Source: Candidatus Latescibacterota bacterium (lineage in GTDB: Bacteria; Latescibacterota; UBA2968; SICM01). From it: 64,000 bases of DNA. The notes under the pieces are model-generated. The model saw only the letters and a list, made by a program, of their open reading frames with translations. It was not told the origin of the DNA and did no database searches. This document shows positions 1-64,000 of this stretch, one piece after another (within the stretch, counting starts at the first letter, position 1; each line of letters begins with the position of its first letter). The stretch covers positions 1,984,001-2,048,000 of the forward strand of contig CBDCJO010000002.1 in assembly GCA_965217865.1 (NCBI GenBank). Reading direction: 5' to 3'. The position numbers and the translations under genes are program-made.

Positions 1-737
1 TCAATCGTGTGGATTTCATACAGGATGGTCATGGCCAACATCTCCCCAAGTCCGGGAACCGTCATCAGGATAGACAGGACATTGCGATCGTGATGTTTGG
101 CCTGTGCCAAGACTTGCTTCTCGACTTTGTAGATCATTTTGTCCAGGGAGTCAACCAGGTCCAGATCGCAGTCCACAGACATACTCAGATCTGGGTCGGC
201 CAGACGTTCGCACAGCTTTCTCCTGTTGCTCTTCTTTTTGACCTGGTCGCTGAGAGGATCCAGGATAGCTTGCTGAGAGAAGGTGTTCTGGATGTGGGTG
301 TAACACTCAGCCCGTAAGGCCACAAACCGGTGTCTTCGCCGGAGCAGGTCCCGGGTTGCCCGCATCTCTTGCGGATAGGCATAGGCCATCGGGAACAGGT
401 TGCAGCGCATCAGCTCAGCCAGCATTCTGGAATCGAGACGGTCGTTCTTTTTCTTGCCCCCATGGATCGCCTTCATATACAGGGCGTGTCCCAGGTAGAA
501 TGGAATCCCGGCCTTGTGACACCCGTCAGCCAGCCAGTACCAGTTGAAGGTTGACTCCACCCCGACGGCGATGCTACCGAGGTGAGTTTCCAGCACCTGC
601 AGCAGGAGCTTGAAGTCGTTTTTCAGGTTGCGCTGGAACACAATCTCTCCCATCTTGTCCATGATGCAGACAAACATCGTTCTGGCGTGGAGATCGATGC
701 CACAGAAATAGTTCGAGTCGATCCTTGCGTATTGCAT
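1..737 (-). mobile_element. IS110-family transposase, N-terminal part (runs off the window's left edge)
   Basis: Manual minus-strand translation from ATG 737 (RBS AGGAGG): MQYARIDSNYFCGIDLHARTMFVCIMD...GVESTFNWYW...KKNDRLDS...LMTVPGLG. These are DEDD RuvC-like motifs. The left end is at ~823. Confidence 0.9.
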
Positions 738-812
738 AAGGCCCTCCTGTGGGAGAAAGGTGATTGAGATATCCGGATCTCAATTATAACCTCTCCTGAC
801 AACGAGGGCCTT
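738..812 (-). promoter_or_regulatory. Long hairpin in the IS left end that sequesters the transposase RBS
   Basis: AAGGCCCTC (738-746) pairs with GAGGGCCTT (804-812), with inner stems GGAGAAAGGT/ACCTCTCC and TTGAGAT/ATCTCAA. Confidence 0.6.
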
Positions 813-823
813 TATATTAATAT

Positions 824-952
824 CACGGCACCCCCGGCTCCGGCGCATTCGTGCCGTCGCCAAACCTGCCTTTCGCGGACACGGCGCTTGCTTTAAGGAC
901 AAAATCTGGCGCAACCGCCGCGCCGCTCGGCAGGTTCGTGGGTGCCGAGAAC
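824..952 (+). other. attC-like site with both core sites replaced by IS ends
   Basis: Imperfect palindrome C-ACGGCACCC...GGGTGCCG-AGAAC with the same short-left/long-right spacer design as the other attC sites in this window. Confidence 0.65.
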
Positions 953-1345
953 TACATGCGGAATGTCAAGAGCAAGGTTGACGATTTCGAGGTTGGATGA
1001 GATTTTTTATGCCGGTTTTCTCAGCGTCAAGGGGTGTAAAGTGGACATTCTTACTATGTTCGGAGCGCAGTTCGCCCTTATGGTGCAGGACCGGTCTTTG
1101 AAGAGGGGCGAAGCTCCCGTGTGGGGGGTGGTGTCTTCCGATACCAACTTACATCCGCGGCCGGCACTCTTGTTTGTGTGAGTAGGTGTGCCGGTCTTCG
1201 CGCATTTTCTAATCCGATCCAGGAAGACGGGGAGGCCTGCGGATCTGTTAGCCGAAGCGACTCCTATCGGAGCCCTCCTCTCAAGCCAGTTCTGCAGGCC
1301 GCCCCCGGCCGCCTTGTTCAGGCGGCACTCTTGTGTAACCGATCG
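952..1345 (-). mobile_element. Orphan right end (non-coding region) of the IS at 3361-5275
   Basis: Near-identical inverted copy of ~4910-5275 (about 3 substitutions by eye over 952-1318). No transposase is attached. Confidence 0.9.
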
Positions 1346-1488
1346 GAGACCCGCAGAAACGCCGAGTGCGATCATCGTCCTCATCTGTCCTTGAGCAACT
1401 TCGAGCAGATGAGCGCATTGTTCGGGTGTGAGCCAGGGCGGTACTTTTTTCGGAAGTTTAAAGCGAACGAAGCCTAATCCGCATGGCA
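1343..1488 (-). pseudogene. Tyrosine recombinase (phage-integrase type) fragment
   Basis: Translates LPCGLGFVRFKLPKKVPPWLTPEQCAHLLEVAQGQMRTMIALGVSAGLR, i.e. patch I to the box I Arg. Truncated on both sides. Confidence 0.6.
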
Positions 1489-1614
1489 GTTAACGCCCCG
1501 GCATCCCCGAACCTGCGTCTTATCCTCCGAAGCTCCGACCCTGTCCTTCCGAAGCTCCGAAGGAGCGAAGGAGGGGAGGGCTGTCAGGCCTGAGCTGGGG
1601 GTGCTGTGTTAGGC
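1488..1614 (-). other. attC recombination site
   Basis: Minus strand GCCTAAC-A-CAGCACCCC...GGGGATGCCG-GGGC-GTTAACT. Confidence 0.7.
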
Positions 1615-1688
1615 GGGCCGAAGGCCGAGCGAAGCGAGCGTTTGCAGGGTGGACCTATTTCGCCAGAATGGGAACTCGTATCGGCGAT

Positions 1689-2114
1689 CTATCCTAACAA
1701 ATGAACTTCAGCTGCTGTCACAAATGCATCTTCAGGTTTTCCGAGGAAGTTTCCGTCCGGATACACAGACGGCTGGTACTTTTCATTCGAGTAGCTGAAG
1801 AATCCGAAACCCCACTGGTCCTGTCCGAAATAACGGAGGCGGCATAGGTGGATAGGTGTCTTCCTAAGCTTTTCGATGTATTCTTGTCGGTTAACCTTCC
1901 AGCTTTTCGGTGGCCAACTTTTAGGCAGATTCGGTTCACAGAATACATCTATGTATCAGAACTGTGAGCGAAACCGAATCTCGAGACGTTCATACTTCCC
2001 TTCAAAATGCTTCTGTGCCACCTTCAGGATGCGACGTTCGACATCGGCTTTCACAGGGGTTGGAATCTTGACGCCGCCGGAGTCAGGGACAAATCCAAAA
2101 TCCACCGGAACCAT
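1689..2114 (-). pseudogene. Hypothetical cassette protein (141 codons) with an in-frame TGA at codon 53
   Basis: RBS GGAG. MVPVDFGFVPDSGGVKIP...EIRFRSQF*YIDVFCEP...HLCRLRYFG...FFSYSNEKY...; the frame stays open for 88 more codons after the TGA. Confidence 0.65.
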
Positions 2115-2251
2115 GACTTCTCTCCAAGGGTTTCGTCCACGCGCGCGCGTTAGTCTCGAGATTCGATCGGCAAGGTTAGGAATTGAAAACCAGGCTCAAA
2201 TTTCCGTCTCACGGTGTTGACACGCATTGTGTGTTTCCGTTCAGTCTTAAG

Positions 2252-2707
2252 CTAAGAGGGCTGACTCACCAAAGCATGTTTTTCCAGACTCGCTTTCACC
2301 TCCTGATTCACGACATAGGACGGCATCTCAAGTTTGATTTGCCTTCTCTCCGCGTCTTTGAGGGAAATCACCACAGCATTAGGCTGTAGATCGATTGACG
2401 AGATCTCCTCCCATTCGGCTGCACAGGTTTTCCGGAAAGGACTGGGCATAATCTCCACACCTTTGTCATCGATTGTGATGCGGGGCCTTCTATGGGGAGA
2501 AGCGAGAACTGTCACGGCCAGGATCAAAACAAAGAGCATCAGAGCGGCAACGGTCAAAGTTACTATAGAGAAGGTCTTAAGCTCAGGAACGGATAGGCCC
2601 TTCACACCCTGTAGTACAATTAGGATTAGGTACGCCGTGAGGAAGAACCAGAACAGCTTGCTTCTCCTAATGTCGCTTTTGTCTGGAAAGATGGTTTTGG
2701 CCTCCAT
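2252..2707 (-). CDS. Hypothetical membrane protein (two TM helices, PH-like C-terminus)
   Basis: ORF with GGAGG RBS before ATG 2707 and two hydrophobic segments. Confidence 0.65.
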   Translation of the reverse strand: MEAKTIFPDKSDIRRSKLFWFFLTAYLILIVLQGVKGLSVPELKTFSIVTLTVAALMLFVLILAVTVLASPHRRPRITIDDKGVEIMPSPFRKTCAAEWEEISSIDLQPNAVVISLKDAERRQIKLEMPSYVVNQEVKASLEKHALVSQPS

Positions 2708-2827
2708 CTTTGCCTCCAGATTTGGGGTTTGACACCGCATGCCAATGCCCGTAACGTACAGGCTCATGAAATAGCTACAATAACCTGAAAGATAGATTGT
2801 CTTCTTGGTCTTCGTGTGGACGATTGG

Positions 2828-3301
2828 TTAGCTCCTGCGCCATATTTGATAGGTGTAATCAATATTCGATTGAAATTCTTGAGTAAACACCAGGGAGAAC
2901 CCATCCGGTATATCTGGAAAAAACACGTCGCCATCAACCTCGCAATGTACAGTAGATACATGTAATGTATCTGCCTTGTGAATCATGCTATGGTAGACTT
3001 GCCCACCACCAGCTACAATCAGATGATCTGTAAGGGTTGACATTGCACTGAGCGCATCGTCAATCGATGAGAAAGCCCGGATTCTATTCGATTCCTGCAA
3101 CGCATCCGAATTTGTCAGGACTGCATATTTCCTGTTTGGAAGTGTTCCCATTGACTCAAAAGTCTTGCGTCCGACCAACAACCATTGGTTATAAGTCAGG
3201 GCTTTAAAAAAGAGCTGCTCACCCTTTGCCTTCCATGGAATGTTCGGCCCAGCGCCGATAACCCGATTATCGGATTTTGCTCCAATGAGTGAGATAATCA
3301 T
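2828..3301 (-). CDS. dfrA: Dihydrofolate reductase, DfrA1-like trimethoprim-resistance family
   Basis: 157 aa with [43 protein letters not shown] and YQIW blocks. Preceded by cassette core GTTAGGC (3360-3354). Confidence 0.92.
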
Positions 3302-3484
3302 TTGTGGAAAACCTCAAGATGGGTTGGTTGGGTTTTGCTTTTAAGCCAGTTTCGCCTAACGATTTCTATATTGAGTAAAGGAGGAAAAAACAGCGTTGAG
3401 GGGCTGAATCTTCCCTTGCAAGGCAAGGTGTCTTAAGATTCGGCAAGCGCAAGCAAACTCAACCCTCAACGCTGGAGGTATACG

Positions 3485-4816
3485 ATGAAGTCGAAAATCT
3501 TCCACCTTAAACGACAGGCCATCTCCCAGAATTTCGTCCTCGGGATCGATCCGGGCAAGGAAAAACACAGCGGGTCGGTGCTCGATCCCTCCGGACTTCA
3601 GCAAGGCGGGGCCTTCTCATTCCCCGTGACGCGAGCGGGATATGACCATACCCTCTGGCAGCATCTGGAGCGACGCATCAAAGATTGCGGGCCGGATCGG
3701 ATGGTGGTGGCCATCGAGACGTCCTGCAATCTGTGGGTTACCCTGGCCCACTACCTCCAGGGGAAGGGGTATCGCGTGCTGCTGGTGAGCCCCCTCACGA
3801 CGTATCACGCAAGACCGATGATGCACCGCGATTTCTCCAAGTCGGATCCCAGGGATGCCTTTCTGGTGGCCGACAGCGCACAGAAGGGAAGCTATGATCT
3901 CTTCAGGACGTTCGAGCCTCACATGGAGGCCGCGCACCAGCTCTCAATCGCCTACGACAAGCTCCGGAAGGACCTCACAAAGTCCCTGCTCCGCACCCGG
4001 TCTCTGATGGAACGCGTCTTCCCGGAGTTCCTCCACGCGGTCAACATTCGTACGAAGACCTCCCGCTACCTGTTGGAGCGATATTTCTTGCCCCGCCACT
4101 TCGAGGAAATTGACATCGAAGAGGAGGGCCGCCAGATCCATCGGATCTCAAGAGGCAGTTACGGGGTGGCGACGCTGCAGAAGCTGAAGGAGGAGGCCCG
4201 GACCTCCATCGGGATCCCGGTCGAGGGCCAGGAAGATGTCCTCCGCATCATCCTGAATGGCTGGATCGAGGCGCTCCGGCGGACCGAGACGCAACTCAAA
4301 GCTGTGGAGCAGGCGATGATCGCCCGCACTCAGCAGGATCCGACTTTCCAAATCGTCGACTCGATCTCCAACATCAACAAAAACCTGGCTGCCCAATTTA
4401 CCGCGGAGACGCGAGGGGCCACCCGCTTCACCCACTTCAAACAGATCGAGAAGCTCGCCGGCACGAACGTGCGCATCGCCGACTCCGGAAAGTACAAAGG
4501 CAAAAGGCGGATGAGCAAGATCGGCAATCCCCGGCTGCGGCGAATCATCTACCAGATGACCGAACAGACCGCCCGGGTCGTGCCCCAGGTCCGCCGCCGC
4601 TTCCTCGAACGCGAGCTCAGGAAGAAGTGCTACCGCAAGAATATCGTGGCCGCCTCGTCCCAGCTCCTACGGCTCATCGTAGCCCTGCTCAGAGAAAATC
4701 GTCTCTACGAGGAGAGAGACCACCCCGCGGCATCCCTCAAAACGCTCGAGAGGCGCTACATGAAGCGCTACAAGAAAAAGCAGCATCCCCGACGGCGCGC
4801 TCGCGCCGCCGCCTGA
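3485..4816 (+). CDS. IS110-family recombinase/transposase
   Basis: GIDPGK, AIETS, KSDPRDA (DEDD) and C-terminal DSGK...SKIGNPRLR; RBS GGAGG. Confidence 0.95.
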   Translation: MKSKIFHLKRQAISQNFVLGIDPGKEKHSGSVLDPSGLQQGGAFSFPVTRAGYDHTLWQHLERRIKDCGPDRMVVAIETSCNLWVTLAHYLQGKGYRVLLVSPLTTYHARPMMHRDFSKSDPRDAFLVADSAQKGSYDLFRTFEPHMEAAHQLSIAYDKLRKDLTKSLLRTRSLMERVFPEFLHAVNIRTKTSRYLLERYFLPRHFEEIDIEEEGRQIHRISRGSYGVATLQKLKEEARTSIGIPVEGQEDVLRIILNGWIEALRRTETQLKAVEQAMIARTQQDPTFQIVDSISNINKNLAAQFTAETRGATRFTHFKQIEKLAGTNVRIADSGKYKGKRRMSKIGNPRLRRIIYQMTEQTARVVPQVRRRFLERELRKKCYRKNIVAASSQLLRLIVALLRENRLYEERDHPAASLKTLERRYMKRYKKKQHPRRRARAAA

Positions 4817-4899
4817 CCGCTGCCGCGGTCACACTCGCTCTTTGACATCGCTGCTCGATTCACATCCGGTGCAGTCTCCTGCCGGACCGGTTACACAAG

Positions 4900-5200
4900 C
4901 TGCCGCCTTCCAAGGCGGCCAGGGGCGGCCTGCAGAACTGGCTTGAGAGGAGGGCTCCGATAGGAGTCGCTTCGGCTAACAGATCCGCAGGCCTCCCCGT
5001 CTTCCTGGATCGGATTAGAAAATGCGCGAAGACCGGCACACCTACTCACACAAACAAGAGTGCCGGCCGCGGATGTAAGTTGGTATCGGAAGACACCACC
5101 CCCCACACGGGAGCTTCGCCCCTCTTCAAAGACCGGTCCTGCACCATAAGGGCGAACTGCGCTCCGAACATAGTAAGAATGTCCACTTTACACCCCTTGA
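4900..5200 (+). ncRNA. Putative bridge/seekRNA in the IS right-end non-coding region (boundaries approximate)
   Basis: Two stems with internal loops (GGCCTGC 4927/GCAGGCC 4987 and GTCTTCC 4999/GGAAGAC 5088). The region is conserved in a second copy. Confidence 0.6.
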
Positions 5201-5274
5201 CGCTGAGAAAACCGGCATAAAAAATCTCATCCAACCTCGAAATCGTCAACTTTGCTCTTGACTTTCCGCATGTA

Positions 5275-5338
5275 GTTCAGCTGGCCCCGACGCCGCCGTA
5301 AGGCGGTGTTTGGATTTTCCGGGGCCAGCGTGTTAAGC
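5275..5338 (-). other. attC site, R'' side; its R' (3354-3360) was separated by the IS
   Basis: GGCGCTTAAC is exactly complementary to the cassette start GTTAAGCGCC at 6097; stem GCTGGCCCCG/CGGGGCCAGC. Confidence 0.85.
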
Positions 5339-5403
5339 GCCGTGTTGCGATCAGAGAGAATTGACGAGCAAGGCCTGGGTTCTCGCTCAGTAACAAAAAG
5401 GTT

Positions 5404-6000
5404 CTACTGCTTTTCAAAGTCTAGTCCTACAGGTTGTCTTGGGTACTTAAACCGTCTTACGTCAGTGTTAGGTACTTCGCTACCAACCACCTCGAACTTT
5501 ATATCATCGATCCAGGCTTGGCCTGGACCATCGAGCAAAATGCCAAAAACGAGATTGGTACTGCTGAGAGGAACATCCAAGACAATCTCATATGCCTTCC
5601 AATCAATTGTGCCTTTGAGCGGCCTATCCTGCATGTTGTCAAAACTAAGAAATCCTTTTCCTGGGGCGTCTACACGCATCCACATTCCTACCCAATTCTG
5701 AACATCCTTTACTTTGATGTATCCGGTCATGCGAACACGTTCGCCATAGAAACCGGCAGCTCCACATACTTGCATCAACGTGCCGAAGCCGCTTGGTGGG
5801 GAAACTTTCGACTTGATCATTCCGCTGAATTGCCCCCCGCGATGCACTTTGTCATCTAGTCGCATATCATAGTCGCCAGGTGACTTACCTGCTTTGATCC
5901 AACCTTCGGGCAATCTGCCCTCCTCTGCTACAGCTACTCCTGTTCCCACAAAGATGGTCAAGAAGAGAACAATCAGAGTAGAGATCTTCTTAGGCATCAT
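5404..6000 (-). CDS. Secreted beta-sandwich (carbohydrate-binding-like) protein, first gene cassette
   Basis: Signal peptide. GFGTLMQ...GMWMRVD...FDNMQDRP.KGT.DW...VLDVP motif, a domain I recall from fusions to AraC regulators and esterases. Start codon uncertain. Confidence 0.75.
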   Translation of the reverse strand: MMPKKISTLIVLFLTIFVGTGVAVAEEGRLPEGWIKAGKSPGDYDMRLDDKVHRGGQFSGMIKSKVSPPSGFGTLMQVCGAAGFYGERVRMTGYIKVKDVQNWVGMWMRVDAPGKGFLSFDNMQDRPLKGTIDWKAYEIVLDVPLSSTNLVFGILLDGPGQAWIDDIKFEVVGSEVPNTDVRRFKYPRQPVGLDFEKQ

Positions 6001-6090
6001 GTGCAAATCCTTCCCCGTCAAGTGTCACGGCAATAGAATGTTATTGGAAGTCAACTGACCCGCTTCTCAATCATACAGCAGCAACATGGC

Positions 6091-6200
6091 GCTTAACTTA
6101 CGAAATCCCTGAACTCCTACGTAGATTTCATAATTTCGGCATAACTCCCGCCCTGCGCAGATACCTCCCACGAAGAAGTAACCGGTATATGTTCGTAGAT
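6091..6200 (-). other. attI-like site, locus A
   Basis: Non-palindromic GTAGGAGTTCAGGGATTTCGTAA|GTTAAGC with three ATCTRCG direct repeats. Homology with locus B stops exactly at the GTT. Confidence 0.7.
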
Positions 6201-6247
6201 CCCTTGCTATAGGAGAAATCGTTTTAGGATGAACTCACCTTTGACGG

Positions 6248-6490
6248 TCACATCAAACTATCCAGACTCTGAATCTTTGCGATATCTCGGGTTGTGACCC
6301 TTACAGTCTTTTCTACTCCTGCCTTTACATATGCCCGTTCGAATTTCTTTTGCACAGAACGCTCATGGAGGTGTTATCCTGGACGTCGTATTTCCTCTTT
6401 TGGCTGGCAACGGTCAGCCCGGTTACTGTGTCCAAAAAGTGTGCAATAGAAGGTCTCGTTTGGTGCGCGTTCCTCTCAATTGATGTTAGT
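6248..6490 (-). pseudogene. Internally deleted integron-type tyrosine recombinase relic, locus A
   Basis: RPG*HLHERSVQKKFERAYVKAGVEKTVRV fused directly to TTRDIAKIQSLDSL. The HxLRH...Y catalytic block is missing. Confidence 0.7.
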
Positions 6491-6520
6491 ATATATCACA
6501 CCAAAGCCAAACAAAAACAG

Positions 6521-6571
6521 AGGGGTTACCACCAAAACCCGCGTCAGTATTGGGATTGGCGATAACCCCTT
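6521..6571 (-). terminator. Hairpin/terminator, repeated at 51651-51699
   Basis: GGGGTTAccaCCAAaaCCC...GGGATTGGcgaTAACCCC with a U-rich tail on the minus strand right after the rSAM stop. Confidence 0.55.
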
Positions 6572-7459
6572 TCAGCTTTCTGTTTGAAATGAAAAGTTGG
6601 AACAGATGGCCCCGTGGAGATAACACGTGTAACATGCCCGGTGCCGGAGGGGGTAGGGAATCATCGCCTCATCAAGGGTTTTGCCGAGCATCGCGTCCGG
6701 TGAATCGATCAGGATGGGGCACACCCAGACACCCCTGTCGGTCACGATTCGGCTGTTTGCACAAAGAAGATTATCCTGGTTGTAGTCCCGCATCATCTCA
6801 CGAGTGATCTGCTCGTGATCCGTGTAACCTCGGGATCGAACGACTTCCCGTCCGAGCTTCAGGGAGGGAAGAAATTTCAGGCGGGGTCGATCATAACCGA
6901 TGGCCTTGAGCGCAGCCACGAAGCCCCGCCGAACATCGGGTTCTTCAACATCGTCCCAGACCCGGGCTGCGGTAATAATCGGCAGGAAGTCATACCCGAG
7001 GAGAAGCCGAACACCAGCCATGGCCCTTTCAAAGGTGCCCTCGCCACGGATCGGGTCATTTGTCTCCGGTGTGTAGCCGTCGATACTGATCCGGAATTCC
7101 AGAGAGTAGAGCGACGACTTTTCGATCTCTGCGAGGCGTTGAACATCCTCATCCCGGAACACCGTCCCGTTCGTCAGAACCGTCGCAGGTCCGATCGACA
7201 GGGTTTCAGCCAGAATGTCTACAATTTTTGAATTCATGAACGGTTCGCCACCGGTAAAATAGTACTCCTTGACCCCAAGGCGTTGAGACTGTCTCAGGGA
7301 CCTCCGGACCTGCTCGAGCGACAAGAATTCAAAGCTGTGATTGTCCGGGCTGCAACTGATGAAGCAGTGGTCACACCAGAGATTGCAGACCGTCCCGGAC
7401 ACCTGAAACCAGAGATTGTCAAGGTCTTTTGGAACGACTTCGGGCGCGGATGATTTCAT
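6572..7459 (-). CDS. Radical SAM protein
   Basis: CNLWCDHC, FTGGEP and C-terminal C...C...CYTC...C cluster ligands. Confidence 0.9.
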   Translation of the reverse strand: MKSSAPEVVPKDLDNLWFQVSGTVCNLWCDHCFISCSPDNHSFEFLSLEQVRRSLRQSQRLGVKEYYFTGGEPFMNSKIVDILAETLSIGPATVLTNGTVFRDEDVQRLAEIEKSSLYSLEFRISIDGYTPETNDPIRGEGTFERAMAGVRLLLGYDFLPIITAARVWDDVEEPDVRRGFVAALKAIGYDRPRLKFLPSLKLGREVVRSRGYTDHEQITREMMRDYNQDNLLCANSRIVTDRGVWVCPILIDSPDAMLGKTLDEAMIPYPLRHRACYTCYLHGAICSNFSFQTES

Positions 7460-8730
7460 ATTTTTTTCGCCTGGGATTCGAGCTCGCAGGTTGAATACAG
7501 ATCTAACTCCGGATTCCCCGTGATGAGGGTGAAGACATCTCGGATTTGTTCGAGCCCCATGCGGATCAGGAAAGTCGAATTTCGGCCATAGCTTTTGGCC
7601 CCGACGATGTAGAAGTCGGGTTCCGGATTTTTTAAGACTTCCGGACCTGCGCTGGTCTGTGCGAGGCAGTCTGAGTTTGAGGACCCGGAGAGCAACGACG
7701 CAGCCAGTTCAATCGGACCGGAGGTGGCATAGCATTCGTGGACTTGAAGCTCCCGGTAAATCGAGTTATCCGGAAGGTAGCCCACGTTCCCGATGATCCG
7801 GTCCACCTCCACCGCGCGCACGTCGTTTTTTTGGCGAAACACGACGGAACGGCTTTTCCCATCGTCCGAAGACCGGATCGATTCAACGCCCGCTGAGGCG
7901 TAAAACGAGATGGCGTCACAACTCCCCGATGCAATCCGATTTGCGCTGGCAATCAGGGCCGATCGTCTCGGCAGCGGATCGTTCGGAATGGGCTGATAGG
8001 GGACGTCGGCCTCGCCCGCGGAAATCCAGAGAAGCGATGTGACGGGTGATTCCCCGGAAAGCTGCTCGAAAGCCAGGGCGGTCGTAGCCGCCGAAAACCC
8101 CACTCCGATCAAGAGCGTCCGCATCCCGGCATAATCTGACCGCTGCCCCCCCAGGATGTCTTCCAGTTGGTAGCGGATCCATGGGGCGCTCTCCCTTTCA
8201 CCCGGGGCCGGTATCCCACCGCTCCCGATCCAGCCGTGATTCCCGTAAGTGCCCGTTGCGTCGATCACGATGTCCGCCAGATGGACCCGCTCTGAGCCGC
8301 TTCCCTCGTGGACTAGAATGCGGAAAGGATGGCCGGACCGACCGTCGTCTTCAGGTAAGTCTTTTTTAAGAAGACCTTCCCGACCCAGGGCGATCACCTC
8401 TGTGTCGGTCAGGATGCGATCTCGCAGGGCGGGGAGACGGCTCAGGGGGTGCAAATAATTCTCGACGTATTCCCGCCCTGTCCGGAGCGTGCCGTTTTCG
8501 GGGAGGGTCCAGCCTGGGTCGAAACCCGATAGGGACTCCATACCCAGAGACGAGCCGTTGATAGACCAGGGTGAGAACAGCTCCACGAAACCCCAGTCAA
8601 GAACGTGGGCCCCGATACCATCCCGTTCGAACACCGTCACCTCATAGCCCAGTGTAGCAGCGTAGAGGGCGGCCTCCAGGCCGATCGGCCCTGCACCAAT
8701 GACGGCGATCCGCCGTTGAATGTCCCCCAT
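7456..8730 (-). CDS. FAD/NAD(P)-dependent oxidoreductase (ArsO-like flavoprotein)
   Basis: GAGPIG Rossmann motif, DATGTY, NPEPDFYIVGAKSYGR. Overlaps the rSAM start by 4 bp. Confidence 0.85.
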   Translation of the reverse strand: MGDIQRRIAVIGAGPIGLEAALYAATLGYEVTVFERDGIGAHVLDWGFVELFSPWSINGSSLGMESLSGFDPGWTLPENGTLRTGREYVENYLHPLSRLPALRDRILTDTEVIALGREGLLKKDLPEDDGRSGHPFRILVHEGSGSERVHLADIVIDATGTYGNHGWIGSGGIPAPGERESAPWIRYQLEDILGGQRSDYAGMRTLLIGVGFSAATTALAFEQLSGESPVTSLLWISAGEADVPYQPIPNDPLPRRSALIASANRIASGSCDAISFYASAGVESIRSSDDGKSRSVVFRQKNDVRAVEVDRIIGNVGYLPDNSIYRELQVHECYATSGPIELAASLLSGSSNSDCLAQTSAGPEVLKNPEPDFYIVGAKSYGRNSTFLIRMGLEQIRDVFTLITGNPELDLYSTCELESQAKKI

Positions 8731-8737
8731 ATAAATA

Positions 8738-9355
8738 CCGTATCTCGTATCTCGTGAAGCGGAAGAGCAAAATCCTGGGCTCTTACGAGATGCGCTTCAC
8801 GCTTCATCGTGGTTCGTGATCCGAGGATCAGAAAACCCGGGTTCGTGGATCGTGACTCGGGGGTTGAGGTTTCAATCCGAAACCAACGAATCGGAAATCC
8901 GCGAAGCTCCCTCACCCCGCCTCGCAAGCTCGGCACCCCTCTCCCGGGTGCCGGGAGAGGGGAAGATTATTGACTTACGAAAATAATTTATGGCCGGAGC
9001 CACCTGCTGGCGGCGAAAAACCTATCCCCGTCCTTCGACTACGCAGCGCTTACGCGCTGCTCCGCTCAGGAGGTTGTCTTTATGGATAGGAGAGATCTTA
9101 GGTTTGACATTTGGCAAAATCAAGGCGACATCCCCCTTCCCGTTTCGGGAAGCCACGTCCTGAGCGGAACGAAGTGGAGTCGAAGGAGGGGCGCAGGGGG
9201 TTAGGACTGACCGCTGACCGAAGTTTGTATGTTCGTCAAGGTCACCTGAACGTTTCACGGTTTTTCTTTCCCCTGCTCCCTGACTACCGGTTTTGACCTC
9301 CCCTGACCTCCGGCCCCTGCATTTTCCATTTCGCACCTTGCAGTTTACATTTTCA
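8738..9355. repeat. Intergenic mosaic of REP-like palindromes and heptamer repeats
   Basis: CCCTCACCCC...CCCTCTCCC/GGGAGAGGGG; CTTCGACT...GCTCAGG/CCTGAGCG...GTCGAAG; (GTATCTC)2; TGCATTT-type runs. Confidence 0.7.
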
Positions 9356-10597
9356 TCCCCACTCCTCGAGCAGGATCACATCCACCTCTTCTCCGGGGTT
9401 TAACCTTGCGACATCTGCATCCACGACGAAAAGGCTGTTCGATCTCGCGAGCGATAAAAGGTCCGCCGATCCGCTGTGACCCACCCATCGGGTATGCCAT
9501 CTTCCGTCCCGAAACTTGCTCTCAGAGGGCGCATACTGCTTCCGGCCGGGTTTTTGTTCGAAGCCTCCGTCGAGAATTGCCCTCACCGTCGACCGATGGA
9601 CGTTTGACATCCTCTGCATCTTTCGTAAGGCCGGGCGAACAAGGAATTCGATGCCCACAACGGCAGACAGGGGATTGCCCGGAAGGCCGAATACCAGTTT
9701 CTGGCCGACCGTTCCGAAGGTGAGGGGACGACCTGGCTTGATCCGGATTCGCTCAAAGTGCAGTTGGATCCCGAACTCGGCCAAGAGGGGCTTTACCAGA
9801 TCGTATTCCCCCATCGAAACCCCGCCGGAAAGCAGAACGATATCCGCGCTCCCGATGGCGGTCCCAATTTTGGCCGTCAGCTCCTCCCGATTGTCCCCCG
9901 CGATGCCCAGGTAGTCCACCTTCGCGCCTGCAGATGATATCTGCGCGCACATCGTGGGGCCGTTGCTGTTCCGGATTTGTCCCGGCTGCAGGGGGTCGGA
10001 TGCCTCCACGATCTCCTCCCCGGTGGGGATGACCGCCACCCTCGGTTCTCGATAGACCTCCGGTTTGACTGCCCCGACCGAAGCCAGCACCCCGATCTCA
10101 GGAGGCCGGAGAAGCGTCCCGGGGGAGAGAACGACCTGACCGATCTGAATGTCCTCTCCTTGGAGACATATGTTTGATCCATTTTCTGTCTTAGTTAAAA
10201 TCTCGACGTACGCGCCTCCGTCCTTTGTCTCCGTATCTTCGACCATGACCACCGTGTCGGCCCCCTTTGGGACGGGTGCTCCGGTCATGATCTTCGCGGC
10301 CTGACCCCGACCTATCGGTTTTAATGGAACCGCACCCGCCTGAATCTCCTCGACAACTTCCAGGGTCACGGGATGCCCCTTCGACACGCCGCAGACATCC
10401 GCACCGACGACGGCATAACCGTCCATGGCTGATTTGTCGAAAGGTGGCATGTTCAGGTCGGACCGTACCTCGGAAGCCAGGACCCTGCCCAGGGCATCTT
10501 GAAAGTCGATTCTCTCGACTTCGATAGTCGGCGTATGGTCAAGGACGATCTGGATGGCTTCTTCCATCGAAATCATTGGAGGGGGGCGAACGCCCAT
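9353..10597 (-). CDS. moeA: Molybdopterin molybdotransferase
   Basis: PPFDKSAMDGYA, IMTGAPVP, SGGVSMGEYD, KPGRP, GLPGNP. Confidence 0.95.
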   Translation of the reverse strand: MGVRPPPMISMEEAIQIVLDHTPTIEVERIDFQDALGRVLASEVRSDLNMPPFDKSAMDGYAVVGADVCGVSKGHPVTLEVVEEIQAGAVPLKPIGRGQAAKIMTGAPVPKGADTVVMVEDTETKDGGAYVEILTKTENGSNICLQGEDIQIGQVVLSPGTLLRPPEIGVLASVGAVKPEVYREPRVAVIPTGEEIVEASDPLQPGQIRNSNGPTMCAQISSAGAKVDYLGIAGDNREELTAKIGTAIGSADIVLLSGGVSMGEYDLVKPLLAEFGIQLHFERIRIKPGRPLTFGTVGQKLVFGLPGNPLSAVVGIEFLVRPALRKMQRMSNVHRSTVRAILDGGFEQKPGRKQYAPSESKFRDGRWHTRWVGHSGSADLLSLARSNSLFVVDADVARLNPGEEVDVILLEEWG

Positions 10598-10919
10598 GGT
10601 TCACTTACTCCTGTTTGAAAAATCTTCCTAGTTTTGGCGGAAAGTGAGGTAATGTGAAGCGACGTATCAGCGGGCCAACGACCCGTGATTCCTTGGCCCA
10701 GTCCACCGGGCTGGGTTTGAATGTGGGGGGATTCGAGCGGGCGAACAGTCCGCGATCAGGATGCGGGTCAGGGATTGGGGCATGTCGATGTGAAATTATC
10801 GCGGCCCTTCAGGCCGCACGACGCTAATATATTTCCCCCCCCAGGGCTTTCCCTGGGTTAAGGAACAACGCGCCGTTGGCGCTGAAAGAAGGCCTCAACT
10901 TTAGTCTCGGCTTCGTGAT

Positions 10920-12074
10920 TCAAATCTCCAGAGTCTTGGGGCAGGTTGTTAAGTTTCGATACCCATCCTCCGTCACGACGACCAGGTCCTCGATCCGAAC
11001 CGCACCCACTCCGGGATAATAGAGGCCGGGCTCCACAGTGACAACGTGTCCCGTCCTTAAGACATCTCCCCGTTTGCTGATGCGCGGGGGCTCGTGGATA
11101 TCCAGCCCCACGCCGTGGCCCGTTCCGTGAAAGAACCCCTGCATCCTTCCGTCCGCTTGACCTGATTTAAAGCCCTGTTGTTCGAAATGGGCTGTGACGG
11201 CGTGATGGATTTCAGTGCCATCCGCCCCCGCCTTCAACCGATCGAAGACGATCGCCTGCCCCTCGGCAACGGTCTCGTAGATCTTCCTGACAGAGCCTGA
11301 AGCCTGTCCCTTCACCACCGTCCGCGTCAGGTCGCCGTAGAAGCCCGAGTCGGACGATCGTGGAAAGATGTCGATAATGATCGTGCGGTTTGCCATCAGC
11401 GGACCGGCCCCCTTGTTGTGGGGATCGCAGCCCTGGTCCCCGCAAGCGACGATCGTGTCTTTGCCGATGCAATCCCGTTCCAAAAGGTCGAACGCCACGA
11501 TGCGTTTTAGGGCCTCAGCGGTCAGCGGTTGCCCCTCACGGTAGAGCGTGTCCCCCCTCACATCCGACTCCCGGATCGCCTCTATTGCGCGTTCCATCGC
11601 CGCCTCGGTGTTCTTCTGGACACCCCGAATCTTCTCTACCTCCTCCTCGGACTTCGTCTCTCTTTCCGGAAGGATCGACCCCTTTCTAAAATCCAGGCGA
11701 AAACCTTTCCCCCGAAGAAAATCAGCGGCCTGAATCGGAAAGGTTCTGGGGACCAGCAGACTCCGAATGCCACGATCCCGCAGAGCGAGTTCGAGGGCGT
11801 CCAGCGCAGTCGGCGCTACGTTTCCGGCCTTCTGCGCATCCTCCTCATACTTCGACAGCGACAGGACGAGGTCGACACGTGATTCGGAACGGGCGCGATC
11901 GATCTCCAGATCGCTCAAAAGGAGAGCCTTTTGATCACGGGTCTCGAAGTAGACGAAGTCGTCAGGAGCGAGGAAACCCGAAGCATAAAAAAGGTCGGGG
12001 TCGTTATCGGAAGCGGCGATCATAAGGAGGGCGTCGTGGCCGTCCAGGTGAGGCATAAATTCTCTCTTTGGCAA
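10920..12074 (-). CDS. Xaa-Pro aminopeptidase (M24)
   Basis: GDLTRT, HGTGHGVGLDIHEPP, TVEPGLY, VRIED. Confidence 0.93.
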   Translation of the reverse strand: MPKREFMPHLDGHDALLMIAASDNDPDLFYASGFLAPDDFVYFETRDQKALLLSDLEIDRARSESRVDLVLSLSKYEEDAQKAGNVAPTALDALELALRDRGIRSLLVPRTFPIQAADFLRGKGFRLDFRKGSILPERETKSEEEVEKIRGVQKNTEAAMERAIEAIRESDVRGDTLYREGQPLTAEALKRIVAFDLLERDCIGKDTIVACGDQGCDPHNKGAGPLMANRTIIIDIFPRSSDSGFYGDLTRTVVKGQASGSVRKIYETVAEGQAIVFDRLKAGADGTEIHHAVTAHFEQQGFKSGQADGRMQGFFHGTGHGVGLDIHEPPRISKRGDVLRTGHVVTVEPGLYYPGVGAVRIEDLVVVTEDGYRNLTTCPKTLEI

Positions 12075-12083
12075 AAGTCGATC

Positions 12084-13610
12084 TTACTCGTGGTCTCTGA
12101 TCTTGCGGTAGAGCGTCCGTTCCCCAATCCCCAGGATCTTGGCGGCCTGCCTTCTGTTTCCTCCAACCGACTGCAGCACACGCCGTATATGCTTCCATTC
12201 AACCTCGTTTATAGATTCCATAGAGTAATCATCTTCGCCTTCCTCAGATTCGGTGACCGCGGCTTCCGCTACCTGAATTTCACCCCCGGCCAGAGGTAAG
12301 GCGGAACCCGGGTATCGGATGGACTCAGGATCGATATGATCGTTTCCCATCACCCGAGATTTAATTTCGGCGATCTCCTTCTGAAGGGAGAGCAAAGCCC
12401 AGTATATCAGATCCAGTTGCGCTTTATCTGGCGATTTGTGAAGCGGCACGGGCAAATTCCGTTCATGCGAAGCGGCATCTTCGGAAAAGCCCATGTGGGT
12501 TATGATATCCCGGGCGGTCAGGCGAGACCCTTTCGAAAGCACGATCAACCGTTCGACAAGATTCTTGAGTTCTCGAACGTTGCCGGGCCACGAATACTGG
12601 CTGAGGGCCTTAATGGCTTCATCATCGAAACGAGGCGGTATGATCCCGTGGGTCTTTGCAAAATCCTCCGTGAAGGCCTCTACATACTCGGGGATATCTT
12701 CCGGTCTATCACGAAGGCTGGGCATCTTTATTTCGACGACGTTCAGCCGGTAGTAAAGATCACGCCTGAACTCCCCCCCCTGGACGGCACGTCCGAGGTC
12801 CTTGTTCGTAGCCGCCAGGATCCGAACGTCCACCGAAATCGGATTCGCGCTGCCCAGACGTGTGACCTCTCGTTCTTCGAGCACCCGGAGCAACTTGACC
12901 TGCGCGGAAACGGACATCTCCCCGATTTCATCGAGGAAGACGGTACCCCCGTTTGCGGACTCGAAGTGGCCCTTTCTCTGGGATCTGGCGTCTGTGAAAG
13001 CACCCCGTTCGTGGCCGAACAGCTCGCTCTCCAAGAGTGTCTCGGGAATCGCCCCGCAGTTTACGACCAGAAAGGGTTTGCTCGACCGCCTGCCCAGTCG
13101 GTGGATTGCGCTTGCGACGAGGTCTTTTCCAGTACCGCTCTCCCCTGTGATCAAAACACCGACATCGGTCGGGGCGATCTGTTCCACCTTCTCTCGGACC
13201 TCCCGCATCCGATTCGAATGTCCCAACAATTGGCTCTTTTGGAGAAGCTTTCCGCGGGATTCCATCCGCGACACCAGATCTTGAAGCCGTCCCACATCCG
13301 GAGGGCGTCCCAAGATGCCATCGACCTCAAGCTTTACGGGCAGGTGATCGACATCGGACATTGCGAATATGGAAGTCCTGAAACCGGAGGCCCTGGCCTC
13401 ACGGATCAGATGGTGGAGTCCCTCCGCTGGAAAAACGCCGTCGACCAACAGAATGTCGATCCTCCCTTGAGACAGATGTCTCAATCCATTCCGCAGCCCT
13501 TCTGAAACGATCACGCGCCTCCCTTCGCCCTTCAACGCAGGGAGGACAACCTCCTGAATGTCCGGATCCTCGGAAACAAAAAGGATTGTCAGTTCGTTGG
13601 TCATAACCAA
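12084..13610 (-). CDS. Sigma54-dependent Fis-family regulator with a degenerate receiver domain
   Basis: GESGTGKD, ESELFGHERGAFTDA, FLDEIGE, WPGNVREL and C-terminal HTH. Confidence 0.93.
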   Translation of the reverse strand: MVMTNELTILFVSEDPDIQEVVLPALKGEGRRVIVSEGLRNGLRHLSQGRIDILLVDGVFPAEGLHHLIREARASGFRTSIFAMSDVDHLPVKLEVDGILGRPPDVGRLQDLVSRMESRGKLLQKSQLLGHSNRMREVREKVEQIAPTDVGVLITGESGTGKDLVASAIHRLGRRSSKPFLVVNCGAIPETLLESELFGHERGAFTDARSQRKGHFESANGGTVFLDEIGEMSVSAQVKLLRVLEEREVTRLGSANPISVDVRILAATNKDLGRAVQGGEFRRDLYYRLNVVEIKMPSLRDRPEDIPEYVEAFTEDFAKTHGIIPPRFDDEAIKALSQYSWPGNVRELKNLVERLIVLSKGSRLTARDIITHMGFSEDAASHERNLPVPLHKSPDKAQLDLIYWALLSLQKEIAEIKSRVMGNDHIDPESIRYPGSALPLAGGEIQVAEAAVTESEEGEDDYSMESINEVEWKHIRRVLQSVGGNRRQAAKILGIGERTLYRKIRDHE

Positions 13611-13709
13611 AAATTACCGGGAAGATTTACATTCTCCCCGGTTCTGAATATCGGCCAACCTCTCTCAACCACGCTACCCGGAACCCTGATTTCTGACTTC
13701 GGCAGGGCG

Positions 13710-14408
13710 TCATCCTCCGACCCCGATAACACGGCTTAGGACTTTGAAGACAATTCTTCCTTCAGGATAATCATATCCCGGCCGCTCGAAATTAATGTAT
13801 CCCTGTTTCTCCAGGCGTTTGAGGATGCGGGTAACGGTTTCCCGAGTGGTTCCCGACATGTTGGCCAGGTCCTGATGCGTAGGTCGATTCCGGATATGTA
13901 CGCCCTTCTCGGTATAGACTCCCTGGTCCTCGGCCAACTGCAGGAGGGTCTGTGTTATCCTTCCCGTTACATCGGAAAGGGCAAGTCCTTCAATTTTTCG
14001 GTCGGTCTTCCGAAGTCGGCCGGCCAGCACGGCCAGGAGCTTGATTGCGATTTGAGGGATGTTCTTGATCAGATGAAGAAAATCCCCCCTGCGTAACATC
14101 AAAAGCTCCGTCTCTTCCATAGCCGTAACGTTCGCGGAACGGGGTTTGCTATCCAAAAGCGACATGTCTCCGAAGAAATCGCCTTCCCCGAGGGTGGAGA
14201 GAATAACCTCCCGCCCGTCTTCGCTCACGATGCTGACCTTCACACGCCCTCGCTGTATAACGAAAAGAGTATCCCCCTGCTCTTCTGCAAGAATGATAAC
14301 GTTATCTTTAGGGAAAGTGCGCAACACAGTCGAGGAGTCCAGGGCGGTCAGTTCGTTTTCGTCTAATCCCTCGAACAGGGAGACCTTCTTTAGAAGCTTT
14401 ACGGACAT
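13710..14408 (-). CDS. Crp/Fnr-family regulator (possible 1-nt indel near the C-terminus)
   Basis: cNMP-binding domain (FFGDMSLL..PRSA) and HTH THQDLANMSGTTRETVTR. Confidence 0.92.
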   Translation of the reverse strand: MSVKLLKKVSLFEGLDENELTALDSSTVLRTFPKDNVIILAEEQGDTLFVIQRGRVKVSIVSEDGREVILSTLGEGDFFGDMSLLDSKPRSANVTAMEETELLMLRRGDFLHLIKNIPQIAIKLLAVLAGRLRKTDRKIEGLALSDVTGRITQTLLQLAEDQGVYTEKGVHIRNRPTHQDLANMSGTTRETVTRILKRLEKQGYINFERPGYDYPEGRIVFKVLSRVIGVGG

Positions 14409-14483
14409 GGCAGACCTCCTCGAATTCCTGCGACCATCTCCAATTTCTGAATCCCCGACTGAAAGGACCCATCAAGTGATGCT

Positions 14484-14512
14484 AAACTATTATTTTTTCA
14501 AGCTCCCGTCAA
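14484..14512 (-). promoter_or_regulatory. Sigma70 promoter for the Crp-family gene
   Basis: TTGACG-17-TAGTTT. Confidence 0.55.
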
Positions 14513-14659
14513 TCTTTTTTTTTAATTGCGGAACTCTGGGGAATCGGGATCATCGGATCGGCGGAAGAGCGATAAACACGCAAATCTGGCAGGTTCAAAA
14601 ATCCGGCTTGTTAAAACACTTTTCAGATCTCTTCAGCCATGGTTTTCTGAATTCATAAC

Positions 14660-14688
14660 TTGACACATATAACCCCATAGAATACTTT
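14660..14688 (+). promoter_or_regulatory. Sigma70 promoter for ispE (probably leaderless)
   Basis: TTGACA-17-TACTTT, with the ATG 7 nt downstream. Confidence 0.6.
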
Positions 14689-14695
14689 GAGACCC

Positions 14696-15580
14696 ATGAA
14701 GGCATTCAGGAGGGTCGATGCCCACGCCAAACTGAACTTGGGTTTAAAGATACTCCGTCGCCGTCCAGACGGCTACCACGACATCCTGTCAGTTATGCAG
14801 ACTGTCGACCTCTCGGACCATCTCCGTTTTGAGGAAATCGAACTCGGACAAATCGAAATCGTCTGCTCTGACCCCGCCGTTCCGACGGGTCCGGAAAACC
14901 TGGTCCACCGTGCCGTAGAAGCCTTTCGAAAAAAAACCCGTATCCACAAAGGTGTGCGTGTCTTTCTCAATAAGGGAATCCCTGTGGGTGCGGGCCTCGG
15001 AGGAGGAAGCGCGGATGCGGCAGCGGTATTGCGAGTTTTAAACGAAACCTGGGGAACGGGTTTGTCTGATGCCCAACTTGGGAAAATCTCCTTAGAGGTT
15101 GGCTCTGACGTCGGGTTTTCAATCAGATTTGGGACTGCCGTCGCTTCGGGACGCGGAGAAATCCTTCGCTACGTGCCTTGGACATTCCAGGTCCAATACA
15201 TCCTTGTCCACCCCCCCATTTCAGTGTCGACAGATTGGGCTTACCGACAGGCCTCGAAGCGGTTAAGTTTGCCCTTGACAGTTCGATCGAATTATGTTAA
15301 TTTCGTTAACTCTATAGAAAATCGACCCATACAGGTCCGTGAACTCTTCGCCTGTGTGGAGAATGATTTTGAAGACCTGGTCGTGGAAAATTGGCCGCTC
15401 CTCAAGGACATCCGTCGCGCCCTAAGAGGAAAGAGTCCGGATGTGTGTAGCCTGAGCGGATCGGGATCGGTTCTTTTTGGTGGTTTCTTCGACTTCGCTG
15501 CTGCAGAACGTGCGGCAACTTTCCTTCGAGGGGAAGGGTATCAGGTTTTCTCTTGCAAGCCATTGATTGTGGATCCTTAA
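14696..15580 (+). CDS. ispE: 4-diphosphocytidyl-2-C-methyl-D-erythritol kinase
   Basis: AKLNLGL, DGYH, IPVGAGLGGGSADAA, LSGSGS. Confidence 0.95.
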   Translation: MKAFRRVDAHAKLNLGLKILRRRPDGYHDILSVMQTVDLSDHLRFEEIELGQIEIVCSDPAVPTGPENLVHRAVEAFRKKTRIHKGVRVFLNKGIPVGAGLGGGSADAAAVLRVLNETWGTGLSDAQLGKISLEVGSDVGFSIRFGTAVASGRGEILRYVPWTFQVQYILVHPPISVSTDWAYRQASKRLSLPLTVRSNYVNFVNSIENRPIQVRELFACVENDFEDLVVENWPLLKDIRRALRGKSPDVCSLSGSGSVLFGGFFDFAAAERAATFLRGEGYQVFSCKPLIVDP

Positions 15581-15612
15581 AAACGGCGGCCTCAGACCGG
15601 GTCCGCCCCCCC

Positions 15613-15686
15613 TGCCGGGTCGTCTAACGGCAAGACTGCGGCCTTTGGAGCCGCCTATCGAGGTTCGAATCCTCGCCCGGCAACCA
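15613..15686 (+). tRNA. tRNA-Gln (UUG)
   Basis: Acceptor stem TGCCGGG/CCCGGCA, anticodon arm GCGGC-CT-TTG-GA-GCCGC, T-loop GTTCGAATC, encoded CCA. Confidence 0.96.
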
Positions 15687-15713
15687 AGAGAAATTTCATC
15701 AGCAGAAGGCCTT

Positions 15714-16394
15714 ATGGCTCAAATCACCCTGAAGGGTGAACGTCGCACCCAAAAGGGAACCCAGGCCGCGAAAAAGCTCAGGAACGACGGTCTCCTTCCC
15801 GGGGTCGTTTACGGGACAGGAGAGCCGCCAATTCCCGTAGTCGTACCCGCCCGGGAATTTGAGACCCTTCTACACAACGAAGGCCGCAATGCCATCGTAT
15901 CTCTCATCCTGGATGGAGAGGATGACGAAGGGCAGATCACTTTGATGAAGGAGATACAACATCATCCTCTTAATGATTGTCTCCTCCACGTTGATTTCCA
16001 GCGAATTGCCTTAACCCAGAAGATCATCCGTGAGATACCTGTGGTGAGTGATGGAATAGCTATTGGGGTTAGAAGTGAGATGGGGGTTCTCCAACATTCC
16101 CTCCATGCCGTAGAGGTAGAATGCCTCGCTTCGGAAATCCCGGATCAGATCAGCGTTGACGTTTCTGAGTTGGCGGTCAATGCCTCCATCCACGTCCGTG
16201 AGCTTCTAAGCCTAGACAGCCGGATTGTGACAGATCCGGATCGCCTGGTGTTTCTCGTCGCCCCTCCCACTGTTGAGAAGGAGCCCGTGGAAGACGAAGA
16301 AGCGGAGATCGTCGAGGAAGAGGAACCAGCGGAACCCGAACTCAGCGTGGAGCGCGGGAAGAAAGAGGAAGAAGAGGCCAAGGAGGAGAAATAA
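15714..16394 (+). CDS. rplY: 50S ribosomal protein bL25/Ctc
   Basis: PGVVYG, QHHP...LHVDF and acidic tail. The start was moved past the tRNA. Confidence 0.95.
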   Translation: MAQITLKGERRTQKGTQAAKKLRNDGLLPGVVYGTGEPPIPVVVPAREFETLLHNEGRNAIVSLILDGEDDEGQITLMKEIQHHPLNDCLLHVDFQRIALTQKIIREIPVVSDGIAIGVRSEMGVLQHSLHAVEVECLASEIPDQISVDVSELAVNASIHVRELLSLDSRIVTDPDRLVFLVAPPTVEKEPVEDEEAEIVEEEEPAEPELSVERGKKEEEEAKEEK

Positions 16395-16397
16395 GCC

Positions 16398-16958
16398 GTG
16401 TGGGTGGTCGTCGGCCTTGGCAACCCCGGGCAACGATATTCCGCGACTCGCCACAATCTGGGATTTCGCGTCGTCGATAAGATCGCCGGAACGTTCAGAA
16501 AATCCTGGTCCGAAGACCAGAGCGGCGGCTATTCTATCGCAACGGGTGATGATCCGGCGATCGTTCTCGTCAAACCGACGACCTACATGAACGCCAGCGG
16601 CTTTGCAGTTCGGAAGTCCATCGCCCGTTTAGGTTCTTCGCCCGGAGATCTCCTGGTCGTTCTTGACGACGTAAACCTGCCCCTCGGGGGTGTCCGCATC
16701 CGTCGCAAAGGGAGCGATGGAGGACATCGAGGCCTGCTCTCCGTCGTTCAAGATCTTGGTACAATGGAATTTCCCCGTCTCCGGATGGGTGTTGGACCCC
16801 CTTCCAACGATATCGGTATAGCCGATTTCGTGTTAGGGGATTTTTCTGCGAAGGAACACGCCATCGCTGAAGAAATGGTCGACCGCGCGGCACACGCCGT
16901 GCATGTCATCCTGACGCAGGGCCTTGATACCGCTATGAATCAGTTCAATTCCGGCTGA
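16398..16958 (+). CDS. pth: Peptidyl-tRNA hydrolase
   Basis: VGLGNPG..Y..TRHNLGF, KPTTYMNASG, GGHRG. Confidence 0.96.
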   Translation: MWVVVGLGNPGQRYSATRHNLGFRVVDKIAGTFRKSWSEDQSGGYSIATGDDPAIVLVKPTTYMNASGFAVRKSIARLGSSPGDLLVVLDDVNLPLGGVRIRRKGSDGGHRGLLSVVQDLGTMEFPRLRMGVGPPSNDIGIADFVLGDFSAKEHAIAEEMVDRAAHAVHVILTQGLDTAMNQFNSG

Positions 16959-17039
16959 AAGGATTCGCTTTTTTCCTTTTTTTAACCTTCCCGCCCATAT
17001 CAAAAACATCAACGGAAGACCCATAAACGGAGTTCACGC

Positions 17040-17468
17040 GTGAGAAAATACGAATTGACGTTGATCCTGGATTCTCAGTCGGCAGAAGACCAGATCGAAA
17101 CCATAATAAAGAAAACGTCTGATGTCCTCGTGTCCAATGGGGCCGAGATAATCCAGGTTGAACGATGGGGAATCAGAAAACTGGCTTATGAAATTAAGAA
17201 GCACCAACAGGGTTTCTATACCTTAATCCAGTTCACCTCTGAGGGAAACGTCATCCCGGCGGTTGAACAGGTGTGTCACCTGGAAGAAGGAATCCTGAGA
17301 AACATGATCGTAGTGAGAAAACAGTTAACAAGTCGCGAGGAGGCCACTCGACAGGAGGTCGGAGGGGGGCTTCCGAAACCCCCCGCACCGGTTAAAAAGG
17401 ATGAGTCCGTAGGTGTCCCGTCGGAGACACCTGAGACCCAGGTCGTCGAACAGAAAGAGGAGGTATAA
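17040..17468 (+). CDS. rpsF: 30S ribosomal protein bS6
   Basis: [18 protein letters not shown]. Confidence 0.95.
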
Positions 17469-17476
17469 AACAGGGT

Positions 17477-17710
17477 ATGGAGGATAGAGGTCCACGCCGG
17501 GCGAAGACATGCCGTTTTTGTGAAGATAAAAATGAGCGGATCGATTACAAAGATGAGCGGAGACTGAAGCGGTTTATTACTGAGCGGGGAAAGATCATTC
17601 CCAGGCGGATCTCAGGGTCATGTGCCCGTCACCAGCGGGCGCTTGCACGGGCTATCGCACAGGCCCGACATATCGCCCTTCTCCCGTTTTCTTCTGAGGC
17701 CGTGAAGTAA
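17477..17710 (+). CDS. rpsR: 30S ribosomal protein bS18
   Basis: [30 protein letters not shown]. Confidence 0.96.
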
Positions 17711-17732
17711 CTCTTTGTGCCTGAAAGTATTT

Positions 17733-18176
17733 ATGAAAATCATACTTAAAGAAGAAATTGAACGCCTCGGAAAACCCGGTGAGATTGTCAGCGTGGCCGA
17801 TGGATATGCCCGGAACTACTTGATGCCCAAGGGGCTTGCCCTTCGGGTTACCAAGTCGAACATGGCCATCTATGAAGCGGAGAAACTTCAGAAAGAAATC
17901 ATTCAGAACAAGGCCAAACGCACCGCCGAGCTACTTGCCGTAGACCTTGAAAAGGTTTCTTGCACTGCGGTCGTCCCCGTTGGAGAAGATGACAGGATTT
18001 TCGGGTCGGTCACCAACCAAAACGTCGCCGATCTCCTGACGGAAAAAGGTTATAACATCGACCGGAGGAACATCCTTCTCGATGAACCCATCAAGGCTCT
18101 CGGCGTCTACACGGTCGGCATTCGGCTCCATCCAGAAGTGGAAGGAAAGGTGAAGGTTTGGGTGGTCAAAGAATAA
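17733..18176 (+). CDS. rplI: 50S ribosomal protein bL9
   Basis: MKIIL...LGKPGEIVSVADGYARNYLMP, FGSVT, PIKALG. Confidence 0.96.
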   Translation: MKIILKEEIERLGKPGEIVSVADGYARNYLMPKGLALRVTKSNMAIYEAEKLQKEIIQNKAKRTAELLAVDLEKVSCTAVVPVGEDDRIFGSVTNQNVADLLTEKGYNIDRRNILLDEPIKALGVYTVGIRLHPEVEGKVKVWVVKE

Positions 18177-18209
18177 CGAGTTGAACGCTCAGATAGATTG
18201 CGTGATCAG

Positions 18210-18243
18210 AATGGCGTGGAGATGATATCCACGCCATTTTTTT
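18210..18243 (+). terminator. Rho-independent terminator
   Basis: ATGGCGTGGA-loop-TCCACGCCAT followed by a T run. Confidence 0.85.
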
Positions 18244-18253
18244 AGAGTGCCCA

Positions 18254-19138
18254 ATGAGACAGACCAAAAAGCTAAAGATTGGGCTTGTCCAGATGACCTG
18301 CGGTGTGGACCCCGAGGGAAATTTGAAAAAAGCCGCCAGCGAAATCCGGGGGGCGGTTCAGCAGGGGGCCCAAATCATCTGCCTCCAGGAGCTGTTCAGA
18401 ACCCCCTACTTTTGCAGGGAGGAGGACGAAACCCAATTCGACTTAGCGGAACCAATCCCGGGTCCGACGACGGATCGCCTATCGGACGTAGCCAGGGAGA
18501 CAGGCGCGGTGGTGATCGCATCGCTGTTCGAGAGGAGAACCGCCGGGATTTATCACAATACGGCGGTCGTGATCGACGATAACGGATCGCTCTTGGGAAT
18601 CTACCGGAAAACCCACATCCCGGATGATCCGTTGTACTATGAAAAATTTTACTTCACACCGGGAGACCTAGGGTTCCGGGTGTTCGATACCAAGCTCGGA
18701 CGGATCGGGGTTCTGGTATGCTGGGATCAATGGTACCCCGAAGCGGCGCGACTCACCGCTCTGAAGGGGGCCGAGATCCTCTTCTATCCCACGGCCATCG
18801 GTTGGCATCCGAAAGAAAAAAAAGATCACGGGGATTCACAATTCGACGCATGGCAGACGATCCAGCGATCCCACGCCATCGCAAATGGTGTTTATGTGGC
18901 ATCAGTCAATCGGGTGGGATTGGAGGGGGCCGGGGGAAGACGTGTTGAATTCTGGGGAGGATCGTTTGTCTGCGATCCCTTCGGAAGGATGTTAGGCCAA
19001 GCAGCTCACGACCGTGAAGAAACCCTCGTCGTGGAGTGCGATCTTCAAGAACTGGAGACGATCCGAAGAAACTGGCCTTTTTTGCGCGACCGGCGCATCG
19101 ACATGTACGAAGGCATCACGAGAAGGCTAATTGATTGA
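18254..19138 (+). CDS. aguB: N-carbamoylputrescine amidase (nitrilase family)
   Basis: LQELF, YRKTHIPDDP.YYEKFYF, CWDQWYPEAAR; adjacent to aguA. Confidence 0.88.
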   Translation: MRQTKKLKIGLVQMTCGVDPEGNLKKAASEIRGAVQQGAQIICLQELFRTPYFCREEDETQFDLAEPIPGPTTDRLSDVARETGAVVIASLFERRTAGIYHNTAVVIDDNGSLLGIYRKTHIPDDPLYYEKFYFTPGDLGFRVFDTKLGRIGVLVCWDQWYPEAARLTALKGAEILFYPTAIGWHPKEKKDHGDSQFDAWQTIQRSHAIANGVYVASVNRVGLEGAGGRRVEFWGGSFVCDPFGRMLGQAAHDREETLVVECDLQELETIRRNWPFLRDRRIDMYEGITRRLID

Positions 19139-20192
19139 TATGGCTTCTCCGAAGGGCTTTAGGATGCCCGCCGAGTGGGAACCCCACACGGCCACCTGGA
19201 TTGCCTGGCCGCATAATCGGGACGACTGGCCTGGAACGTTCAGGGCAATCCCCTCGGTATTTACCGAGATTGTCCGACATCTCCATCAAGTTGAGAGAGT
19301 CCGAATCCTGGTTTCGGACGAGAAGATGGAGCGCCGGGCGTCATCAACGCTCGTCCGCAGCAACGTCGATTTGACCCGGGTCGACTTCTATCGGTTCCCC
19401 ACGGACCGTTCCTGGACACGAGACTTCGGTCCGATCTTCGTAAAGCGGGGGGCGGAAATCGCTGCTACAAACTGGAAGTTCAATGCCTGGTCCCGCTACA
19501 GCGACTGGCGAAGAGACGATCGCGTTTCAGATAGGATTAGCAAAACCACAGGAATTCGACAGTCCAAGCCCGTTGCAACCGTAAAAACCCGGCAAATGCG
19601 TCTTGTGCTCGAGGGAGGAAGCATCGATGTGAATGGCAGGGGCACCCTGCTCACAACGGAAGAGTGTCTCCTGAGCTCTGTGCAGGAGAGGAACCCGGGT
19701 TTGGCTCGGGAGGAATTGGAACATGTCTTTGCGGAATATCTCGGCATCCGTAAGGTGCTCTGGCTGAGGAGAGGGATTGCCGGGGACGATACGCACGGTC
19801 ACGTCGATGACATTGCGAGGTTCGTGGCCCCGGGAACCGTCGTAGCAGCCGAAGAGGACGATCCTACGGATGAGAACTACGGGGTTTTGCGGGAAAATAT
19901 CAAACTTCTGAAAGCAACGACGGACCAGGATGGAAAACGGCTCCGTATCGTATCCCTGCCTATGCCCGAACCGGTGTTCTTCGACGGACACCGCCTCCCC
20001 GCGAGCTACGCCAACTTTTACATAGCCAACGGCCTTGTCCTTGTCCCCACATTCAACGATCCGAAAGACCGCAGGGCCTTATCCACCTTTTCTGCCCTGT
20101 TTCCGGACAGAAAGGTCGTGGGCATTCACGCCGTGGATCTGGTATGGGGCCTGGGGGCCCTGCACTGCGTGACGCTGCAGCAGCCCGCGTAA
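19131..20192 (+). CDS. aguA: Agmatine deiminase
   Basis: MPAEWEPH, WTRDFGP, LEGGSID, DDTHGHVD, GALHCVT. Confidence 0.92.
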   Translation: MIDMASPKGFRMPAEWEPHTATWIAWPHNRDDWPGTFRAIPSVFTEIVRHLHQVERVRILVSDEKMERRASSTLVRSNVDLTRVDFYRFPTDRSWTRDFGPIFVKRGAEIAATNWKFNAWSRYSDWRRDDRVSDRISKTTGIRQSKPVATVKTRQMRLVLEGGSIDVNGRGTLLTTEECLLSSVQERNPGLAREELEHVFAEYLGIRKVLWLRRGIAGDDTHGHVDDIARFVAPGTVVAAEEDDPTDENYGVLRENIKLLKATTDQDGKRLRIVSLPMPEPVFFDGHRLPASYANFYIANGLVLVPTFNDPKDRRALSTFSALFPDRKVVGIHAVDLVWGLGALHCVTLQQPA

Positions 20193-20274
20193 ACCCCCCG
20201 AGATGACTCTCCGATTTACCTTTGGGCGCGATTCGATTTCTCTTCGTCTTTGAGACAACTCAAAATCAAAAAAA

Positions 20275-20882
20275 GTCATCCTGAGTCCCTTCACTGCTTC
20301 AGGACAAACTCGGATGAAGCCGGATGAGTTTCGCGGTTTTTGCCGCGGAGTCGTAAGGAGGGGGATCTCGTTTTTCGGATCCCTCTGAAACAGTTTAAGA
20401 ACGAGGTTCTTTTCCCGTCGAGATCCCCCCGACTTCGTTCCGCAAAAACCGCGGAACTCCGGAGGGCAGGCTTCGCTATCGCTCATGATGACATTATGTC
20501 TCGTGATATTGGATCGACTTTAAAGCAAGCTTGTACATGAGCCCTTTATCAATTTCTCTTCCTCTATTTAGACTATTGACACCAAATATGTCATCCGCAG
20601 CCCCTTCGACAAGCTCAGGGTAAACTCCGTGGCCGATCCTTGGCCACAGAGTCGAAGGGAATCTCGTTTTTCGGAAAACGAAATATCAAGAGGTATAACG
20701 ATTTCTGTTCGTCTATTAGACAATTCAAACCAAATATGTCATTCTGAGCCCCTTCGACAAGCTCAGGACATGCTCCGGCGAAGAATCTCTGTTTTCGGTT
20801 ATCTCTGAAGGCTACAAAAGATGCGGACATCTTAGGGTTTCTTTGCATTTTCCATTTTTAACTTTCCATTTTCCATTTCCAT
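20275..20882. repeat. REP-like cluster (GTCATYCTGAG...GAATCTC family); related copies at ~24187-24281, 36700-36860 and 44433-44541
   Basis: Recurrent GTCATYCTGAGC-CCTTCGAC-GCTCAGG and GAAGAATCTC/GAGATTCTTCG units. Confidence 0.75.
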
Positions 20883-20926
20883 GCTGGTCTAATTCTGTTA
20901 CGCCATAATAAACAAGGAAAAAGACC

Positions 20927-21670
20927 ATGAGGCTTCACGAAAAGGTAATCGTCATCACCGGAGGGGCATCCGGAATCGGTGGGGCGACGGCCGTCGTCTG
21001 TGCCCAAGAGGGGGCGAGAGTGGTGATTGGAGACATCAATATCGCGGACGGCAGTGAGATCGTCAAGAAGATCATCGGAGGAGGAGGCCAGGCGAAATTT
21101 GTGCAGACAGACGTGACACAAGATTCGGATGCCGGACGCCTGATCGAACAGGCCGAATCGTCCTTCGGCAGCCTCGATGTTTTGATCACCTGCGCGGGCA
21201 TCCTTCAGGGGGCGATGGTGCCGGTCGAAAATTTTGATGAGACCACCTGGGACCGCGTTCTCGGCGTAAACCTAAGGGGAACCTTGCTGTGTACAAAGCA
21301 CGCCGTTCCGGCCATCAAGCGGGCGGGAGGTGGCGTCATTCTATTCGTATCTTCAGTCGCGGGAGTGATAGGAGGAAGCTCATCAGTCGCCTACGGCGCC
21401 AGTAAGGGGGGCGTTCACGGGTTTGGACTTACCCTGATGGACCTCGCGGGTGAAAGCATCCGTGTGAATGTCGTGTGTCCCGGAAGCATCGATACTCCGT
21501 TGAAGCGGACCGCGATCGCCGATATCGCGGAGATGGCCGGGGAATCCGGTGAGGACGCCGTTTCATCCGCGCGCCCCGGCCTCGGAGATCCCGAAGGCGC
21601 CGGAAAGATCCTTGCGTTCCTCGCGTCCGATGACGCGGACTTCGTGCGCGGGACCGTGTTCACTCGCTAG
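20927..21670 (+). CDS. SDR-family oxidoreductase
   Basis: TGGASGIG, YGASKGG, IRVNVVCPG. Confidence 0.93.
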   Translation: MRLHEKVIVITGGASGIGGATAVVCAQEGARVVIGDINIADGSEIVKKIIGGGGQAKFVQTDVTQDSDAGRLIEQAESSFGSLDVLITCAGILQGAMVPVENFDETTWDRVLGVNLRGTLLCTKHAVPAIKRAGGGVILFVSSVAGVIGGSSSVAYGASKGGVHGFGLTLMDLAGESIRVNVVCPGSIDTPLKRTAIADIAEMAGESGEDAVSSARPGLGDPEGAGKILAFLASDDADFVRGTVFTR

Positions 21671-21747
21671 GGACCCCCTAGCCCCCGACCGTCCCTTCAT
21701 TGAATATTGAATATTGGAACAACCAAGGACTTTCTTGTGGCCATCGT

Positions 21748-22226
21748 CTATGGTCCATCGTCTCTTTTTCCATTTTCCATTTTCCATTTTGCACCTTGCA
21801 TTTCCCTCCCGCCTCTGCCCCCTATCTTCTCATCTAGTGAAATTCTACCCGGACCAATCAACAGAAGACTGAAAAACAGAATCGCTGCTTCAAGGGCGTG
21901 GGAGAACTTTTGAAATGGATCACCGCTATTCACGTGCATAAGCGTGGCTACAACCATCGTGCACAATAGCAAGAAGCACGCTGGGCGGGTAACAGCCCAA
22001 GCAGGAGCAGCAAACCACCTCCAAATTCAGAGATAGCTGCCATAAAGCCCATGAAGGTATGGGCAGAGTTTATACCTATGGCCGATAATGCGCCACCAAC
22101 CTTTGTCCATGCTTCCGGGCCTCCTGTCAGCTTAGGAAAACCATGAAGCATAAACATGATACCGATGCCGATCCTTAAAACAAGAAGGCCCTCATTGCGA
22201 TATTTATCAAGTTGACGAAATATCAT
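21748..22226 (-). pseudogene. DoxX-family membrane protein, frameshifted near 21985
   Basis: LLVLRIGIG..FMLHGFPKL...EFGGG in one frame, continuing TMVVA...GPGRISLD in another. Confidence 0.8.
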
Positions 22227-23714
22227 TTCAACTCCTTTGATCTCTCAGCAATTGTTCGATTTCCCTTTCACACACTTCTCATAAAAATCGATTAGGGACT
22301 GGCCGTTCATGACTATAAGATATAGAATTTAGCCTTAGATCGAAAACGATTAAGCCGATTCTCAATCCGCTCGGGAGCGAATTCCCGCGCTACCTAAAAA
22401 AATCCGCCTAAGGCGGACTCTCCTGCCTTCTCCGACATCCGATCTTTGCCTTTTGCACTTTCCATTTTGCACCTTGCATTTTCCTTCCCCACTCCCTTTC
22501 CAATTTTGCGCGCGCGCGCAGAATTCGAGAAGCCCTGTGCGATTTCATAGCGTAAGACACTGTAATTATTTCTAATAGGGCGTGCCGCGACGTGGATCAG
22601 GGTTCGCACCATCGGACGTTCAATGGATTTCTTTCCGCGAGCGGTCAGTTGAACAAAAAATGTCGGCGAACCTCCCTACCGGGCTTAATCCGGTTTCCAC
22701 CTTACCTTGAAAACCTACCTGCCTGAAGAAGGTTCAATCGCCCAAGTCTGATATGTTTCCTTTTGAGTCTTCTTATCAAAATTCATAGCTCATAATCATC
22801 TCACTCTGGTGTCCGCGAATTAGCTTGAGCCCAGGTATTCTCTCGCGTCCGAATAGTATCTAAGCCGCTTCAGGCCCTGACTCCTGCCTTTGCTCTTCCT
22901 GCCACTGCCACCTGCTACTGCTTCCCTTACCTCTGACCTCCAACCCTTGTCTTTTCCTGACCTTCGACCTCCGATAAACGTCTTAATTAATTGCGCATAA
23001 ATACCGGTAGAATATCGCTTAAACTGGCCTGCTCCTTTCCTAAAGCCAATGCCTGGACCGTCTCACGATTTCACGGTTTTTCTTTCCCCCGACCTCTGGC
23101 CTCCGACCCTCGGTTTTTCCCGACCGTGGCTTTCGGAGACGAAAACCCGGTTACGGAAACATCCGCTGGCACTGTCGGACTCCGAGGGCCATATCCCACC
23201 GCTGCCGGATAAATGCTGCCACGGTCTTTCCGTCCAGGCATTACTGATCACGCTGAAGTCCTTGCAAATCTTCCTCAAGGGAGCATCGATCTGCGCAAAT
23301 TGCTCTTCGCTCAGCCACCGTGGAGGCCCTCCCCTCAACGAGCTAGGACATGGGGCACTGTTCGAACATCTGCCCCGGTAGGCTACGGTTCGAGGCCCAT
23401 CGCCAGGAAGTCGGACAACCTCTCGACCGCTGTTCCGTCCGGAGACCGCTATATACGCAATTATTTATGACGTAAAAACTCAGCAAGCGCCTAGCGTAGT
23501 TTAAATCCGTGATATCCTTCCTGAAGGAGCTTTGAATTTCTTAGGACGAGCGTCCGACACTGATGTCTCGAATGTCGTATCAGAGTACAATCTTACTTCT
23601 CCGAGTTTCATTCGCTCCTCGTATCAGACCTCTGACCCCTGCCTAACTTGCTTAACGCACTCCGCTAGGAGAGATTCGGTCTGAATTTGGATGCCGGTTT
23701 CCGGCAGCTTAAAC

Positions 23715-24085
23715 TTAGTCTATCTGCTTTCTTTGAAAAGAGATACAGGTCAGCTTCCGTTGGAGTTTTCATCAGCTTCGGTAGTGTATCCAGATCAATT
23801 TTGAACGCGCGTTCAAAATTGGAACGCTAAGACTTCTGGCCACTGTCCCTGGCTTTTCCCGACCTTTGGCCTTTGGCTCTTCCCAGCCCTTGCATTTGCC
23901 TTCCCACTACCACTTGTTACTGCCTTCCCTTAGCTCTTCCTGACCCATGACCAGCTCTTCCCGTCTACTTCAACTTTATCTATCTGCTTTTATTCCAAAT
24001 AGATGTCGGTTGGCTTCCTTCGAGATTTTCATCAACTTTCGATAACGCGAAAGGTTAATTCTGCGCGCGCGCGCAGAATTGGAAA
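23715..24085 (-). pseudogene. Two tandem ~110-bp relics of a DUF1016-N-like gene
   Basis: PILNARSKLIWIHYR and PILRARAELT..SRYRKLMKI. The two segments form a diverged direct repeat. Confidence 0.5.
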
Positions 24086-24574
24086 GGACTGGTGAAACCG
24101 AGGGGATTCATACAATCCTCACGCTGATTCCTACCACCTTGGCCAGCCGGGGGGGACCTGTTCTCCGCCTTCCGACTCGTCCTGCAGTCACTCGAGAAGC
24201 AGGGCTAAGAATCTCGGTTTTTGATTGGCTGATACCTTTAGATGGACAACCGAGATTCTTCGCTAGCGCTCAGAATGACACATAATGCTACCCATTCTGT
24301 GTTCTGACTTCCTGTATTCTGTATTCCAATTTCGAGGACCGGGATGGGCTTGGGGGAGTCCGCCTGCGGCGGACTTCATATGCGTAGCACGGGAATTCAT
24401 TCCCGTGCGAGACACCATCCAAAACCAAGACCTGCTGCTTCTCATTCTGTATTCTGTATTCTATCTTCCGGGGGGATGGGCGGAAGGGCCCTACTCTACT
24501 GATTTTATCTTGACATCTCAACGGCTTTGGGCCATTCATGTCGGGTAAACCTCTCTGGGGAAAACGATGTCGAC

Positions 24575-25801
24575 ATGCTGAAAAATCCACCGCGGGAAAA
24601 AGAATGGGTGTCCTGGTTGTTCGTCGGTCTCTGGACACTCATTATCTTCCTGACCATTCCTTTCGCCCGCGCCATCCAGAAATTCGTCTATCTCCATTGG
24701 GGTCGCGAGACCTTTGCCTACGCTGTAATCGGCGTTGTTGTGGCCGCCTGTGCCGCCGGCGTTATCTACCTTCTTCGCACGAGAATGACCCTGCGCAGCT
24801 ATGTATGGCTGCTGGTCATATCGGCGATCTTTGTCAAGTATACGATTGAACTCACAAGCCCCGAAGAGTCCCTTCACTTTATCGAGTACGGCCTCCTCGG
24901 GTTTCTGGCCTATCGTGCGATTTTACATCGCATCAGAGATGTAAGTATCTATTTCGTTTGTGCGATCCTTTGCACCACCATTGGGACGATCGATGAACTG
25001 GTACAGTGGTTAACCCCGGAGAGATATTGGGGACTCAGGGATATATGGTTGAACGGATTTGCAGGCGCCCTCTCACAAGTCGCGATAGCGAAAGGCTTGA
25101 GACCGACTTTGATATCGAGGAGCCTGAGCGCCGTCGGCATCCGATGGCTTTGTCGGGTTTCCGGGATCGCGGTGATATTGCTCGTTGTCTCCTTCCTCAA
25201 CACACCGGATCGGATCGCAACCTATTCCGAGCGTTATCCTTTTCTGGCACACCTGAAAAACCAGCAGAGCATGATGTTCGAATACGGCTATCTTTACGAC
25301 GATCCTGACACCGGGATTTTTCGCTCCCGCCTTTCCCCCGAGGAGCTCCATCGAAACGACTCAGAACGAGGCGCTGAGGCCGCTCGGGTCCTTGACCGCT
25401 TTCACGATAATGCTTCATATGAGTCGTTTCTTAAGCGATATTCACCGGTCACCGATCCCTTCATACACGAGGCGAGAGTCCACGTGTTCAGGAGAGACGC
25501 CTATCTGATAAATTCCGAAAAACACACGAATGACGAAATTAATTACCGGACTCACCTCACCGTGGCCTACCGAGAAAACAGAATCTTGGAGAAATACTTT
25601 AAAAATACCCTTGCCCAATCCAGCTACGTCCTGTCGCCAGAGCAAATCGATATGTTGGAAGAGAACTTGATAACCGACCACAAATATGAAAGTCCCGTCA
25701 GCAAAGGCCTGGTCACAGGCGTGAGGGAATGGCAGGTCATAGGTCTTCTGGTTGTTGTGCTGTTGGGCTTGGCTTTTGTGGATATTAAACAGCGCAACTG
25801 A
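24575..25801 (+). CDS. VanZ-like membrane protein with an extracytoplasmic domain
   Basis: EESLHFIEYG and GTIDELVQ..PERY...RDI motifs; multiple TM helices. Confidence 0.75.
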   Translation: MLKNPPREKEWVSWLFVGLWTLIIFLTIPFARAIQKFVYLHWGRETFAYAVIGVVVAACAAGVIYLLRTRMTLRSYVWLLVISAIFVKYTIELTSPEESLHFIEYGLLGFLAYRAILHRIRDVSIYFVCAILCTTIGTIDELVQWLTPERYWGLRDIWLNGFAGALSQVAIAKGLRPTLISRSLSAVGIRWLCRVSGIAVILLVVSFLNTPDRIATYSERYPFLAHLKNQQSMMFEYGYLYDDPDTGIFRSRLSPEELHRNDSERGAEAARVLDRFHDNASYESFLKRYSPVTDPFIHEARVHVFRRDAYLINSEKHTNDEINYRTHLTVAYRENRILEKYFKNTLAQSSYVLSPEQIDMLEENLITDHKYESPVSKGLVTGVREWQVIGLLVVVLLGLAFVDIKQRN

Positions 25802-26075
25802 ACGAAGGCCTCGATAGGTAATGGGATAGCCCCTTAAATTTGTGGGACCCGACTCCAGTCGGGGAAGCCGGGGTTCGCGGATCGTGACTCGGAAAAGGCC
25901 GTATCTTATCGATTAAAACCCTTGACCGTTCCTAAATTTTTCGGATTCATTACGAATCACGATAAAGTGGTCCTGCCCCTACAGAGCCAGGTTCCCAGTG
26001 GAGACCCGTCCCACAACTTGTGGCCATATAAGGCCAGGGGGTTTAACTGGGGCTGAGCGCAGTGAGCCTTGAAAT

Positions 26076-27041
26076 ATGAAATTCAACCCATTTTCCCCTC
26101 TCCCGACCCGTTTTCGGTTGACCCGCAGGCATTTCCTGAAGTCGATGGCGGCTGGCGGAACGTCCCTCCTGGCGAGCGGACCTTTCCGATCTGCCTGGAG
26201 CGCGAGCGGATCCACAGAGGGATCGGTCCGGCTCGTCTTCTACACGGATATCCACGCCCGGACCGAATGGGACACACCACAAGCCATGGAACGAGCCGCG
26301 AACGCGATCAACGGACAGGGAGCGGACCTGGCCATTGCGGGCGGAGACCTGATTACCGACGGCTTCCAGTCTTCCGCAGAAACCGTGGCACCCAGGTGGG
26401 ACGCTTACCTGGCTTTCCATCGCCGAGTTCACGGTGATATTTATCCGGTCATCGGCAATCACGACCTGGTTGCCGCGATCCCTGAAGATGGAACCCAACC
26501 CAGTCCGGATCCCCGGGGGATCTTTCGCAAAAAATTAGGCCTCGATTCCACATATTACGCCTTCGATGCCGTGGGCTATCACTTCGTGGTCCTGGACGCC
26601 ATCCTGGTAACAGGTGGAAAATTGAAATACAACGGGTTGATCACGCCCGAACAGTTGGAATGGTTAAGGGGAGATCTTGCCCTGGTCTCCAGGGATACTC
26701 CGATCGTACTCGTCTCGCATATCCCGCTTCTCACGGCCTTTTTCGCAGCCACAGAAGGTTCGACGACCGCAGGTCCGAAGAACCGCGTATTGGTCAACAA
26801 CACCCAGGTCCTGGATCTCTTTCAGGATCACAACCTGATCCTTGTCCTCCAGGGCCATCTCCACGTCAGTGAGCTCCTACGATGGCGAAACACCACCTTC
26901 TTGACAGGGGGTGCGATCTGTGGGAAGTGGTGGCGCGGCCCCTGGTACGGTACCGAGGAGGGATTCTGCGTGATGGACCTCACCGGCGATCACATCGAAT
27001 GGAATTACATCGATTATGGATGGGAAGCCCGCCGTCCATAG
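26076..27041 (+). CDS. Tat-exported metallophosphoesterase
   Basis: TRRHFLK signal; DIH, GD, GNHD, HIP and GHLH motifs. Confidence 0.9.
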   Translation: MKFNPFSPLPTRFRLTRRHFLKSMAAGGTSLLASGPFRSAWSASGSTEGSVRLVFYTDIHARTEWDTPQAMERAANAINGQGADLAIAGGDLITDGFQSSAETVAPRWDAYLAFHRRVHGDIYPVIGNHDLVAAIPEDGTQPSPDPRGIFRKKLGLDSTYYAFDAVGYHFVVLDAILVTGGKLKYNGLITPEQLEWLRGDLALVSRDTPIVLVSHIPLLTAFFAATEGSTTAGPKNRVLVNNTQVLDLFQDHNLILVLQGHLHVSELLRWRNTTFLTGGAICGKWWRGPWYGTEEGFCVMDLTGDHIEWNYIDYGWEARRP

Positions 27042-27058
27042 ATCTAAGAGGAGTTGCT

Positions 27059-28270
27059 TTGAATTTTCCGATGCACGCAGGGTATAGCCGATTGGTGGAT
27101 GTGGCCGTTGAAAGTCACAAGGGCGGCCGGAGAACCGATAATATCTATGAAAAGGACATCGATCTGGCGCGTCTTTACAGCTACGGCTTCCGGATCCATA
27201 CGATCGGGACTTTTCACGCCACCAGGCTCGCGATCGAGTCCTTTAGGGCGGACGACACGGCCGCTCAAACCCAACTTCTCCGTGCCCGTGAACAACTTCT
27301 AGACCTGATCAATCAGGGACTGGAACCCGTGCCTGACGATTTTCGGGTTGTAATCTCGACCCTCTACAGATATGACCGGGGTGTGCGCCGGGTAATGGAT
27401 GCCCTGGAGGGTGCCCACCTCGCTTTGAACGACGCGAGGTTGGAGCACATCGCCAAACGTTTTGCAGAAGTCGTGGGGGAGATCACTTCCCGGAACGGAA
27501 TCCACCTGACCCTCGACACAGAAGCTCCCGAACAGGCGTCTTTTATCGTTCCGAACCTGGGGATCACCATCGTCCCGCTGATCTACGGCGATCATCACTC
27601 GTGGAATCTGGCATTTCTGCACCCGGATATGCTGGACGTCCCCATGCATCGACACCACTACGGGGTCGAGATCCACCTGGGCTTCGACCCCCTCGAGGGA
27701 TACATGGTCCTGGGCGATTGCAAAGCCCCGGTATCGGAGGGTTACGCCCTGCCGATTCCGCCGATGACCCGCCACGGATGGTCCAACACCTCCGGTCAAG
27801 TCCATCACGTCCCGTTCATCTTCGGCTCCCTCAAACACGCAGGTTGGGGGATATACTTCGATGTCGATCCCCATCCGAAGCCGCTTAATGCGCTTCGACC
27901 CGTGGACCGCGCGGGTTGGCAGATGGGCCCAACCGTGTTCCTGGAGCGGGAAATTGAATCCGCTGCGCGGATGAGCGCCTCGCGGCGTCGCGTCATTGTT
28001 CCGGCCCCGTCCATGGACCGAAACGGAAGCGGGGGCCTGGAATTGGCCGTGTCCAGGGCCAACGAGTCGGGCTTGACTTTTCCGGTCAGCGACTACCGAA
28101 TCGTTTCCGTTGTTCGCGGAAAGGGTGTTGCCCGAATTGGGCCCGTGGAACGCCTGGCCCATTCTCACCATCACCTCGGGATCCCCCCAGGCATGTCCGC
28201 CATCTTTTGTCAGGAAGGACCGGACCCCCTGGTGCTCCTCGACGCCCTAATTGTCGGATCCGGGCGTTAA
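27059..28270 (+). CDS. Hypothetical cupin-like protein
   Basis: TTG start after GAGGAG; HRHHYGVEIH...IPPMTRHGW cupin-like metal motifs. Confidence 0.65.
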   Translation: MNFPMHAGYSRLVDVAVESHKGGRRTDNIYEKDIDLARLYSYGFRIHTIGTFHATRLAIESFRADDTAAQTQLLRAREQLLDLINQGLEPVPDDFRVVISTLYRYDRGVRRVMDALEGAHLALNDARLEHIAKRFAEVVGEITSRNGIHLTLDTEAPEQASFIVPNLGITIVPLIYGDHHSWNLAFLHPDMLDVPMHRHHYGVEIHLGFDPLEGYMVLGDCKAPVSEGYALPIPPMTRHGWSNTSGQVHHVPFIFGSLKHAGWGIYFDVDPHPKPLNALRPVDRAGWQMGPTVFLEREIESAARMSASRRRVIVPAPSMDRNGSGGLELAVSRANESGLTFPVSDYRIVSVVRGKGVARIGPVERLAHSHHHLGIPPGMSAIFCQEGPDPLVLLDALIVGSGR

Positions 28271-28351
28271 CGCCGAGAACTTCCAAACCTGGTATCGTGT
28301 CCCTTTAGACGCGATATTTGCATTTTCCATTTCCACAAGGAGTCGTGAATT

Positions 28352-29683
28352 ATGGCGACCGAGGCGCAGAAGAAGACAGTCACAAAGATCATCGATGAAA
28401 TGGAGGACGAGATCGTCCAGACGATCAGTGAGTTGGTCAAGATTCGGAGTGTGAATCCGGGTTATCCCGGGGTCGATGTCGAAAAGGAACTCGGCGGAGA
28501 AACCGAGGCGAACAACTACCTCAAACCGAGATATGAAAAATTAGGTTTGGAAGTGGACATGTGGGAAGAGGTTCCGGGCCGGGCGAATTTGGTCGGCGTG
28601 TGGAAAGGCACGGGGGGCGGGAAGTCCCTCATCCATAATGGCCATATCGACACCGTTCCTCCCGGCCTCACCGAGAACTGGAAATCAGGCGATCCCCTCA
28701 GCGGGAAGGTGCAGGACGGCCGGATCTGCGGCCGGGGTTCGTGCGATATGAAGGGCCCGGTGGTCTCTCAAACCATGGCGATCGCGGCAATACAACGCGC
28801 GGGCCTGCAGCTCAAAGGGAATGTGATCCTGGAAAGCACGGTGGGTGAGGAGAACATGGAAAGCGCGGAAATCGGGGCCGGCATCACCGTCCAGCGCGGC
28901 TATAAGGCGGATGCGGCCATTGTCTCCGAACCCTCGGCACCCCCCCATCCCCTGGCCGTCGTCCCGGTTTCACCCGGCCTCTTGTGGGCCGGGGTTTCAG
29001 TTGAGGGTAAAGCCAGCCATGCCTCGATGCGTGGAGAGACATTCCGTGCCGGCGGGCTGGGTGCAAAGGTGGCGGTAAACGCGATCGACAAGGGGATCTT
29101 TCTCGTCAACGCGATCCGGAAGCTAGAGGACGAATGGGGCCTCACCAAACAACACCCCCTGTTCAAACCCGGTCAGTTCTCGATACTGCCGGGGGTGATT
29201 TCCGGGGCCCCTCACGGTGTGCAGGTGCCATTTTTTGTTTCCGATTACTGCAATATCGAATATTGCATCTGGTTCCATCCCGACGAAGATCCCGAAAACG
29301 TAAAGGAAGAATTCGAAACGTATATCCACCACGCCTCACAGCTGGATGAGTGGCTCCGAGAGCACCCCCCCAAGGTGGAATGGAAGATCGTTTGGCCCGC
29401 ATTTGTCGTAGATGAGGATCATCCGATCTGCAGATCCGTGGGCGACGCCCACGAGGAGGCCGCGCAAGGCACCCGATTTGAGGGACCTGCAAAAGTTGCC
29501 GGGTGGTATGCGGTAAGCGACGCAGCCTTTCTGAACCCCCAGGGGGTGCCCAGCATCGTCTACGGACCCGGCAGCCTGCTGGTTGCCCACGCCCCGGATG
29601 AGTACATCGAAATCGATGAGCTGATGGTGGCAACCAAAACTTACGCCCTGGTCACGATGGAATGGTGCGAAGTGAGCGGTTGA
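28352..29683 (+). CDS. ArgE/DapE-family deacylase (M20)
   Basis: NGHIDTV, GRGSCDMKG, GEE, EP, AHAPDEY. Confidence 0.92.
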   Translation: MATEAQKKTVTKIIDEMEDEIVQTISELVKIRSVNPGYPGVDVEKELGGETEANNYLKPRYEKLGLEVDMWEEVPGRANLVGVWKGTGGGKSLIHNGHIDTVPPGLTENWKSGDPLSGKVQDGRICGRGSCDMKGPVVSQTMAIAAIQRAGLQLKGNVILESTVGEENMESAEIGAGITVQRGYKADAAIVSEPSAPPHPLAVVPVSPGLLWAGVSVEGKASHASMRGETFRAGGLGAKVAVNAIDKGIFLVNAIRKLEDEWGLTKQHPLFKPGQFSILPGVISGAPHGVQVPFFVSDYCNIEYCIWFHPDEDPENVKEEFETYIHHASQLDEWLREHPPKVEWKIVWPAFVVDEDHPICRSVGDAHEEAAQGTRFEGPAKVAGWYAVSDAAFLNPQGVPSIVYGPGSLLVAHAPDEYIEIDELMVATKTYALVTMEWCEVSG

Positions 29684-29713
29684 TTCTGGCAGGACGAAAC
29701 AGGAGGCAGCTTC

Positions 29714-31661
29714 ATGGCGAACCTTCTTTCAACATCCGGCAGGTCACTCAAATTATGGACGGCAGTGATCTTCATAGTGTCAGGAATCCTGGCTGTGGTC
29801 CTGAACGCCTCGGCTCAATCGATGAAACATCCGATGGACCCGCTGACCGCCGAAGAGTACTCCGCGGCCGTGAAAGTGTTGAAGACCGAAAAAAAGGTCG
29901 ATGATGAGACCCGCTTTTCACTGATCACCCTCCTCGAACCTCCGAAATCCACGGTGTTGGCATGGAAACCCGGCACCCCTGTGTCCAGGAAAGCCTTCGC
30001 CAGCGTGAAAAAAGGTCCTGATATATTCGAGGCGATTGTTGATATAACAGGAGAAGCGGTTGCCTCCTGGAAGCGGATCACCGGGGTCCAGCCGGGGGTG
30101 TTGACCGAAGAATGGACATCCGCCCAGGAAATCGTCCGGTCGGATCCGGCCTGGCAGGCCGCCGTCCGAAAAAGAGGAATCACCGATTTCGAAAACGTGG
30201 TCTGCCTCCCCCTGACCGTAGGCTACTTCGGAATCGCCGAGGAAGAAGGGCGACGCCTGTTCAAGGTTGCGAGTTTCGATTCTCGGGGAACCCGGAACTT
30301 CTGGGCCCGCCCGATCGAAGGCCTCACGGCCGTGGTGGACATCGAGAAGGGAGAAGTGATCAAGCTGATCGACACCGGCGTCTTGCCTATCCCTGAGGGG
30401 ACCGCCGATCTCGATGAGGTGTCAGCCGGTCCACTTCGAGAAGCGCCGAATCCCATATCGATGGTCCAGCCCGAAGGTCCAAGTTTCAAGGTAGACAACA
30501 ACCAGGTAAGCTGGCAAAACTGGAACTTTCATTTTCGGATCGATCCCCGGCTCGGTCCTGTATCAGGGCGCTATATCAGAGCTCTTCGTCCCCTACATGG
30601 ATCCTGACGTCGGATGGTACTTCCGGACCTACATGGATGCAGGCGAATACGGAGTGGGCAAGCTCGCAGCGCCTCTGGAGCCTGGGCTGGACTGCCCTGA
30701 AAACGCTCTGTTTTTCGACGCCGTCTTCGCAGACGATCTGGGAAAACCCTACACCCAGAAGCGGGCGGCCTGCCTCTTTGAACGCTACACCGCGGACATC
30801 GCCTGGCGTCACTATGAAGGTGTCAACGGGGCCAGTGAAGTCCGCAGGAAAACCGACCTCGTCTTTCGCTTTATCTCTGCCATCGGCAATTACGACTACC
30901 TCCTCGACTGGGTCTTCCGTCAGGACGGGTCGATTAAGGTTGCCCTGGGCGCCAGCGGAATCGAACAGGTCAAGGCCGTGAAAAGCCGGACGGCCTTAGA
31001 TGATAGGGAGGGGATCGAAACACGGTACGGGCACATGGTTGCGGAGCACACCGCGGCGATCAACCACGATCACTTCTTCTGTTTTCGGCTCGATCTTGAT
31101 GTCGACGGACCGAAGAACAGCTTTCTCCGTGACAAACTCAAAACCGTGCGTCTCGAAAAAGGACCCAGGAAAAGCGTCTGGATTGTCGAACCGGATATGG
31201 CCGAGACGGAGCAGGATGCAAAACTCCGGATCAACATCGAGAAACCCTCGCTCTGGCGGGTCATCAATCCCGATGTCAGCGGACCGCTCGGCTATCCTGT
31301 CAGCTACCGGCTCAAGTTCAAGACCAACGCCGTTTCACTCCTGACGCCGGATGACTTCCCTCAGCGTCGAGCCGGCTTCACGGACTACCACCTCTGGGTC
31401 ACCCCCTACAATCCCGATGAACAATATGCGGGTGGGACCTATCCGAATCAGAGCAAAGGCGGCGACGGACTCCCCGCCTGGACCAAGGGCAATCGTACGA
31501 TAGAAAATACCGACATCGTGCTCTGGTACACCCTCGGGTTTCACCACGTGGTCCGGGCGGAGGATTGGCCGGTTTTGCCAACCTCTTGGCATGAATTCGA
31601 GCTTCATCCATTCGACTTCTTTGAACGAAATCCCGCCCTCGACTTGCCGAAAGGCCGTTAA
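29714..31661 (+). pseudogene. Copper amine oxidase (TynA-like), split by a short deletion/frameshift near 30555
   Basis: HPMDPLT, NYDY (TPQ site), HDH and HHVVRAEDWP copper ligands, spread across ORFs 29714-30607 and 30597-31661. Confidence 0.88.
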
Positions 31662-31699
31662 TTCGTCGACGCTTCCAAAACCCCTAAGGAGGTGGTGAC

Positions 31700-32050
31700 T
31701 TGTCTGAACACCAACGAATAGACGTTTGTCCTGTACTTGCCGTGTTTGACGTCGAAGAAAGCATTCAATACTACGAAGATGTCCTTGGATTTCCCGGTCA
31801 CTGGAGCGAAGGCCCCCCCCGATTGGGGAGGTGTTTCCGGCGTCGTAATGAATTTAAATCCGGAACTGGCGAAAAAGGCCAGGGGATCTCAGTTTCTGGT
31901 CCAGGTCGACGATATTGAGGAATCATTCAACCGGCACAAGTCGAAAGGGGCCAAAATCATAAAGGAAATTTCAGAAACCCACTAGGGACAGTCGGGAATA
32001 CTACCTTGAAGACGTCAACGGATATACCTGGCGGTTTTTTACCCCGACTG
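31700..32050 (+). pseudogene. Glyoxalase/VOC-family protein, frameshifted
   Basis: PVLAVFDVEESIQYYEDVLGF, then VDDIEE...KGAKII and EYYLEDVNGY in other frames. Confidence 0.65.
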
Positions 32051-32248
32051 AGTAGGATACCTAAGCGCCCAACGTGTATTATCATTTCTCCGCTTTATTC
32101 CCCTCCGAACCGAAAAACCTGCCAGGGTCGTGCAATCTTCTATTGAATTGCTTCCGGACAACGGCTATATTTTCTGTTGCCAACCGCCAATGTAACGCGA
32201 AGCGTCAGACAATCCCAGCCAGAGCACAATCCTTGTGAGGAAACGACG

Positions 32249-33873
<1,625 letters not shown>

Positions 33874-34152
33874 TGAAGACTGTTTCTTCCTGTTTTTTAA
33901 TGGATTAGATTTTCCCGTCACGGATGTGGGTTGCGAGCAGAGAGAGGAACCGGTGGGGTGGTAGTAAGAAAAAGGGCGACCTTGGGGAGGGGGTGAAAGC
34001 AAACAAGATGACTCCCGACGTCATGTCGATCCTTCGCAGGCAAGCGGTGTTAAATGCAGGGCTAATTCTGTTACACGCCATATAAACCAGGAAGATCTCG
34101 AAGACTTAACACGATGAATAAAGAAAGCCAAGGCAAGGGATCAGCTTCTGAT

Positions 34153-35117
34153 ATGGAAAGCGGGGGATCCATAGCCTTATGCGATCCTCACTTCCACACG
34201 TGGGACCTCCCCAACCGCCCCAACCCTAACCTGTGCTCGGCGCAGTGGCCGAACAGCTGCCGACCTATCTGACGTCCGACTACGCCCGCGACATGCGGGA
34301 GCTCCCCCCCCAGCTGCGGCTTGTCTCCCGGGTGCACGTGGAGACCGTCGTCGGACAGATGGATGGCGGCATTCCCCTGGATACCGTGGACGAGACACGG
34401 TGGGTGTGTTCCGAGCTCGAGCCAGCGTCCGCGGAACTCCCCTTTTCCCTGGTCGCCTATGTGCACCTGGCGCGGGACACTGCCGAAAGCGAGCGGCTGC
34501 TCCAAGAACACGCCGAGGCCTCGGGGGGACGGTTGTGCGGTGTCCGCATGATCCTGAACCACCATCCCGACGACCCGAGTCTGACGTGGCCGCAGGTGGA
34601 GAGCTGCGAGTTGCTGCGCAGCTCCATCTTCCGCCAAGGCATGACCCTGCTCGACCAACGCAATCTGTCCTTCGACCTGTCGTGTAACCCGCACCAGATT
34701 GAGGACGCCGTGAAGGTGTTTCGCGACTTTCCGGGGATTCGAGTGATTATAAACCATTTTGGTTTTCTACACGACGGCGAGGATGAAACGCACGAGCGGT
34801 TGTGGCGCGAAGGAATGCGCGCACTGGCCGCGCTGCCGAACATCTACGTGAAACTGTCGATGTTCTGGTTTGCCATGGAGGGTTTTCACCAAGACCCCTC
34901 GAAAGAGGAGAGAGTTCGGGGACTGGTCAGAGAGATGATCGATACGTTCGGATGCGACAGGTGTATGTTTGCCAGCAACTACCCGGTGGACAAGCTTATG
35001 GGCATTGGGATATCGACGCTTTACAGCAAATTCCTCCAGTGGAGCGCGGACCTGTCGGACGCGGACCGATCCGCCCTCTTTCACGACACCGCGATTCGGG
35101 CCTACGGTCTCGTTTGA
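34153..35117 (+). CDS. Amidohydrolase-2 (sugar lactonase-like), frameshifted near the 5' end
   Basis: CDPHFHTWD in the upstream frame; INHFG, VKLS, FASNYPVD. Confidence 0.8.
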
Positions 35118-35205
35118 TCACGTTTTGTGGGGGACGCACTTAAGACCGCAAAGGGACGCCCGGGGATCTTTGCAGAGATTTTCGTTTCCATGCGTAAGTA
35201 ATAAA

Positions 35206-35667
35206 ATGAGTTTCGGAGAATTCCCGGCCACAAGACACCGCGTGACCTACGCCATAATACTAACGGTCGTCCTTGGGGTCGGCCTCGGTTCACGCAATGC
35301 CCCCTTCCAGATCCCTCCATTCATCTCAACCTATGCCGGCGATACCCTTTGGGCCCTGTTCGTATTCCTTGGAATTCGATTCCTGATCCCAACCGGTTCG
35401 ATTCTGGGGGCTTCGATCACCGCCGGGACCGTCTCGGTACTGGTGGAGATCTCCCAGCTTTACCACGGGAGTTGGATCGATGCGATCCGGGAAACCTGGC
35501 CTGGAGCCCTGATCCTGGGCCATAACTTCATATGGAGTGATTTCATCTGCTACTTCGCCGGAATCGGCCTCGGAGCCCTCTTCGAACTCGCAGTGAGGCA
35601 CGGTCGGTCCTTTCCCGAAGTTAGAAACGAACCTGACCCCCTCACGCTTCAGAAGGGTGGAAGATGA
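35206..35667 (+). CDS. DUF2809-like membrane protein
   Basis: YAGDTLWA, EISQLYH..WID.IR.T..G.LILG..F.WSD. Confidence 0.8.
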   Translation: MSFGEFPATRHRVTYAIILTVVLGVGLGSRNAPFQIPPFISTYAGDTLWALFVFLGIRFLIPTGSILGASITAGTVSVLVEISQLYHGSWIDAIRETWPGALILGHNFIWSDFICYFAGIGLGALFELAVRHGRSFPEVRNEPDPLTLQKGGR

Positions 35668-36659
35668 TGAAGGCGATGGTCTTCGAGAGCGCAGGTTCCC
35701 CCCTCCAACCCCGCGACCTTCCCGTCCCGAAACCCGGCCCCGGACAGGTTTTGATCAAAGTCCACGCCTGTGGGGTATGCCGGACCGACCTGCATATCCT
35801 CGATGGCGATCTCAAGGGTCCGAAATTGCCTTTGATCCTCGGACACGAAATTGTCGGGATTGTGACGGAAATCGGAGAAGGTGTTGAAAGAATCTCGACA
35901 GGACAACGAATCGGCGTCCCCTGGATGGGGTCAACTTGTGGTTCCTGTATCTTTTGTTCGAAAGACCGTGAAAATCTCTGTGAGATGGCCGCCTTCACCG
36001 GTTACCAGATCGACGGTGGCTACTCCGAATACACGCTGGCGAACCATCGTTACTGTTTCCCGATTCCGGAAAATTATACCGACACCGGAGCGGCCCCCTT
36101 GCTCTGTGCTGGACTCATTGGCTATCGATCCTTCCGCATGACCGGAGACAGTTCCCGAATTGGCCTGTATGGGTTCGGCGCCGCCGCTCATATCATCCTA
36201 CAGGTTGCCCGCCACGAGGGCCGTCAGGTTTACGCCTTCACACGTCCGGGTAACACCCTGGGGCAGGCCTTTGCACTGTCCCTGGGGGCTGTCTGGGCGG
36301 GTGGGTCCGACTCCCCGCCCCCCGAACCCCTCGACGCGGCCATTATCTTCGCACCGGTGGGGGGCCTTGTCCCCATAGCACTTCGGGCGGTCGTCAAGGG
36401 GGGAACTGTGATATGCGCCGGCATTCACATGAGCGAGATCCCTACCTTCCCTTACGAACTCCTGTGGGGGGAGAGAATCGTCCGATCCGTGGCCAATCTC
36501 ACCCGTCAGGACGGCGCGGAGTTCCTCCAACTGGCGCCTACCGTCCCGGTTCAAACCGAAGTGAGTACCTTTGCTCTGGATGATGCGAACGATGCCTTGG
36601 AAAGCTTGAGAAGCGGTCGAATTCAAGGCGCGGCCGTTCTGGTGATGGACCAGGCCTGA
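35664..36659 (+). CDS. Zn-dependent alcohol dehydrogenase family protein
   Basis: CGVCRTDLH, GHE, CGSCIFC...ENLC, GFGAAA. Confidence 0.93.
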   Translation: MMKAMVFESAGSPLQPRDLPVPKPGPGQVLIKVHACGVCRTDLHILDGDLKGPKLPLILGHEIVGIVTEIGEGVERISTGQRIGVPWMGSTCGSCIFCSKDRENLCEMAAFTGYQIDGGYSEYTLANHRYCFPIPENYTDTGAAPLLCAGLIGYRSFRMTGDSSRIGLYGFGAAAHIILQVARHEGRQVYAFTRPGNTLGQAFALSLGAVWAGGSDSPPPEPLDAAIIFAPVGGLVPIALRAVVKGGTVICAGIHMSEIPTFPYELLWGERIVRSVANLTRQDGAEFLQLAPTVPVQTEVSTFALDDANDALESLRSGRIQGAAVLVMDQA

Positions 36660-36902
36660 GTTCGGAGCGTTCCGGGTTAGGCTATTTGAATTGTTTCGAA
36701 AGCCACGTCCTGAGCGGAGCGGCGGTTTTTGCCTCGTAGTCGAAGTTTCCTTGTACTCTCAGATCCTGAACCATTGCTTTTGGGCGCGACGCATTTTCTC
36801 TTCGTCTTTGAGACAATCCAAACAAAATATGTCATCTGAGCCGAAGGCGAAGAATCTCGCACCTCTTTTTTGATTTCATTGCATTTTCCATTTTCCATTT
36901 TC

Positions 36903-37940
36903 ATGAAGCCACTGAGGATCTCCGAGCGGAAAAAGCGAAGGCGGGTCACCTCGATCCTCCTCTGGACGGCCTTTCCTGTTTGCACCCTGGCAGTACTAAT
37001 CTATTCGACAACGATGCCGAATCGATCGTATTCTGGACCCCTCAGGCCCCTGTCTCAAGAAGAGAGCTCCCTCTCAATTCGTCTCAAAACCCACGTGTCG
37101 AAGTTGGCCGGAGAAATCGGGGAGAGAAACGTCTGGCACCCGGCGGGCCTTGAAAAGTCAGCTGATTATATCAATATGGTTTGGAGGGAGATGGGGTTCG
37201 ATGTAGATTCCCAGTCTTTCACAGCTCAAGGGATGGTCGTGTCGAACCTGGAAACCCGGAAATCCGGATCCACCTTGCCCGAAGAGATCATCGTCGTGGG
37301 CGCACACTACGATTCGGTGATCGGGAGCCCCGGCGCAAACGATAATGCCTCGGGCGTGGCTGCCCTTCTCGAAATCTCCAGGCACTTCGCAAACAGTGGA
37401 TGCCGGAGAACGATCCGGTTTGTCGCGTTTGTGAATGAAGAACCGCCATTCTTCCAGACCAACCTGATGGGCAGCCTCGTCTATGCATCCCGATCCAGAA
37501 AACTTGGCGAGCAGATCTCCGCCATGATCTCGATGGAGACCATCGGTTATTACTCCGACGAGGAAGGGAGCCAGGGCTATCCGTTTCCGCTGACCCTGTT
37601 TTATCCCCGAACCGCCAACTTTATCGGCTTCGTCGGAAATATGTCGTCCCGTCGCCTCGTTCATAGAGTCATTTCGACATTTCGGGGGCATACCGACTTC
37701 CCGTCTGAAGGGGCGGCCGCCCCAGGATGGATCGCAGGAATCGGTTGGTCGGACCACTGGTCCTTCTGGCAACACGGTTACCCCGCCGTTATGGTTACCG
37801 ATACCGCCCCTTATCGTTATCAACACTATCACTCCGGAGACGACACGCCGGATAAGATCGATTATGATCGAATGGCGCGCGTCGTGGCCGGAATCATAAA
37901 GGTTGTCGCTGACCTCGGCGATTCCCCATCCGGTTCATAA
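36903..37940 (+). CDS. M28-family peptidase
   Basis: GAHYDS, GANDNASG, NEEPP, SDH, YH...D. Confidence 0.9.
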   Translation: MKPLRISERKKRRRVTSILLWTAFPVCTLAVLIYSTTMPNRSYSGPLRPLSQEESSLSIRLKTHVSKLAGEIGERNVWHPAGLEKSADYINMVWREMGFDVDSQSFTAQGMVVSNLETRKSGSTLPEEIIVVGAHYDSVIGSPGANDNASGVAALLEISRHFANSGCRRTIRFVAFVNEEPPFFQTNLMGSLVYASRSRKLGEQISAMISMETIGYYSDEEGSQGYPFPLTLFYPRTANFIGFVGNMSSRRLVHRVISTFRGHTDFPSEGAAAPGWIAGIGWSDHWSFWQHGYPAVMVTDTAPYRYQHYHSGDDTPDKIDYDRMARVVAGIIKVVADLGDSPSGS

Positions 37941-37956
37941 AAGCCCGCATCACCAA

Positions 37957-39492
37957 TTGACTTTCTCGTGGAGGCTTCTTTCGAAAAAAATCGATCGTTC
38001 CACCGTTCAATGGACCGGGCTTTTCGCAGGTCCCGCCCTCGGCGTGTTAACCTACCTGCTGCTTCCGGATACCTACCAGGACAGCCGGGGCGCGACCCTC
38101 CTTTTTACATCCGCCGGACACGCCACCGCTGCGACAGGGGTCTGGATGGCTGTCTGGTGGATCACCGAGGCGATCCCCGTTTACGCCACGGCCCTGCTGC
38201 CGCTGGCCCTCTTTCCAGCAACCGGGGCCGTCCCGATCCATAAGGCCGCATCCCCTTATGGTCACGAACTGATCTTTCTGTTTATGGGCGGGTTCATCAT
38301 CGCGCTTTCGATGCAGCGCTGGGGTTTGCACAGGAGGATCGCCTTGGCCGCGCTCCAGCTGGTCGGCACGGGTCCGACCCGGATCGTCGGCGGTTTCATG
38401 GGAATCACAGCCGTCCTCAGCATGTGGGTGTCCAACACCGCGACCACCATCATGATGCTGCCGATCGCGCTGAGCGTAATCGGTCTGGTCCGGCCGGAGA
38501 AAACCGAAGGGCCAATCGATGAAGCCTCTAAAAAAAAAGGAAACAACTTTGCCGTCTGTCTGCTCCTGAGCATCGCCTACGCATCCTCGATCGGCGGAAT
38601 TGGCACCCTCATCGGAACGCCTCCCAACCTCTTTCTGGCCTCCTTTATCCAGAGCCAATTGGGCGTGGAGATCAGCTTCGTGAGGTGGATGGGAATCGGG
38701 ATACCCCTTGTGGCGGCCTTTCTCCCACTGACTTGGCTGCTGATGACGCGCGTATTTTATCCGTCCGGACCGATACGGATCGAGGGCGCGATCGCCGGCA
38801 ATGCCTACAGGGAACTGGGCGCCATGAAACCCGGAGAATGGGCATCCCTGATCGTCTTCCTCCTGACCGCGATGGCGTGGATGTCTCGCCGATTTATTAT
38901 CGACCTCGAATGGAACGGTTCTAAGCCCTTCTCAGGGATCTCCGATCCGGTCATCGGCATGATCGCCGCCCTGGCGCTGTTCGTAATCCCCCTCGACTTC
39001 AAGAAGCGTGTCTTTGTCATGAACTGGGAAACCGCTGTCAAGCTCCCCTGGGGCCTTCTGGTACTTTTTGGCGGAGGGCTGAGCCTGGCGGCTGCCATAA
39101 AAACAAACGGCGTGGGGGAGTTCCTCGGAAGTCAAGTTGGCGGTTTTGTGGGAATTCACCCACTCCTAACAATCCTCCTGACGACCGCTTTGATGATCTT
39201 CCTGACGGAGCTCACCAGCAATACCGCGACGACAGCAACCCTGATCCCGATCCTGTTCGCTCTGGCTCCGGGTCTTGGCATGAATCCATTCGTGATGATC
39301 GTGCCTGCCGCGATCGCCGCGAGCTGCGCGTTCATGCTCCCTGTCGCCACCCCCCCAAACGCCATCGTCTTCGGTTCTGGCAACGTGACAATCCCACAGA
39401 TGTGCAGGGCCGGTCTCTGGCTGAACCTTATCGGCATCGTACTGATCACAGCGCTGACCTACACGTTTGCCCTGCGGTTGTTGGGAGTCTGA
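37957..39492 (+). CDS. DASS/SLC13 sodium:dicarboxylate or sulfate symporter (start uncertain)
   Basis: SMWVSNTAT, GTPPN, TELTSNTAT, FMLPVATPPNA. Confidence 0.92.
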   Translation: MTFSWRLLSKKIDRSTVQWTGLFAGPALGVLTYLLLPDTYQDSRGATLLFTSAGHATAATGVWMAVWWITEAIPVYATALLPLALFPATGAVPIHKAASPYGHELIFLFMGGFIIALSMQRWGLHRRIALAALQLVGTGPTRIVGGFMGITAVLSMWVSNTATTIMMLPIALSVIGLVRPEKTEGPIDEASKKKGNNFAVCLLLSIAYASSIGGIGTLIGTPPNLFLASFIQSQLGVEISFVRWMGIGIPLVAAFLPLTWLLMTRVFYPSGPIRIEGAIAGNAYRELGAMKPGEWASLIVFLLTAMAWMSRRFIIDLEWNGSKPFSGISDPVIGMIAALALFVIPLDFKKRVFVMNWETAVKLPWGLLVLFGGGLSLAAAIKTNGVGEFLGSQVGGFVGIHPLLTILLTTALMIFLTELTSNTATTATLIPILFALAPGLGMNPFVMIVPAAIAASCAFMLPVATPPNAIVFGSGNVTIPQMCRAGLWLNLIGIVLITALTYTFALRLLGV

Positions 39493-39513
39493 CCGCGATC
39501 ACACCATAATCCC

Positions 39514-40128
39514 ATGTCTGTCCCAACTTCAAAGAAATCCCCACCCGATATCCGGCGGTTAAAGCGGGACATCGTCTTTCAAGAACGCCTTCGAGACACG
39601 GAGTTCGAGTTTCACAGCACCTGGGGCCTGTTCAGCCCGCGCCAGATCGACGAAGGGACCCGGTTGCTCGTGGAAAACTTCGATGTCCGCCCGGATCATA
39701 CCACCCTGGAGATCGGATGCGGATACGGACCGATCGGGATTGTCCTTGCCCATCAATCGTCCTCAGGGGATGTGCATATGGTGGACAAGGACTACATCGC
39801 GATCGAGTACGCGAAGATTAACGTCCGGGTGAACGGATTGGACAACTGCAGGGTCTACCTGAGCAACGCCTTCAGTGAAGTGCCTGAGAGATTGCGATTC
39901 GACAACATCGTTTCGAATCTGCCGGCCAAAATCGGAAAGGAGATGTTGTCGATTATTCTCCACGACGCTTTCCACCGGTTACACCCAGGCGGACGGTTTT
40001 GCGTCGTCACCGTCTCCGGACTCCGACAGTGGATTAAACGAAATCTGAATGATGTTTTCGGAGATTATCGAAAGTTGAAACAGGGGAGATATTACACGGT
40101 CGCGGTTGCGAATAAACCAGCTGATTAA
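39514..40128 (+). CDS. Class I SAM methyltransferase (RsmC/MTS-like)
   Basis: GLFSP..IDEGTRLL, EIGCGYGPIG, SNLP. Confidence 0.85.
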   Translation: MSVPTSKKSPPDIRRLKRDIVFQERLRDTEFEFHSTWGLFSPRQIDEGTRLLVENFDVRPDHTTLEIGCGYGPIGIVLAHQSSSGDVHMVDKDYIAIEYAKINVRVNGLDNCRVYLSNAFSEVPERLRFDNIVSNLPAKIGKEMLSIILHDAFHRLHPGGRFCVVTVSGLRQWIKRNLNDVFGDYRKLKQGRYYTVAVANKPAD

Positions 40129-41784
40129 GGGGACCGATTTGATTCCAGGCGCTTTTCGCGGACTGGCACTCGCTGCTGCGCTTTTAAGCCCGGCATCCAC
40201 GGATGCAAAAGCCGGTGAAATCCAGCTCGTCCTGCAGATAACCGTCGATCAGCTGCGCGGCGATATGCTCTCGCGATTCAAGGACCGCTTCAGGCCGGAC
40301 GGATTCAGGTATTTAATGGACCTGGGGGTCCATTACGCTAACGCCCACTTTGGTCATTCAGCCACATTGACCGCCGTCGGTCACGCCACCCTGGTCACCG
40401 GAGGGCATTCCGCCCAACACGGCATGGTTGGAAACCACTGGTTCGATCGGATGGCCGGAAAACCCGTATACTGTGTCGAAGACGACAGTCACAAGATCAT
40501 CGGAAAAAAGACCCCCCCCGGCATCGGAACCTCACCCCGAAACCTGACCTCCAACACCATCGGAGATGAAATGGTGCTGGCTTCCGGAGGAAAGTCAAGG
40601 GTCTTCAGCGTCTCAATTAAGGACCGGGGGGCGATCATCCCAGGAGGACACCTGGGAAAGGCCTTCTGGTATACGCCGGACTCGGGTGAATTCGTCACAA
40701 GCACATTCTACTACCGTGAAATCCCGGATTGGGTTGAAACGTGGAACGCGGCCGCGCACGCGGACAAGTATAGAGATCGATTCTGGAAGCTCAAATCCGA
40801 TTCAAAAGTCTATATCGCAGATACGGATGACAGGCCTTTCGAAAAATCCTACGGCAATTTGGGACATCTCTTTCCACATCCCCTCCACCACAAGGATCGG
40901 TCCGCCTTTTACCGGGCACTGCGCTATACGCCCTATGGTGACGAGTTTACCCTTGCGTTTGTCAAAGAACTCATCACGCGTGAAAAACTTGGCAGAGGCG
41001 ATGCCGTCGACTTTCTTGCCGTCAGCCTTTCCGCTACCGATTATATCGGCCATGCCTTCGGTCCGCTCAGCCTGGAATATGAGGACAACCTGTTCCGCCT
41101 GGATGCCTCGATGGCGGATCTCTTCGCCTATATCGATTCTGAAGTGGGTTTGGATAAATCCCTGATCGTGCTCTCGGCCGACCACGGCGTAGACGAAGCC
41201 CCCGAACGCAGACAGAAATTGGGCTTTGAGGCAGGTCGTCTTAGACCCCAGGAGTTTATGGCCGCCGTCAACTCGGCTTTGCAAAAACGGTTCGGGTGCA
41301 TCGAGACCCTTCTGGTGGCCTTTTTTAATCCGTCCCTTTACCTCGACAGGGAAGCCATTCAGAAACTCGGGTTGGACCCCGTCACGGTCGAAACCGCCTT
41401 GGCCGAGGAGATGCGCACCATCCCCGGAATCGCATCAATCGTCACCCGATCGGACCTGATGGCAACGAACCTGCCCGCACCCCGTTGATGAAGGAAATTC
41501 ATCGTTCATTTCATCCGGATCGGTCCGGGGATGTGATCATCGTTCAAAAACCCTTCTGGTATTTGGCCCCTAAACCAGAGAGATATACTGCAACCCACGG
41601 ATCCCCATATACTTATGATACATACGTCCCGTTATTGTTCCACGTACCGGACGTGAAACCTCGGACCGTATATCGTCGGGTAGCCCCGGCTGATATCGCC
41701 CCGACGCTAGCCTTTATCCTCGGGATCAACCCCCCGCCCGGCTCTGTCGGAACACCCCTCAATGAGGTCCTCGACCGTCCCTGA
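40106..41784 (+). CDS. Alkaline phosphatase family (PafA-like), frameshifted near 41485
   Basis: VDQLR, TAVGHAT, SIKDR, DYIGH, ADHG; the C-terminus RSGD...THGSPYTYD is in the next frame. Confidence 0.88.
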
Positions 41785-41964
41785 CCCTTTTCCGACACCC
41801 GAAAATAACGTTGTACAGGCAAGTAAAGAATTATTATATCATCCTTATTTAATGTTGGTTATATTAAAGTTAATGCTTTGATTTCACGGAACCGGCGTGG
41901 ATAACGATCGCTGGATTTCAACGACAGACGTTCCAGACTATAGTTGATCGAGGAGTCTTTGAAG

Positions 41965-42981
41965 ATGAAGGCCCTTTTCTATCTTGGCAACCAACAGGTT
42001 GAGCCCCGGGAGACGGATCCCACTAAACCCGGTCCAGGAGAAGTCCTCCTCAGGGTCAAACGTGCGGGAATCTGCGGGACAGACCTTCACATCTTCCAGG
42101 GACACATGGACAGACGGGTCAAACCCCCGATGGTTATGGGCCACGAAATGTGCGGGGAGGTGGCCGAAGTCTCGCAGGATGCGGAGGCATCGATCGGAGA
42201 GCGCGTGGTCGTGGAGCCGACCCTATTTTGCCGCCGCTGTCCGGCATGTCGGCGGGGGCACACCCACGTCTGCCAGAACCTCAACTTTATGGGGGCCGAT
42301 AGCACGGGGGCCTTCCAAGAGTACTGGTGCGTACCGCAGGACCGCCTGCACAGGATCCCCGACAACCTGGATGATGACGTGGGGGCTTTGATCGAGCCTC
42401 TTGCCGTGGCGATTCACGACATGCGTATGGCCCAGGTGGAAGTGGGAGATCGGGCGGTGGTGATTGGAGGGGGGCCGATCGGTCTCCTGGTCGCTCTGGC
42501 AGCCCGTCTGGACGGAGCAGAGGTCGTGATCTCGGAGGTCAATCCCTATCGCATCGAAATGGCACGTGCGTTCGGAATACAGGGGATAAATCCGAATGAG
42601 GATGATCTTAAAGCCTGGGTGGAGGATTGGACCGGTGGTGCGGGGGCTGACCTTGTGTTCGAGGTGAGCGGAAGTCCTGCGGGGGCCCGGGTCATGACCG
42701 ATCTCTTACGGGTGAGAGGAAAGGTCATCCTGATAGCCATCCACGCGGAGCCGCCGCCCGTCAATCTGCTTAAGTTTTTCTCTCGGGAACTCTCAATGAT
42801 CGCCTGCAGGGTATACGAGCCCATCGATTTTGAACGTGCGATCCGGATCGCCGCCTCAGGAGTAATCGACTTAAAGGGAATGATATCAAAGGTCATCCCC
42901 TTGACCGAAGCCGCTGAGGGGTTTGAGGATATGAACCGCGGGGGGGATGTCATGAAAATCCTGCTCGATTGTCAGGCGTGA
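41965..42981 (+). CDS. Zn-dependent sugar-acid/polyol dehydrogenase
   Basis: GICGTDLH, GHE, CRRCPAC...C, GGGPIG. Confidence 0.9.
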   Translation: MKALFYLGNQQVEPRETDPTKPGPGEVLLRVKRAGICGTDLHIFQGHMDRRVKPPMVMGHEMCGEVAEVSQDAEASIGERVVVEPTLFCRRCPACRRGHTHVCQNLNFMGADSTGAFQEYWCVPQDRLHRIPDNLDDDVGALIEPLAVAIHDMRMAQVEVGDRAVVIGGGPIGLLVALAARLDGAEVVISEVNPYRIEMARAFGIQGINPNEDDLKAWVEDWTGGAGADLVFEVSGSPAGARVMTDLLRVRGKVILIAIHAEPPPVNLLKFFSRELSMIACRVYEPIDFERAIRIAASGVIDLKGMISKVIPLTEAAEGFEDMNRGGDVMKILLDCQA

Positions 42982-43292
42982 AATCCCGATTTAGGGGCGT
43001 TGAGGATTGGGTCTCGTCCTGGTTTTAGTTCGCCGACCTCTGACCTCGTTTTTTTAGGTCTTCTTCTGTCTCCTGTATTCTGTATTCCGGCGGGGATGGG
43101 CGGAAGGGACTTCCTTCAATCGTCCATCGTCAATGGTCAATCGTCGATCTTCAATTTCCCTGGCCCCTGACCCCTTTGCTCTTTCTGCCACTGCCACCTG
43201 CTACTCCCTTTTGCCGTCTCACGGTTTTCCTGCTACTGCCACTGCCAACTGCTACTGCCTTTCCCTGACCCCTGACTTCCGACCTCCGACCC

Positions 43293-44063
43293 CTAGTACT
43301 TCAATATCCCCATCAACTCGTCATACACCTTCCCGTTCGTCGAGATGGCACTGCCCCCACGGTCGGTCACATTCCCATTCCAGTCCGTGAAGGTCCCCCC
43401 GGCCTCGAGGACAATCGGATAAAGAGCCGCGCTGTCCCAAACGTTCATAACCGGGTCCAGCATAACCTCCGCACGTCCGGTGGCCACCAAGACATGCCCG
43501 TAGCAGTCTCCCCAACCCCGACTGAGATTGGCCGCCACACACGCTCGAAAGTATCCGGGACCATAGCCCTCCTTAAAAATCCGCGGGATATCCGAGGTCA
43601 TCAGCAGGGACTCCGACATCCGGGTAACTTCGGATACACCCGTGGCCCTACCGTTCCAGAAGCACCCTTCCCCCCTTGCCGCGTAGACCATCTCTTTGAG
43701 GGCCGGAAAATTCGCAACGCCCATCACACACCTTCCCTCCTCTTCCATGCCGATCAGCGTCCCGAACAGGGGCACCCCGTGGATAAATGATTTCGTCCCG
43801 TCGATTGGATCAAGGATCCATCGACGACCGGAATGTCCTTCGAACTCTCCCCCCTCCTCACCCACGATGCCGTCATTCGGGAATTGATCTTGAATCAAGG
43901 TCCGTAATTGTTCTTCGGCCTCCCGGTCCGCGATCGTGACAGGCGACTTATCGGCTTTGGCTTCGACGGCGACTCCTGTTTGGTAGTAACGAAGGATGGT
44001 CTTTTCAGCCTGTGCCGCCGCGTCAACAGCAAAATCAAGCAGATTGCGCATTTCAGATGCCAT
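43293..44063 (-). CDS. hisN: Histidinol-phosphatase (inositol monophosphatase family)
   Basis: KADKSPVTIADR, GEE, WILDPIDGTKSF, GWGDCYG, WDSAA. Confidence 0.82.
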   Translation of the reverse strand: MASEMRNLLDFAVDAAAQAEKTILRYYQTGVAVEAKADKSPVTIADREAEEQLRTLIQDQFPNDGIVGEEGGEFEGHSGRRWILDPIDGTKSFIHGVPLFGTLIGMEEEGRCVMGVANFPALKEMVYAARGEGCFWNGRATGVSEVTRMSESLLMTSDIPRIFKEGYGPGYFRACVAANLSRGWGDCYGHVLVATGRAEVMLDPVMNVWDSAALYPIVLEAGGTFTDWNGNVTDRGGSAISTNGKVYDELMGILKY

Positions 44064-44123
44064 TGGTTTCCCTCTCATCCAATCCGGATATTCCTCCCGT
44101 AACAATCCCTCAGAGTACGGTCC

Positions 44124-44309
44124 TTAACGCTCCGAAACCAACTCCCCCCCGATGGACCAGTGATCTCGGGAGACCTCTTCGAGAACGACCATCGTCCCAT
44201 CCCGGGGAGCGCCGCAAATCTCAACGATGTCATTCGTAATGGCCTTTACCAGTCTCTGTTTCTGTTCATTCGAACGACCTTCCAGCATCTTCACGGATAT
44301 AAAAGGCAT
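44124..44309 (-). CDS. 4-oxalocrotonate tautomerase family protein
   Basis: N-terminal Pro: MPFISVKMLEGRSNEQK...HWSIGG. Confidence 0.9.
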   Translation of the reverse strand: MPFISVKMLEGRSNEQKQRLVKAITNDIVEICGAPRDGTMVVLEEVSRDHWSIGGELVSER

Positions 44310-44552
44310 ACAGGACACCTCCACGACGCATTGTTGATAGGTGGGTTAGTTTTTACATTACAACTTTTATGCAAGATGCGTACATCTTTTTCTGGGTGCT
44401 TCTGAGCAAATTGAAATAGTTCAAATCACGAATGTCATCCTGAGCCCCTTCGGCTCACTTCGTTCGCTCAGGATATACTCCGGCGAAGCTTTGTCCTGAG
44501 CGGAGTGGCCGTTCTTTGGCCACGGAGTCGAAGGGAATCTCGGTTTTTATTT

Positions 44553-45110
44553 CTAATCTTTGTCAGAAGAGGTGAGGGGCATATCTGAAGAAACGGTCAA
44601 CCATTTGATGGAAGTGTTCGGGTAAATCCGGCCTGCTTCTTCGTAATCCTTGATCCAGACATCCGCTTTTATAAAATAACCTTCTTTCACCCACTTACAC
44701 GAGTGCCATCCGCCTGCTTCATTTTCTTTGGAAACAGACTGATGCGAACCAATCCGGTCCATGAGTTGGAAGATATCCATCTCCGGCGAAACGCCGAATA
44801 CAACTTTCGCATCTGAAGTCACCCAGTTATCGTGGCCGTAATTTCCCTTAAAATTAAATTTAGTGATCTTCAGAGTGGAGTCGAAAACCACGGAAAGCCC
44901 CGACGCCGGGAACCACTCGATACTTCCCTCGGCATTCATGGGATCACGGTAGGCATTCTCAGGAGGACCAAGGATCTTGTGAGCCGTTTCAACCGAATCG
45001 CCAAGTCGAAGAGGGTAATTCCAGATATCATCCGTGCATGAAACCAAAAGACAACACACCCAAAAGGATCTGAACAAAGTCCCTCCCGATTTTGTTTTTC
45101 TCTGTTTCAT
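44553..45110 (-). CDS. Hypothetical lipoprotein
   Basis: LLVSC lipobox-like motif; LGDS...ILGPP repeats. Confidence 0.65.
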   Translation of the reverse strand: MKQRKTKSGGTLFRSFWVCCLLVSCTDDIWNYPLRLGDSVETAHKILGPPENAYRDPMNAEGSIEWFPASGLSVVFDSTLKITKFNFKGNYGHDNWVTSDAKVVFGVSPEMDIFQLMDRIGSHQSVSKENEAGGWHSCKWVKEGYFIKADVWIKDYEEAGRIYPNTSIKWLTVSSDMPLTSSDKD

Positions 45111-45191
45111 AGCCGTTGGACATGCCTCATGATTATTATTTCTCTTTGTACGATTTTTAGGGATAACCGAGGTCCCGCCACAATTTAAGAA

Positions 45192-45749
45192 TCACGCGAT
45201 CTTAACCACATCTCCAACTCGGATCGCGCCGGACTGAACGACCTTGGCATTGATGCCGCGCAGATGAAGCTGCTTGCCAACCTGGGAATCGACAAACTTC
45301 TTCGCATCCGGTCCAAAACGCTCCACAAATTTTTTACAGCCCGTATGAGGTTGGTCGGTGACCTCGATCACGGCCGATCCTAGGGCCAATCGTGTCCCCG
45401 GAGGCAAGTTCTCTTCGCTCAAATCCAGGTCCATAAAAAGCTGATCCCCTGCCAAAGGCCATCGATCTTTATCCTGCGCCACCAGCGCGATCACGCGGGA
45501 ATTCATAATGGTGAGCTGCTTGTCGGGATGCGCCGTTCCATCCGGTCTACTGGCACTGCCTCGGGTACTCCAATTGTCACCCACGAGGCCTTCCCCAAGA
45601 TCGAGTTCTCCCTTTTCCAGAACTTCCCGCTCCTCCGTCTGCGGTCGTCGCACGATTAACTCCAAGACACCTTTATTCTTGGGCGACGGGCGGGACTCGT
45701 TCCACCTTGCATCAAGCTCATCCAGAGACAAATGCTTCGTTTGGTCCAT
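45192..45749 (-). CDS. MOSC-domain protein
   Basis: GLVGDNW, LAGDQL, PHTGCKKF, LRGINA. Confidence 0.88.
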   Translation of the reverse strand: MDQTKHLSLDELDARWNESRPSPKNKGVLELIVRRPQTEEREVLEKGELDLGEGLVGDNWSTRGSASRPDGTAHPDKQLTIMNSRVIALVAQDKDRWPLAGDQLFMDLDLSEENLPPGTRLALGSAVIEVTDQPHTGCKKFVERFGPDAKKFVDSQVGKQLHLRGINAKVVQSGAIRVGDVVKIA

Positions 45750-45833
45750 GGGGCCTCTCTGTTCTACCTGTGGCGTATCTGTTGCGTGGAATTGGTTTTT
45801 GCCGCTAGGCAGGAAGGCTCGGCACGTGGAGCG

Positions 45834-46832
45834 TCAGGCCCGCATGAACTCAGCGACATCAATCGGCTCTCCCCCTCTGCGAGCCGATTCCCATCCTGCC
45901 AGGATGGGAGCGATAGAATAGAGACCATCGTGATAATCGTTCAACAATGCGCTGCCGTCCCCGGTACGAACGGCCTCGCAGAATCGGCTGTCGAGCTCGA
46001 ACCAGGGGTTGAATTTCTCTCCTTCGAACACCCTTTCTCCATTCATTTCGATGTAGTCATAGTTGTGGACACCGACGTACCCGCCCTCGTAGTAAAAGAG
46101 GAAGAAAGGCTCGTTCGCTGGTGTGCACGGAGACGCTGACAGAAAGCTCATCGTCATCGTTGCGCCGTTAGACATGACGAAATTAAAGGAGGCCGAAACC
46201 GGCACCTTGTAATGCTCCGGCTGGTTGAAGAACGCCTGCACGGTCGCCACATCGAGTCCCGTCATGAAACGTGAATAGTCCACGGGATGAGGGCCATAAT
46301 CGAAGAAAGGGACGCCCCCCTTTTCCAGCACACCGTTCCACTCACCCGTGGCCGGCGGTTTGGGTAGGTCCTCCACGTTCTGATAACGCACGTGGACCAC
46401 CTCCCTGTCCTTCAACAGACGACGTGCTTCCTGAAAGATAGGCCTGTAGCGCTCGCGAAAGCAGACGGTGCTGAGTACGCCCGCCTCCCGGACGGCATCG
46501 TCTATCCGTCGTGCTATTTTCATCTCCATGGCCTGGGGCTTTTCGCTGAAAAGATGGATGCCCTTCGAGGCCGCCGTCGATTCCACGTCGGTGCGCGCAT
46601 AGGCCGGAACGATAGACCACAGAGCGTCCATCGATTCCCTTTCCAGCATTTCGTGCCCGTCCGTATACACGTGGGGTATACCGAAACTTGCCGCTGTGTC
46701 CCGGGCGGCCTGTTCGTTTACGTCGCATACGGCGACGATGGCGACATCGTCGATCCGTGTCAGGTTCGGCAGATGCTGCTTGTTGGCAAAATTGCCCGCG
46801 CCGAAGATGCCGACCCGGATGGTCCGTCCCAT
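45834..46832 (-). CDS. Gfo/Idh/MocA oxidoreductase
   Basis: GAGNFA, EKP, DYGPH. Confidence 0.88.
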   Translation of the reverse strand: MGRTIRVGIFGAGNFANKQHLPNLTRIDDVAIVAVCDVNEQAARDTAASFGIPHVYTDGHEMLERESMDALWSIVPAYARTDVESTAASKGIHLFSEKPQAMEMKIARRIDDAVREAGVLSTVCFRERYRPIFQEARRLLKDREVVHVRYQNVEDLPKPPATGEWNGVLEKGGVPFFDYGPHPVDYSRFMTGLDVATVQAFFNQPEHYKVPVSASFNFVMSNGATMTMSFLSASPCTPANEPFFLFYYEGGYVGVHNYDYIEMNGERVFEGEKFNPWFELDSRFCEAVRTGDGSALLNDYHDGLYSIAPILAGWESARRGGEPIDVAEFMRA

Positions 46833-48176
46833 ACTCGATAAATCCTTTCACGTTCTGTTGGGGGCCGAACCATACTCGGCACCCTCGCTCGACGAGCAGA
46901 CTGACGGTAGACGACTCAGAACAAAATAATTTATGGTCCGATTGTCAACTTCATTTGTAGCAGGGGAAAACAGGACGTTCGTCGTTTAATGAACCCCGAA
47001 GGGGTTGCCCGATAGGGGCAGCGGAATATGCCCAGTAGCATTAACCCTTTGCTGGCAGAATGCACCCAACAACAGTACCTTGTAATGGATCCAACCCAAT
47101 TGTGAACACGTGTTCACAATTCCAAACGTGGCCGGGCAAATTGTCGTGGATCAACCGGCTGATTTGCGGTTGTAGGTCTCCATAAGAACGGCCTCCATCG
47201 CCAGCCGGGGGTGCTCCTTACCTGAAGCCAGGGCCTTGGCGATCTCTGTGCGTAATATACTGTATTGCGATAACTTAAATCTCATTATGTCCGAACGGTC
47301 GGATTTGGTCGACGTTTCAAACTGCCACTGCTACTGCTTTTTCCCCCTGACCTCCGACCTCTGGCCCCTGACCTCTGCCTTTCCTTTTCCTGCCACTGCC
47401 ACTGCCTTTGTTTTCCCTGACCTCTGACCCCTTATCAATTCTGCACGCGCGTGCAGAATTAACCATGTAAACCTCTGTTATATGTAACGACTTAAATAAT
47501 TGCGCATAGAATTTTGGAGAGCTTTGCTTAAACGGGCCTCCTCCTTTTTCTGAACCCAATGCCTGACCGATCTCCGTGCGTAGTATTTTGATCGACGCTT
47601 CACGCCGCCACTGCTACTGCCCTTTCTCGTCTCTCTCGCGTTTCACGGTTTTATCAATCTTCAATTATCCTCGATCTTCAATTCCCACTGGCTCTACCTT
47701 TGTCTTTCCTGCTACAGCCCTTCCTGACCCCTACCATGCTGTTGCTTTTTCCTGCTACTGCTTTTCACGTTTCACGTCCCACGTTTGACGTTTGACGGCC
47801 TTTCATGTATACGCAATTAATTATGACGCATAGGGTGAGTTGCTCAAGCAAAATATATGAGATCGAGTTGAGTAAGATCGCAGCTCTATTCAGGAATCCA
47901 AATACAGCCGCAGCCCTATCGGTAGATGCCATGCTGGGATTGCCCTACATCAGGATGTTCTCTTCTCTCTTATGGCCAGTGCTCGCTTGTAAAGAGGCTC
48001 GGCCCTGTGTATACTTGCCTTGGATATTGTAAATTTCAGCAAGGTTATTCAGGGAGGTCGCCGTAGAGGGATGGTCTGGGCCGAACAGCCAAATTTAAAA
48101 GCCTTTTTCGCGACCTCAAGGGCTTCGTCATACCGGCCCTCATTGTAGAGTTTCTCCGCTTTTGTGTTGAGGGCAT

Positions 48177-49352
48177 TCAACACCTCCTCTTGAGCATCTC
48201 TCCAGCGTGCTTGGCTCGGATCGCTTTGGCGCGAGCCTCCATTTCTTCCGCGTTGGCAGTGCGTTGCGTCTCCCGTAGCAGGGCCGCGTAGTTCTCCAGG
48301 CTGGTGGCCACAAGGGATTGGTCTGGTCCCAGCGCTTTTCGCTTCGCGGCCCAGCGAGCCGGAAGGACGGCCAGCCAGCCCGACCGCGTAATCTCGTATA
48401 TTTCCAGGGCCCTGATGTAGAGGGGCTCGGCCTTGACATAGTGACCCTGGGTCTTATAAAGTCCCCCCAGATTGTTCAAGGAGATCGCCACATCGGGATG
48501 GTCTTTGCCCAGGGACTTCTCCCTTATTGCCAATGCCCGCTTGTGAAGAGCCTCGGCTTCCGCATACTGGGCATGGGAACAATAAAGTGCCGCCAGGTTG
48601 TTCAGGGACAGCGCCACAAGGGGATGGTTTTTACCCAGGGACTTCTCCCGTATGGCCAGGGACCGTTTGTGAAGGGGCTCAGCTTCGGCATACCGCCCCT
48701 GGGAATCATAAAGTAGCGCCAGATTGTTCAGGGACTGTGCCACATCGGGATGGTCTTTGCCCAGGGACTTCTCCCTTATTGCCAATGCCCGCTTGTGAAG
48801 AGCCTCGGCTTCCGCATACTGGGCATGGGAACAATAAAGTGCCGCCAGGTTGTTCAGGGACAGCGCCAAATGGGGATGGTCTGGTCCCAGCGCCATCTCG
48901 TATATTGCCAGTAACCGCTTGTAAAGGGGCTGGTCGTGCGCTTGGAGGTCTGCCCCCTGCAGATCGGCAGCCCAGAGGTTTACCTTGTGTAGATTTGCCC
49001 CTTTCAGATTGGCCTTCATGAAGACCCCTTCGAGGTAGACATTATGAGGCTTTATTCCCTTTTTCCGGTTCTTCTCACGTATCTTCTTCAATTCCTCGGG
49101 GGTCACCTTGCGCAGCTGCTCCGACTTAAAGACATGCTTTTTCAGGTCAGACCAGTTGTCAAAGCCATATTCACGGGCTATGACAAGCTGTGCATTGCGC
49201 AAACCAAACTTGGAAAGACTGGAAAAACTGGGATGCAATTTCTTTATTTTGGATAATACTTCAGAATTGCCGGCTTGGTAGGATTTTAGGAGCGTTTTGG
49301 CTTGATTCTTGAGATTTTCCAGGCTGGGATTGGTAGGAAGGTGTGAAGACAT
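48177..49352 (-). CDS. Fusion of an LPxxPSLE...AREYGFxxW helical domain, pentapeptide repeats and kinesin-light-chain-type TPRs
   Basis: Motifs visible in the translation; 42-aa repeats SLNNLA.LY...Y.EAE.L.KRAL.IREK.LG.DHP. Confidence 0.85.
   Translation of the reverse strand: MSSHLPTNPSLENLKNQAKTLLKSYQAGNSEVLSKIKKLHPSFSSLSKFGLRNAQLVIAREYGFDNWSDLKKHVFKSEQLRKVTPEELKKIREKNRKKGIKPHNVYLEGVFMKANLKGANLHKVNLWAADLQGADLQAHDQPLYKRLLAIYEMALGPDHPHLALSLNNLAALYCSHAQYAEAEALHKRALAIREKSLGKDHPDVAQSLNNLALLYDSQGRYAEAEPLHKRSLAIREKSLGKNHPLVALSLNNLAALYCSHAQYAEAEALHKRALAIREKSLGKDHPDVAISLNNLGGLYKTQGHYVKAEPLYIRALEIYEITRSGWLAVLPARWAAKRKALGPDQSLVATSLENYAALLRETQRTANAEEMEARAKAIRAKHAGEMLKRRC
48487..48868. repeat. Identical ~130-bp direct repeat inside the TPR gene (period 252 bp)
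   Basis: 48487-48616 equals 48739-48868 by eye. Confidence 0.85.
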
Positions 49353-49477
49353 GGCAACCCTCTTTCTTTGAATATGCCTGTTGCCCGCTTAGCCAGGCAG
49401 AAAGAAGGTACAGAAATTTGGAAGGAGATGGGCTTAACCCTTGCCGCGGGCGGGTGGCTTTCTTGAAGCACTAATTG

Positions 49478-49506
49478 AAGTTAGCTCTACTCATTACCAA
49501 AGTCAA
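49478..49506 (-). promoter_or_regulatory. Sigma70 promoter preceding a ~120-nt structured leader
   Basis: TTGACT-17-TAACTT. Confidence 0.65.
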
Positions 49507-49572
49507 GCGAATTATTCCCATCCTCTCGCAGCATGAGGAAGGGGCCGCATCGGGGGATATGGCCGCAATGGC

Positions 49573-49652
49573 TCATAACGTTCAGTGGCTCACGAACCCG
49601 CGATAGTGGGTTGGTGCGGAGCGAAGCGGAGCCGTGAGCCACATGTTATGGG
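49573..49652 (-). other. attC recombination site
   Basis: CCCATAAC-AT-GTGGCTCACG...CGTGAGCCAC-TGAAC-GTTATGA. R'' is complementary to the cassette start GTTATGGG at 50718. Confidence 0.88.
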
Positions 49653-49670
49653 AAGTACCGCCATCGACAT

Positions 49671-50666
49671 TTAGGAATCAAACACGTTCATCTGTAGTAA
49701 CTCGGGCCAGAAGAGATTCTGAAGATCGGCCAGAGAATGGATTGGAGGAGATCCCGCCTCGCGGTAGAAATCTCGAAGCCAGCCCAGGGCCCTATAGCTA
49801 TGAAGGTAGAATGCTAAGCAGCTTCGGCGGAAATCCTCCTGCATCCTTTCGGTTGGATCATAGGCTCTCATGAATGCTTTCATGGCATCAACATCTCTTT
49901 CAAAGGTCCAGAACCAAAGATCAACCCAGTCATATCCGGCAGGAGCAATCATCGCATCAGCCACATCGATTATCCCTGAAATAACCCAACTTCCACCGCT
50001 CCGCGCGAGAATCAGATGATCTCCCGTCAAATCAGCATGCGCAAGGACATTGGGACCATCCAGGTATTCGTGTGAAGTACATAGAGCGAAATTCTCGATT
50101 TCATCTATCACGGCTGAAGGTAACTCACTAAATCCCTTGATTTCGCCCAGAAATTCCCTGAGCCTCGCACTGCACAGCTCTCCCCAGGTTTTTCCGACCT
50201 GTTGGACCCTGTTTTTCACGGAATGGTCGCATTTATGAAACTGGAGAAGGCACTGTCCCAACTCAGCACCGATCCGACGTAACTCACCTGCTGTCAGTTG
50301 ATGCTTTACGCTGGAAAAAGGCTCTCCCGAGATGAATTCCATAACTATGTACGACCATCCTTCATCCAGCCCATAGGTATTAGCGGATATCAGATCAGGT
50401 AGCGGTACTCCGTCCATCTTTCGCGATCCCTCCAAAACCGCACTTTCAACCTCATACTCCATTCTTTGATCGCTTCCGAAAACTTTCACCACGCAATACT
50501 CATCAAGAACAAAGATCAAGTTATTGGAGAACTCAATCCTTGACTTGGAGTATTTGATGCCTTCAATCGCAGCTATCTCCGCACAAACTGACTCTGCGAG
50601 GTGGGGATCGTCACGAAGTCGATCCCACGCAGTTTGTCCTTTCGCAGATCCCAACGCTCCGTTCAT
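49671..50666 (-). CDS. Aminoglycoside phosphotransferase-family kinase, gene cassette
   Basis: VVKVF, YIVMEFISG, HADLTGDH, GIIDVAD. Bounded by an attI-like site and an attC. Confidence 0.8.
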   Translation of the reverse strand: MNGALGSAKGQTAWDRLRDDPHLAESVCAEIAAIEGIKYSKSRIEFSNNLIFVLDEYCVVKVFGSDQRMEYEVESAVLEGSRKMDGVPLPDLISANTYGLDEGWSYIVMEFISGEPFSSVKHQLTAGELRRIGAELGQCLLQFHKCDHSVKNRVQQVGKTWGELCSARLREFLGEIKGFSELPSAVIDEIENFALCTSHEYLDGPNVLAHADLTGDHLILARSGGSWVISGIIDVADAMIAPAGYDWVDLWFWTFERDVDAMKAFMRAYDPTERMQEDFRRSCLAFYLHSYRALGWLRDFYREAGSPPIHSLADLQNLFWPELLQMNVFDS

Positions 50667-50711
50667 ATTCGTTGTGCTCTCAGCTGTTGCCTTGGTTTAC
50701 GGCGGCATCTC

Positions 50712-50825
50712 CCATAACTTACGGTATTCCCGAACTCCTACGTAGATTCCTTAATTTCGGGATAATCCCCGCCTTTCGCAGATACCTCCCCACGAAAAAG
50801 ATACCGGTATATGTTCGCAGATGCC
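50712..50825 (-). other. attI-like site, locus B
   Basis: GTAGGAGTTCGGGAATACCGTAA|GTTATGG, paralogous to 6091-6200. Confidence 0.7.
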
Positions 50826-50845
50826 TTCCTATAGGAGAAACCGTC

Positions 50846-51110
50846 TTAGGATGAACTCACCTTTGACAACTGCATTAAACTATCCAGAGGACTCTGAATC
50901 TTTCCGATATCTCGGGTTGTTACCCTTACAGTCTTTTCTATTCCTACCTTTACATATGCCCGTTCGAATATCTTTTGCACAGAACGCTCGTGGGGGTATC
51001 GTCCTGAACGTCGTAGTTCCTCTCATGACTGGCAACCTTCAACCCGATTGCTGTGTCCCAAAAGTGTGCAATCAAAGGTATCGTTTGGTGGGCCTTCCAT
51101 GATGTTAGCA
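50846..51110 (-). pseudogene. Internally deleted integron-type integrase relic, locus B
   Basis: HERSVQKIFERAYVKVGIEKTVRV|TTRDIGKIQSPLDSL with the terminal SPLD motif. Confidence 0.72.
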
Positions 51111-51258
51111 CATATCCTGAACAACACCCAGAAAAGCCAGCATTAAAGAATTTTAATGCTGACTTAATTCTATTTTAATCTTCCATTGCTATATTTAGAA
51201 TTGTCTGTTTCAGCCCGAATTTTCTTATTTTAACTTACCCTCATTCCTGGAGGTTGAT

Positions 51259-51591
51259 ATGTTCCAGAAAATTGGTGCCCGTGCAGCCATAGCAACAGTA
51301 ATTGCTATAGCCGGCTTATTTGCTGCTTGCAGCCAAACACCAACGGGTCCTCCATTTGCACATAAAGCGGCGTCTGGCCCTATAACTGCCGATCAGGCTA
51401 AATCGATTTCGGCACAAGCCTTAGGAGGAACGGCGCTTTCGGTTAAGCAGGAAATTGACGACGAAGACGGAGAGCAGGTCTTCGAGGTTAAAGTTCAGGT
51501 GACAAGCCCTCGATTTATGATCAAGGAGGTAGAAATCAGAATTTCGGACGGAGCCGTCCTGGAAATTGAGAATGCCGATAACGATGACTAA
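51259..51591 (+). CDS. PepSY-domain lipoprotein
   Basis: RBS GGAGG, FAAC lipobox, ITADQAKSI...VFEVKV...EVEIRISDGAVL. Confidence 0.82.
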   Translation: MFQKIGARAAIATVIAIAGLFAACSQTPTGPPFAHKAASGPITADQAKSISAQALGGTALSVKQEIDDEDGEQVFEVKVQVTSPRFMIKEVEIRISDGAVLEIENADNDD

Positions 51592-51779
51592 GTCCGATCT
51601 TTTCTTCCGTTAAGGTTACCACATATCACACTAAAGTCTAGGCAATAAAGGAGTTATAACCAAATCCCGCGTCAGTATTGGGATTGGCGATAACCTCTTT
51701 CCAATTTTACGAATAAAAAAAGCGTTCAACTCAAAAGCTGAACGCGATGACTTTTTCCCCTGGCTTTTGGACTCGGGCT

Positions 51780-52860
51780 TCACCCGACGAGAATGTTGAC
51801 ATTGCTTCCCAGAAGCGCCAGGGCGGAACGGAGGCCGGACATATTCGGAATCCTAAAGGACGACCGGTCCTCATCGTCCGAAAAGATGGACCGCGAAAGC
51901 GTCGACGGGCGCTCGAGTTGTGTTCGAAAAACCGACGTACGGTTCTGATTCCGATCGGCTGCCCGGATCCCTTGCCTCTGGGCAGCGACAAGATTCTGAG
52001 CGGTTCGCTGGCCGTTAATGGAATTCTGGCGGATCGAATCTCTGACAAGGCCTCGCGTCACCGCAGAGACATCCTCCCTGAGGTTTTGCTTCAGTTCGGT
52101 CGTCTCCCTCAGCCGGCCCTCAGCACGCGGGGGCCCTGGCAGTTTGCGCCTGTTCGTTCGCTCCTGTCGTGGAAACGTCCACCGGTGCGGCTTGAGCGCT
52201 CCGTGCAGTACGTGCGGCCTGCGCCGTTCGAACGACAGCCGAGGTGGCGGTTGTCCGCTCCACCCGAAGCGACGTGGCCAGCCGAACCCGAGCGGCCGCC
52301 GTCTCGTTGCCGTCGACCTGGATATTCCCCCGGGTCCTCGAGCTGATCAGGCGGCTAAGACTATCGATTCGCCTGACCGCCGACTGCAGCGCAGGACCCA
52401 GAGCGGGGCGCGTCGTTGCGGCTTCGGGAAAACCCGTCCCTGTCCGATCCCTGCTTGTCTGGGTTGTGCGCTGAGCCCGGGTCCGTGTTGCCTGCCCCTG
52501 CCCGGATCGGACCCGGTCCGAAACCTGCTGGGAGGTCTGGTCCGCCCGCTGAGAAGAAATCAGCAGGCCAAACGCATTTCTGCTTTGGCCGGCTGACGCA
52601 CGAGTCCCATCACCTTCCCCGCCTCGGACAGACTCCTGTCTTCCCGCAGTCCTCAGCGTGCGGGTCGCGACAGCGGATTCCCCACGGGACACACGGGTCC
52701 GCCCGTCATCCCCCTCTCCGCCCCGAACCCGCTCCTGCCTGCCGGCCCGCCCTCGCTGTGTACGTATGTCGTCGTCATCATCATCGTCGCGCGCCTGTAG
52801 AGCTCGGAAATTGGCAACACTCGCACGCGTCGATGAAAACCTGGAAACAAAGATCGGCAT
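51780..52860 (-). CDS. Low-complexity Arg/Ala/Thr-rich hypothetical protein, probably frameshifted near 52135
   Basis: Two co-oriented ORFs with similar composition; internal repeat AGRQE.VRGGEGD. Confidence 0.45.
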
Positions 52861-52987
52861 CGCATTCCCGCCCAAGAGAATGAGTTACGACCTTATACCA
52901 TTTTCATCTGACAAAATATAACAAATTTTAAGGGTGGTTGTCAACAGGCAACCAAAAGAGAAGGGCGGTCGACGAATCGGCAGCTTC

Positions 52988-54004
52988 TCAGTCCCACACC
53001 TTTTCCCATCGTCCGCTTTCGAGGGATCGATACATGGCCAGTGCCGTGCGCAACTCCCCTAGGGATTCCTCAGGTCCCGCCTCAGGCGATTTGCCGGTTA
53101 TCACTGCTTTCGCAAAGTCATCGATGCAGGGGCCGAACGACCTGGCATACCCCTGGGGCTCGGCCATCAACTTCCCCTCCCGGTTATCCGGATCGAACAG
53201 CTTGACCCCCCCGCCAAAGCCCCCTTCGATCACGATCTCCCCAATCGTTCCCGTAATCCGCCACCAGGGATCCGGGGCCAAAACCGAGTCGACCATCATT
53301 CCATCGAATCCGGCGATCTTTCCCGACTCGAACCGAATGAGCGAACGGAAAAGAGACTCCCCTTCCATCCGCTTCAGGGGATTGTCCACGGCCGCCACGA
53401 CCGCGTCGATCTCTCCCATCCACATCCGGAGAGGGCGAATCCAGTGCGATCCACCGTCGATGGCGATGCCTCCCCCCGCTCGGGATCTCTCATAACGCCA
53501 GGGGCTCTTCTCTTTGAACCAGTAGTCGTCGAATTCCATGCAGAAAGCCGCTCGGGCGGTGATCACCTCCCCAATTGCACCCGATTCTATTATTCTCCTG
53601 GCCTCAAGGATTTCAGGCCAGTACTGGGCGTTTTCAGCCACCATGAACACCGTCCCGGCCGCCTTCGCCGCAGCCATGATCCGGTTGCACGAATCGAGCG
53701 TGGGTGCCATCGGTTTTTCGAGAAGCACGTGCTTTCCGGCCTGGAAAGCCTGAATGGCCACCGCCTCGTGGAGGTCGTGGGGAAGCATCAGGTCCACCGC
53801 CTCGAATCCCCCTTCGGCCACGGCCTCGGCCATGGAGGGGAAGACCCTTGCACCCGTCTCCCGGGCAATCCGCTCAGCTCTCTCAAGGTCGGGGTCCACA
53901 GCAGCCGTTACCCGGATCCTGTCCTCGAAAGCCTTGATCCCATCCAGATGGTAACGGGAAATCGCGCCGCAACCCACGAATGCCAGATTTAGGAAATCGG
54001 CCAT
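52988..54004 (-). CDS. Gfo/Idh/MocA oxidoreductase
   Basis: GCGAIS, GKHVLLEKP, DGGSHW. Confidence 0.9.
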   Translation of the reverse strand: MADFLNLAFVGCGAISRYHLDGIKAFEDRIRVTAAVDPDLERAERIARETGARVFPSMAEAVAEGGFEAVDLMLPHDLHEAVAIQAFQAGKHVLLEKPMAPTLDSCNRIMAAAKAAGTVFMVAENAQYWPEILEARRIIESGAIGEVITARAAFCMEFDDYWFKEKSPWRYERSRAGGGIAIDGGSHWIRPLRMWMGEIDAVVAAVDNPLKRMEGESLFRSLIRFESGKIAGFDGMMVDSVLAPDPWWRITGTIGEIVIEGGFGGGVKLFDPDNREGKLMAEPQGYARSFGPCIDDFAKAVITGKSPEAGPEESLGELRTALAMYRSLESGRWEKVWD

Positions 54005-54130
54005 CTTCTTACTCGTTAATTATAAATGAGTTGTAGCTTGCACCCAGGGGCAACCGCCGCACATACGATGATTTATGCCCATATAATTTTTCACTTTACA
54101 ATTTACATTTTTCATTTTCCACTTTCCCCC

Positions 54131-55177
54131 TTACCCGATCTCCACCCGTTCTTCACCCTCAGTCACTTCTCCTATCCGGTATGGTCGCTCCCCAAGCCCC
54201 CTGAGGATATCACTTGCCTGATCCGCCTGGTCAGTCGCCACCACGATCACATAACCGATCCCCATGTTGAAAACCCGGAACATCTCTTCCTCCTTCACGT
54301 CTCCCATCTCCTTCAACGAGAGAAAGACCGGATTCACAGGCCAGGATCCGCTTTGGATCGTGGCACCAAGGCCGGACGGCAGGATGCGAGGCACGTTATT
54401 GATCAACCCACCCCCTGTGATGTGCACCATACCCTTCACCGTTAGCTGTTCAAGGAGTTGTCTGATCACGGCCACATAGCTGCGGTGAGGTCTGAGCAAT
54501 TCTTCCCCCACGGTTCCCCCCCAACCCTCCATCCGAGATTCGAGAGTCAATCCCGACACGTCGAACACCAGCTTGCGAGCCAGGGAATAGCCGTTGGAGT
54601 GGAGGCCGTCTGAGGCAAGTCCGATCAGCACATCCCCGGGTCGAATCGTGGCGCCGTCGATGATCCTCGATCGTTCAACGATCCCCACGATGGTCCCCGC
54701 CAGGTCGTACTCTCCGGGTTGGTAAAAATCCGGTAGGGTTGCCGTCTCTCCACCAACCAGAGCGCACCCGACGAGACGGCAACCTTCGGCCACCCCGGCT
54801 ACGAGGGCCAGGGTCACATCCGGGTCGTGAGATCCCATCCCGATATAGTCCAGGAAGAAGAGAGGATTTGCCCCCTGAACGAGAATGTCGTTCGCGCAAT
54901 GGGCGACCAGATCGATCCCGACCGTGTTGTGGGTACCCGTCATAAATGCAAGCTTCAGCTTAGTTCCGACACTATCCACACTTGAGACAAGGACAGGCTC
55001 TCGATAAGAACCCAGCTCGGGAGCGAACAGCCCTCCGAACCCCCCGAGATCTGCGAGGACCTCCGGTCCGAAGGTAGACCGGACAATCGACTTCATCCGG
55101 CGTTTCGTCTGATCAGCGGCTTCGATGTCCACTCCTGCGGCTGCGTATGCGTCCTTTTTCGGCACGGAACCGGCCAT
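54131..55177 (-). CDS. purM: Phosphoribosylformylglycinamidine cyclo-ligase
   Basis: YAAAGVDI, GGFGG, VGTKL, GGETA, GLHSNGYSL, HITGGG, FNMGIG. Confidence 0.96.
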   Translation of the reverse strand: MAGSVPKKDAYAAAGVDIEAADQTKRRMKSIVRSTFGPEVLADLGGFGGLFAPELGSYREPVLVSSVDSVGTKLKLAFMTGTHNTVGIDLVAHCANDILVQGANPLFFLDYIGMGSHDPDVTLALVAGVAEGCRLVGCALVGGETATLPDFYQPGEYDLAGTIVGIVERSRIIDGATIRPGDVLIGLASDGLHSNGYSLARKLVFDVSGLTLESRMEGWGGTVGEELLRPHRSYVAVIRQLLEQLTVKGMVHITGGGLINNVPRILPSGLGATIQSGSWPVNPVFLSLKEMGDVKEEEMFRVFNMGIGYVIVVATDQADQASDILRGLGERPYRIGEVTEGEERVEIG

Positions 55178-55341
55178 ATAAATTCCTTATCGCTATAAAT
55201 TGATGATAATATGTGAGTAGAGGAGGCTACTTCGAGGCAAATGAGCCAAAGAAGGGGATGAGCCTTCTTCGGGTGATACGGGACACAAGGTGCGTTCCTG
55301 GGAGGGATTAGAGGCCAAGCGCAAGAGCGCCCGGGGATTCT

Positions 55342-55689
55342 TTATTTGTCCATTCCATTGAGCAGTTTATCCCGGGCTTCCAGTTCTTGAAGCCGGAGGC
55401 TAAGTTCCTGTGTTCGCTCCTCCACACGCCTTTCCAGGTGCTCGTTCGCTTCAACCCCGCCAACTTCGAATGCCTTTACCTTGTCCAGCGGCTCGTCCAA
55501 TGCACTGATAAAGATAACAGGGATCTCTCGTGAACCGGGCTCGGCCTTCAAACGGCGGCAAACCTCGTACCCGTCCATGTCCGGCATTTTGATGTCAAGC
55601 AGGATCAGGTCGAGAGGGGCCGATCGCGCCGCGGTGAGGGCCATAGGACCGCTCGATACCCCCCGCACTTCTTCGGGGCTGTTCATCAT
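55342..55689 (-). pseudogene. Truncated response-regulator receiver
   Basis: DLILLDIKMPDMDGYEVC...IPVIFISA, lacking the N-terminus and the KP motif. Confidence 0.7.
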
Positions 55690-55807
55690 GAATTCTCCTG
55701 TTTTTTTATCTTCTACAAGTGGCGCAATCAGGCCACTTTACTTTTCTTGTTGGATCCACCGCCAAGCGAAGGAGCGCCCCTATTGATACAACTACCATGT
55801 GAGCTAT

Positions 55808-56575
55808 TTAATGCGGAATGATTTCCCCCTTCGAGGCAAGCTTTTTATATGCCTTTCGAACCTTTTGTACAATGACAGGATCTGAATCTTTATTAAAAGT
55901 CATATACTCAGAAACGCTCCAAGGAGAAAATACCTTTTGAAACAATTCCTTTTTTACCCCCATTTTCGCTAATATTTTCTTCTCTTTTCCCTCAGAAAAA
56001 AACTTATCAAAAATAGGTTCACCCATGAAAATTAAATCAATTCTTCCTCTTGCCAGCATTATAAGTGTCTGGTTGTAAGTGGGGACATTTGAAATAAAGG
56101 GAAATTTGTGTTGAATCAAATAATCATGGTAGGATGAACCGTTCATGACACCTATATAGTGTTTTTTCGCTTCATTTAGTTCACTTTGGATATTGAGTTT
56201 TACATCCTTGTTTCCTTTTAGTTTGTAAAACGATATTTTGGTAGGTTTACTCACGGGACCAACCCACTCAAACCATGGCTCCCGTTTAACCGTTCTTGAT
56301 GCGGAATAAAGAAGGTAGTTCTTTTGGGTCTTAGCGGATTTAAAGGCTCTGGCCCAAGGGAGAACCTCTATCTCATATTCTATGCCTGCTTTGGAAAGGC
56401 ATTTTCTTACTATTTCAGTAGCATAGCCAACTACTTCACGGTTTTCGTCCACATAGTTGTATGGAGGAAAGTTTTCAGTAACTACATAGACGAAATAAGT
56501 AGGTTTATTAATTTCTTCAGCTTGGGCTTCCAAAGCGAGAAAGGAAAGGGCAGATAAGATTACCAGTCCGACCAT
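55808..56575 (-). CDS. Family 3 solute-binding protein (AT-rich insert)
   Basis: TENFPPYNY...GYATE...PWARA...RGRIDL. Confidence 0.85.
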   Translation of the reverse strand: MVGLVILSALSFLALEAQAEEINKPTYFVYVVTENFPPYNYVDENREVVGYATEIVRKCLSKAGIEYEIEVLPWARAFKSAKTQKNYLLYSASRTVKREPWFEWVGPVSKPTKISFYKLKGNKDVKLNIQSELNEAKKHYIGVMNGSSYHDYLIQHKFPFISNVPTYNQTLIMLARGRIDLIFMGEPIFDKFFSEGKEKKILAKMGVKKELFQKVFSPWSVSEYMTFNKDSDPVIVQKVRKAYKKLASKGEIIPH

Positions 56576-56930
56576 AACTTAACGCCTCATATGGTACTTA
56601 TAGTCACGTAACCCCAACATAAAGGGGATTGACAGGTGAACTGTTGGGCAGTATATTGGAAAGTAAATTCGAGCTTCGAAGAAAGGAGGAGTCACCGATT
56701 ACTTAGGTAAGAAGCGATACTTTAGGGCCAGGTCCAGAACAAATGGGGACAAGGTAAGTCTCAATCTCTTCGCCAGCCGAATTTCCCTTATCCGATCTCG
56801 AACATTCATAATATGTGAATATAGATACATTGGGTATTGCCATCAAAGATAATTCATAGAATATGAATTTAGACAATTTGGCGCGATCCCCATGTTTGAC
56901 TTCGGACTCCGGACTTCATTGGCTTTCCCT

Positions 56931-58696
56931 CTACTCGCCTTCGTCCATAAGATTTTCGATCTCCGCCAGGGCGATGGCGGTGCTCCGTAGCTGAAACGTC
57001 CGGGGTGAATCATAATCGAGCGAGTCTTTTTCGAAGATCACTCCGTGCTGCATCGCCGATTGTTTACGGGTAGATAGCCCCTCCGAAAGATCCTTGCTCA
57101 CCAGCCTGATCGCTCTTTTATAAGGGTGACCGTAACCACCGCCCCCCGGGGTCTCAACAAGAACGCGATCCCCGGCCTTCAATACGACCCCTTCCGCCTT
57201 CATCGGTGATATGGTTTGTTCGGTTCCAGGGGCTCGAAGTGTCTCATACCCTCGGAGATTATACGAATCCCTGTTTTTGCCCCTCTGGTCCCCCCCATCA
57301 ATCCCTCTGCGCCTCGCCTGCACCGGTCGCCGAACAGGGTCAACACGGCCTCCCCGGACAACAATTCAAACGAAAAGGAAACCCCCATCCCTCCCCTGTA
57401 ACGACCCGCACCACCTGATCCCGGACGGACGGCATACTTCAACACACGGATCGGGTACCGTTCTTCCAAGTCTTCCAGAGGCGGCATCTCCCCGAAAGTC
57501 GAGAAACCGCTCCCGTTTGTTAGACCGTCTCCACGGGCACTTGCCCCCAGACCCCCGCCCATGCTCAGCGTCATCAGATAGTTCCCGAATCCATCTGCTT
57601 TACCGTGCAGGGAGAGGTGACACGCCGAGGCAAAATCCATTGCCCCTGCCCGTGCAGGATCCCCGCCCGCGAGGGCTGCGGTCACCGCCGCCACCACCCG
57701 CCCAGCCACCTCGATCGAACCCGACACCGGTTGTGGGGACCGGGCATTCAGGAAGGAAGACCCTGGCAGCGATATAGAGATCCCCTGAAACGCGGCCGTA
57801 TGTGCAGGCACCCCGGGGAAGAGGTTACGAAGTGCGACCCGACAGGCGGCTGCCGTCAGTCCCGAAGGGCAGTTTAAAGGTCCGGTGGAAGGTCCGTCGC
57901 TTCCACGAAAGTCCACCTGAAGAGCCTGTCCCGCAACACGCACCGTGGTCACGATCTTCATACCTCTGTCCACGACACCATCTCCGTCCAGAACATCCTC
58001 AAACCTGTAACAGCCGTCCGGGAAGTCCCGAACCTCCTCTGTCAACGCCCCCTCCGCACGGCGCGCCATATCGATCTCGGCCTCCCGCACGGCATCAACT
58101 CCGTAGCGATCCACCAGATCTCGAAGGCGCTCCAACCCCGCGTCCAGACAGTCAAGCTGGGCTTGAAGCATCCCCCGTAACAGGTCATCGAAACGGGCGT
58201 TCGATGCAAGAAAGTCCACAAGATTAGGACCCGGCTCATTTCCCCCCTTGTCTCGGAACCGTCGCCAAGGAATAACGATTCCCTCCTGATGAACTTCCGT
58301 TGCCCCCGGGCTGAATCCACCCGGTGCTCGGCCACCCAGATCGGGATAGCGGACAACATTTCCAACGAAGAAAAGGGGCTCGCCTTTTACAAAAAAGGGT
58401 GCGAACATGCGCAGATCCGCCAGGGAAGACCCGCCGGAGAAAGGGTCGTTTCCAATGAACACATCCCCCGGAGAAAATCCATGAATTCTGTTTCTGAGTC
58501 CCTGGAGCCCGAATGGAATCGTAGCCGCCAGGAGGGGATGGCTCAAGCTCCCATGAACAATGAGACCTGCCGGACCGCAAATTCCGGAGGCGACTGCGGG
58601 TAAACCAACTCGGTTTAAACCCTCATACGAGGCGTCCATTCCGTCCGCAGCGGCGCAGAGCCGTTCGGTGATTCGATTTAAGATCAGAGGCGTCAT
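56931..58696 (-). CDS. Hydantoinase B/oxoprolinase subunit, frameshifted near 57230
   Basis: PGDVFIGNDPF.GG, QEG, SGGAGRYRGG; ETPGGGGYG lies in the downstream ORF. Confidence 0.85.
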
Positions 58697-58818
58697 TTTA
58701 GCTCAGTTGTAACTTTGTTGAGGGGCTCTCTGCTCCAAGATCCCATTCGGGAAACGGAAGCCAACCAAAAAAACAAGCCCGCGTTTCCGAACCCTCGATC
58801 GGATTAGGCCCATCCCGA

Positions 58819-60534
58819 TCATTCTACTTCCATAACTAGGTGACCCCCGGCCACGACCTCCGCCATCGTCCCGGGTGGGATGGATGTCGTAGAGCCCGAT
58901 TCCTCCACAATAGCCGGTCCGTGAAGATTCGCGCCTTCCGGCAAACGTTCGCGATCGTACAGGTTGCTTTGATAAAACCTGCCTCCGAAATGGACCGCCC
59001 GCTCCCCGATTTTTGCGTCCTCTGTGGACCGCGCCCCTTCCCCTGTTCCGTCTCGGCTCATCAGCTTGACAATCTTATCCTCGGAAACCCTGATCGTCAA
59101 CCCCCCGCAGGCCGAGAAAACCCCCGCGCGATGGGGGACGACCACCTTCTTAAAACCGAGCTCCTTCGCGATACACGCGGCGTGCAGAGGACCCGCGCCG
59201 CCATAGGCCACCAGAATGAACCCCTCCAGAGAGAGACATCGCCGGGCAGCCATAAACCGTATGGCATCGGCCATCTTCGCGTCCACCGCATCGCCTACAT
59301 TGGCAGCTGCGTCCACCTCCTTCAACCGATAAGGACGTCCGATTTTTTCTGCCACAACACGGCGGGCCGCATCGAAATCGAGGCGCCTCCCTGGGATGAA
59401 TTGCGCCTTCGGATCGATACGCCCCATGAGGAGGTCCGCATCCGCGACAGTGGGATGATACTTCTGACGACCATAACATACCGGACCTGGAAAGGCCCCG
59501 ACACTATCCGGACCGACCTTCATGAAACCATCCGGATCGACCCGGGCGATACTCCCGCCACCCGCACCCACTGCGGAGATGTCCAGCATCGGGATGGCGA
59601 TCGGTAGGCCGAACCGGATCTCCCGATTTCGCGTTAAGGCCGGTTTTCCCTCTTGGACGATCGAAGAGTCGAAACTGGTACCTCCCATATCAGCGGTTAC
59701 AAAATTCTGAAAACCGAGGGAACGACAGAGTGCCGCGGCTCCGATGACACCCGCCGAGGGCCCTGAAAGGGCGGTGGATATCGCTTGAAATCGTTCGGAA
59801 TCTTCCCGCAGCAACCTTCCGTTCGACTCCACAAGGCGTAGAATGCCGGTAAACCCTTCCCCTGAAAGGGCAACGCTCAAATTATCCAGATAATCCCGGA
59901 CCAACGGCGTCACCGCTGCATTGGATGCGGCGGTGGAAGTTCGTTCGAACTCAGGACCACCGGGACAAACCTCTCCTCCCACCGACACGGGAATGGATGG
60001 GAGCGCCTTCCGAATACATTCGGCCGCTTTTCGTTCGTTTTCCCCTTTTGGACCGTGAAGGAAGCTGATGGCGATACATTCCGCTCCCATATCGATCAAT
60101 CGTCGCGCGGCCGACAGGGCTTCTTCCTCATCGACCCGGATCACGACCCGGCCGTCCGGTCCGGTCCGTTCGTTCACCTCCACCCGCCGGTTCCGGGGGA
60201 TCAAGGGTTCGAAGGGGGGGTGAAGACCGAATGGAACCGGCCGATCCCGCCTCCGGAGATCCAGCAGATCTCGAAATCCCCGCGTCGTGATCAAACCACA
60301 GGATGCAACCTTACCCTGGATCAGCGCATTCGTGGCCACCGTGGTCCCGTGCACGATCTCTTCCACAGCCTTCGGAGACAGACCGCACGCCTCTAACGCA
60401 TTCATCACCCCCTCCCCGTAGTCACGCGGGGTGGTGGCGACCTTCGCAGCTCGGATCCCTCCCCCCGAAAGGTCGCAGACGATGATATCCGTGAACGTCC
60501 CGCCGATGTCGATGCCCACCAAGAGCCCCATCAA
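58819..60534 (-). CDS. Hydantoinase A/oxoprolinase subunit
   Basis: DIGGTFTD, HGTTVATNA, SGPSAG, DMGGTS, GAGGGS, GPAIVEE. Confidence 0.92.
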   Translation of the reverse strand: MMGLLVGIDIGGTFTDIIVCDLSGGGIRAAKVATTPRDYGEGVMNALEACGLSPKAVEEIVHGTTVATNALIQGKVASCGLITTRGFRDLLDLRRRDRPVPFGLHPPFEPLIPRNRRVEVNERTGPDGRVVIRVDEEEALSAARRLIDMGAECIAISFLHGPKGENERKAAECIRKALPSIPVSVGGEVCPGGPEFERTSTAASNAAVTPLVRDYLDNLSVALSGEGFTGILRLVESNGRLLREDSERFQAISTALSGPSAGVIGAAALCRSLGFQNFVTADMGGTSFDSSIVQEGKPALTRNREIRFGLPIAIPMLDISAVGAGGGSIARVDPDGFMKVGPDSVGAFPGPVCYGRQKYHPTVADADLLMGRIDPKAQFIPGRRLDFDAARRVVAEKIGRPYRLKEVDAAANVGDAVDAKMADAIRFMAARRCLSLEGFILVAYGGAGPLHAACIAKELGFKKVVVPHRAGVFSACGGLTIRVSEDKIVKLMSRDGTGEGARSTEDAKIGERAVHFGGRFYQSNLYDRERLPEGANLHGPAIVEESGSTTSIPPGTMAEVVAGGHLVMEVE

Positions 60535-60600
60535 ATCCTCGGAGAACCGGTTTCAACATCATTTTGCACTTTGCACTTTGCATTTTGCTATTCCCTTCCC

Positions 60601-61776
60601 TCACTCCAACCACTGCATCGGATCCTCCGGGTCGCTCCCCTTCATGATTTCAAAGTGGAGAGTCGACCGCTGATCGAGTGTGCCCGTGTTTCCGGAAATC
60701 GCAATCGTCTCCCCTGCCTTCACACGGTCCTCGACCTGGACGAAGACTTCCCTTAGATGTGCATAGAGGGTATAGTATCCATCATCGTGGCCGACCAGGG
60801 CGAACAGCCCATAACCCCGGAACCAATCCACGGCGGCCACCTCTCCGACTGCAATGCTCCTGATCCGGGAGCCTTCCGGCGCCTTGATCTCGATCCCCCG
60901 ATTGAAAGTCCAGGTTTTGAGTTTCGGATCCTGAACCCGTCCGAATCGGCTGACAACCTTTCCCGTAATAGGCCATCGCATTCGACCCCGAAGTCCCGAA
61001 AAGGTTCCGGTGTGTTTTACGATTCGTTTGCCCGCACGTTCCGCTTCCGCGATCAACTCGCGGAGTGCGTCTTCGCTTCTCTTACGGTCGCGGATGAGCT
61101 GCGCCTCAGCGGCCTTGTAGGCCTTCACATTCTTTCTCACGCGGGTGAGAAAACGCTTCCGGGCCCGAACCTGTTCGCCGAGGGACCCGACCTGGGTCTG
61201 CTTCTCCTTCCGGATCGTTTCAAAGGCATCCTCCTGGGCAAACAACCGGGCACGCGTAGCGGCCACAGCGTCCCGGTCCTTCAGAATCGCCTCGAAGTCC
61301 TTTCGGTCTTGCTTGGCTACCGCCGACAGATATCGCGATCGACGCAACAAGTCGAAAACCGAATCGACCGACAGGAGTACCTGAAGCCCTCGAAGGCCTT
61401 GAAGCCGGCGGCCGCGCTTGTAAATATCCCGAAGCCGCCTGGCGAACCCGGTCTGTCGTTTAGAAAGCCGTTGTTCCGAATCCTTTAAGGCGATGTCCGC
61501 TTCGTTCTTCTCCTGGGTGAGTTGTTCCGCTTCGGCGTCGAGTCGCTTCAGGTATGTCCTGGCAAGTGCCATCTCCTGATCCAGGGAATCGACTTGCGTC
61601 AGGACATTCTTTTCCCGCGTCATGGTGCGGCGAAGCCGCTCACGGTTCTCTTCAGCCTCCCTCCTGATTTTTTCGATGGAGGTCCTTACCTCATTGATCG
61701 TTCGGCCCGGGGATACCGCCAAAGATACCAACGGAAAAAAGAACGTGAAGACAGCGAAAAGGAGGGGATTCCGCAT
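60601..61776 (-). CDS. envC: Murein hydrolase activator (coiled coil plus degenerate M23 domain)
   Basis: Signal peptide, coiled coil, WP..G...FG, NRGIEI, LHFEI; follows ftsEX. Confidence 0.85.
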   Translation of the reverse strand: MRNPLLFAVFTFFFPLVSLAVSPGRTINEVRTSIEKIRREAEENRERLRRTMTREKNVLTQVDSLDQEMALARTYLKRLDAEAEQLTQEKNEADIALKDSEQRLSKRQTGFARRLRDIYKRGRRLQGLRGLQVLLSVDSVFDLLRRSRYLSAVAKQDRKDFEAILKDRDAVAATRARLFAQEDAFETIRKEKQTQVGSLGEQVRARKRFLTRVRKNVKAYKAAEAQLIRDRKRSEDALRELIAEAERAGKRIVKHTGTFSGLRGRMRWPITGKVVSRFGRVQDPKLKTWTFNRGIEIKAPEGSRIRSIAVGEVAAVDWFRGYGLFALVGHDDGYYTLYAHLREVFVQVEDRVKAGETIAISGNTGTLDQRSTLHFEIMKGSDPEDPMQWLE

Positions 61777-61807
61777 GGGAAGGAAGAGGCTCCTCGGTCC
61801 AGATGGT

Positions 61808-62677
61808 CTACCGCAAGGCCAGGGTACGAGAGACGCGACGAACGGCGAACAGGCTTGCCAGGGCTCCCAGCACAGCACCAAGAATCACAAGACTCCAGGC
61901 TGTCGTAAGCCCCGAACGAATCGGGAGCTCAGGAAACAAACCGGCCCCCCAGGCATATCCGATCACGATAAGGATCCCCGCGACCAGTCCCCCCCCTGCC
62001 CCCTGTGCCATGCCCGCGATCAAAAACGGGAGGCGAATCAGGCCCTCTCTTGCTCCTACAAGACGCATCACCTCGATGGCCTCCTGCCGAGCGACCACTG
62101 ACAACTGGACGTGGTTCGAGATGGCGAATACGCACGCCAGGCTGACAACAAGACCGAGAACCCCCATGGTGGCAAAAACGATCCGTGTGACCCGTTCCAG
62201 GCGGGAAACCCAGGCCAGACCCGTATCCACCTCCTCCACTCCGGGCCAATCCTGAACCTTTGACGACAGTCCTAGAATCGATTCCGCGTGTTCGGCATCA
62301 GGACTCAGGTGGACCCGAATGGAAGCGGGAAGGGGGTTGTGGGACACCGATTCCAGGAGCCCGCCTCCGAAGGTCTTTCGGAACTCCCTTGCTGCAGTGG
62401 CCTTATCGATATAAGTCGCCCGTTTAACCCCCTTCAACCGGCTTATATCCCGGGTCAGCTGCGCTGCACGGTTATCCGGAACCCCGTCATCGAGGTAGAT
62501 GGCGACCTCAACGCGTTCGTGTGCGGATCGAAGAAGGCGATAGACATTGGCGGTGAGGAGAATAAATGCCCCGATCAGGAGGAGGGAGACAACGAGTGTT
62601 CCTGCCGATACGATCCCGAAAGCCCCTGTTCTGCGCAAACCCACGATCGCTTCGCGGAAGACAAAGGAGATATTCAT
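61808..62677 (-). CDS. ftsX: Cell division permease
   Basis: NPLPAS, IEVMRLVGA...IRLPF. Confidence 0.92.
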   Translation of the reverse strand: MNISFVFREAIVGLRRTGAFGIVSAGTLVVSLLLIGAFILLTANVYRLLRSAHERVEVAIYLDDGVPDNRAAQLTRDISRLKGVKRATYIDKATAAREFRKTFGGGLLESVSHNPLPASIRVHLSPDAEHAESILGLSSKVQDWPGVEEVDTGLAWVSRLERVTRIVFATMGVLGLVVSLACVFAISNHVQLSVVARQEAIEVMRLVGAREGLIRLPFLIAGMAQGAGGGLVAGILIVIGYAWGAGLFPELPIRSGLTTAWSLVILGAVLGALASLFAVRRVSRTLALR

Positions 62678-62714
62678 GATTTTTCCTTGCCTCGGATTTG
62701 GACTCGAAACCGAT

Positions 62715-63371
62715 TTACCAGCGATTCTTGATCTTCCCCTCATCCAGGAAGACGGTTGGATTTGGATATTTTCGGGCAAGGTCGACGTCGTGAGTGGCGA
62801 CGATAACCGACGTTCCCTGGCTGTGGATATTGCGGAGTATTTCCATCACTTTTTCCGAGGCAAGTTCATCCAAATTTCCGGTCGGCTCGTCGGCCAGCAG
62901 CAGGAAAGGCTCATTGACAATCGCTCGAGCTATCGCGACCCGCTGGCGCTCCCCGCCCGAGAGATGATTCGGCGATTCATTTCGTTTCTGCGTCATGTTC
63001 ACCGCGACCAGCGCAGCCAATGCCTTCCGGGGGATCAACGATCTGTGAGTCCCTGTAACCTCAAGCGCAAAAGCCACATTTTCCAAAACACTCCGGTCCT
63101 TCAATAGCTTGAAGTCCTGAAAGATGATCCCGATCTTTCGACGTATCAAAGGGATGTCACGACTTCGAACGGATTCCGAGTTGATACCCTCCAATAACAC
63201 GTATCCCCTTGTCGGGCGCTCATCACAATAGATCACGCGCAAAACCGTACTCTTCCCCGCCCCGCTGGGTCCCGCAAGATACAGAAACTCTCCCTTACCG
63301 ACGTGGAAGCTGACGTCTTCGAGGATGGTCGTGGAATCTTTCTCCACCCAGACATTTTGAAGTTCGATCAT
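62715..63371 (-). CDS. ftsE: Cell division ATP-binding protein
   Basis: GPSGAGKST, IFQDFKLL, LSGGERQR, LADEPTGNLD. Confidence 0.95.
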   Translation of the reverse strand: MIELQNVWVEKDSTTILEDVSFHVGKGEFLYLAGPSGAGKSTVLRVIYCDERPTRGYVLLEGINSESVRSRDIPLIRRKIGIIFQDFKLLKDRSVLENVAFALEVTGTHRSLIPRKALAALVAVNMTQKRNESPNHLSGGERQRVAIARAIVNEPFLLLADEPTGNLDELASEKVMEILRNIHSQGTSVIVATHDVDLARKYPNPTVFLDEGKIKNRW

Positions 63372-64000
63372 TTCGGTTTCAATACAAAATGAACGCGATC
63401 CGATTCTTCGGTAGCCGTGTTGAGAGTGAACCCATCGTAAGCACCGAGAAGAAGGAAATCTGATCCGGCTACGATGTCCATCACCTCATGAACCCGGTAA
63501 ATCCGCTGTCGATGGGTCTCACGGATCGTCTCGTTGGCCCCCTTGAAATTGATCGTGAAGTCGTTCGTCTGTACCCCATCCTGATAAAAACTGTGGCGGA
63601 CATAAGCGAACCCGTCTCCCGTTTCTCGTTCTGTGATGTTTCGGAAATGGCGAACGGAGTTGGCCTCAGTGCAGATATCGAATAGAAAAAGTCCTTTCTT
63701 GCGGACGAACGGTCGAACCTGCCCGAGCACCTGTACGACCTCATCGATGGACATTAGATAGTTCATGCTGTCATAGATGCAAATAGCGGTGTCGGCAGGC
63801 GTGAGGCCGTCAACGCCCTTCAGGTTCGCAGTGTAAAAGGGGATATCACGCCTCCCCTCCTTGGCTTTTTTCCGGGCTATGGCCAGCATCTCCTCAGAGT
63901 GGTCGACCCCTGTCATCTTATAACCCCGTCGAGAAAGCTCCAGGGTCATGTTTCCTGTGCCACAGGCCAAATCCAATACACTGACAGGATTCGTATCGTG
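63368..64000 (-). CDS. Class I SAM methyltransferase (5' end outside the window)
   Basis: LDLACGTG, GVD.S.EML, YDSMNY. Confidence 0.88.
   Translation of the reverse strand, partial: HDTNPVSVLDLACGTGNMTLELSRRGYKMTGVDHSEEMLAIARKKAKEGRRDIPFYTANLKGVDGLTPADTAICIYDSMNYLMSIDEVVQVLGQVRPFVRKKGLFLFDICTEANSVRHFRNITERETGDGFAYVRHSFYQDGVQTNDFTINFKGANETIRETHRQRIYRVHEVMDIVAGSDFLLLGAYDGFTLNTATEESDRVHFVLKPK

Follow-up and report, generated by a model that had tools for sequence, protein, structure and literature searches.

An IS110-family insertion sequence in an integron attC hairpin with a predicted two-loop guide RNA in its 3' region

We analysed a 64,000-nt stretch of a Candidatus Latescibacterota genome (GenBank assembly GCA_965217865.1, contig CBDCJO010000002.1, positions 1,984,001 to 2,048,000), hereafter the window, in which an insertion sequence (IS) interrupts the attC site of an integron cassette. 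This locus raises the question of whether the long non-coding stretch that follows the transposase gene encodes an RNA that guides the recombinase to attC, as a preliminary description of the window had proposed, and, if so, which bases of the target such an RNA would read. Our data indicate that the window harbors an IS110-family IS in the R' end of attC, whose 3' region very probably specifies a two-loop RNA, predicted to act as the bridge/seekRNA of a DEDD recombinase. The element ends, the attC context, the RNA fold and the covariation of three loop strands are directly supported. Coordinates of all features are collected in Table 1.

Table 1. Features of the element and its surroundings, in window coordinates
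Feature	Position	Strand	Basis or remark
Dihydrofolate reductase cassette ORF	2828..3301	-	Downstream of the interrupted attC; PF00186, E 8.9e-36
Partial second copy	952..1341	-	RNA region and right end only; IS bases 1528-1915, 98% identical
Left flank, reverse complement of attC R' box	3354..3360	+	Ends in TAAC
Whole insertion sequence	3361..5275	+	1,915 bp, junction G counted at both sides; BLAST against own genome
Junction G, candidate 1-nt core	3361, repeated at 5275	+	Present at each junction in every full copy
Left end, ATTTCTA followed by -10 hexamer TATATT (3368-3373)	3362..3373	+	
Left-end hairpin	3391..3474	+	12-bp perfect inverted repeat, 3391-3402 and 3463-3474; from sequence
Transposase/recombinase gene, 443 aa	3485..4816	+	PF01548, PF02371, NF033542
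Conserved structured RNA, predicted bridge/seekRNA, ~190 nt	4908..5100	+	nhmmer, four covarying helices
Helices P0/P1, 5' strands, basal stem of loop 1	4920..4933	+	Partners 4987-4999
Loop 1, 5' strand, presumed right-target guide	4934..4948	+	Family-wide link to right flank
Apical hairpin P2 of loop 1	4949..4973	+	8 pairs, all compensatory, 96.8% paired
Loop 1, 3' strand guide TAAC	4977..4980	+	Identical to last 4 nt of left target flank
Helices P3/P4, 5' strands, basal stem of loop 2	5000..5011	+	Partners 5084-5093
Loop 2, 5' strand guide	5016..5023	+	Complementary to left-end bases 2-8, one bulged base (5020)
Variable apical hairpin of loop 2	5033..5066	+	MFE fold; length and sequence differ among relatives
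Loop 2, 3' strand guide ATGTA	5073..5077	+	Identical to the right end's last 5 nt before terminal G
-35 hexamer TTGACT in right end	5258..5263	+	
Right-end terminal ATGTA	5270..5274	+	Genome copies, aligned right ends, covariation
Rest of interrupted attC (L' arm, loop, L'' arm, R'' box)	5276..5338	+	Hairpin closed by TAAC...GTTA

The insertion sequence and its attC target

BLAST of the element against its own genome uncovered seven full or near-full copies with a common right end and with flanking DNA that was not the same from copy to copy. Six of these matched bases 1 to 1915 exactly, and one near-full copy began at base 13, devoid of the first 12 bases. Such constant ends, with no long terminal inverted repeats, accord with the precise and site-specific mode of insertion of the IS110 family. 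This comparison confirmed the ends that had been assigned to the element, with a G at both junctions; the junctions CCTAAC-G-ATTTC (3355) and CATGTA-G-TTCAG (5266), as well as the internal motifs AGAAC (4934), CTAAC (4976), TAGAAAAT (5016) and GATGTA (5072), also lie where the preliminary description had placed them. The left and right ends measure 124 and 459 nt, respectively, and the structured RNA is contained in the latter, which corresponds to the layout given for the IS1111 group in PMC11208160, with a short left end and the RNA in a long right one. Among relatives of the element, a 9-nt left-end motif (≤2 mismatches) occurs upstream of the transposase gene in 117 of 136 records, and the terminal base is G in 25 of the 28 distinct right ends. 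Besides the partial copy within the window, a second remnant made up of the RNA and the right end maps to C2:2467856-2468209.

We also searched the ends for sub-terminal inverted repeats, which in the IS1111 group are 7-17 bp long. Across 48 elements, the best end-to-end match averaged 6.06 nt, as compared with 5.68 ± 0.15 nt in permuted pairs (maximum 6.10), and some members of the family have an A-rich repeat of 6-7 bp near +15/-21. In the window element, the longest inverted repeat that matches exactly between the ends has 6 nt (left-end base 1 with right-end base -32); a 7-of-8 inverted match near +13/-26 was noticed by eye, outside this scoring. Within the left end, the 12-bp inverted repeat lies immediately 5' of the ribosome-binding site.

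An integron attC hairpin carries the element at its R' end, and the left flank pairs with GTTAAGC at 5332-5338 in this hairpin. The dihydrofolate reductase ORF is encoded on the strand opposite to the IS, which places the insertion antisense to the cassette, as previously noted. TAAC terminates the left flank at 11 of the 12 left ends found in this genome, and hairpins closed by TAAC...GTTA were recognized at five of the seven full-copy sites and, among 35 sites reconstructed for relatives, at eight. At attC hairpins, the insertion point directly adjoins the TAAC of the R' box, which we take to be next to the crossover point of the integron integrase. The only bases conserved around 11 insertions are TAAC, the G, a T at +1 (11/11) and a pyrimidine at +2 (10/11). 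The genome contains 547 TAACGTY sites, and thus a 4-nt target guide together with G-T-Y cannot by itself account for attC specificity. A simple attC motif (TAAC...CGAA) proved unspecific, with a control motif yielding more matches, and was replaced by a hairpin-based finder. This finder is crude, returning 138 matches in the genome with both strands counted, and the estimate of attC enrichment derived from it is therefore rough. A search of the genome for an integron integrase gave no TIGR02249 match above cut-off, the best one consisting of two pieces at C2:1657178-1657988; a 75-aa fragment lies at C2:4999306-4999473.

A conserved structured RNA and its predicted guide strands

Downstream of the transposase gene, nhmmer detected the RNA in 113 of 118 records, that is, in the window element and 112 of 117 relatives, and four of the five records without a match have <200 nt of downstream sequence. 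Two internal loops and four helices make up the RNA, and compensatory covariation is strong. RNAalifold predicted 18 pairs, 16 of them with compensatory changes, and a structure extended by hand to 30 pairs in four helices was paired at 91.5% in 69 relatives versus 75.2% after shuffling, a figure that fell to 35-50% when the partners were slid. Compensatory changes filled 361 cells as compared with 110 in shuffled alignments, and none of 500 shuffles reached the observed value. P0/P1 comprise 13 pairs, 11 of which changed on both sides, and P3/P4 comprise nine, all with compensatory changes. The two stems with internal loops anticipated in the preliminary description are thus well founded; the RNA region is not unusually long as had been supposed, given that conservation and structure are confined to ~190 of the 459 nt. 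Rfam at gathering score returned no family in the window except one tRNA, and relaxing the threshold to E values up to 10 gave only chance-level matches between 3300 and 5400. Seven short contigs from RNA libraries of one metatranscriptome study (4 runs), three of them in the non-coding region, match stretches of both the ORF and the non-coding DNA with ≥99% identity, at low depth; possibly derived from DNA, they evidence presence in those libraries and say nothing on transcription, ends or strand.

We asked of the relatives whether the loops change together with the DNA that they are supposed to read, since any guide 5-mer has ~0.45 chance occurrences expected in 459 nt, and support must come from the relatives and not from the window sequence alone. 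Three of the four loop strands covary, far beyond chance, with the target flank or element end assigned to them. Counted in rows that were not de-duplicated and that stem from relatives that are not independent, the 4-mer of the loop 1 3' strand equals the left flank in 84/91 rows, the loop 2 3' 5-mer equals the right end in 60/62 and left-end base 4 has its complement in the loop 2 5' strand in 88/90, with 5, 8 and 3 distinct matching variants, respectively. The covarying left-flank variants in loop 1 were TAAT (three rows), TACA (two), TACT and TAAA (one each). Position -5 of the left flank does not covary with the RNA, so that of the CTAAC claimed to copy this flank TAAC holds and the fifth base does not. 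In loop 2, eight different 5-mers accompany the right end, and both misses are ends truncated by the contig, which substantiates the ATGTA of the GATGTA match. The base-4 pair of the left end is A:T in 55 rows, U:A in 26 and C:G in 7; the RNA base beside this guide position varies, while the left end stays constant. The near reverse complementarity of the loop 2 5' strand to the left end is consequently upheld, with a one-base bulge.

The remaining strand behaved differently. In the window element, the proposed complementarity of AGAAC to the right flank GTTCW is at chance level. The fit of this strand to 11 right flanks scored 4.36 versus 4.34 ± 0.35 for shuffled guides (P 0.47), and the strand showed no preference for these flanks over unoccupied attC-like sites (P 0.34). 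The register pairing C4938 with the G, and A4937, A4936, G4935 and A4934 with +1 to +4, gave the best Watson-Crick count (41/77), which is not above shuffled guides and rests solely on three conserved flank bases. Family-wide, the longest exact complement of 45 distinct guides to the right flank averaged 4.98 nt versus 3.93 ± 0.14 when permuted, a value reached in 0/2000 permutations, and matches of at least 6 nt numbered 14 versus 3.1 expected. In relatives, the matches of this strand fall on the L' arm of attC, with offsets from +2 to +8, and four of these relatives (L086, L088, L147 and L153) display exact guide-flank matches of 7-10 nt. Scanning 53 guide-flank pairs for a single pairing register of this strand against the right flank revealed none that stands out (z≤3.7 at several). 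Of the recognition of a short TAAC-GTTC core put forward earlier, the reading of TAAC in the attC R' core by the target loop is retained, whereas the GTTC side is at chance.

Predicted junction promoter, proposed mechanism and choice of target

When the element ends are joined through a single G, the resulting sequence contains TTGACT, a 17-nt spacer and TATATT, precisely the circle-junction arrangement described before. CTTGAC keeps a fixed distance from the end in 63 aligned right ends, and in relatives both the -35 and the -10 hexamers are at constant distance from the element ends. No promoter-like site was found inside the element upstream of the RNA. We propose that excision would join the ends through the single G into a predicted circle, whose junction would form a sigma-70 promoter likely driving the transposase gene together with the downstream RNA, and that the guide RNA is likely cut out of the transposase transcript. 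Loop 2 would hold the donor junction, with its 3' strand (ATGTA) pairing with the bottom strand of the right end and its 5' strand with the top strand of the left end, one base being bulged. In loop 1, which would hold the target, the TAAC of the 3' strand would pair with the attC R' box on its bottom strand, and the 5' strand likely with the L' arm on its top strand. The notion of a 1-nt core survives in part: the lone G found at either junction is compatible with a core of this kind, yet it is not read by any base of the RNA.

The behavior of the loop 1 5' strand bears on how far base pairing would choose the site. It is possible, although doubtful in our judgment, that attC targeting is set mainly by a protein-RNA complex recognizing the folded hairpin (or its L' arm) and that the RNA adds only TAAC, which would make the enzyme a structure-plus-RNA guided recombinase and not a purely base-pair programmed one. 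The scant conservation around the 11 insertions, the shuffled-guide level of fit to the flanks, the location of five of seven full copies in attC hairpins in spite of the 547 TAACGTY sites, and the variable spacing at which the second guide of relatives matches the L' arm all speak for such recognition. Against this, the enrichment depends on the crude attC finder, insertions were perhaps kept by selection, attC being a harmless place, instead of being chosen, and the long exact matches in the four relatives named above are what ordinary base-pair targeting would predict. A bolder proposal, to which we assign a low probability, is that a widespread, uncatalogued IS110-type clade evolved attC targeting independently, its IS1111-style 3' bridge RNA reading both arms of folded attC, namely the R' box (4 nt) and the L' arm across a variable spacer, with the second guide of the window element nearly dispensable. 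Were this so, site choice would fall to hairpin structure plus 4 nt of RNA pairing, and the window element would be a structure-assisted RNA-guided recombinase. We give hardly any credence to a third reading, by which the 3' region is a DNA or mRNA element (transposase-binding sites, a terminator or a stability element) and not a guide RNA. Internal segments identical to the ends could indeed mark repeated protein-binding sites, but compensatory pair changes, present in four helices, point to a single strand that folds, and the combination of one complementary and one same-sense guide strand is the pattern of bridge RNAs, not of repeats. Moreover, the recombinase family is annotated as RNA-guided and has been shown to be so, according to the parts of PMC11187229 and PMC11208160 used here. 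Our preferred reading thus remains that of a two-loop guide RNA.

Transposase affiliation and comparison with known systems

The transposase scored above cut-off with both PF01548 (N-terminal DEDD, RuvC-like; 68.1 bits) and PF02371 (C-terminal; 55.5 bits), and reached 154 bits with NF033542, "IS110 family RNA-guided transposase" (cut-off 140 bits). D22, E78, D121, D124 and S334 are invariant in 39 relatives and align with matching stretches of ISCro4, presumably the catalytic D-E-D-D residues and the Ser of the SG motif. Similarity to the bridge recombinases ISCro4 and IS621 (E 1e-9 and 3e-9) lies mostly in the C-terminal domain. More than 110 relatives have readable guides; they come from metagenome-assembled genomes (MAGs) labelled Nitrospirota, Ignavibacteria, Bacteroidota and other groups, and from unbinned metagenome contigs. 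A single-protein query of genome contigs yielded zero matches, and an alignment query was needed.

These data also bear on whether the element simply belongs to the classical IS1111-attC group (the ISKpn4, ISPst6, ISPa21 and ISPa25 lineage), which we deem very unlikely. Such membership would explain the attC target, the long right end with an RNA downstream of the transposase gene and the equal order of the guide strands. However, the transposase is 443 aa long as compared with 330-350 aa for IS1111-type proteins in the portions of PMC11187229 considered here. IS4321, the sole IS1111-type protein compared, gave no significant BLASTP match (E 0.54) and, by profile-to-sequence comparison, only 95% probability with E 2.8e-8, whereas a Bacillus IS110-type transposase was matched at E 2e-36 (27% identity). 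A tblastn search of 72,556 plasmids returned nothing above 28% identity, although at least 5,000 plasmids carry IS4321/IS5075, the only elements retrieved when ISKpn4-like plasmid elements were sought via IS4321. The ISfinder protein set in the source data of PMC11187229 contains none of three motifs, searched as four strings, from the N-terminal part of the clade's proteins, and the sub-terminal inverted repeats appear weak. Of the IS110/IS1111 label given to the element, IS110 family is therefore kept; judged by its protein sequence, with IS4321 as the one IS1111-type reference used, it appears not to be a classical IS1111 member.

The resemblance to that group is nonetheless extensive. As reported in the parts of Siddiquee et al. 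2024 (PMC11187229) drawn on here, seekRNAs were shown for ISEc11, ISKpn4, ISPa11 and ISPst6, with the guide order T then B; two of these, ISKpn4 and ISPst6, target attC, as does ISPa25, for which a seekRNA was predicted. Earlier accounts of attC-targeting IS1111 elements (Tetu & Holmes 2008; Post & Hall 2009) are cited therein. Like the window element, ISKpn4, ISPst6 and ISPa25 enter one end of attC in one orientation, carry the RNA in a long non-coding region 3' of the transposase gene, form a circle-junction promoter, as is predicted for the window element, and place the top-strand match 5' of the bottom-strand match, again going by those parts of PMC11187229. This IS1111-style order is present in loop 2 and, family-wide, in loop 1, with a 5' strand complementary to the top strand and an identical 3' strand. 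Unlike them, the window element has the longer transposase, no close relative among the plasmids searched and no clear long sub-terminal inverted repeats, and its relatives reside in environmental MAGs and metagenomes. In the same portions of PMC11187229, an IS110-type group with a downstream non-coding region (green in Fig. 1b) shares the long IS110-like transposase and the 3' non-coding region, and what is reported there for this group is only the position of that region.

With IS621 and ISCro4, the window element shares a DEDD RuvC-like domain followed by a C-terminal Ser domain (PMC11208160; PDB 8wt6, 9t56), and, by prediction, a single RNA with a target and a donor loop, each loop reading opposite strands on the two sides of the crossover, the top strand here and the bottom strand there. 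It departs from them in having the RNA in the right instead of the left end, as located for IS1111-group bridge RNAs by Durrant et al. 2024, and in the reversed strand order within the loops; these comparisons follow the parts of PMC11208160 used here. The guides of the window element are also shorter (3' strands of 4 and 5 nt), with one conserved one-base bulge. Its candidate core is 1 nt (G) without RNA read-out, as against the 2-nt core of IS621.

The attC-targeting IS seekRNAs already in print make the window element a new, uncatalogued clade of a kind already known, and the surprise is moderate, the general mechanism having been published too. With it, the RNA-guided IS110/IS1111 recombinases gain a natural clade that is well sampled, and the pairing of an IS110-like protein with an IS1111-like RNA layout in this clade bears on the evolutionary movement of the RNA between element ends. 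The 4- and 5-nt guides, the conserved bulge and the second guide with its variable spacer offer test cases for the recognition rules of bridge RNAs. For integron biology, the clade represents a second IS lineage that splits attC right beside the integrase crossover point, and IS insertions in attC would freeze neighboring cassettes.

A further likeness, drawn by description only from the parts of PMC12288879 used here, concerns ISPpu9 of Pseudomonas putida. Its targets are REP sequences, not attC, but it too is an IS110-family element that sits in a palindromic repeat and has a small RNA gene (Ssr9) downstream of the transposase. The genome of P. putida also holds extra copies of this RNA alone, comparable to the remnants at 952-1341 of the window and on C2.

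Element boundaries, copies and insertion site

BLAST of the 1,915-bp insertion sequence (IS) against its own genome (6.43 Mb, 2 contigs) revealed seven full or near-full copies of 99.2-100% identity and nine shorter matches. Bases 1-1915 were matched exactly by six of the long copies, the remaining one beginning at base 13. Both ends are thereby fixed, which confirms the bounds at 3361 and 5275 set in the preliminary description; all motifs quoted there were also found where it had placed them. The transposase frame is intact in four of the seven long copies; two carry a frameshift, caused by a common one-base insertion, and one a stop codon, and a further copy lacks the first 12 left-end bases. 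Two remnants of the same IS consist only of the RNA region and right end (window 952-1341 (-), IS bases 1528-1915; G000:C2:2467856-2468209, elsewhere in the genome, IS bases 1562-1915), with an attC-like flank after each. The window remnant shares an identical right flank with metagenome contig L085, whose transposase is 89% identical.

A Pfam search found both IS110-family transposase domains (PF01548 and PF02371) in the ORF product, which also scored 154 bits with NCBIfam model NF033542 ('IS110 family RNA-guided transposase'), whose cut-off is 140. An alignment with 38 relatives shows no variation at residues D22, E78, D121, D124 and S334, which line up with the corresponding stretches of the ISCro4 bridge recombinase; similarity to bridge recombinases scored E 1.3e-9 for ISCro4 and E 3.1e-9 for IS621. 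The short left end contains a 12-bp perfect inverted repeat (3391-3402/3463-3474), a long hairpin that stops one base short of the transposase ribosome-binding site and might prevent expression by read-through from neighbouring DNA; relatives have another, G-rich/C-rich hairpin at this position.

TAAC precedes 11 of the 12 left ends in this genome, and the right end is directly followed by T in 11/11 cases, with a pyrimidine (C or T) as the next base in 10 of them. At the window insertion, base pairing between GCCTAAC on the left flank (3354-3360) and GTTAAGC (5332-5338) encloses a G+C-rich stem; this is an attC hairpin in which the IS adjoins the R' box. Within this box, integron integrase crossover falls between G and TT, so that the IS would sit one to two bases from it. 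Reconstructed empty sites fold as hairpins closed by TAAC...GTTA at five of the seven full-copy sites. The neighbouring dihydrofolate reductase cassette gene lies on the opposite strand, so the IS is indeed antisense to the cassettes, as had been proposed. A crude finder scored 138 attC-like hairpins (both strands counted) scattered over the whole genome, and in a profile search of the same genome no integron integrase reached the TIGR02249 cut-off. The top-scoring match below it (G000:C2:1657178-1657988) consists of two pieces, with profile positions 181-234 missing. An integrase C-terminal fragment of 75 aa lies at C2:4999306-4999473; one IS copy is ~4 kb and another ~20 kb away from it.

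Features of the element, its cassette neighbour and its damaged long copies (window positions unless prefixed; G000:C2, contig of the same genome)
Feature	Position	Strand	Basis
Dihydrofolate reductase, neighbouring cassette gene	2828-3301	opposite to IS	
Transposase ORF, 443 codons	3485-4816	+	ORF reading
Helices P0/P1	4920-4933 with 4987-4999		covariation
Loop 1, 5' strand	4934-4948		
Hairpin P2	4949-4973		
Loop 1, 3' strand	4974-4986		
Helices P3/P4	5000-5011 with 5084-5093		
Loop 2, 5' strand	5012-5027		
Variable hairpin (loop 2)	5033-5066		
Loop 2, 3' strand	5068-5083		
Long copies with broken frame (three) or clipped left end (one)	G000:C2:3464211-3466126, 4977750-4979665, 199954-201861, 3759593-3761495		

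Conserved RNA and its predicted guide strands

Of 118 downstream records, 113 conserve the DNA sequence of 4908-5100, and four of the five lacking a match have <200 nt after the gene. The conserved RNA is ~190 nt, not 460 nt, and the unusually long RNA region claimed earlier does not hold. On a MAFFT alignment of 69 sequences with mutual identity <85%, RNAalifold predicted the first stem-loop, with compensatory changes in 16 of 18 pairs; the outer helix and both helices of the second stem-loop were added by eye. Over the 30 pairs, 91.5% were paired, as opposed to 75.2% after column shuffling and 35-50% after sliding partners by 1-3 columns, and both-sided changes reached 361 cells versus 110 in shuffles (0/500 shuffles attaining the observed values), counts that lean towards the by-eye helices because these were chosen on the alignment where they were counted. 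The two proposed stem-loops with internal loops are thus supported across relatives. In one relative, a Neomarinimicrobiota genome (L056:4359-4566), both loops carry an extra ~25-30-nt insertion beside the guide segments, that of loop 1 resembling a G+C-rich hairpin. Across the whole 64-kb window, Rfam yields a single match at gathering score, a tRNA gene (15613-15683).

Element ends were defined from end homology alone and afterwards compared with the aligned loop columns. The 4-mer of the loop 1 3' strand equals the last four left-flank bases in 84 of 91 rows (here and below, rows are not de-duplicated and relatives not independent, distinct variants being counted alongside), the same variant appearing in loop and flank (TAAC 77, TAAT 3, TACA 2, TACT 1, TAAA 1); the other seven rows show mostly one-base differences. 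The next base outward did not covary (0.46 vs 0.42 +/- 0.05, P 0.27), so this guide is 4 nt long, and the match of CTAAC to the left target flank stands for TAAC only. In loop 2, the 5-mer of the 3' strand equals the five bases before the right-end terminal base in 60/62 rows and in eight distinct variants (AAGTA, AAGCA, ATGTA, CTGTA, AAATA, AAGGA, AAGAA, ATATA), the two exceptions (loci L101 and L123) being ends cut by the contig; the match of GATGTA to the right end ATGTA was therefore correctly recognized. The loop 2 5' strand has the form G-A-x-N-A-U in aligned relatives, where N is complementary to left-end base 4 in 88 of 90 rows (A:T 55, U:A 26, C:G 7), and x is a bulge, as it varies while the left end stays unchanged. 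In the window, 5018-5023 pairs with 3362-3366 and 5020 is bulged, which explains why the complementarity to the left end ATTTCTA had seemed only near.

The RNA base opposite the junction G varies in both loops. The presence of this G at both junctions fits the suggested 1-nt shared core, with no RNA read-out of this base. Loci L088, L139 and L141 have A instead of G after the right-end 5-mer, and L088 keeps G at its left junction; junction bases can thus differ, which bears on G as a true shared core.

Loop-flank covariation in homologues was strong in three of the four strands, and these sequence comparisons support a putative RNA-guided recombinase element whose loops read the attC core and its own ends. 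What the preliminary description had observed holds for the most part, and independent covariation backs its main inference, the points to correct being one of four guide assignments, the long RNA and the IS1111 label.

The 5' strand of loop 1 and attC preference

The fourth strand was assessed by comparing 45 distinct loop 1 5' strands with the 24 bases after the element. The longest exact complement averaged 4.98 nt, against 3.93 +/- 0.14 for permuted partners (0/2000 permutations reached the observed value), and matches of at least 6 nt numbered 14 versus 3.1 expected. The matched RNA block lies mostly 4-5 nt before P2, and its DNA partner starts from +2 to +8 with no dominant register; in sites folding as attC, this partner is the L' arm, the first arm of the stem past the R' box (loci L037, L038, L032, L043, L075 and L102). 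In L086, the closest relative with a different guide, 7 nt match exactly (+3 to +9). For the window element, the whole strand showed no better fit to its flanks than did shuffled guides (4.36 vs 4.34 +/- 0.35, P 0.47), and occupied flanks were fitted no better than 35 unoccupied attC-like sites (P 0.34); the bases equivalent by homology to the L086 guide (~4938-4944) also gave a non-significant match. AGAAC (4934), previously assigned to the right flank G-T-T-C-W, gives the highest number of Watson-Crick pairs across the 11 flanks via three conserved bases only, and neither comparison upheld the assignment.

The genome contains 547 occurrences of TAAC followed by G-T-Y, yet five of the seven full copies lie in attC hairpins. 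The complex might also sense the hairpin or the L' arm, a structure-assisted reading that we consider rather unlikely; possibly, weak 5'-strand pairing has a cumulative effect, or insertions persist in harmless attC sites only.

Family placement, relatives and expression

According to passages of PMC11208160 and PMC11187229, the IS1111 group has a short left end and a long, RNA-bearing right end, and in its RNA the top-strand match lies 5' of the bottom-strand match (PMC11187229); the element shares this layout and guide-strand order. However, its transposase is 443 aa, whereas the same passages give 330-350 aa for IS1111-type and 395-455 aa for IS110-subgroup proteins (PMC11187229), and BLASTP against IS4321 of plasmid R751 was not significant (E 0.54), the link to IS4321 appearing in profile comparison only. 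Given its IS1111-like layout and a protein unlike that group, the element is filed in the IS110 family and would work like an IS1111-type seekRNA/bridge-RNA element. By comparison with one IS1111-type reference protein (IS4321), the data do not place it in the IS1111 group or the classical IS1111-attC group. Sub-terminal inverted repeats are weak (6.06 nt vs 5.68 +/- 0.15).

A Bacillus mycoides IS110-family protein aligns with the transposase over 401 residues (27% identity, E 2e-36), and no protein encoded by PLSDB plasmids exceeds 28% identity. IS4321/IS5075 occur in at least 5,000 plasmids; neither was among the 30 records listed for the transposase's plasmid search, where the ten commonest genera were Bacillus, Lactiplantibacillus, Streptomyces and other non-enterobacterial groups. 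None of three N-terminal clade motifs (four search strings) occurs in the ISfinder proteins of the PMC11187229 source data; long sequences are truncated there, but the motifs lie within the first 125 residues.

Siddiquee et al. report RNAs that co-purify with the ISKpn4 and ISPst6 transposases and contain target matches, as does the predicted ISPa25 RNA, attC being the target of all three (PMC11187229), and for 93% of IS1111-group elements, Durrant et al. predicted a bridge RNA located in the right end (PMC11208160). Literature searches on seekRNA/bridge RNA, IS110/IS1111, ISKpn4 and attC/integrons returned no paper on this clade; the mechanism is already known, and the clade and its guide geometry are new.

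A protein search returned 171 relatives (43-99% identity among the 120 listed), and alignment-based scans yielded 80 metagenome loci and 54 loci in species-representative genomes; the latter are for the most part MAGs labelled Nitrospirota, Ignavibacteria, Bacteroidota, Calditrichota and others. Upstream of the transposase gene, 117/136 records carry a 9-nt left-end motif (<=2 mismatches allowed), preceded by TAAC in most. Each of the 63 right ends aligned by profile has CTTGAC at a fixed distance, and they terminate in (C/G)AAG(T/C)A-G or a variant. The recurrence of these motifs evidences conservation of both the -35 (right end) and the -10 (left end), and joining the window ends via one G yields the predicted TTGACT, 17-nt spacer and TATATT. 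No promoter-like site was found inside the element upstream of the RNA region.

Seven short contigs (173-253 nt, >=99% identity) in four metatranscriptome runs of one study match the element, three of them inside 4780-5216; giving neither ends nor strand, they are no more than a hint of transcription. These runs (X15, X17, X18 and X22) are labelled sponge metagenome, and nine further runs of several studies contain half or more of the element's sampled words.

Follow-up and report, generated by a model that had tools for sequence, protein, structure and literature searches.

Integrons are defined by one attI site beside the gene of an integrase that carries the I2 insertion, and I2 and the extrahelical bases of attC sites are regarded as products of co-evolution, a chicken-and-egg problem (PMC4792948, available sections). 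The literature on integrases, CALIN/SALIN arrays and attC-targeting insertion sequences includes the view that recombinases without the additional domain are not IntI (among other sources PMC8618304, PMC8138268 and bioRxiv 2024.07.02.601686). Co-oriented, or 'inverted', integrase genes are described in the integrons of, for example, Treponema spp. (PMC4889954, excerpt), and in archaeal integrons attI lies downstream of intI (bioRxiv 2022.02.06.479319, excerpt). For CALIN and SALIN arrays, mobilisation in trans has been proposed, and their origin is described as attG insertion or integrase loss (PMC4889954; bioRxiv 2022.09.11.507474; excerpts of both). IntegronFinder, as far as the excerpted description goes, matches only the attI sites of classes 1-3, and these exactly (PMC4889954). 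IS1111-attC elements are known to insert at attC (PMC11187229, excerpt). In the literature that we searched, with most subscription journals outside it, neither cassette arrays without I2 nor orphan attI sites in several copies were found described.

The window considered here is a stretch of 64,000 nucleotides from a Candidatus Latescibacterota genome (assembly GCA_965217865.1, contig CBDCJO010000002.1, here called C2, positions 1,984,001 to 2,048,000). It holds two related units, A and B, which, judged by alignment and folding, are very probably docking sites ('heads') of an integron-like system without I2. Much of what the available texts describe for co-oriented integrons recurs in this system: the recombinase gene points at the docking site, the crossover is G|TT, the cassettes look promoterless and end in R''...R' hairpins of which the bottom strand folds better, and one cassette is dfrA1-like. 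Unlike the co-oriented integrons of those texts, it has a recombinase that lacks I2 and carries an extra N-terminal domain of about 90 amino acids, hairpins without the extrahelical L-box base, and ten heads instead of one. The system would appear to work like an integron, yet two defining features, I2 and extrahelical bases, are missing from it.

Two related units with a common end

Over 408 columns, window positions 6094-6497 (A) and 50715-51116 (B) are 84.3% identical, and on the minus strand both stop at CGTAAG|TT, with the crossover G at 6097 in A and at 50718 in B. Past this point the DNA is unrelated, no BLASTN match being found between the 4.8 kb behind A and the 6.7 kb behind B. A sequence-only reading of the window had proposed that the two are diverged paralogues that end at one GTT and are followed by different cassettes, and these comparisons bear it out. 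Along the minus strand each unit opens with a hairpin repeat, after which come 110-135 bp of unassigned DNA, the stub of a recombinase gene, a non-coding head of about 155 bp, and CGTAAG|TT. The features of both units are as follows.

6091-6247, minus strand: attI-like head A, crossover G|TTAAGC with G at 6097; one of ten copies found by nhmmer
6111-6114 (GTTC, 13 nt before G); 6120-6126, 6156-6162 and 6194-6200 (ATCTRCG), minus strand: boxes of head A
6248-6385, minus strand: recombinase 3' stub A, HLHERS...KTV|RVTTRDI...LDSLM and stop codon; deletion join at 6302
6386-6521, no strand: non-coding segment, only in A and B; 6485-6521 resumes in B at 51615
6522-6569, no strand: hairpin repeat of 48 bp at the 5' edge of unit A; adjoins the stop codon of a radical-SAM gene
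50712-50869, minus strand: attI-like head B, crossover G|TTATGG with G at 50718
50732-50735 (GTTC); 50741-50747, 50777-50783 and 50816-50822 (repeats), minus strand: boxes of head B
50870-51010, minus strand: recombinase 3' stub B, same deletion join (50927), SPLD motif
51011-51116, no strand: non-coding segment common with A
51104-51627, plus strand: 511-bp insertion of B relative to A, 13-bp direct repeats at 51104-51116 and 51615-51627
51259-51591, plus strand: PepSY-domain ORF inside the insertion
51650-51697, no strand: hairpin repeat at the 5' edge of unit B

Both heads contain three ATCTRCG repeats, at 103/104, 65 and 29 nt before the crossover (the genome-wide rate is 0.016 per 130 nt); the first reading had correctly recognised them as retained at both loci. 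The stubs have the same layout in A and B (HLHERSVQK...KTVRVTTRDI...LDSLM) and match the only near-full recombinase gene of the genome (C2:1657175-1658279). Relative to that gene they have in common a net in-frame deletion of 117 nt, which removes 39 codons including HTLRH and the catalytic Y, so that neither A nor B holds an intact catalytic block. The first reading had seen this loss in both stubs and had placed the fusion at KTVRV|TTRDI; the loss is real, and the actual join is KTV|RVTTRDI.

Only about 140 bp of the unit is derived from the recombinase gene. Beyond A and B, the 110 bp at 6386-6495 have no other match in the genome or in the loci that we fetched, and they were rejected as recombinase gene or its upstream DNA, the scores lying within those of shuffled sequences. 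The head also was considered as an attC in its own right and rejected, because its fold is no more stable than that of shuffled sequences (z 0.11 and -0.22). Homology between the units extends to 6573 in A and 51701 in B, across the PepSY insertion. The inserted segment (51104-51627), whose 13-bp repeats start with GTTA, is missing from A and single-copy in the genome; it was rejected as a cassette, as it has direct repeats only and no R'' or hairpin.

The hairpin repeat, of 48-55 bp with the conserved loop CGCGTCAGTATT, occurs five times in the genome, three times beside heads; the copies outside A and B lie at C2:4235468-4235521, 4411251-4411304 and 4621566-4621620. Rfam gave no match in unit A, unit B or the five-copy hairpin, and one tRNA in the window.

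Cassettes behind A and B

Behind the G|TT at the end of each head lies a cassette, and the hairpin of that cassette opens with the complement of its own start. For the first cassettes this complement between R'' and the start amounts to 10 nt at 5332-5341 (A) and 9 nt at 49645-49653 (B), as had been noticed from the letters alone. The two arrays are composed as follows.

5404-6021, minus strand: gene of cassette A1, 205 aa counted from the first start codon; matched by no Pfam or NCBIfam family
5275-5341, minus strand: attC-like site of cassette A1, with R'' and both arms; its R' GTTAGGC displaced to 3354-3360 by IS110
3361-5274, plus strand: IS110-family element with its transposase gene at 3485-4816; insertion point directly before R' of attC A1
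1495-3360, minus strand: second cassette of array A, R'' 1608-1615 complementary to the start 3353-3360
2828-3301 (dfrA1-like), 2252-2767 (STM3941-like) and one further ORF, minus strand: genes of the second cassette
49671-50666, minus strand: gene of cassette B1, APH-family phosphotransferase of 331 aa
49573-49653, minus strand: attC-like site of cassette B1, intact, perfect 10-bp stem, no bulge
circle junction expected for cassette B1: R' side of the hairpin joined to TTATGGGAG

The bottom strand of attC B1 folds at -22.5 kcal/mol (z -5.7) and the top strand at -16.0, whereas the hairpin of the second cassette in array A folds no better than shuffles (z -0.76). Array A ends in a truncated start after this second cassette. 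Array B is a single cassette, that of the APH-family gene: within 6.5 kb behind its hairpin there is no matching R'', and the TPR gene found there was therefore not counted as a cassette. As in CALIN and SALIN arrays, the cassettes lie without a working integrase nearby (PMC4889954; bioRxiv 2022.09.11.507474; excerpts of both), and attC-like sites without an adjacent integrase gene are present at both loci, two at A (one of them split by the IS) and one at B.

The dfrA1-like dihydrofolate reductase gene (window 2828-3301, minus strand), whose cassette closes in a bulge-free hairpin, scores 253.5 bits with NF000330 (cut-off 250). Elsewhere on the contig there is a second copy (C2:344942-345415), 92.6% identical to it.

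A class of bulge-free hairpins

A heuristic scan of the genome returned 107 candidate attC-like hairpins, of which 48 were stable and 31 of those lay on C2 with an R' of GTTA. A perfect stem of 7-12 bp without a bulge is found in 26 of the 31, including the hairpins behind heads; the extrahelical base in the L box, a trait of canonical attC sites, is missing from the same number. In this class the stem ends about 12 nt from AAC, and the spacer is asymmetric. Five of the 31 were classed as bulged, none of them within 4 kb of a head. With a strict detector we counted 36 hairpins in the genome; three shuffled versions gave 4, 5 and 8.

All ten heads carry GTTC 13 nt before the crossover G, and [GT]TTC stands 13-16 nt before G in 19 of the 26 bulge-free hairpins and in none of the five listed sites of canonical type. 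We infer that heads and hairpins have an L-box in common. Canonical-looking bulged attC sites lie at C2:4459471, 4966234, 4980751, 1500843 and 1604053, in a genome with no canonical IntI above cut-off.

The IS110-family element of array A precedes GTTA at 10 of its 11 intact right ends, its targets being bulge-free hairpins, and this preference provides independent evidence that the hairpins are a recognised target class. It is possible that a guide-RNA system is aimed at the class. IS1111-attC elements likewise place an IS110-family element at one end of cassette hairpins (PMC11187229, excerpt), but the element considered here differs from them in targeting bulge-free ones. Besides window 3361-5274, the element is present at 15 other places in the genome.

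The recombinase

The near-full gene on C2 is co-oriented with its head and points toward the docking site, a candidate attI with a GTT crossover about 155 bp behind the stop codon; we call this head integrase-linked and the other nine orphans. In the present assembly the gene is split by a frameshift. A database protein of 368 aa, P0001, is an uninterrupted allele, 99% identical, in which the catalytic block is present, and this favours capture in trans; the frameshift in the assembly and P0002, another broken allele, count against it. An intact SPLD-type integrase had been expected elsewhere: the assembly does not provide one, since its only near-full gene is frameshifted, and the database allele does.

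The closest solved structure to P0001, both by sequence (E 1e-43) and by fold, is that of Vibrio cholerae IntI4, and a Foldseek search with the whole model gave only tyrosine recombinases among the matches listed. P0001 has no I2 insertion: its residues 265-287 face residues 176-240 of IntI4, with 21 residues in place of 63, and the insertion is missing in all 31 aligned homologues. With TIGR02249 the protein scores 220 bits (cut-off 265), split into two stretches, and this model has no match above cut-off anywhere in the genome. Because it lacks I2 and falls below the TIGR02249 cut-off, the cognate recombinase is, by its sequence, not a canonical IntI. The relics described earlier as integrase remnants pointing toward attI do align to a recombinase related to IntI4, though not to a canonical IntI, as I2 is missing.

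An extra alpha/beta domain of about 90 aa is predicted with good confidence at the N-terminus. The label 'HARP-like' that we use for it is a weak one, taken from sub-threshold Pfam similarity (10 of 31 family members at E<=0.05, best 0.00087, none above cut-off). Proteins of NF040815 have a similar build, with Phage_int_SAM_4 and Phage_integrase domains, an SPLD tail and no insertion; P0001 scores 205 bits with that model (cut-off 220), and P0020 scores 228, above it. Unlike such proteins as they are described in the text available, the recombinase considered here comes with a docking site and a cassette array.

Ten heads in the genome

By BLASTN and nhmmer we found ten heads, all on C2 and all ending in CGTAAG|TT, together with two weak, incomplete copies and two headless fragments of the gene end. 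The supposition that the system is dispersed is thus supported genome-wide. Alignment shows that the heads derive from the 3' end and the downstream DNA of a co-oriented, I2-less tyrosine recombinase gene, and five of the nine orphans keep at least 54 bp of that gene end. In this, and in keeping a cognate docking site, the loci differ from CALIN and SALIN arrays.

Compared with the 3 kb downstream of it, the start behind each head finds complements of 10, 9, 7, 10, 10, 4, 8, 10, 9 and 4 nt; compared with the DNA of other heads it finds 4-8 nt, with one of 9 among 90 cross-comparisons. An exact R'' complement of 7-10 nt therefore lies within 3 kb of eight of the ten heads (of the other two, one has a single mismatch and one has none), which speaks for capture in trans. 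So does the pair formed by the integrase-linked head and the head at C2:4999632, which are 99.1% identical over 214 bp and carry different cassettes. Only the integrase-linked head and that at C2:1789439 have a common cassette leader, so that ten heads have nine different starts. Against capture in trans stands the state of the first attC, which is IS-split, truncated, degenerate or absent at six of the nine orphans.

The 5' ends of the heads are ragged, retaining the whole gene, its last third, 50-100 bp of it, or nothing. Units A and B have both ends in common, and several contigs of sequencing run X9 hold the hairpin-plus-stub part; the 5' ends of the other eight heads differ from those of A and B. 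The '~400-bp module' of the first reading hence describes the A/B sub-lineage and not a general unit. No MITE-like terminal repeats or target duplication were seen by eye.

The exact 3' and ragged 5' ends, and the many bulge-free hairpins that sit far from any head, would also fit a movement of the head to the cassettes, in which the integrase recombined DNA bearing a head into the hairpin of a cassette or small array already in place. We regard this as rather improbable. A 9241-bp contig of X9 tracks the radical-SAM flank with 77 differences over 2350 bp, then continues, by record coordinates, into other DNA left of 6574, which suggests that head and array arrived at this place together; moreover, class 1 attI recombines into genomes to no significant extent (bioRxiv 2022.09.11.507474, excerpt).

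A third head, at C2:1982755 (plus strand), is found 1.2 kb outside the window, on its left side, and is directed at array A. It faces the head at window 6097 (minus strand) at a distance of 7.3 kb, giving converging arrays with inverted IS110 pieces between them.

Metagenome contigs and relatives

In run X1, which may be the source of the DNA, positions 6060-6600 lie inside one contig of 3688 bp with no differences, and a B-type contig is also present; runs X4 and X8 hold exact pieces of locus A. The same deletion is bridged by one contig each in X9 and X10, runs of other studies; in X9 the hairpin-plus-stub part recurs on four more contigs, at 17-33 differences. Run X9 gives no coverage of the first cassette of A, a gap to which we attach no weight. 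An assembly artefact or strain chimera might be suspected from the bin contamination of 9.3% and from the head pair that is 99% identical. We consider it extremely unlikely, as contigs of X1 and X4 reproduce locus A letter by letter, contigs of B type exist, the near-identical pair collapses in X1 to a contig of about twice the single-copy depth, and the flanks of A and B are unrelated.

As a DNA query against 40 relatives, head A gave a single match, of 36 bp at the gene end, and nothing in the attI part, for which reason the relatives were examined through their own recombinases. Nine were searched with their own head or that of a close relative, and six of them gave at least two matches. 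Matches that reach the crossover number five in G056, four in G028, three in G068, two each in G070, G042 and G011, and one each in G065, G039 and G007; the G007 head has six extra partial matches, none extending as far as the crossover. The copies of L250 and L251, in which no crossover motif was found, are counted on BLAST extent alone. A BLASTN search of relatives with the module, as first suggested, thus recovers little with the DNA of A itself and multi-copy heads with queries native to each relative. The attI-like position behind the recombinase gene is the same in relatives, and G042, with a recombinase 82% identical, has kept the GATTCCGTAAG|TT core and the repeat at -29. The exact attI pattern had no match in metagenome contigs.

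We assembled 159 loci of the recombinase family from GTDB and metagenomes (54 N-extended, 49 short and 56 IS91-linked). The N-extended loci have 11 bulge-free hairpins in the 133 kb downstream on the gene strand, against 1 in the 540 kb of the other three compartments; the short loci have 8 downstream, all in one locus, against 4; the IS91-linked loci have none downstream. With the strict detector, only a minority of the N-extended loci that have 1.5 kb or more downstream show the link to hairpins (6 of 27), which counts against capture in trans. A looser scan marked 15 of 79 GTDB loci. The 56 loci without hairpins were assigned by a transposase motif that we take to mark IS91 linkage. Unlike IS91-linked tyrosine recombinases, the gene studied here has a head and cassettes downstream and no rolling-circle transposase gene. 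At E<=1e-60 the recombinase finds matches in 22 of 115 genomes of the same class, some of IS91 type.

The relatives also bear in both directions on capture in trans. In G056 the start of one cassette is present in both an orphan and the integrase-linked array, which favours it. Two observations weigh against it: an exact R'' complement occurs in the fetched 1.5 kb at only one of ten orphan heads of relatives, and one pair of orthologous orphans, in G028 and G056, has the same first cassette, 99.6% identical over 3.2 kb, where the integrase-linked heads differ. The recombinase gene is apparently frameshifted or truncated in several near-complete relatives (loci L187, L203, L245, L255, L210 and L193) and whole in the short-read bin G068; the broken genes may reflect either sequencing error or repeated decay. 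One locus of that bin (L262, G068:C51:20101-33743) has an intact recombinase, a head and four hairpins, with two more heads 9 and 12 kb downstream on the same strand.

The static orphan pair, locked first cassettes and broken recombinase genes would be expected if each head were what remains of an integron that was once complete, retained by chance or because it serves as promoter of a fixed first gene, and if A and B differed through loss of parts of one ancestral array. We find this improbable. A precise loss at G|TT would also require an enzyme, and A and B are without any common cassette. The crossover 20-mer is among the best-kept parts of the head (mean identity 0.89, against 0.74-0.87 for most other parts), and a sigma-70 consensus promoter has no site in head A and none inside head B (the promoter type of the host may differ).

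History of A and B and a model for capture

The stubs of A and B are 89% alike, and each is 78-79% identical to the full gene; as the deletion is common to both, it is older than the split between them. The attI segment has a different history. That of B shares 91.5% identity with the integrase-linked copy and 87.1% with A, a tree of the 205-bp attI segment places B with the integrase-linked copy (support 97/95), and a clade of A and B is rejected (p-AU 0.006). A breakpoint test on three sequences did not reach significance (p 0.16). Probably one of the two units is a recombinant, and because B groups with the integrase-linked copy and not with A, homologous recombination may explain B in place of independent capture. 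A simple course of duplication followed by capture is only partly supported: a duplication after loss of the integrase, as first proposed, agrees with the common deletion but not with the kinship in the attI part.

Carried further, these data would allow a chimera in which RecA-type recombination, acting in the ~200 bp held in common, joined an A-type deleted stub to a docking site and its cassette from an integrase-linked platform of this or a sister strain; orphan heads would then be passive, and no capture would take place at a dead platform. An X10 allele that mixes A-like letters with B-like indels, at a depth of 2, points the same way as the nearness of the two stubs, the attI identities and the rejected clade. 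We nevertheless consider this account doubtful. Its donor must be unseen, the first cassette of B being at no other head including the integrase-linked one, the breakpoint test lends it no significance, and it leaves unexplained both the nine starts of ten heads and the near-identical pair with different cassettes.

In the reading that we adopt, A and B received different cassettes after the deletion, through a recombinase acting in trans, and on this we are evenly divided. As the two have the deletion but no cassette in common, at least one array must have changed after gene death. The independent capture in trans that had been proposed for both is favoured by this lack of a common cassette and weakened by the possible recombinant origin of B, and the step in trans is one that we infer from sequence. 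In Xanthomonas, arrays are usually identical among strains whose intI has the same lesion (bioRxiv 2025.06.18.660453, excerpt), which counts against capture in trans.

Judged by sequence and by analogy with class 1 integrons, the recombinase would bind the GTT box at the crossover and the GTTC box 13 nt upstream; the latter would be mirrored in the 3' arm of the hairpin, and the phased ATCTRCG repeats would be accessory sites. The double-stranded head would be recombined with the folded bottom strand of a bulge-free attC-like hairpin. Heads may multiply when pieces of a platform are duplicated or taken up, and may afterwards lose sequence from their 5' end, with at least the last 125 bp kept. 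For an array that changed after gene death, the simplest source of enzyme would be the near-full locus or an incoming allele, and later IS insertion or decay of the first attC would fix many cassettes in place. A wider version seems to us unlikely as a whole: some ten live docking sites would form a genome-wide network for which a single I2-less recombinase, equipped with an extra HARP-like domain and able to read bulge-free hairpins, is the trans-acting enzyme, and the ~480-bp hairpin-stub-attI unit would spread as a non-autonomous gene-capture module; if true, genes would be captured at many chromosomal places invisible to integron finders.

An intact enzyme allele, ten docking-site variants and 26 bulge-free hairpins make up a natural matched set without I2 and without bulges, with which the need for I2 in cassette capture and the capture of cassettes by orphan docking sites become testable. 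Given the dfrA1-like cassette, the system may exchange genes with the canonical cassette pool, unseen by profile-based integron surveys.

The window also contains dense multi-copy intergenic repeats of the TCACGAACC/CTGACCTC types at 8730-9330 and 47300-47850, with very high contig depth near 8877-9193.
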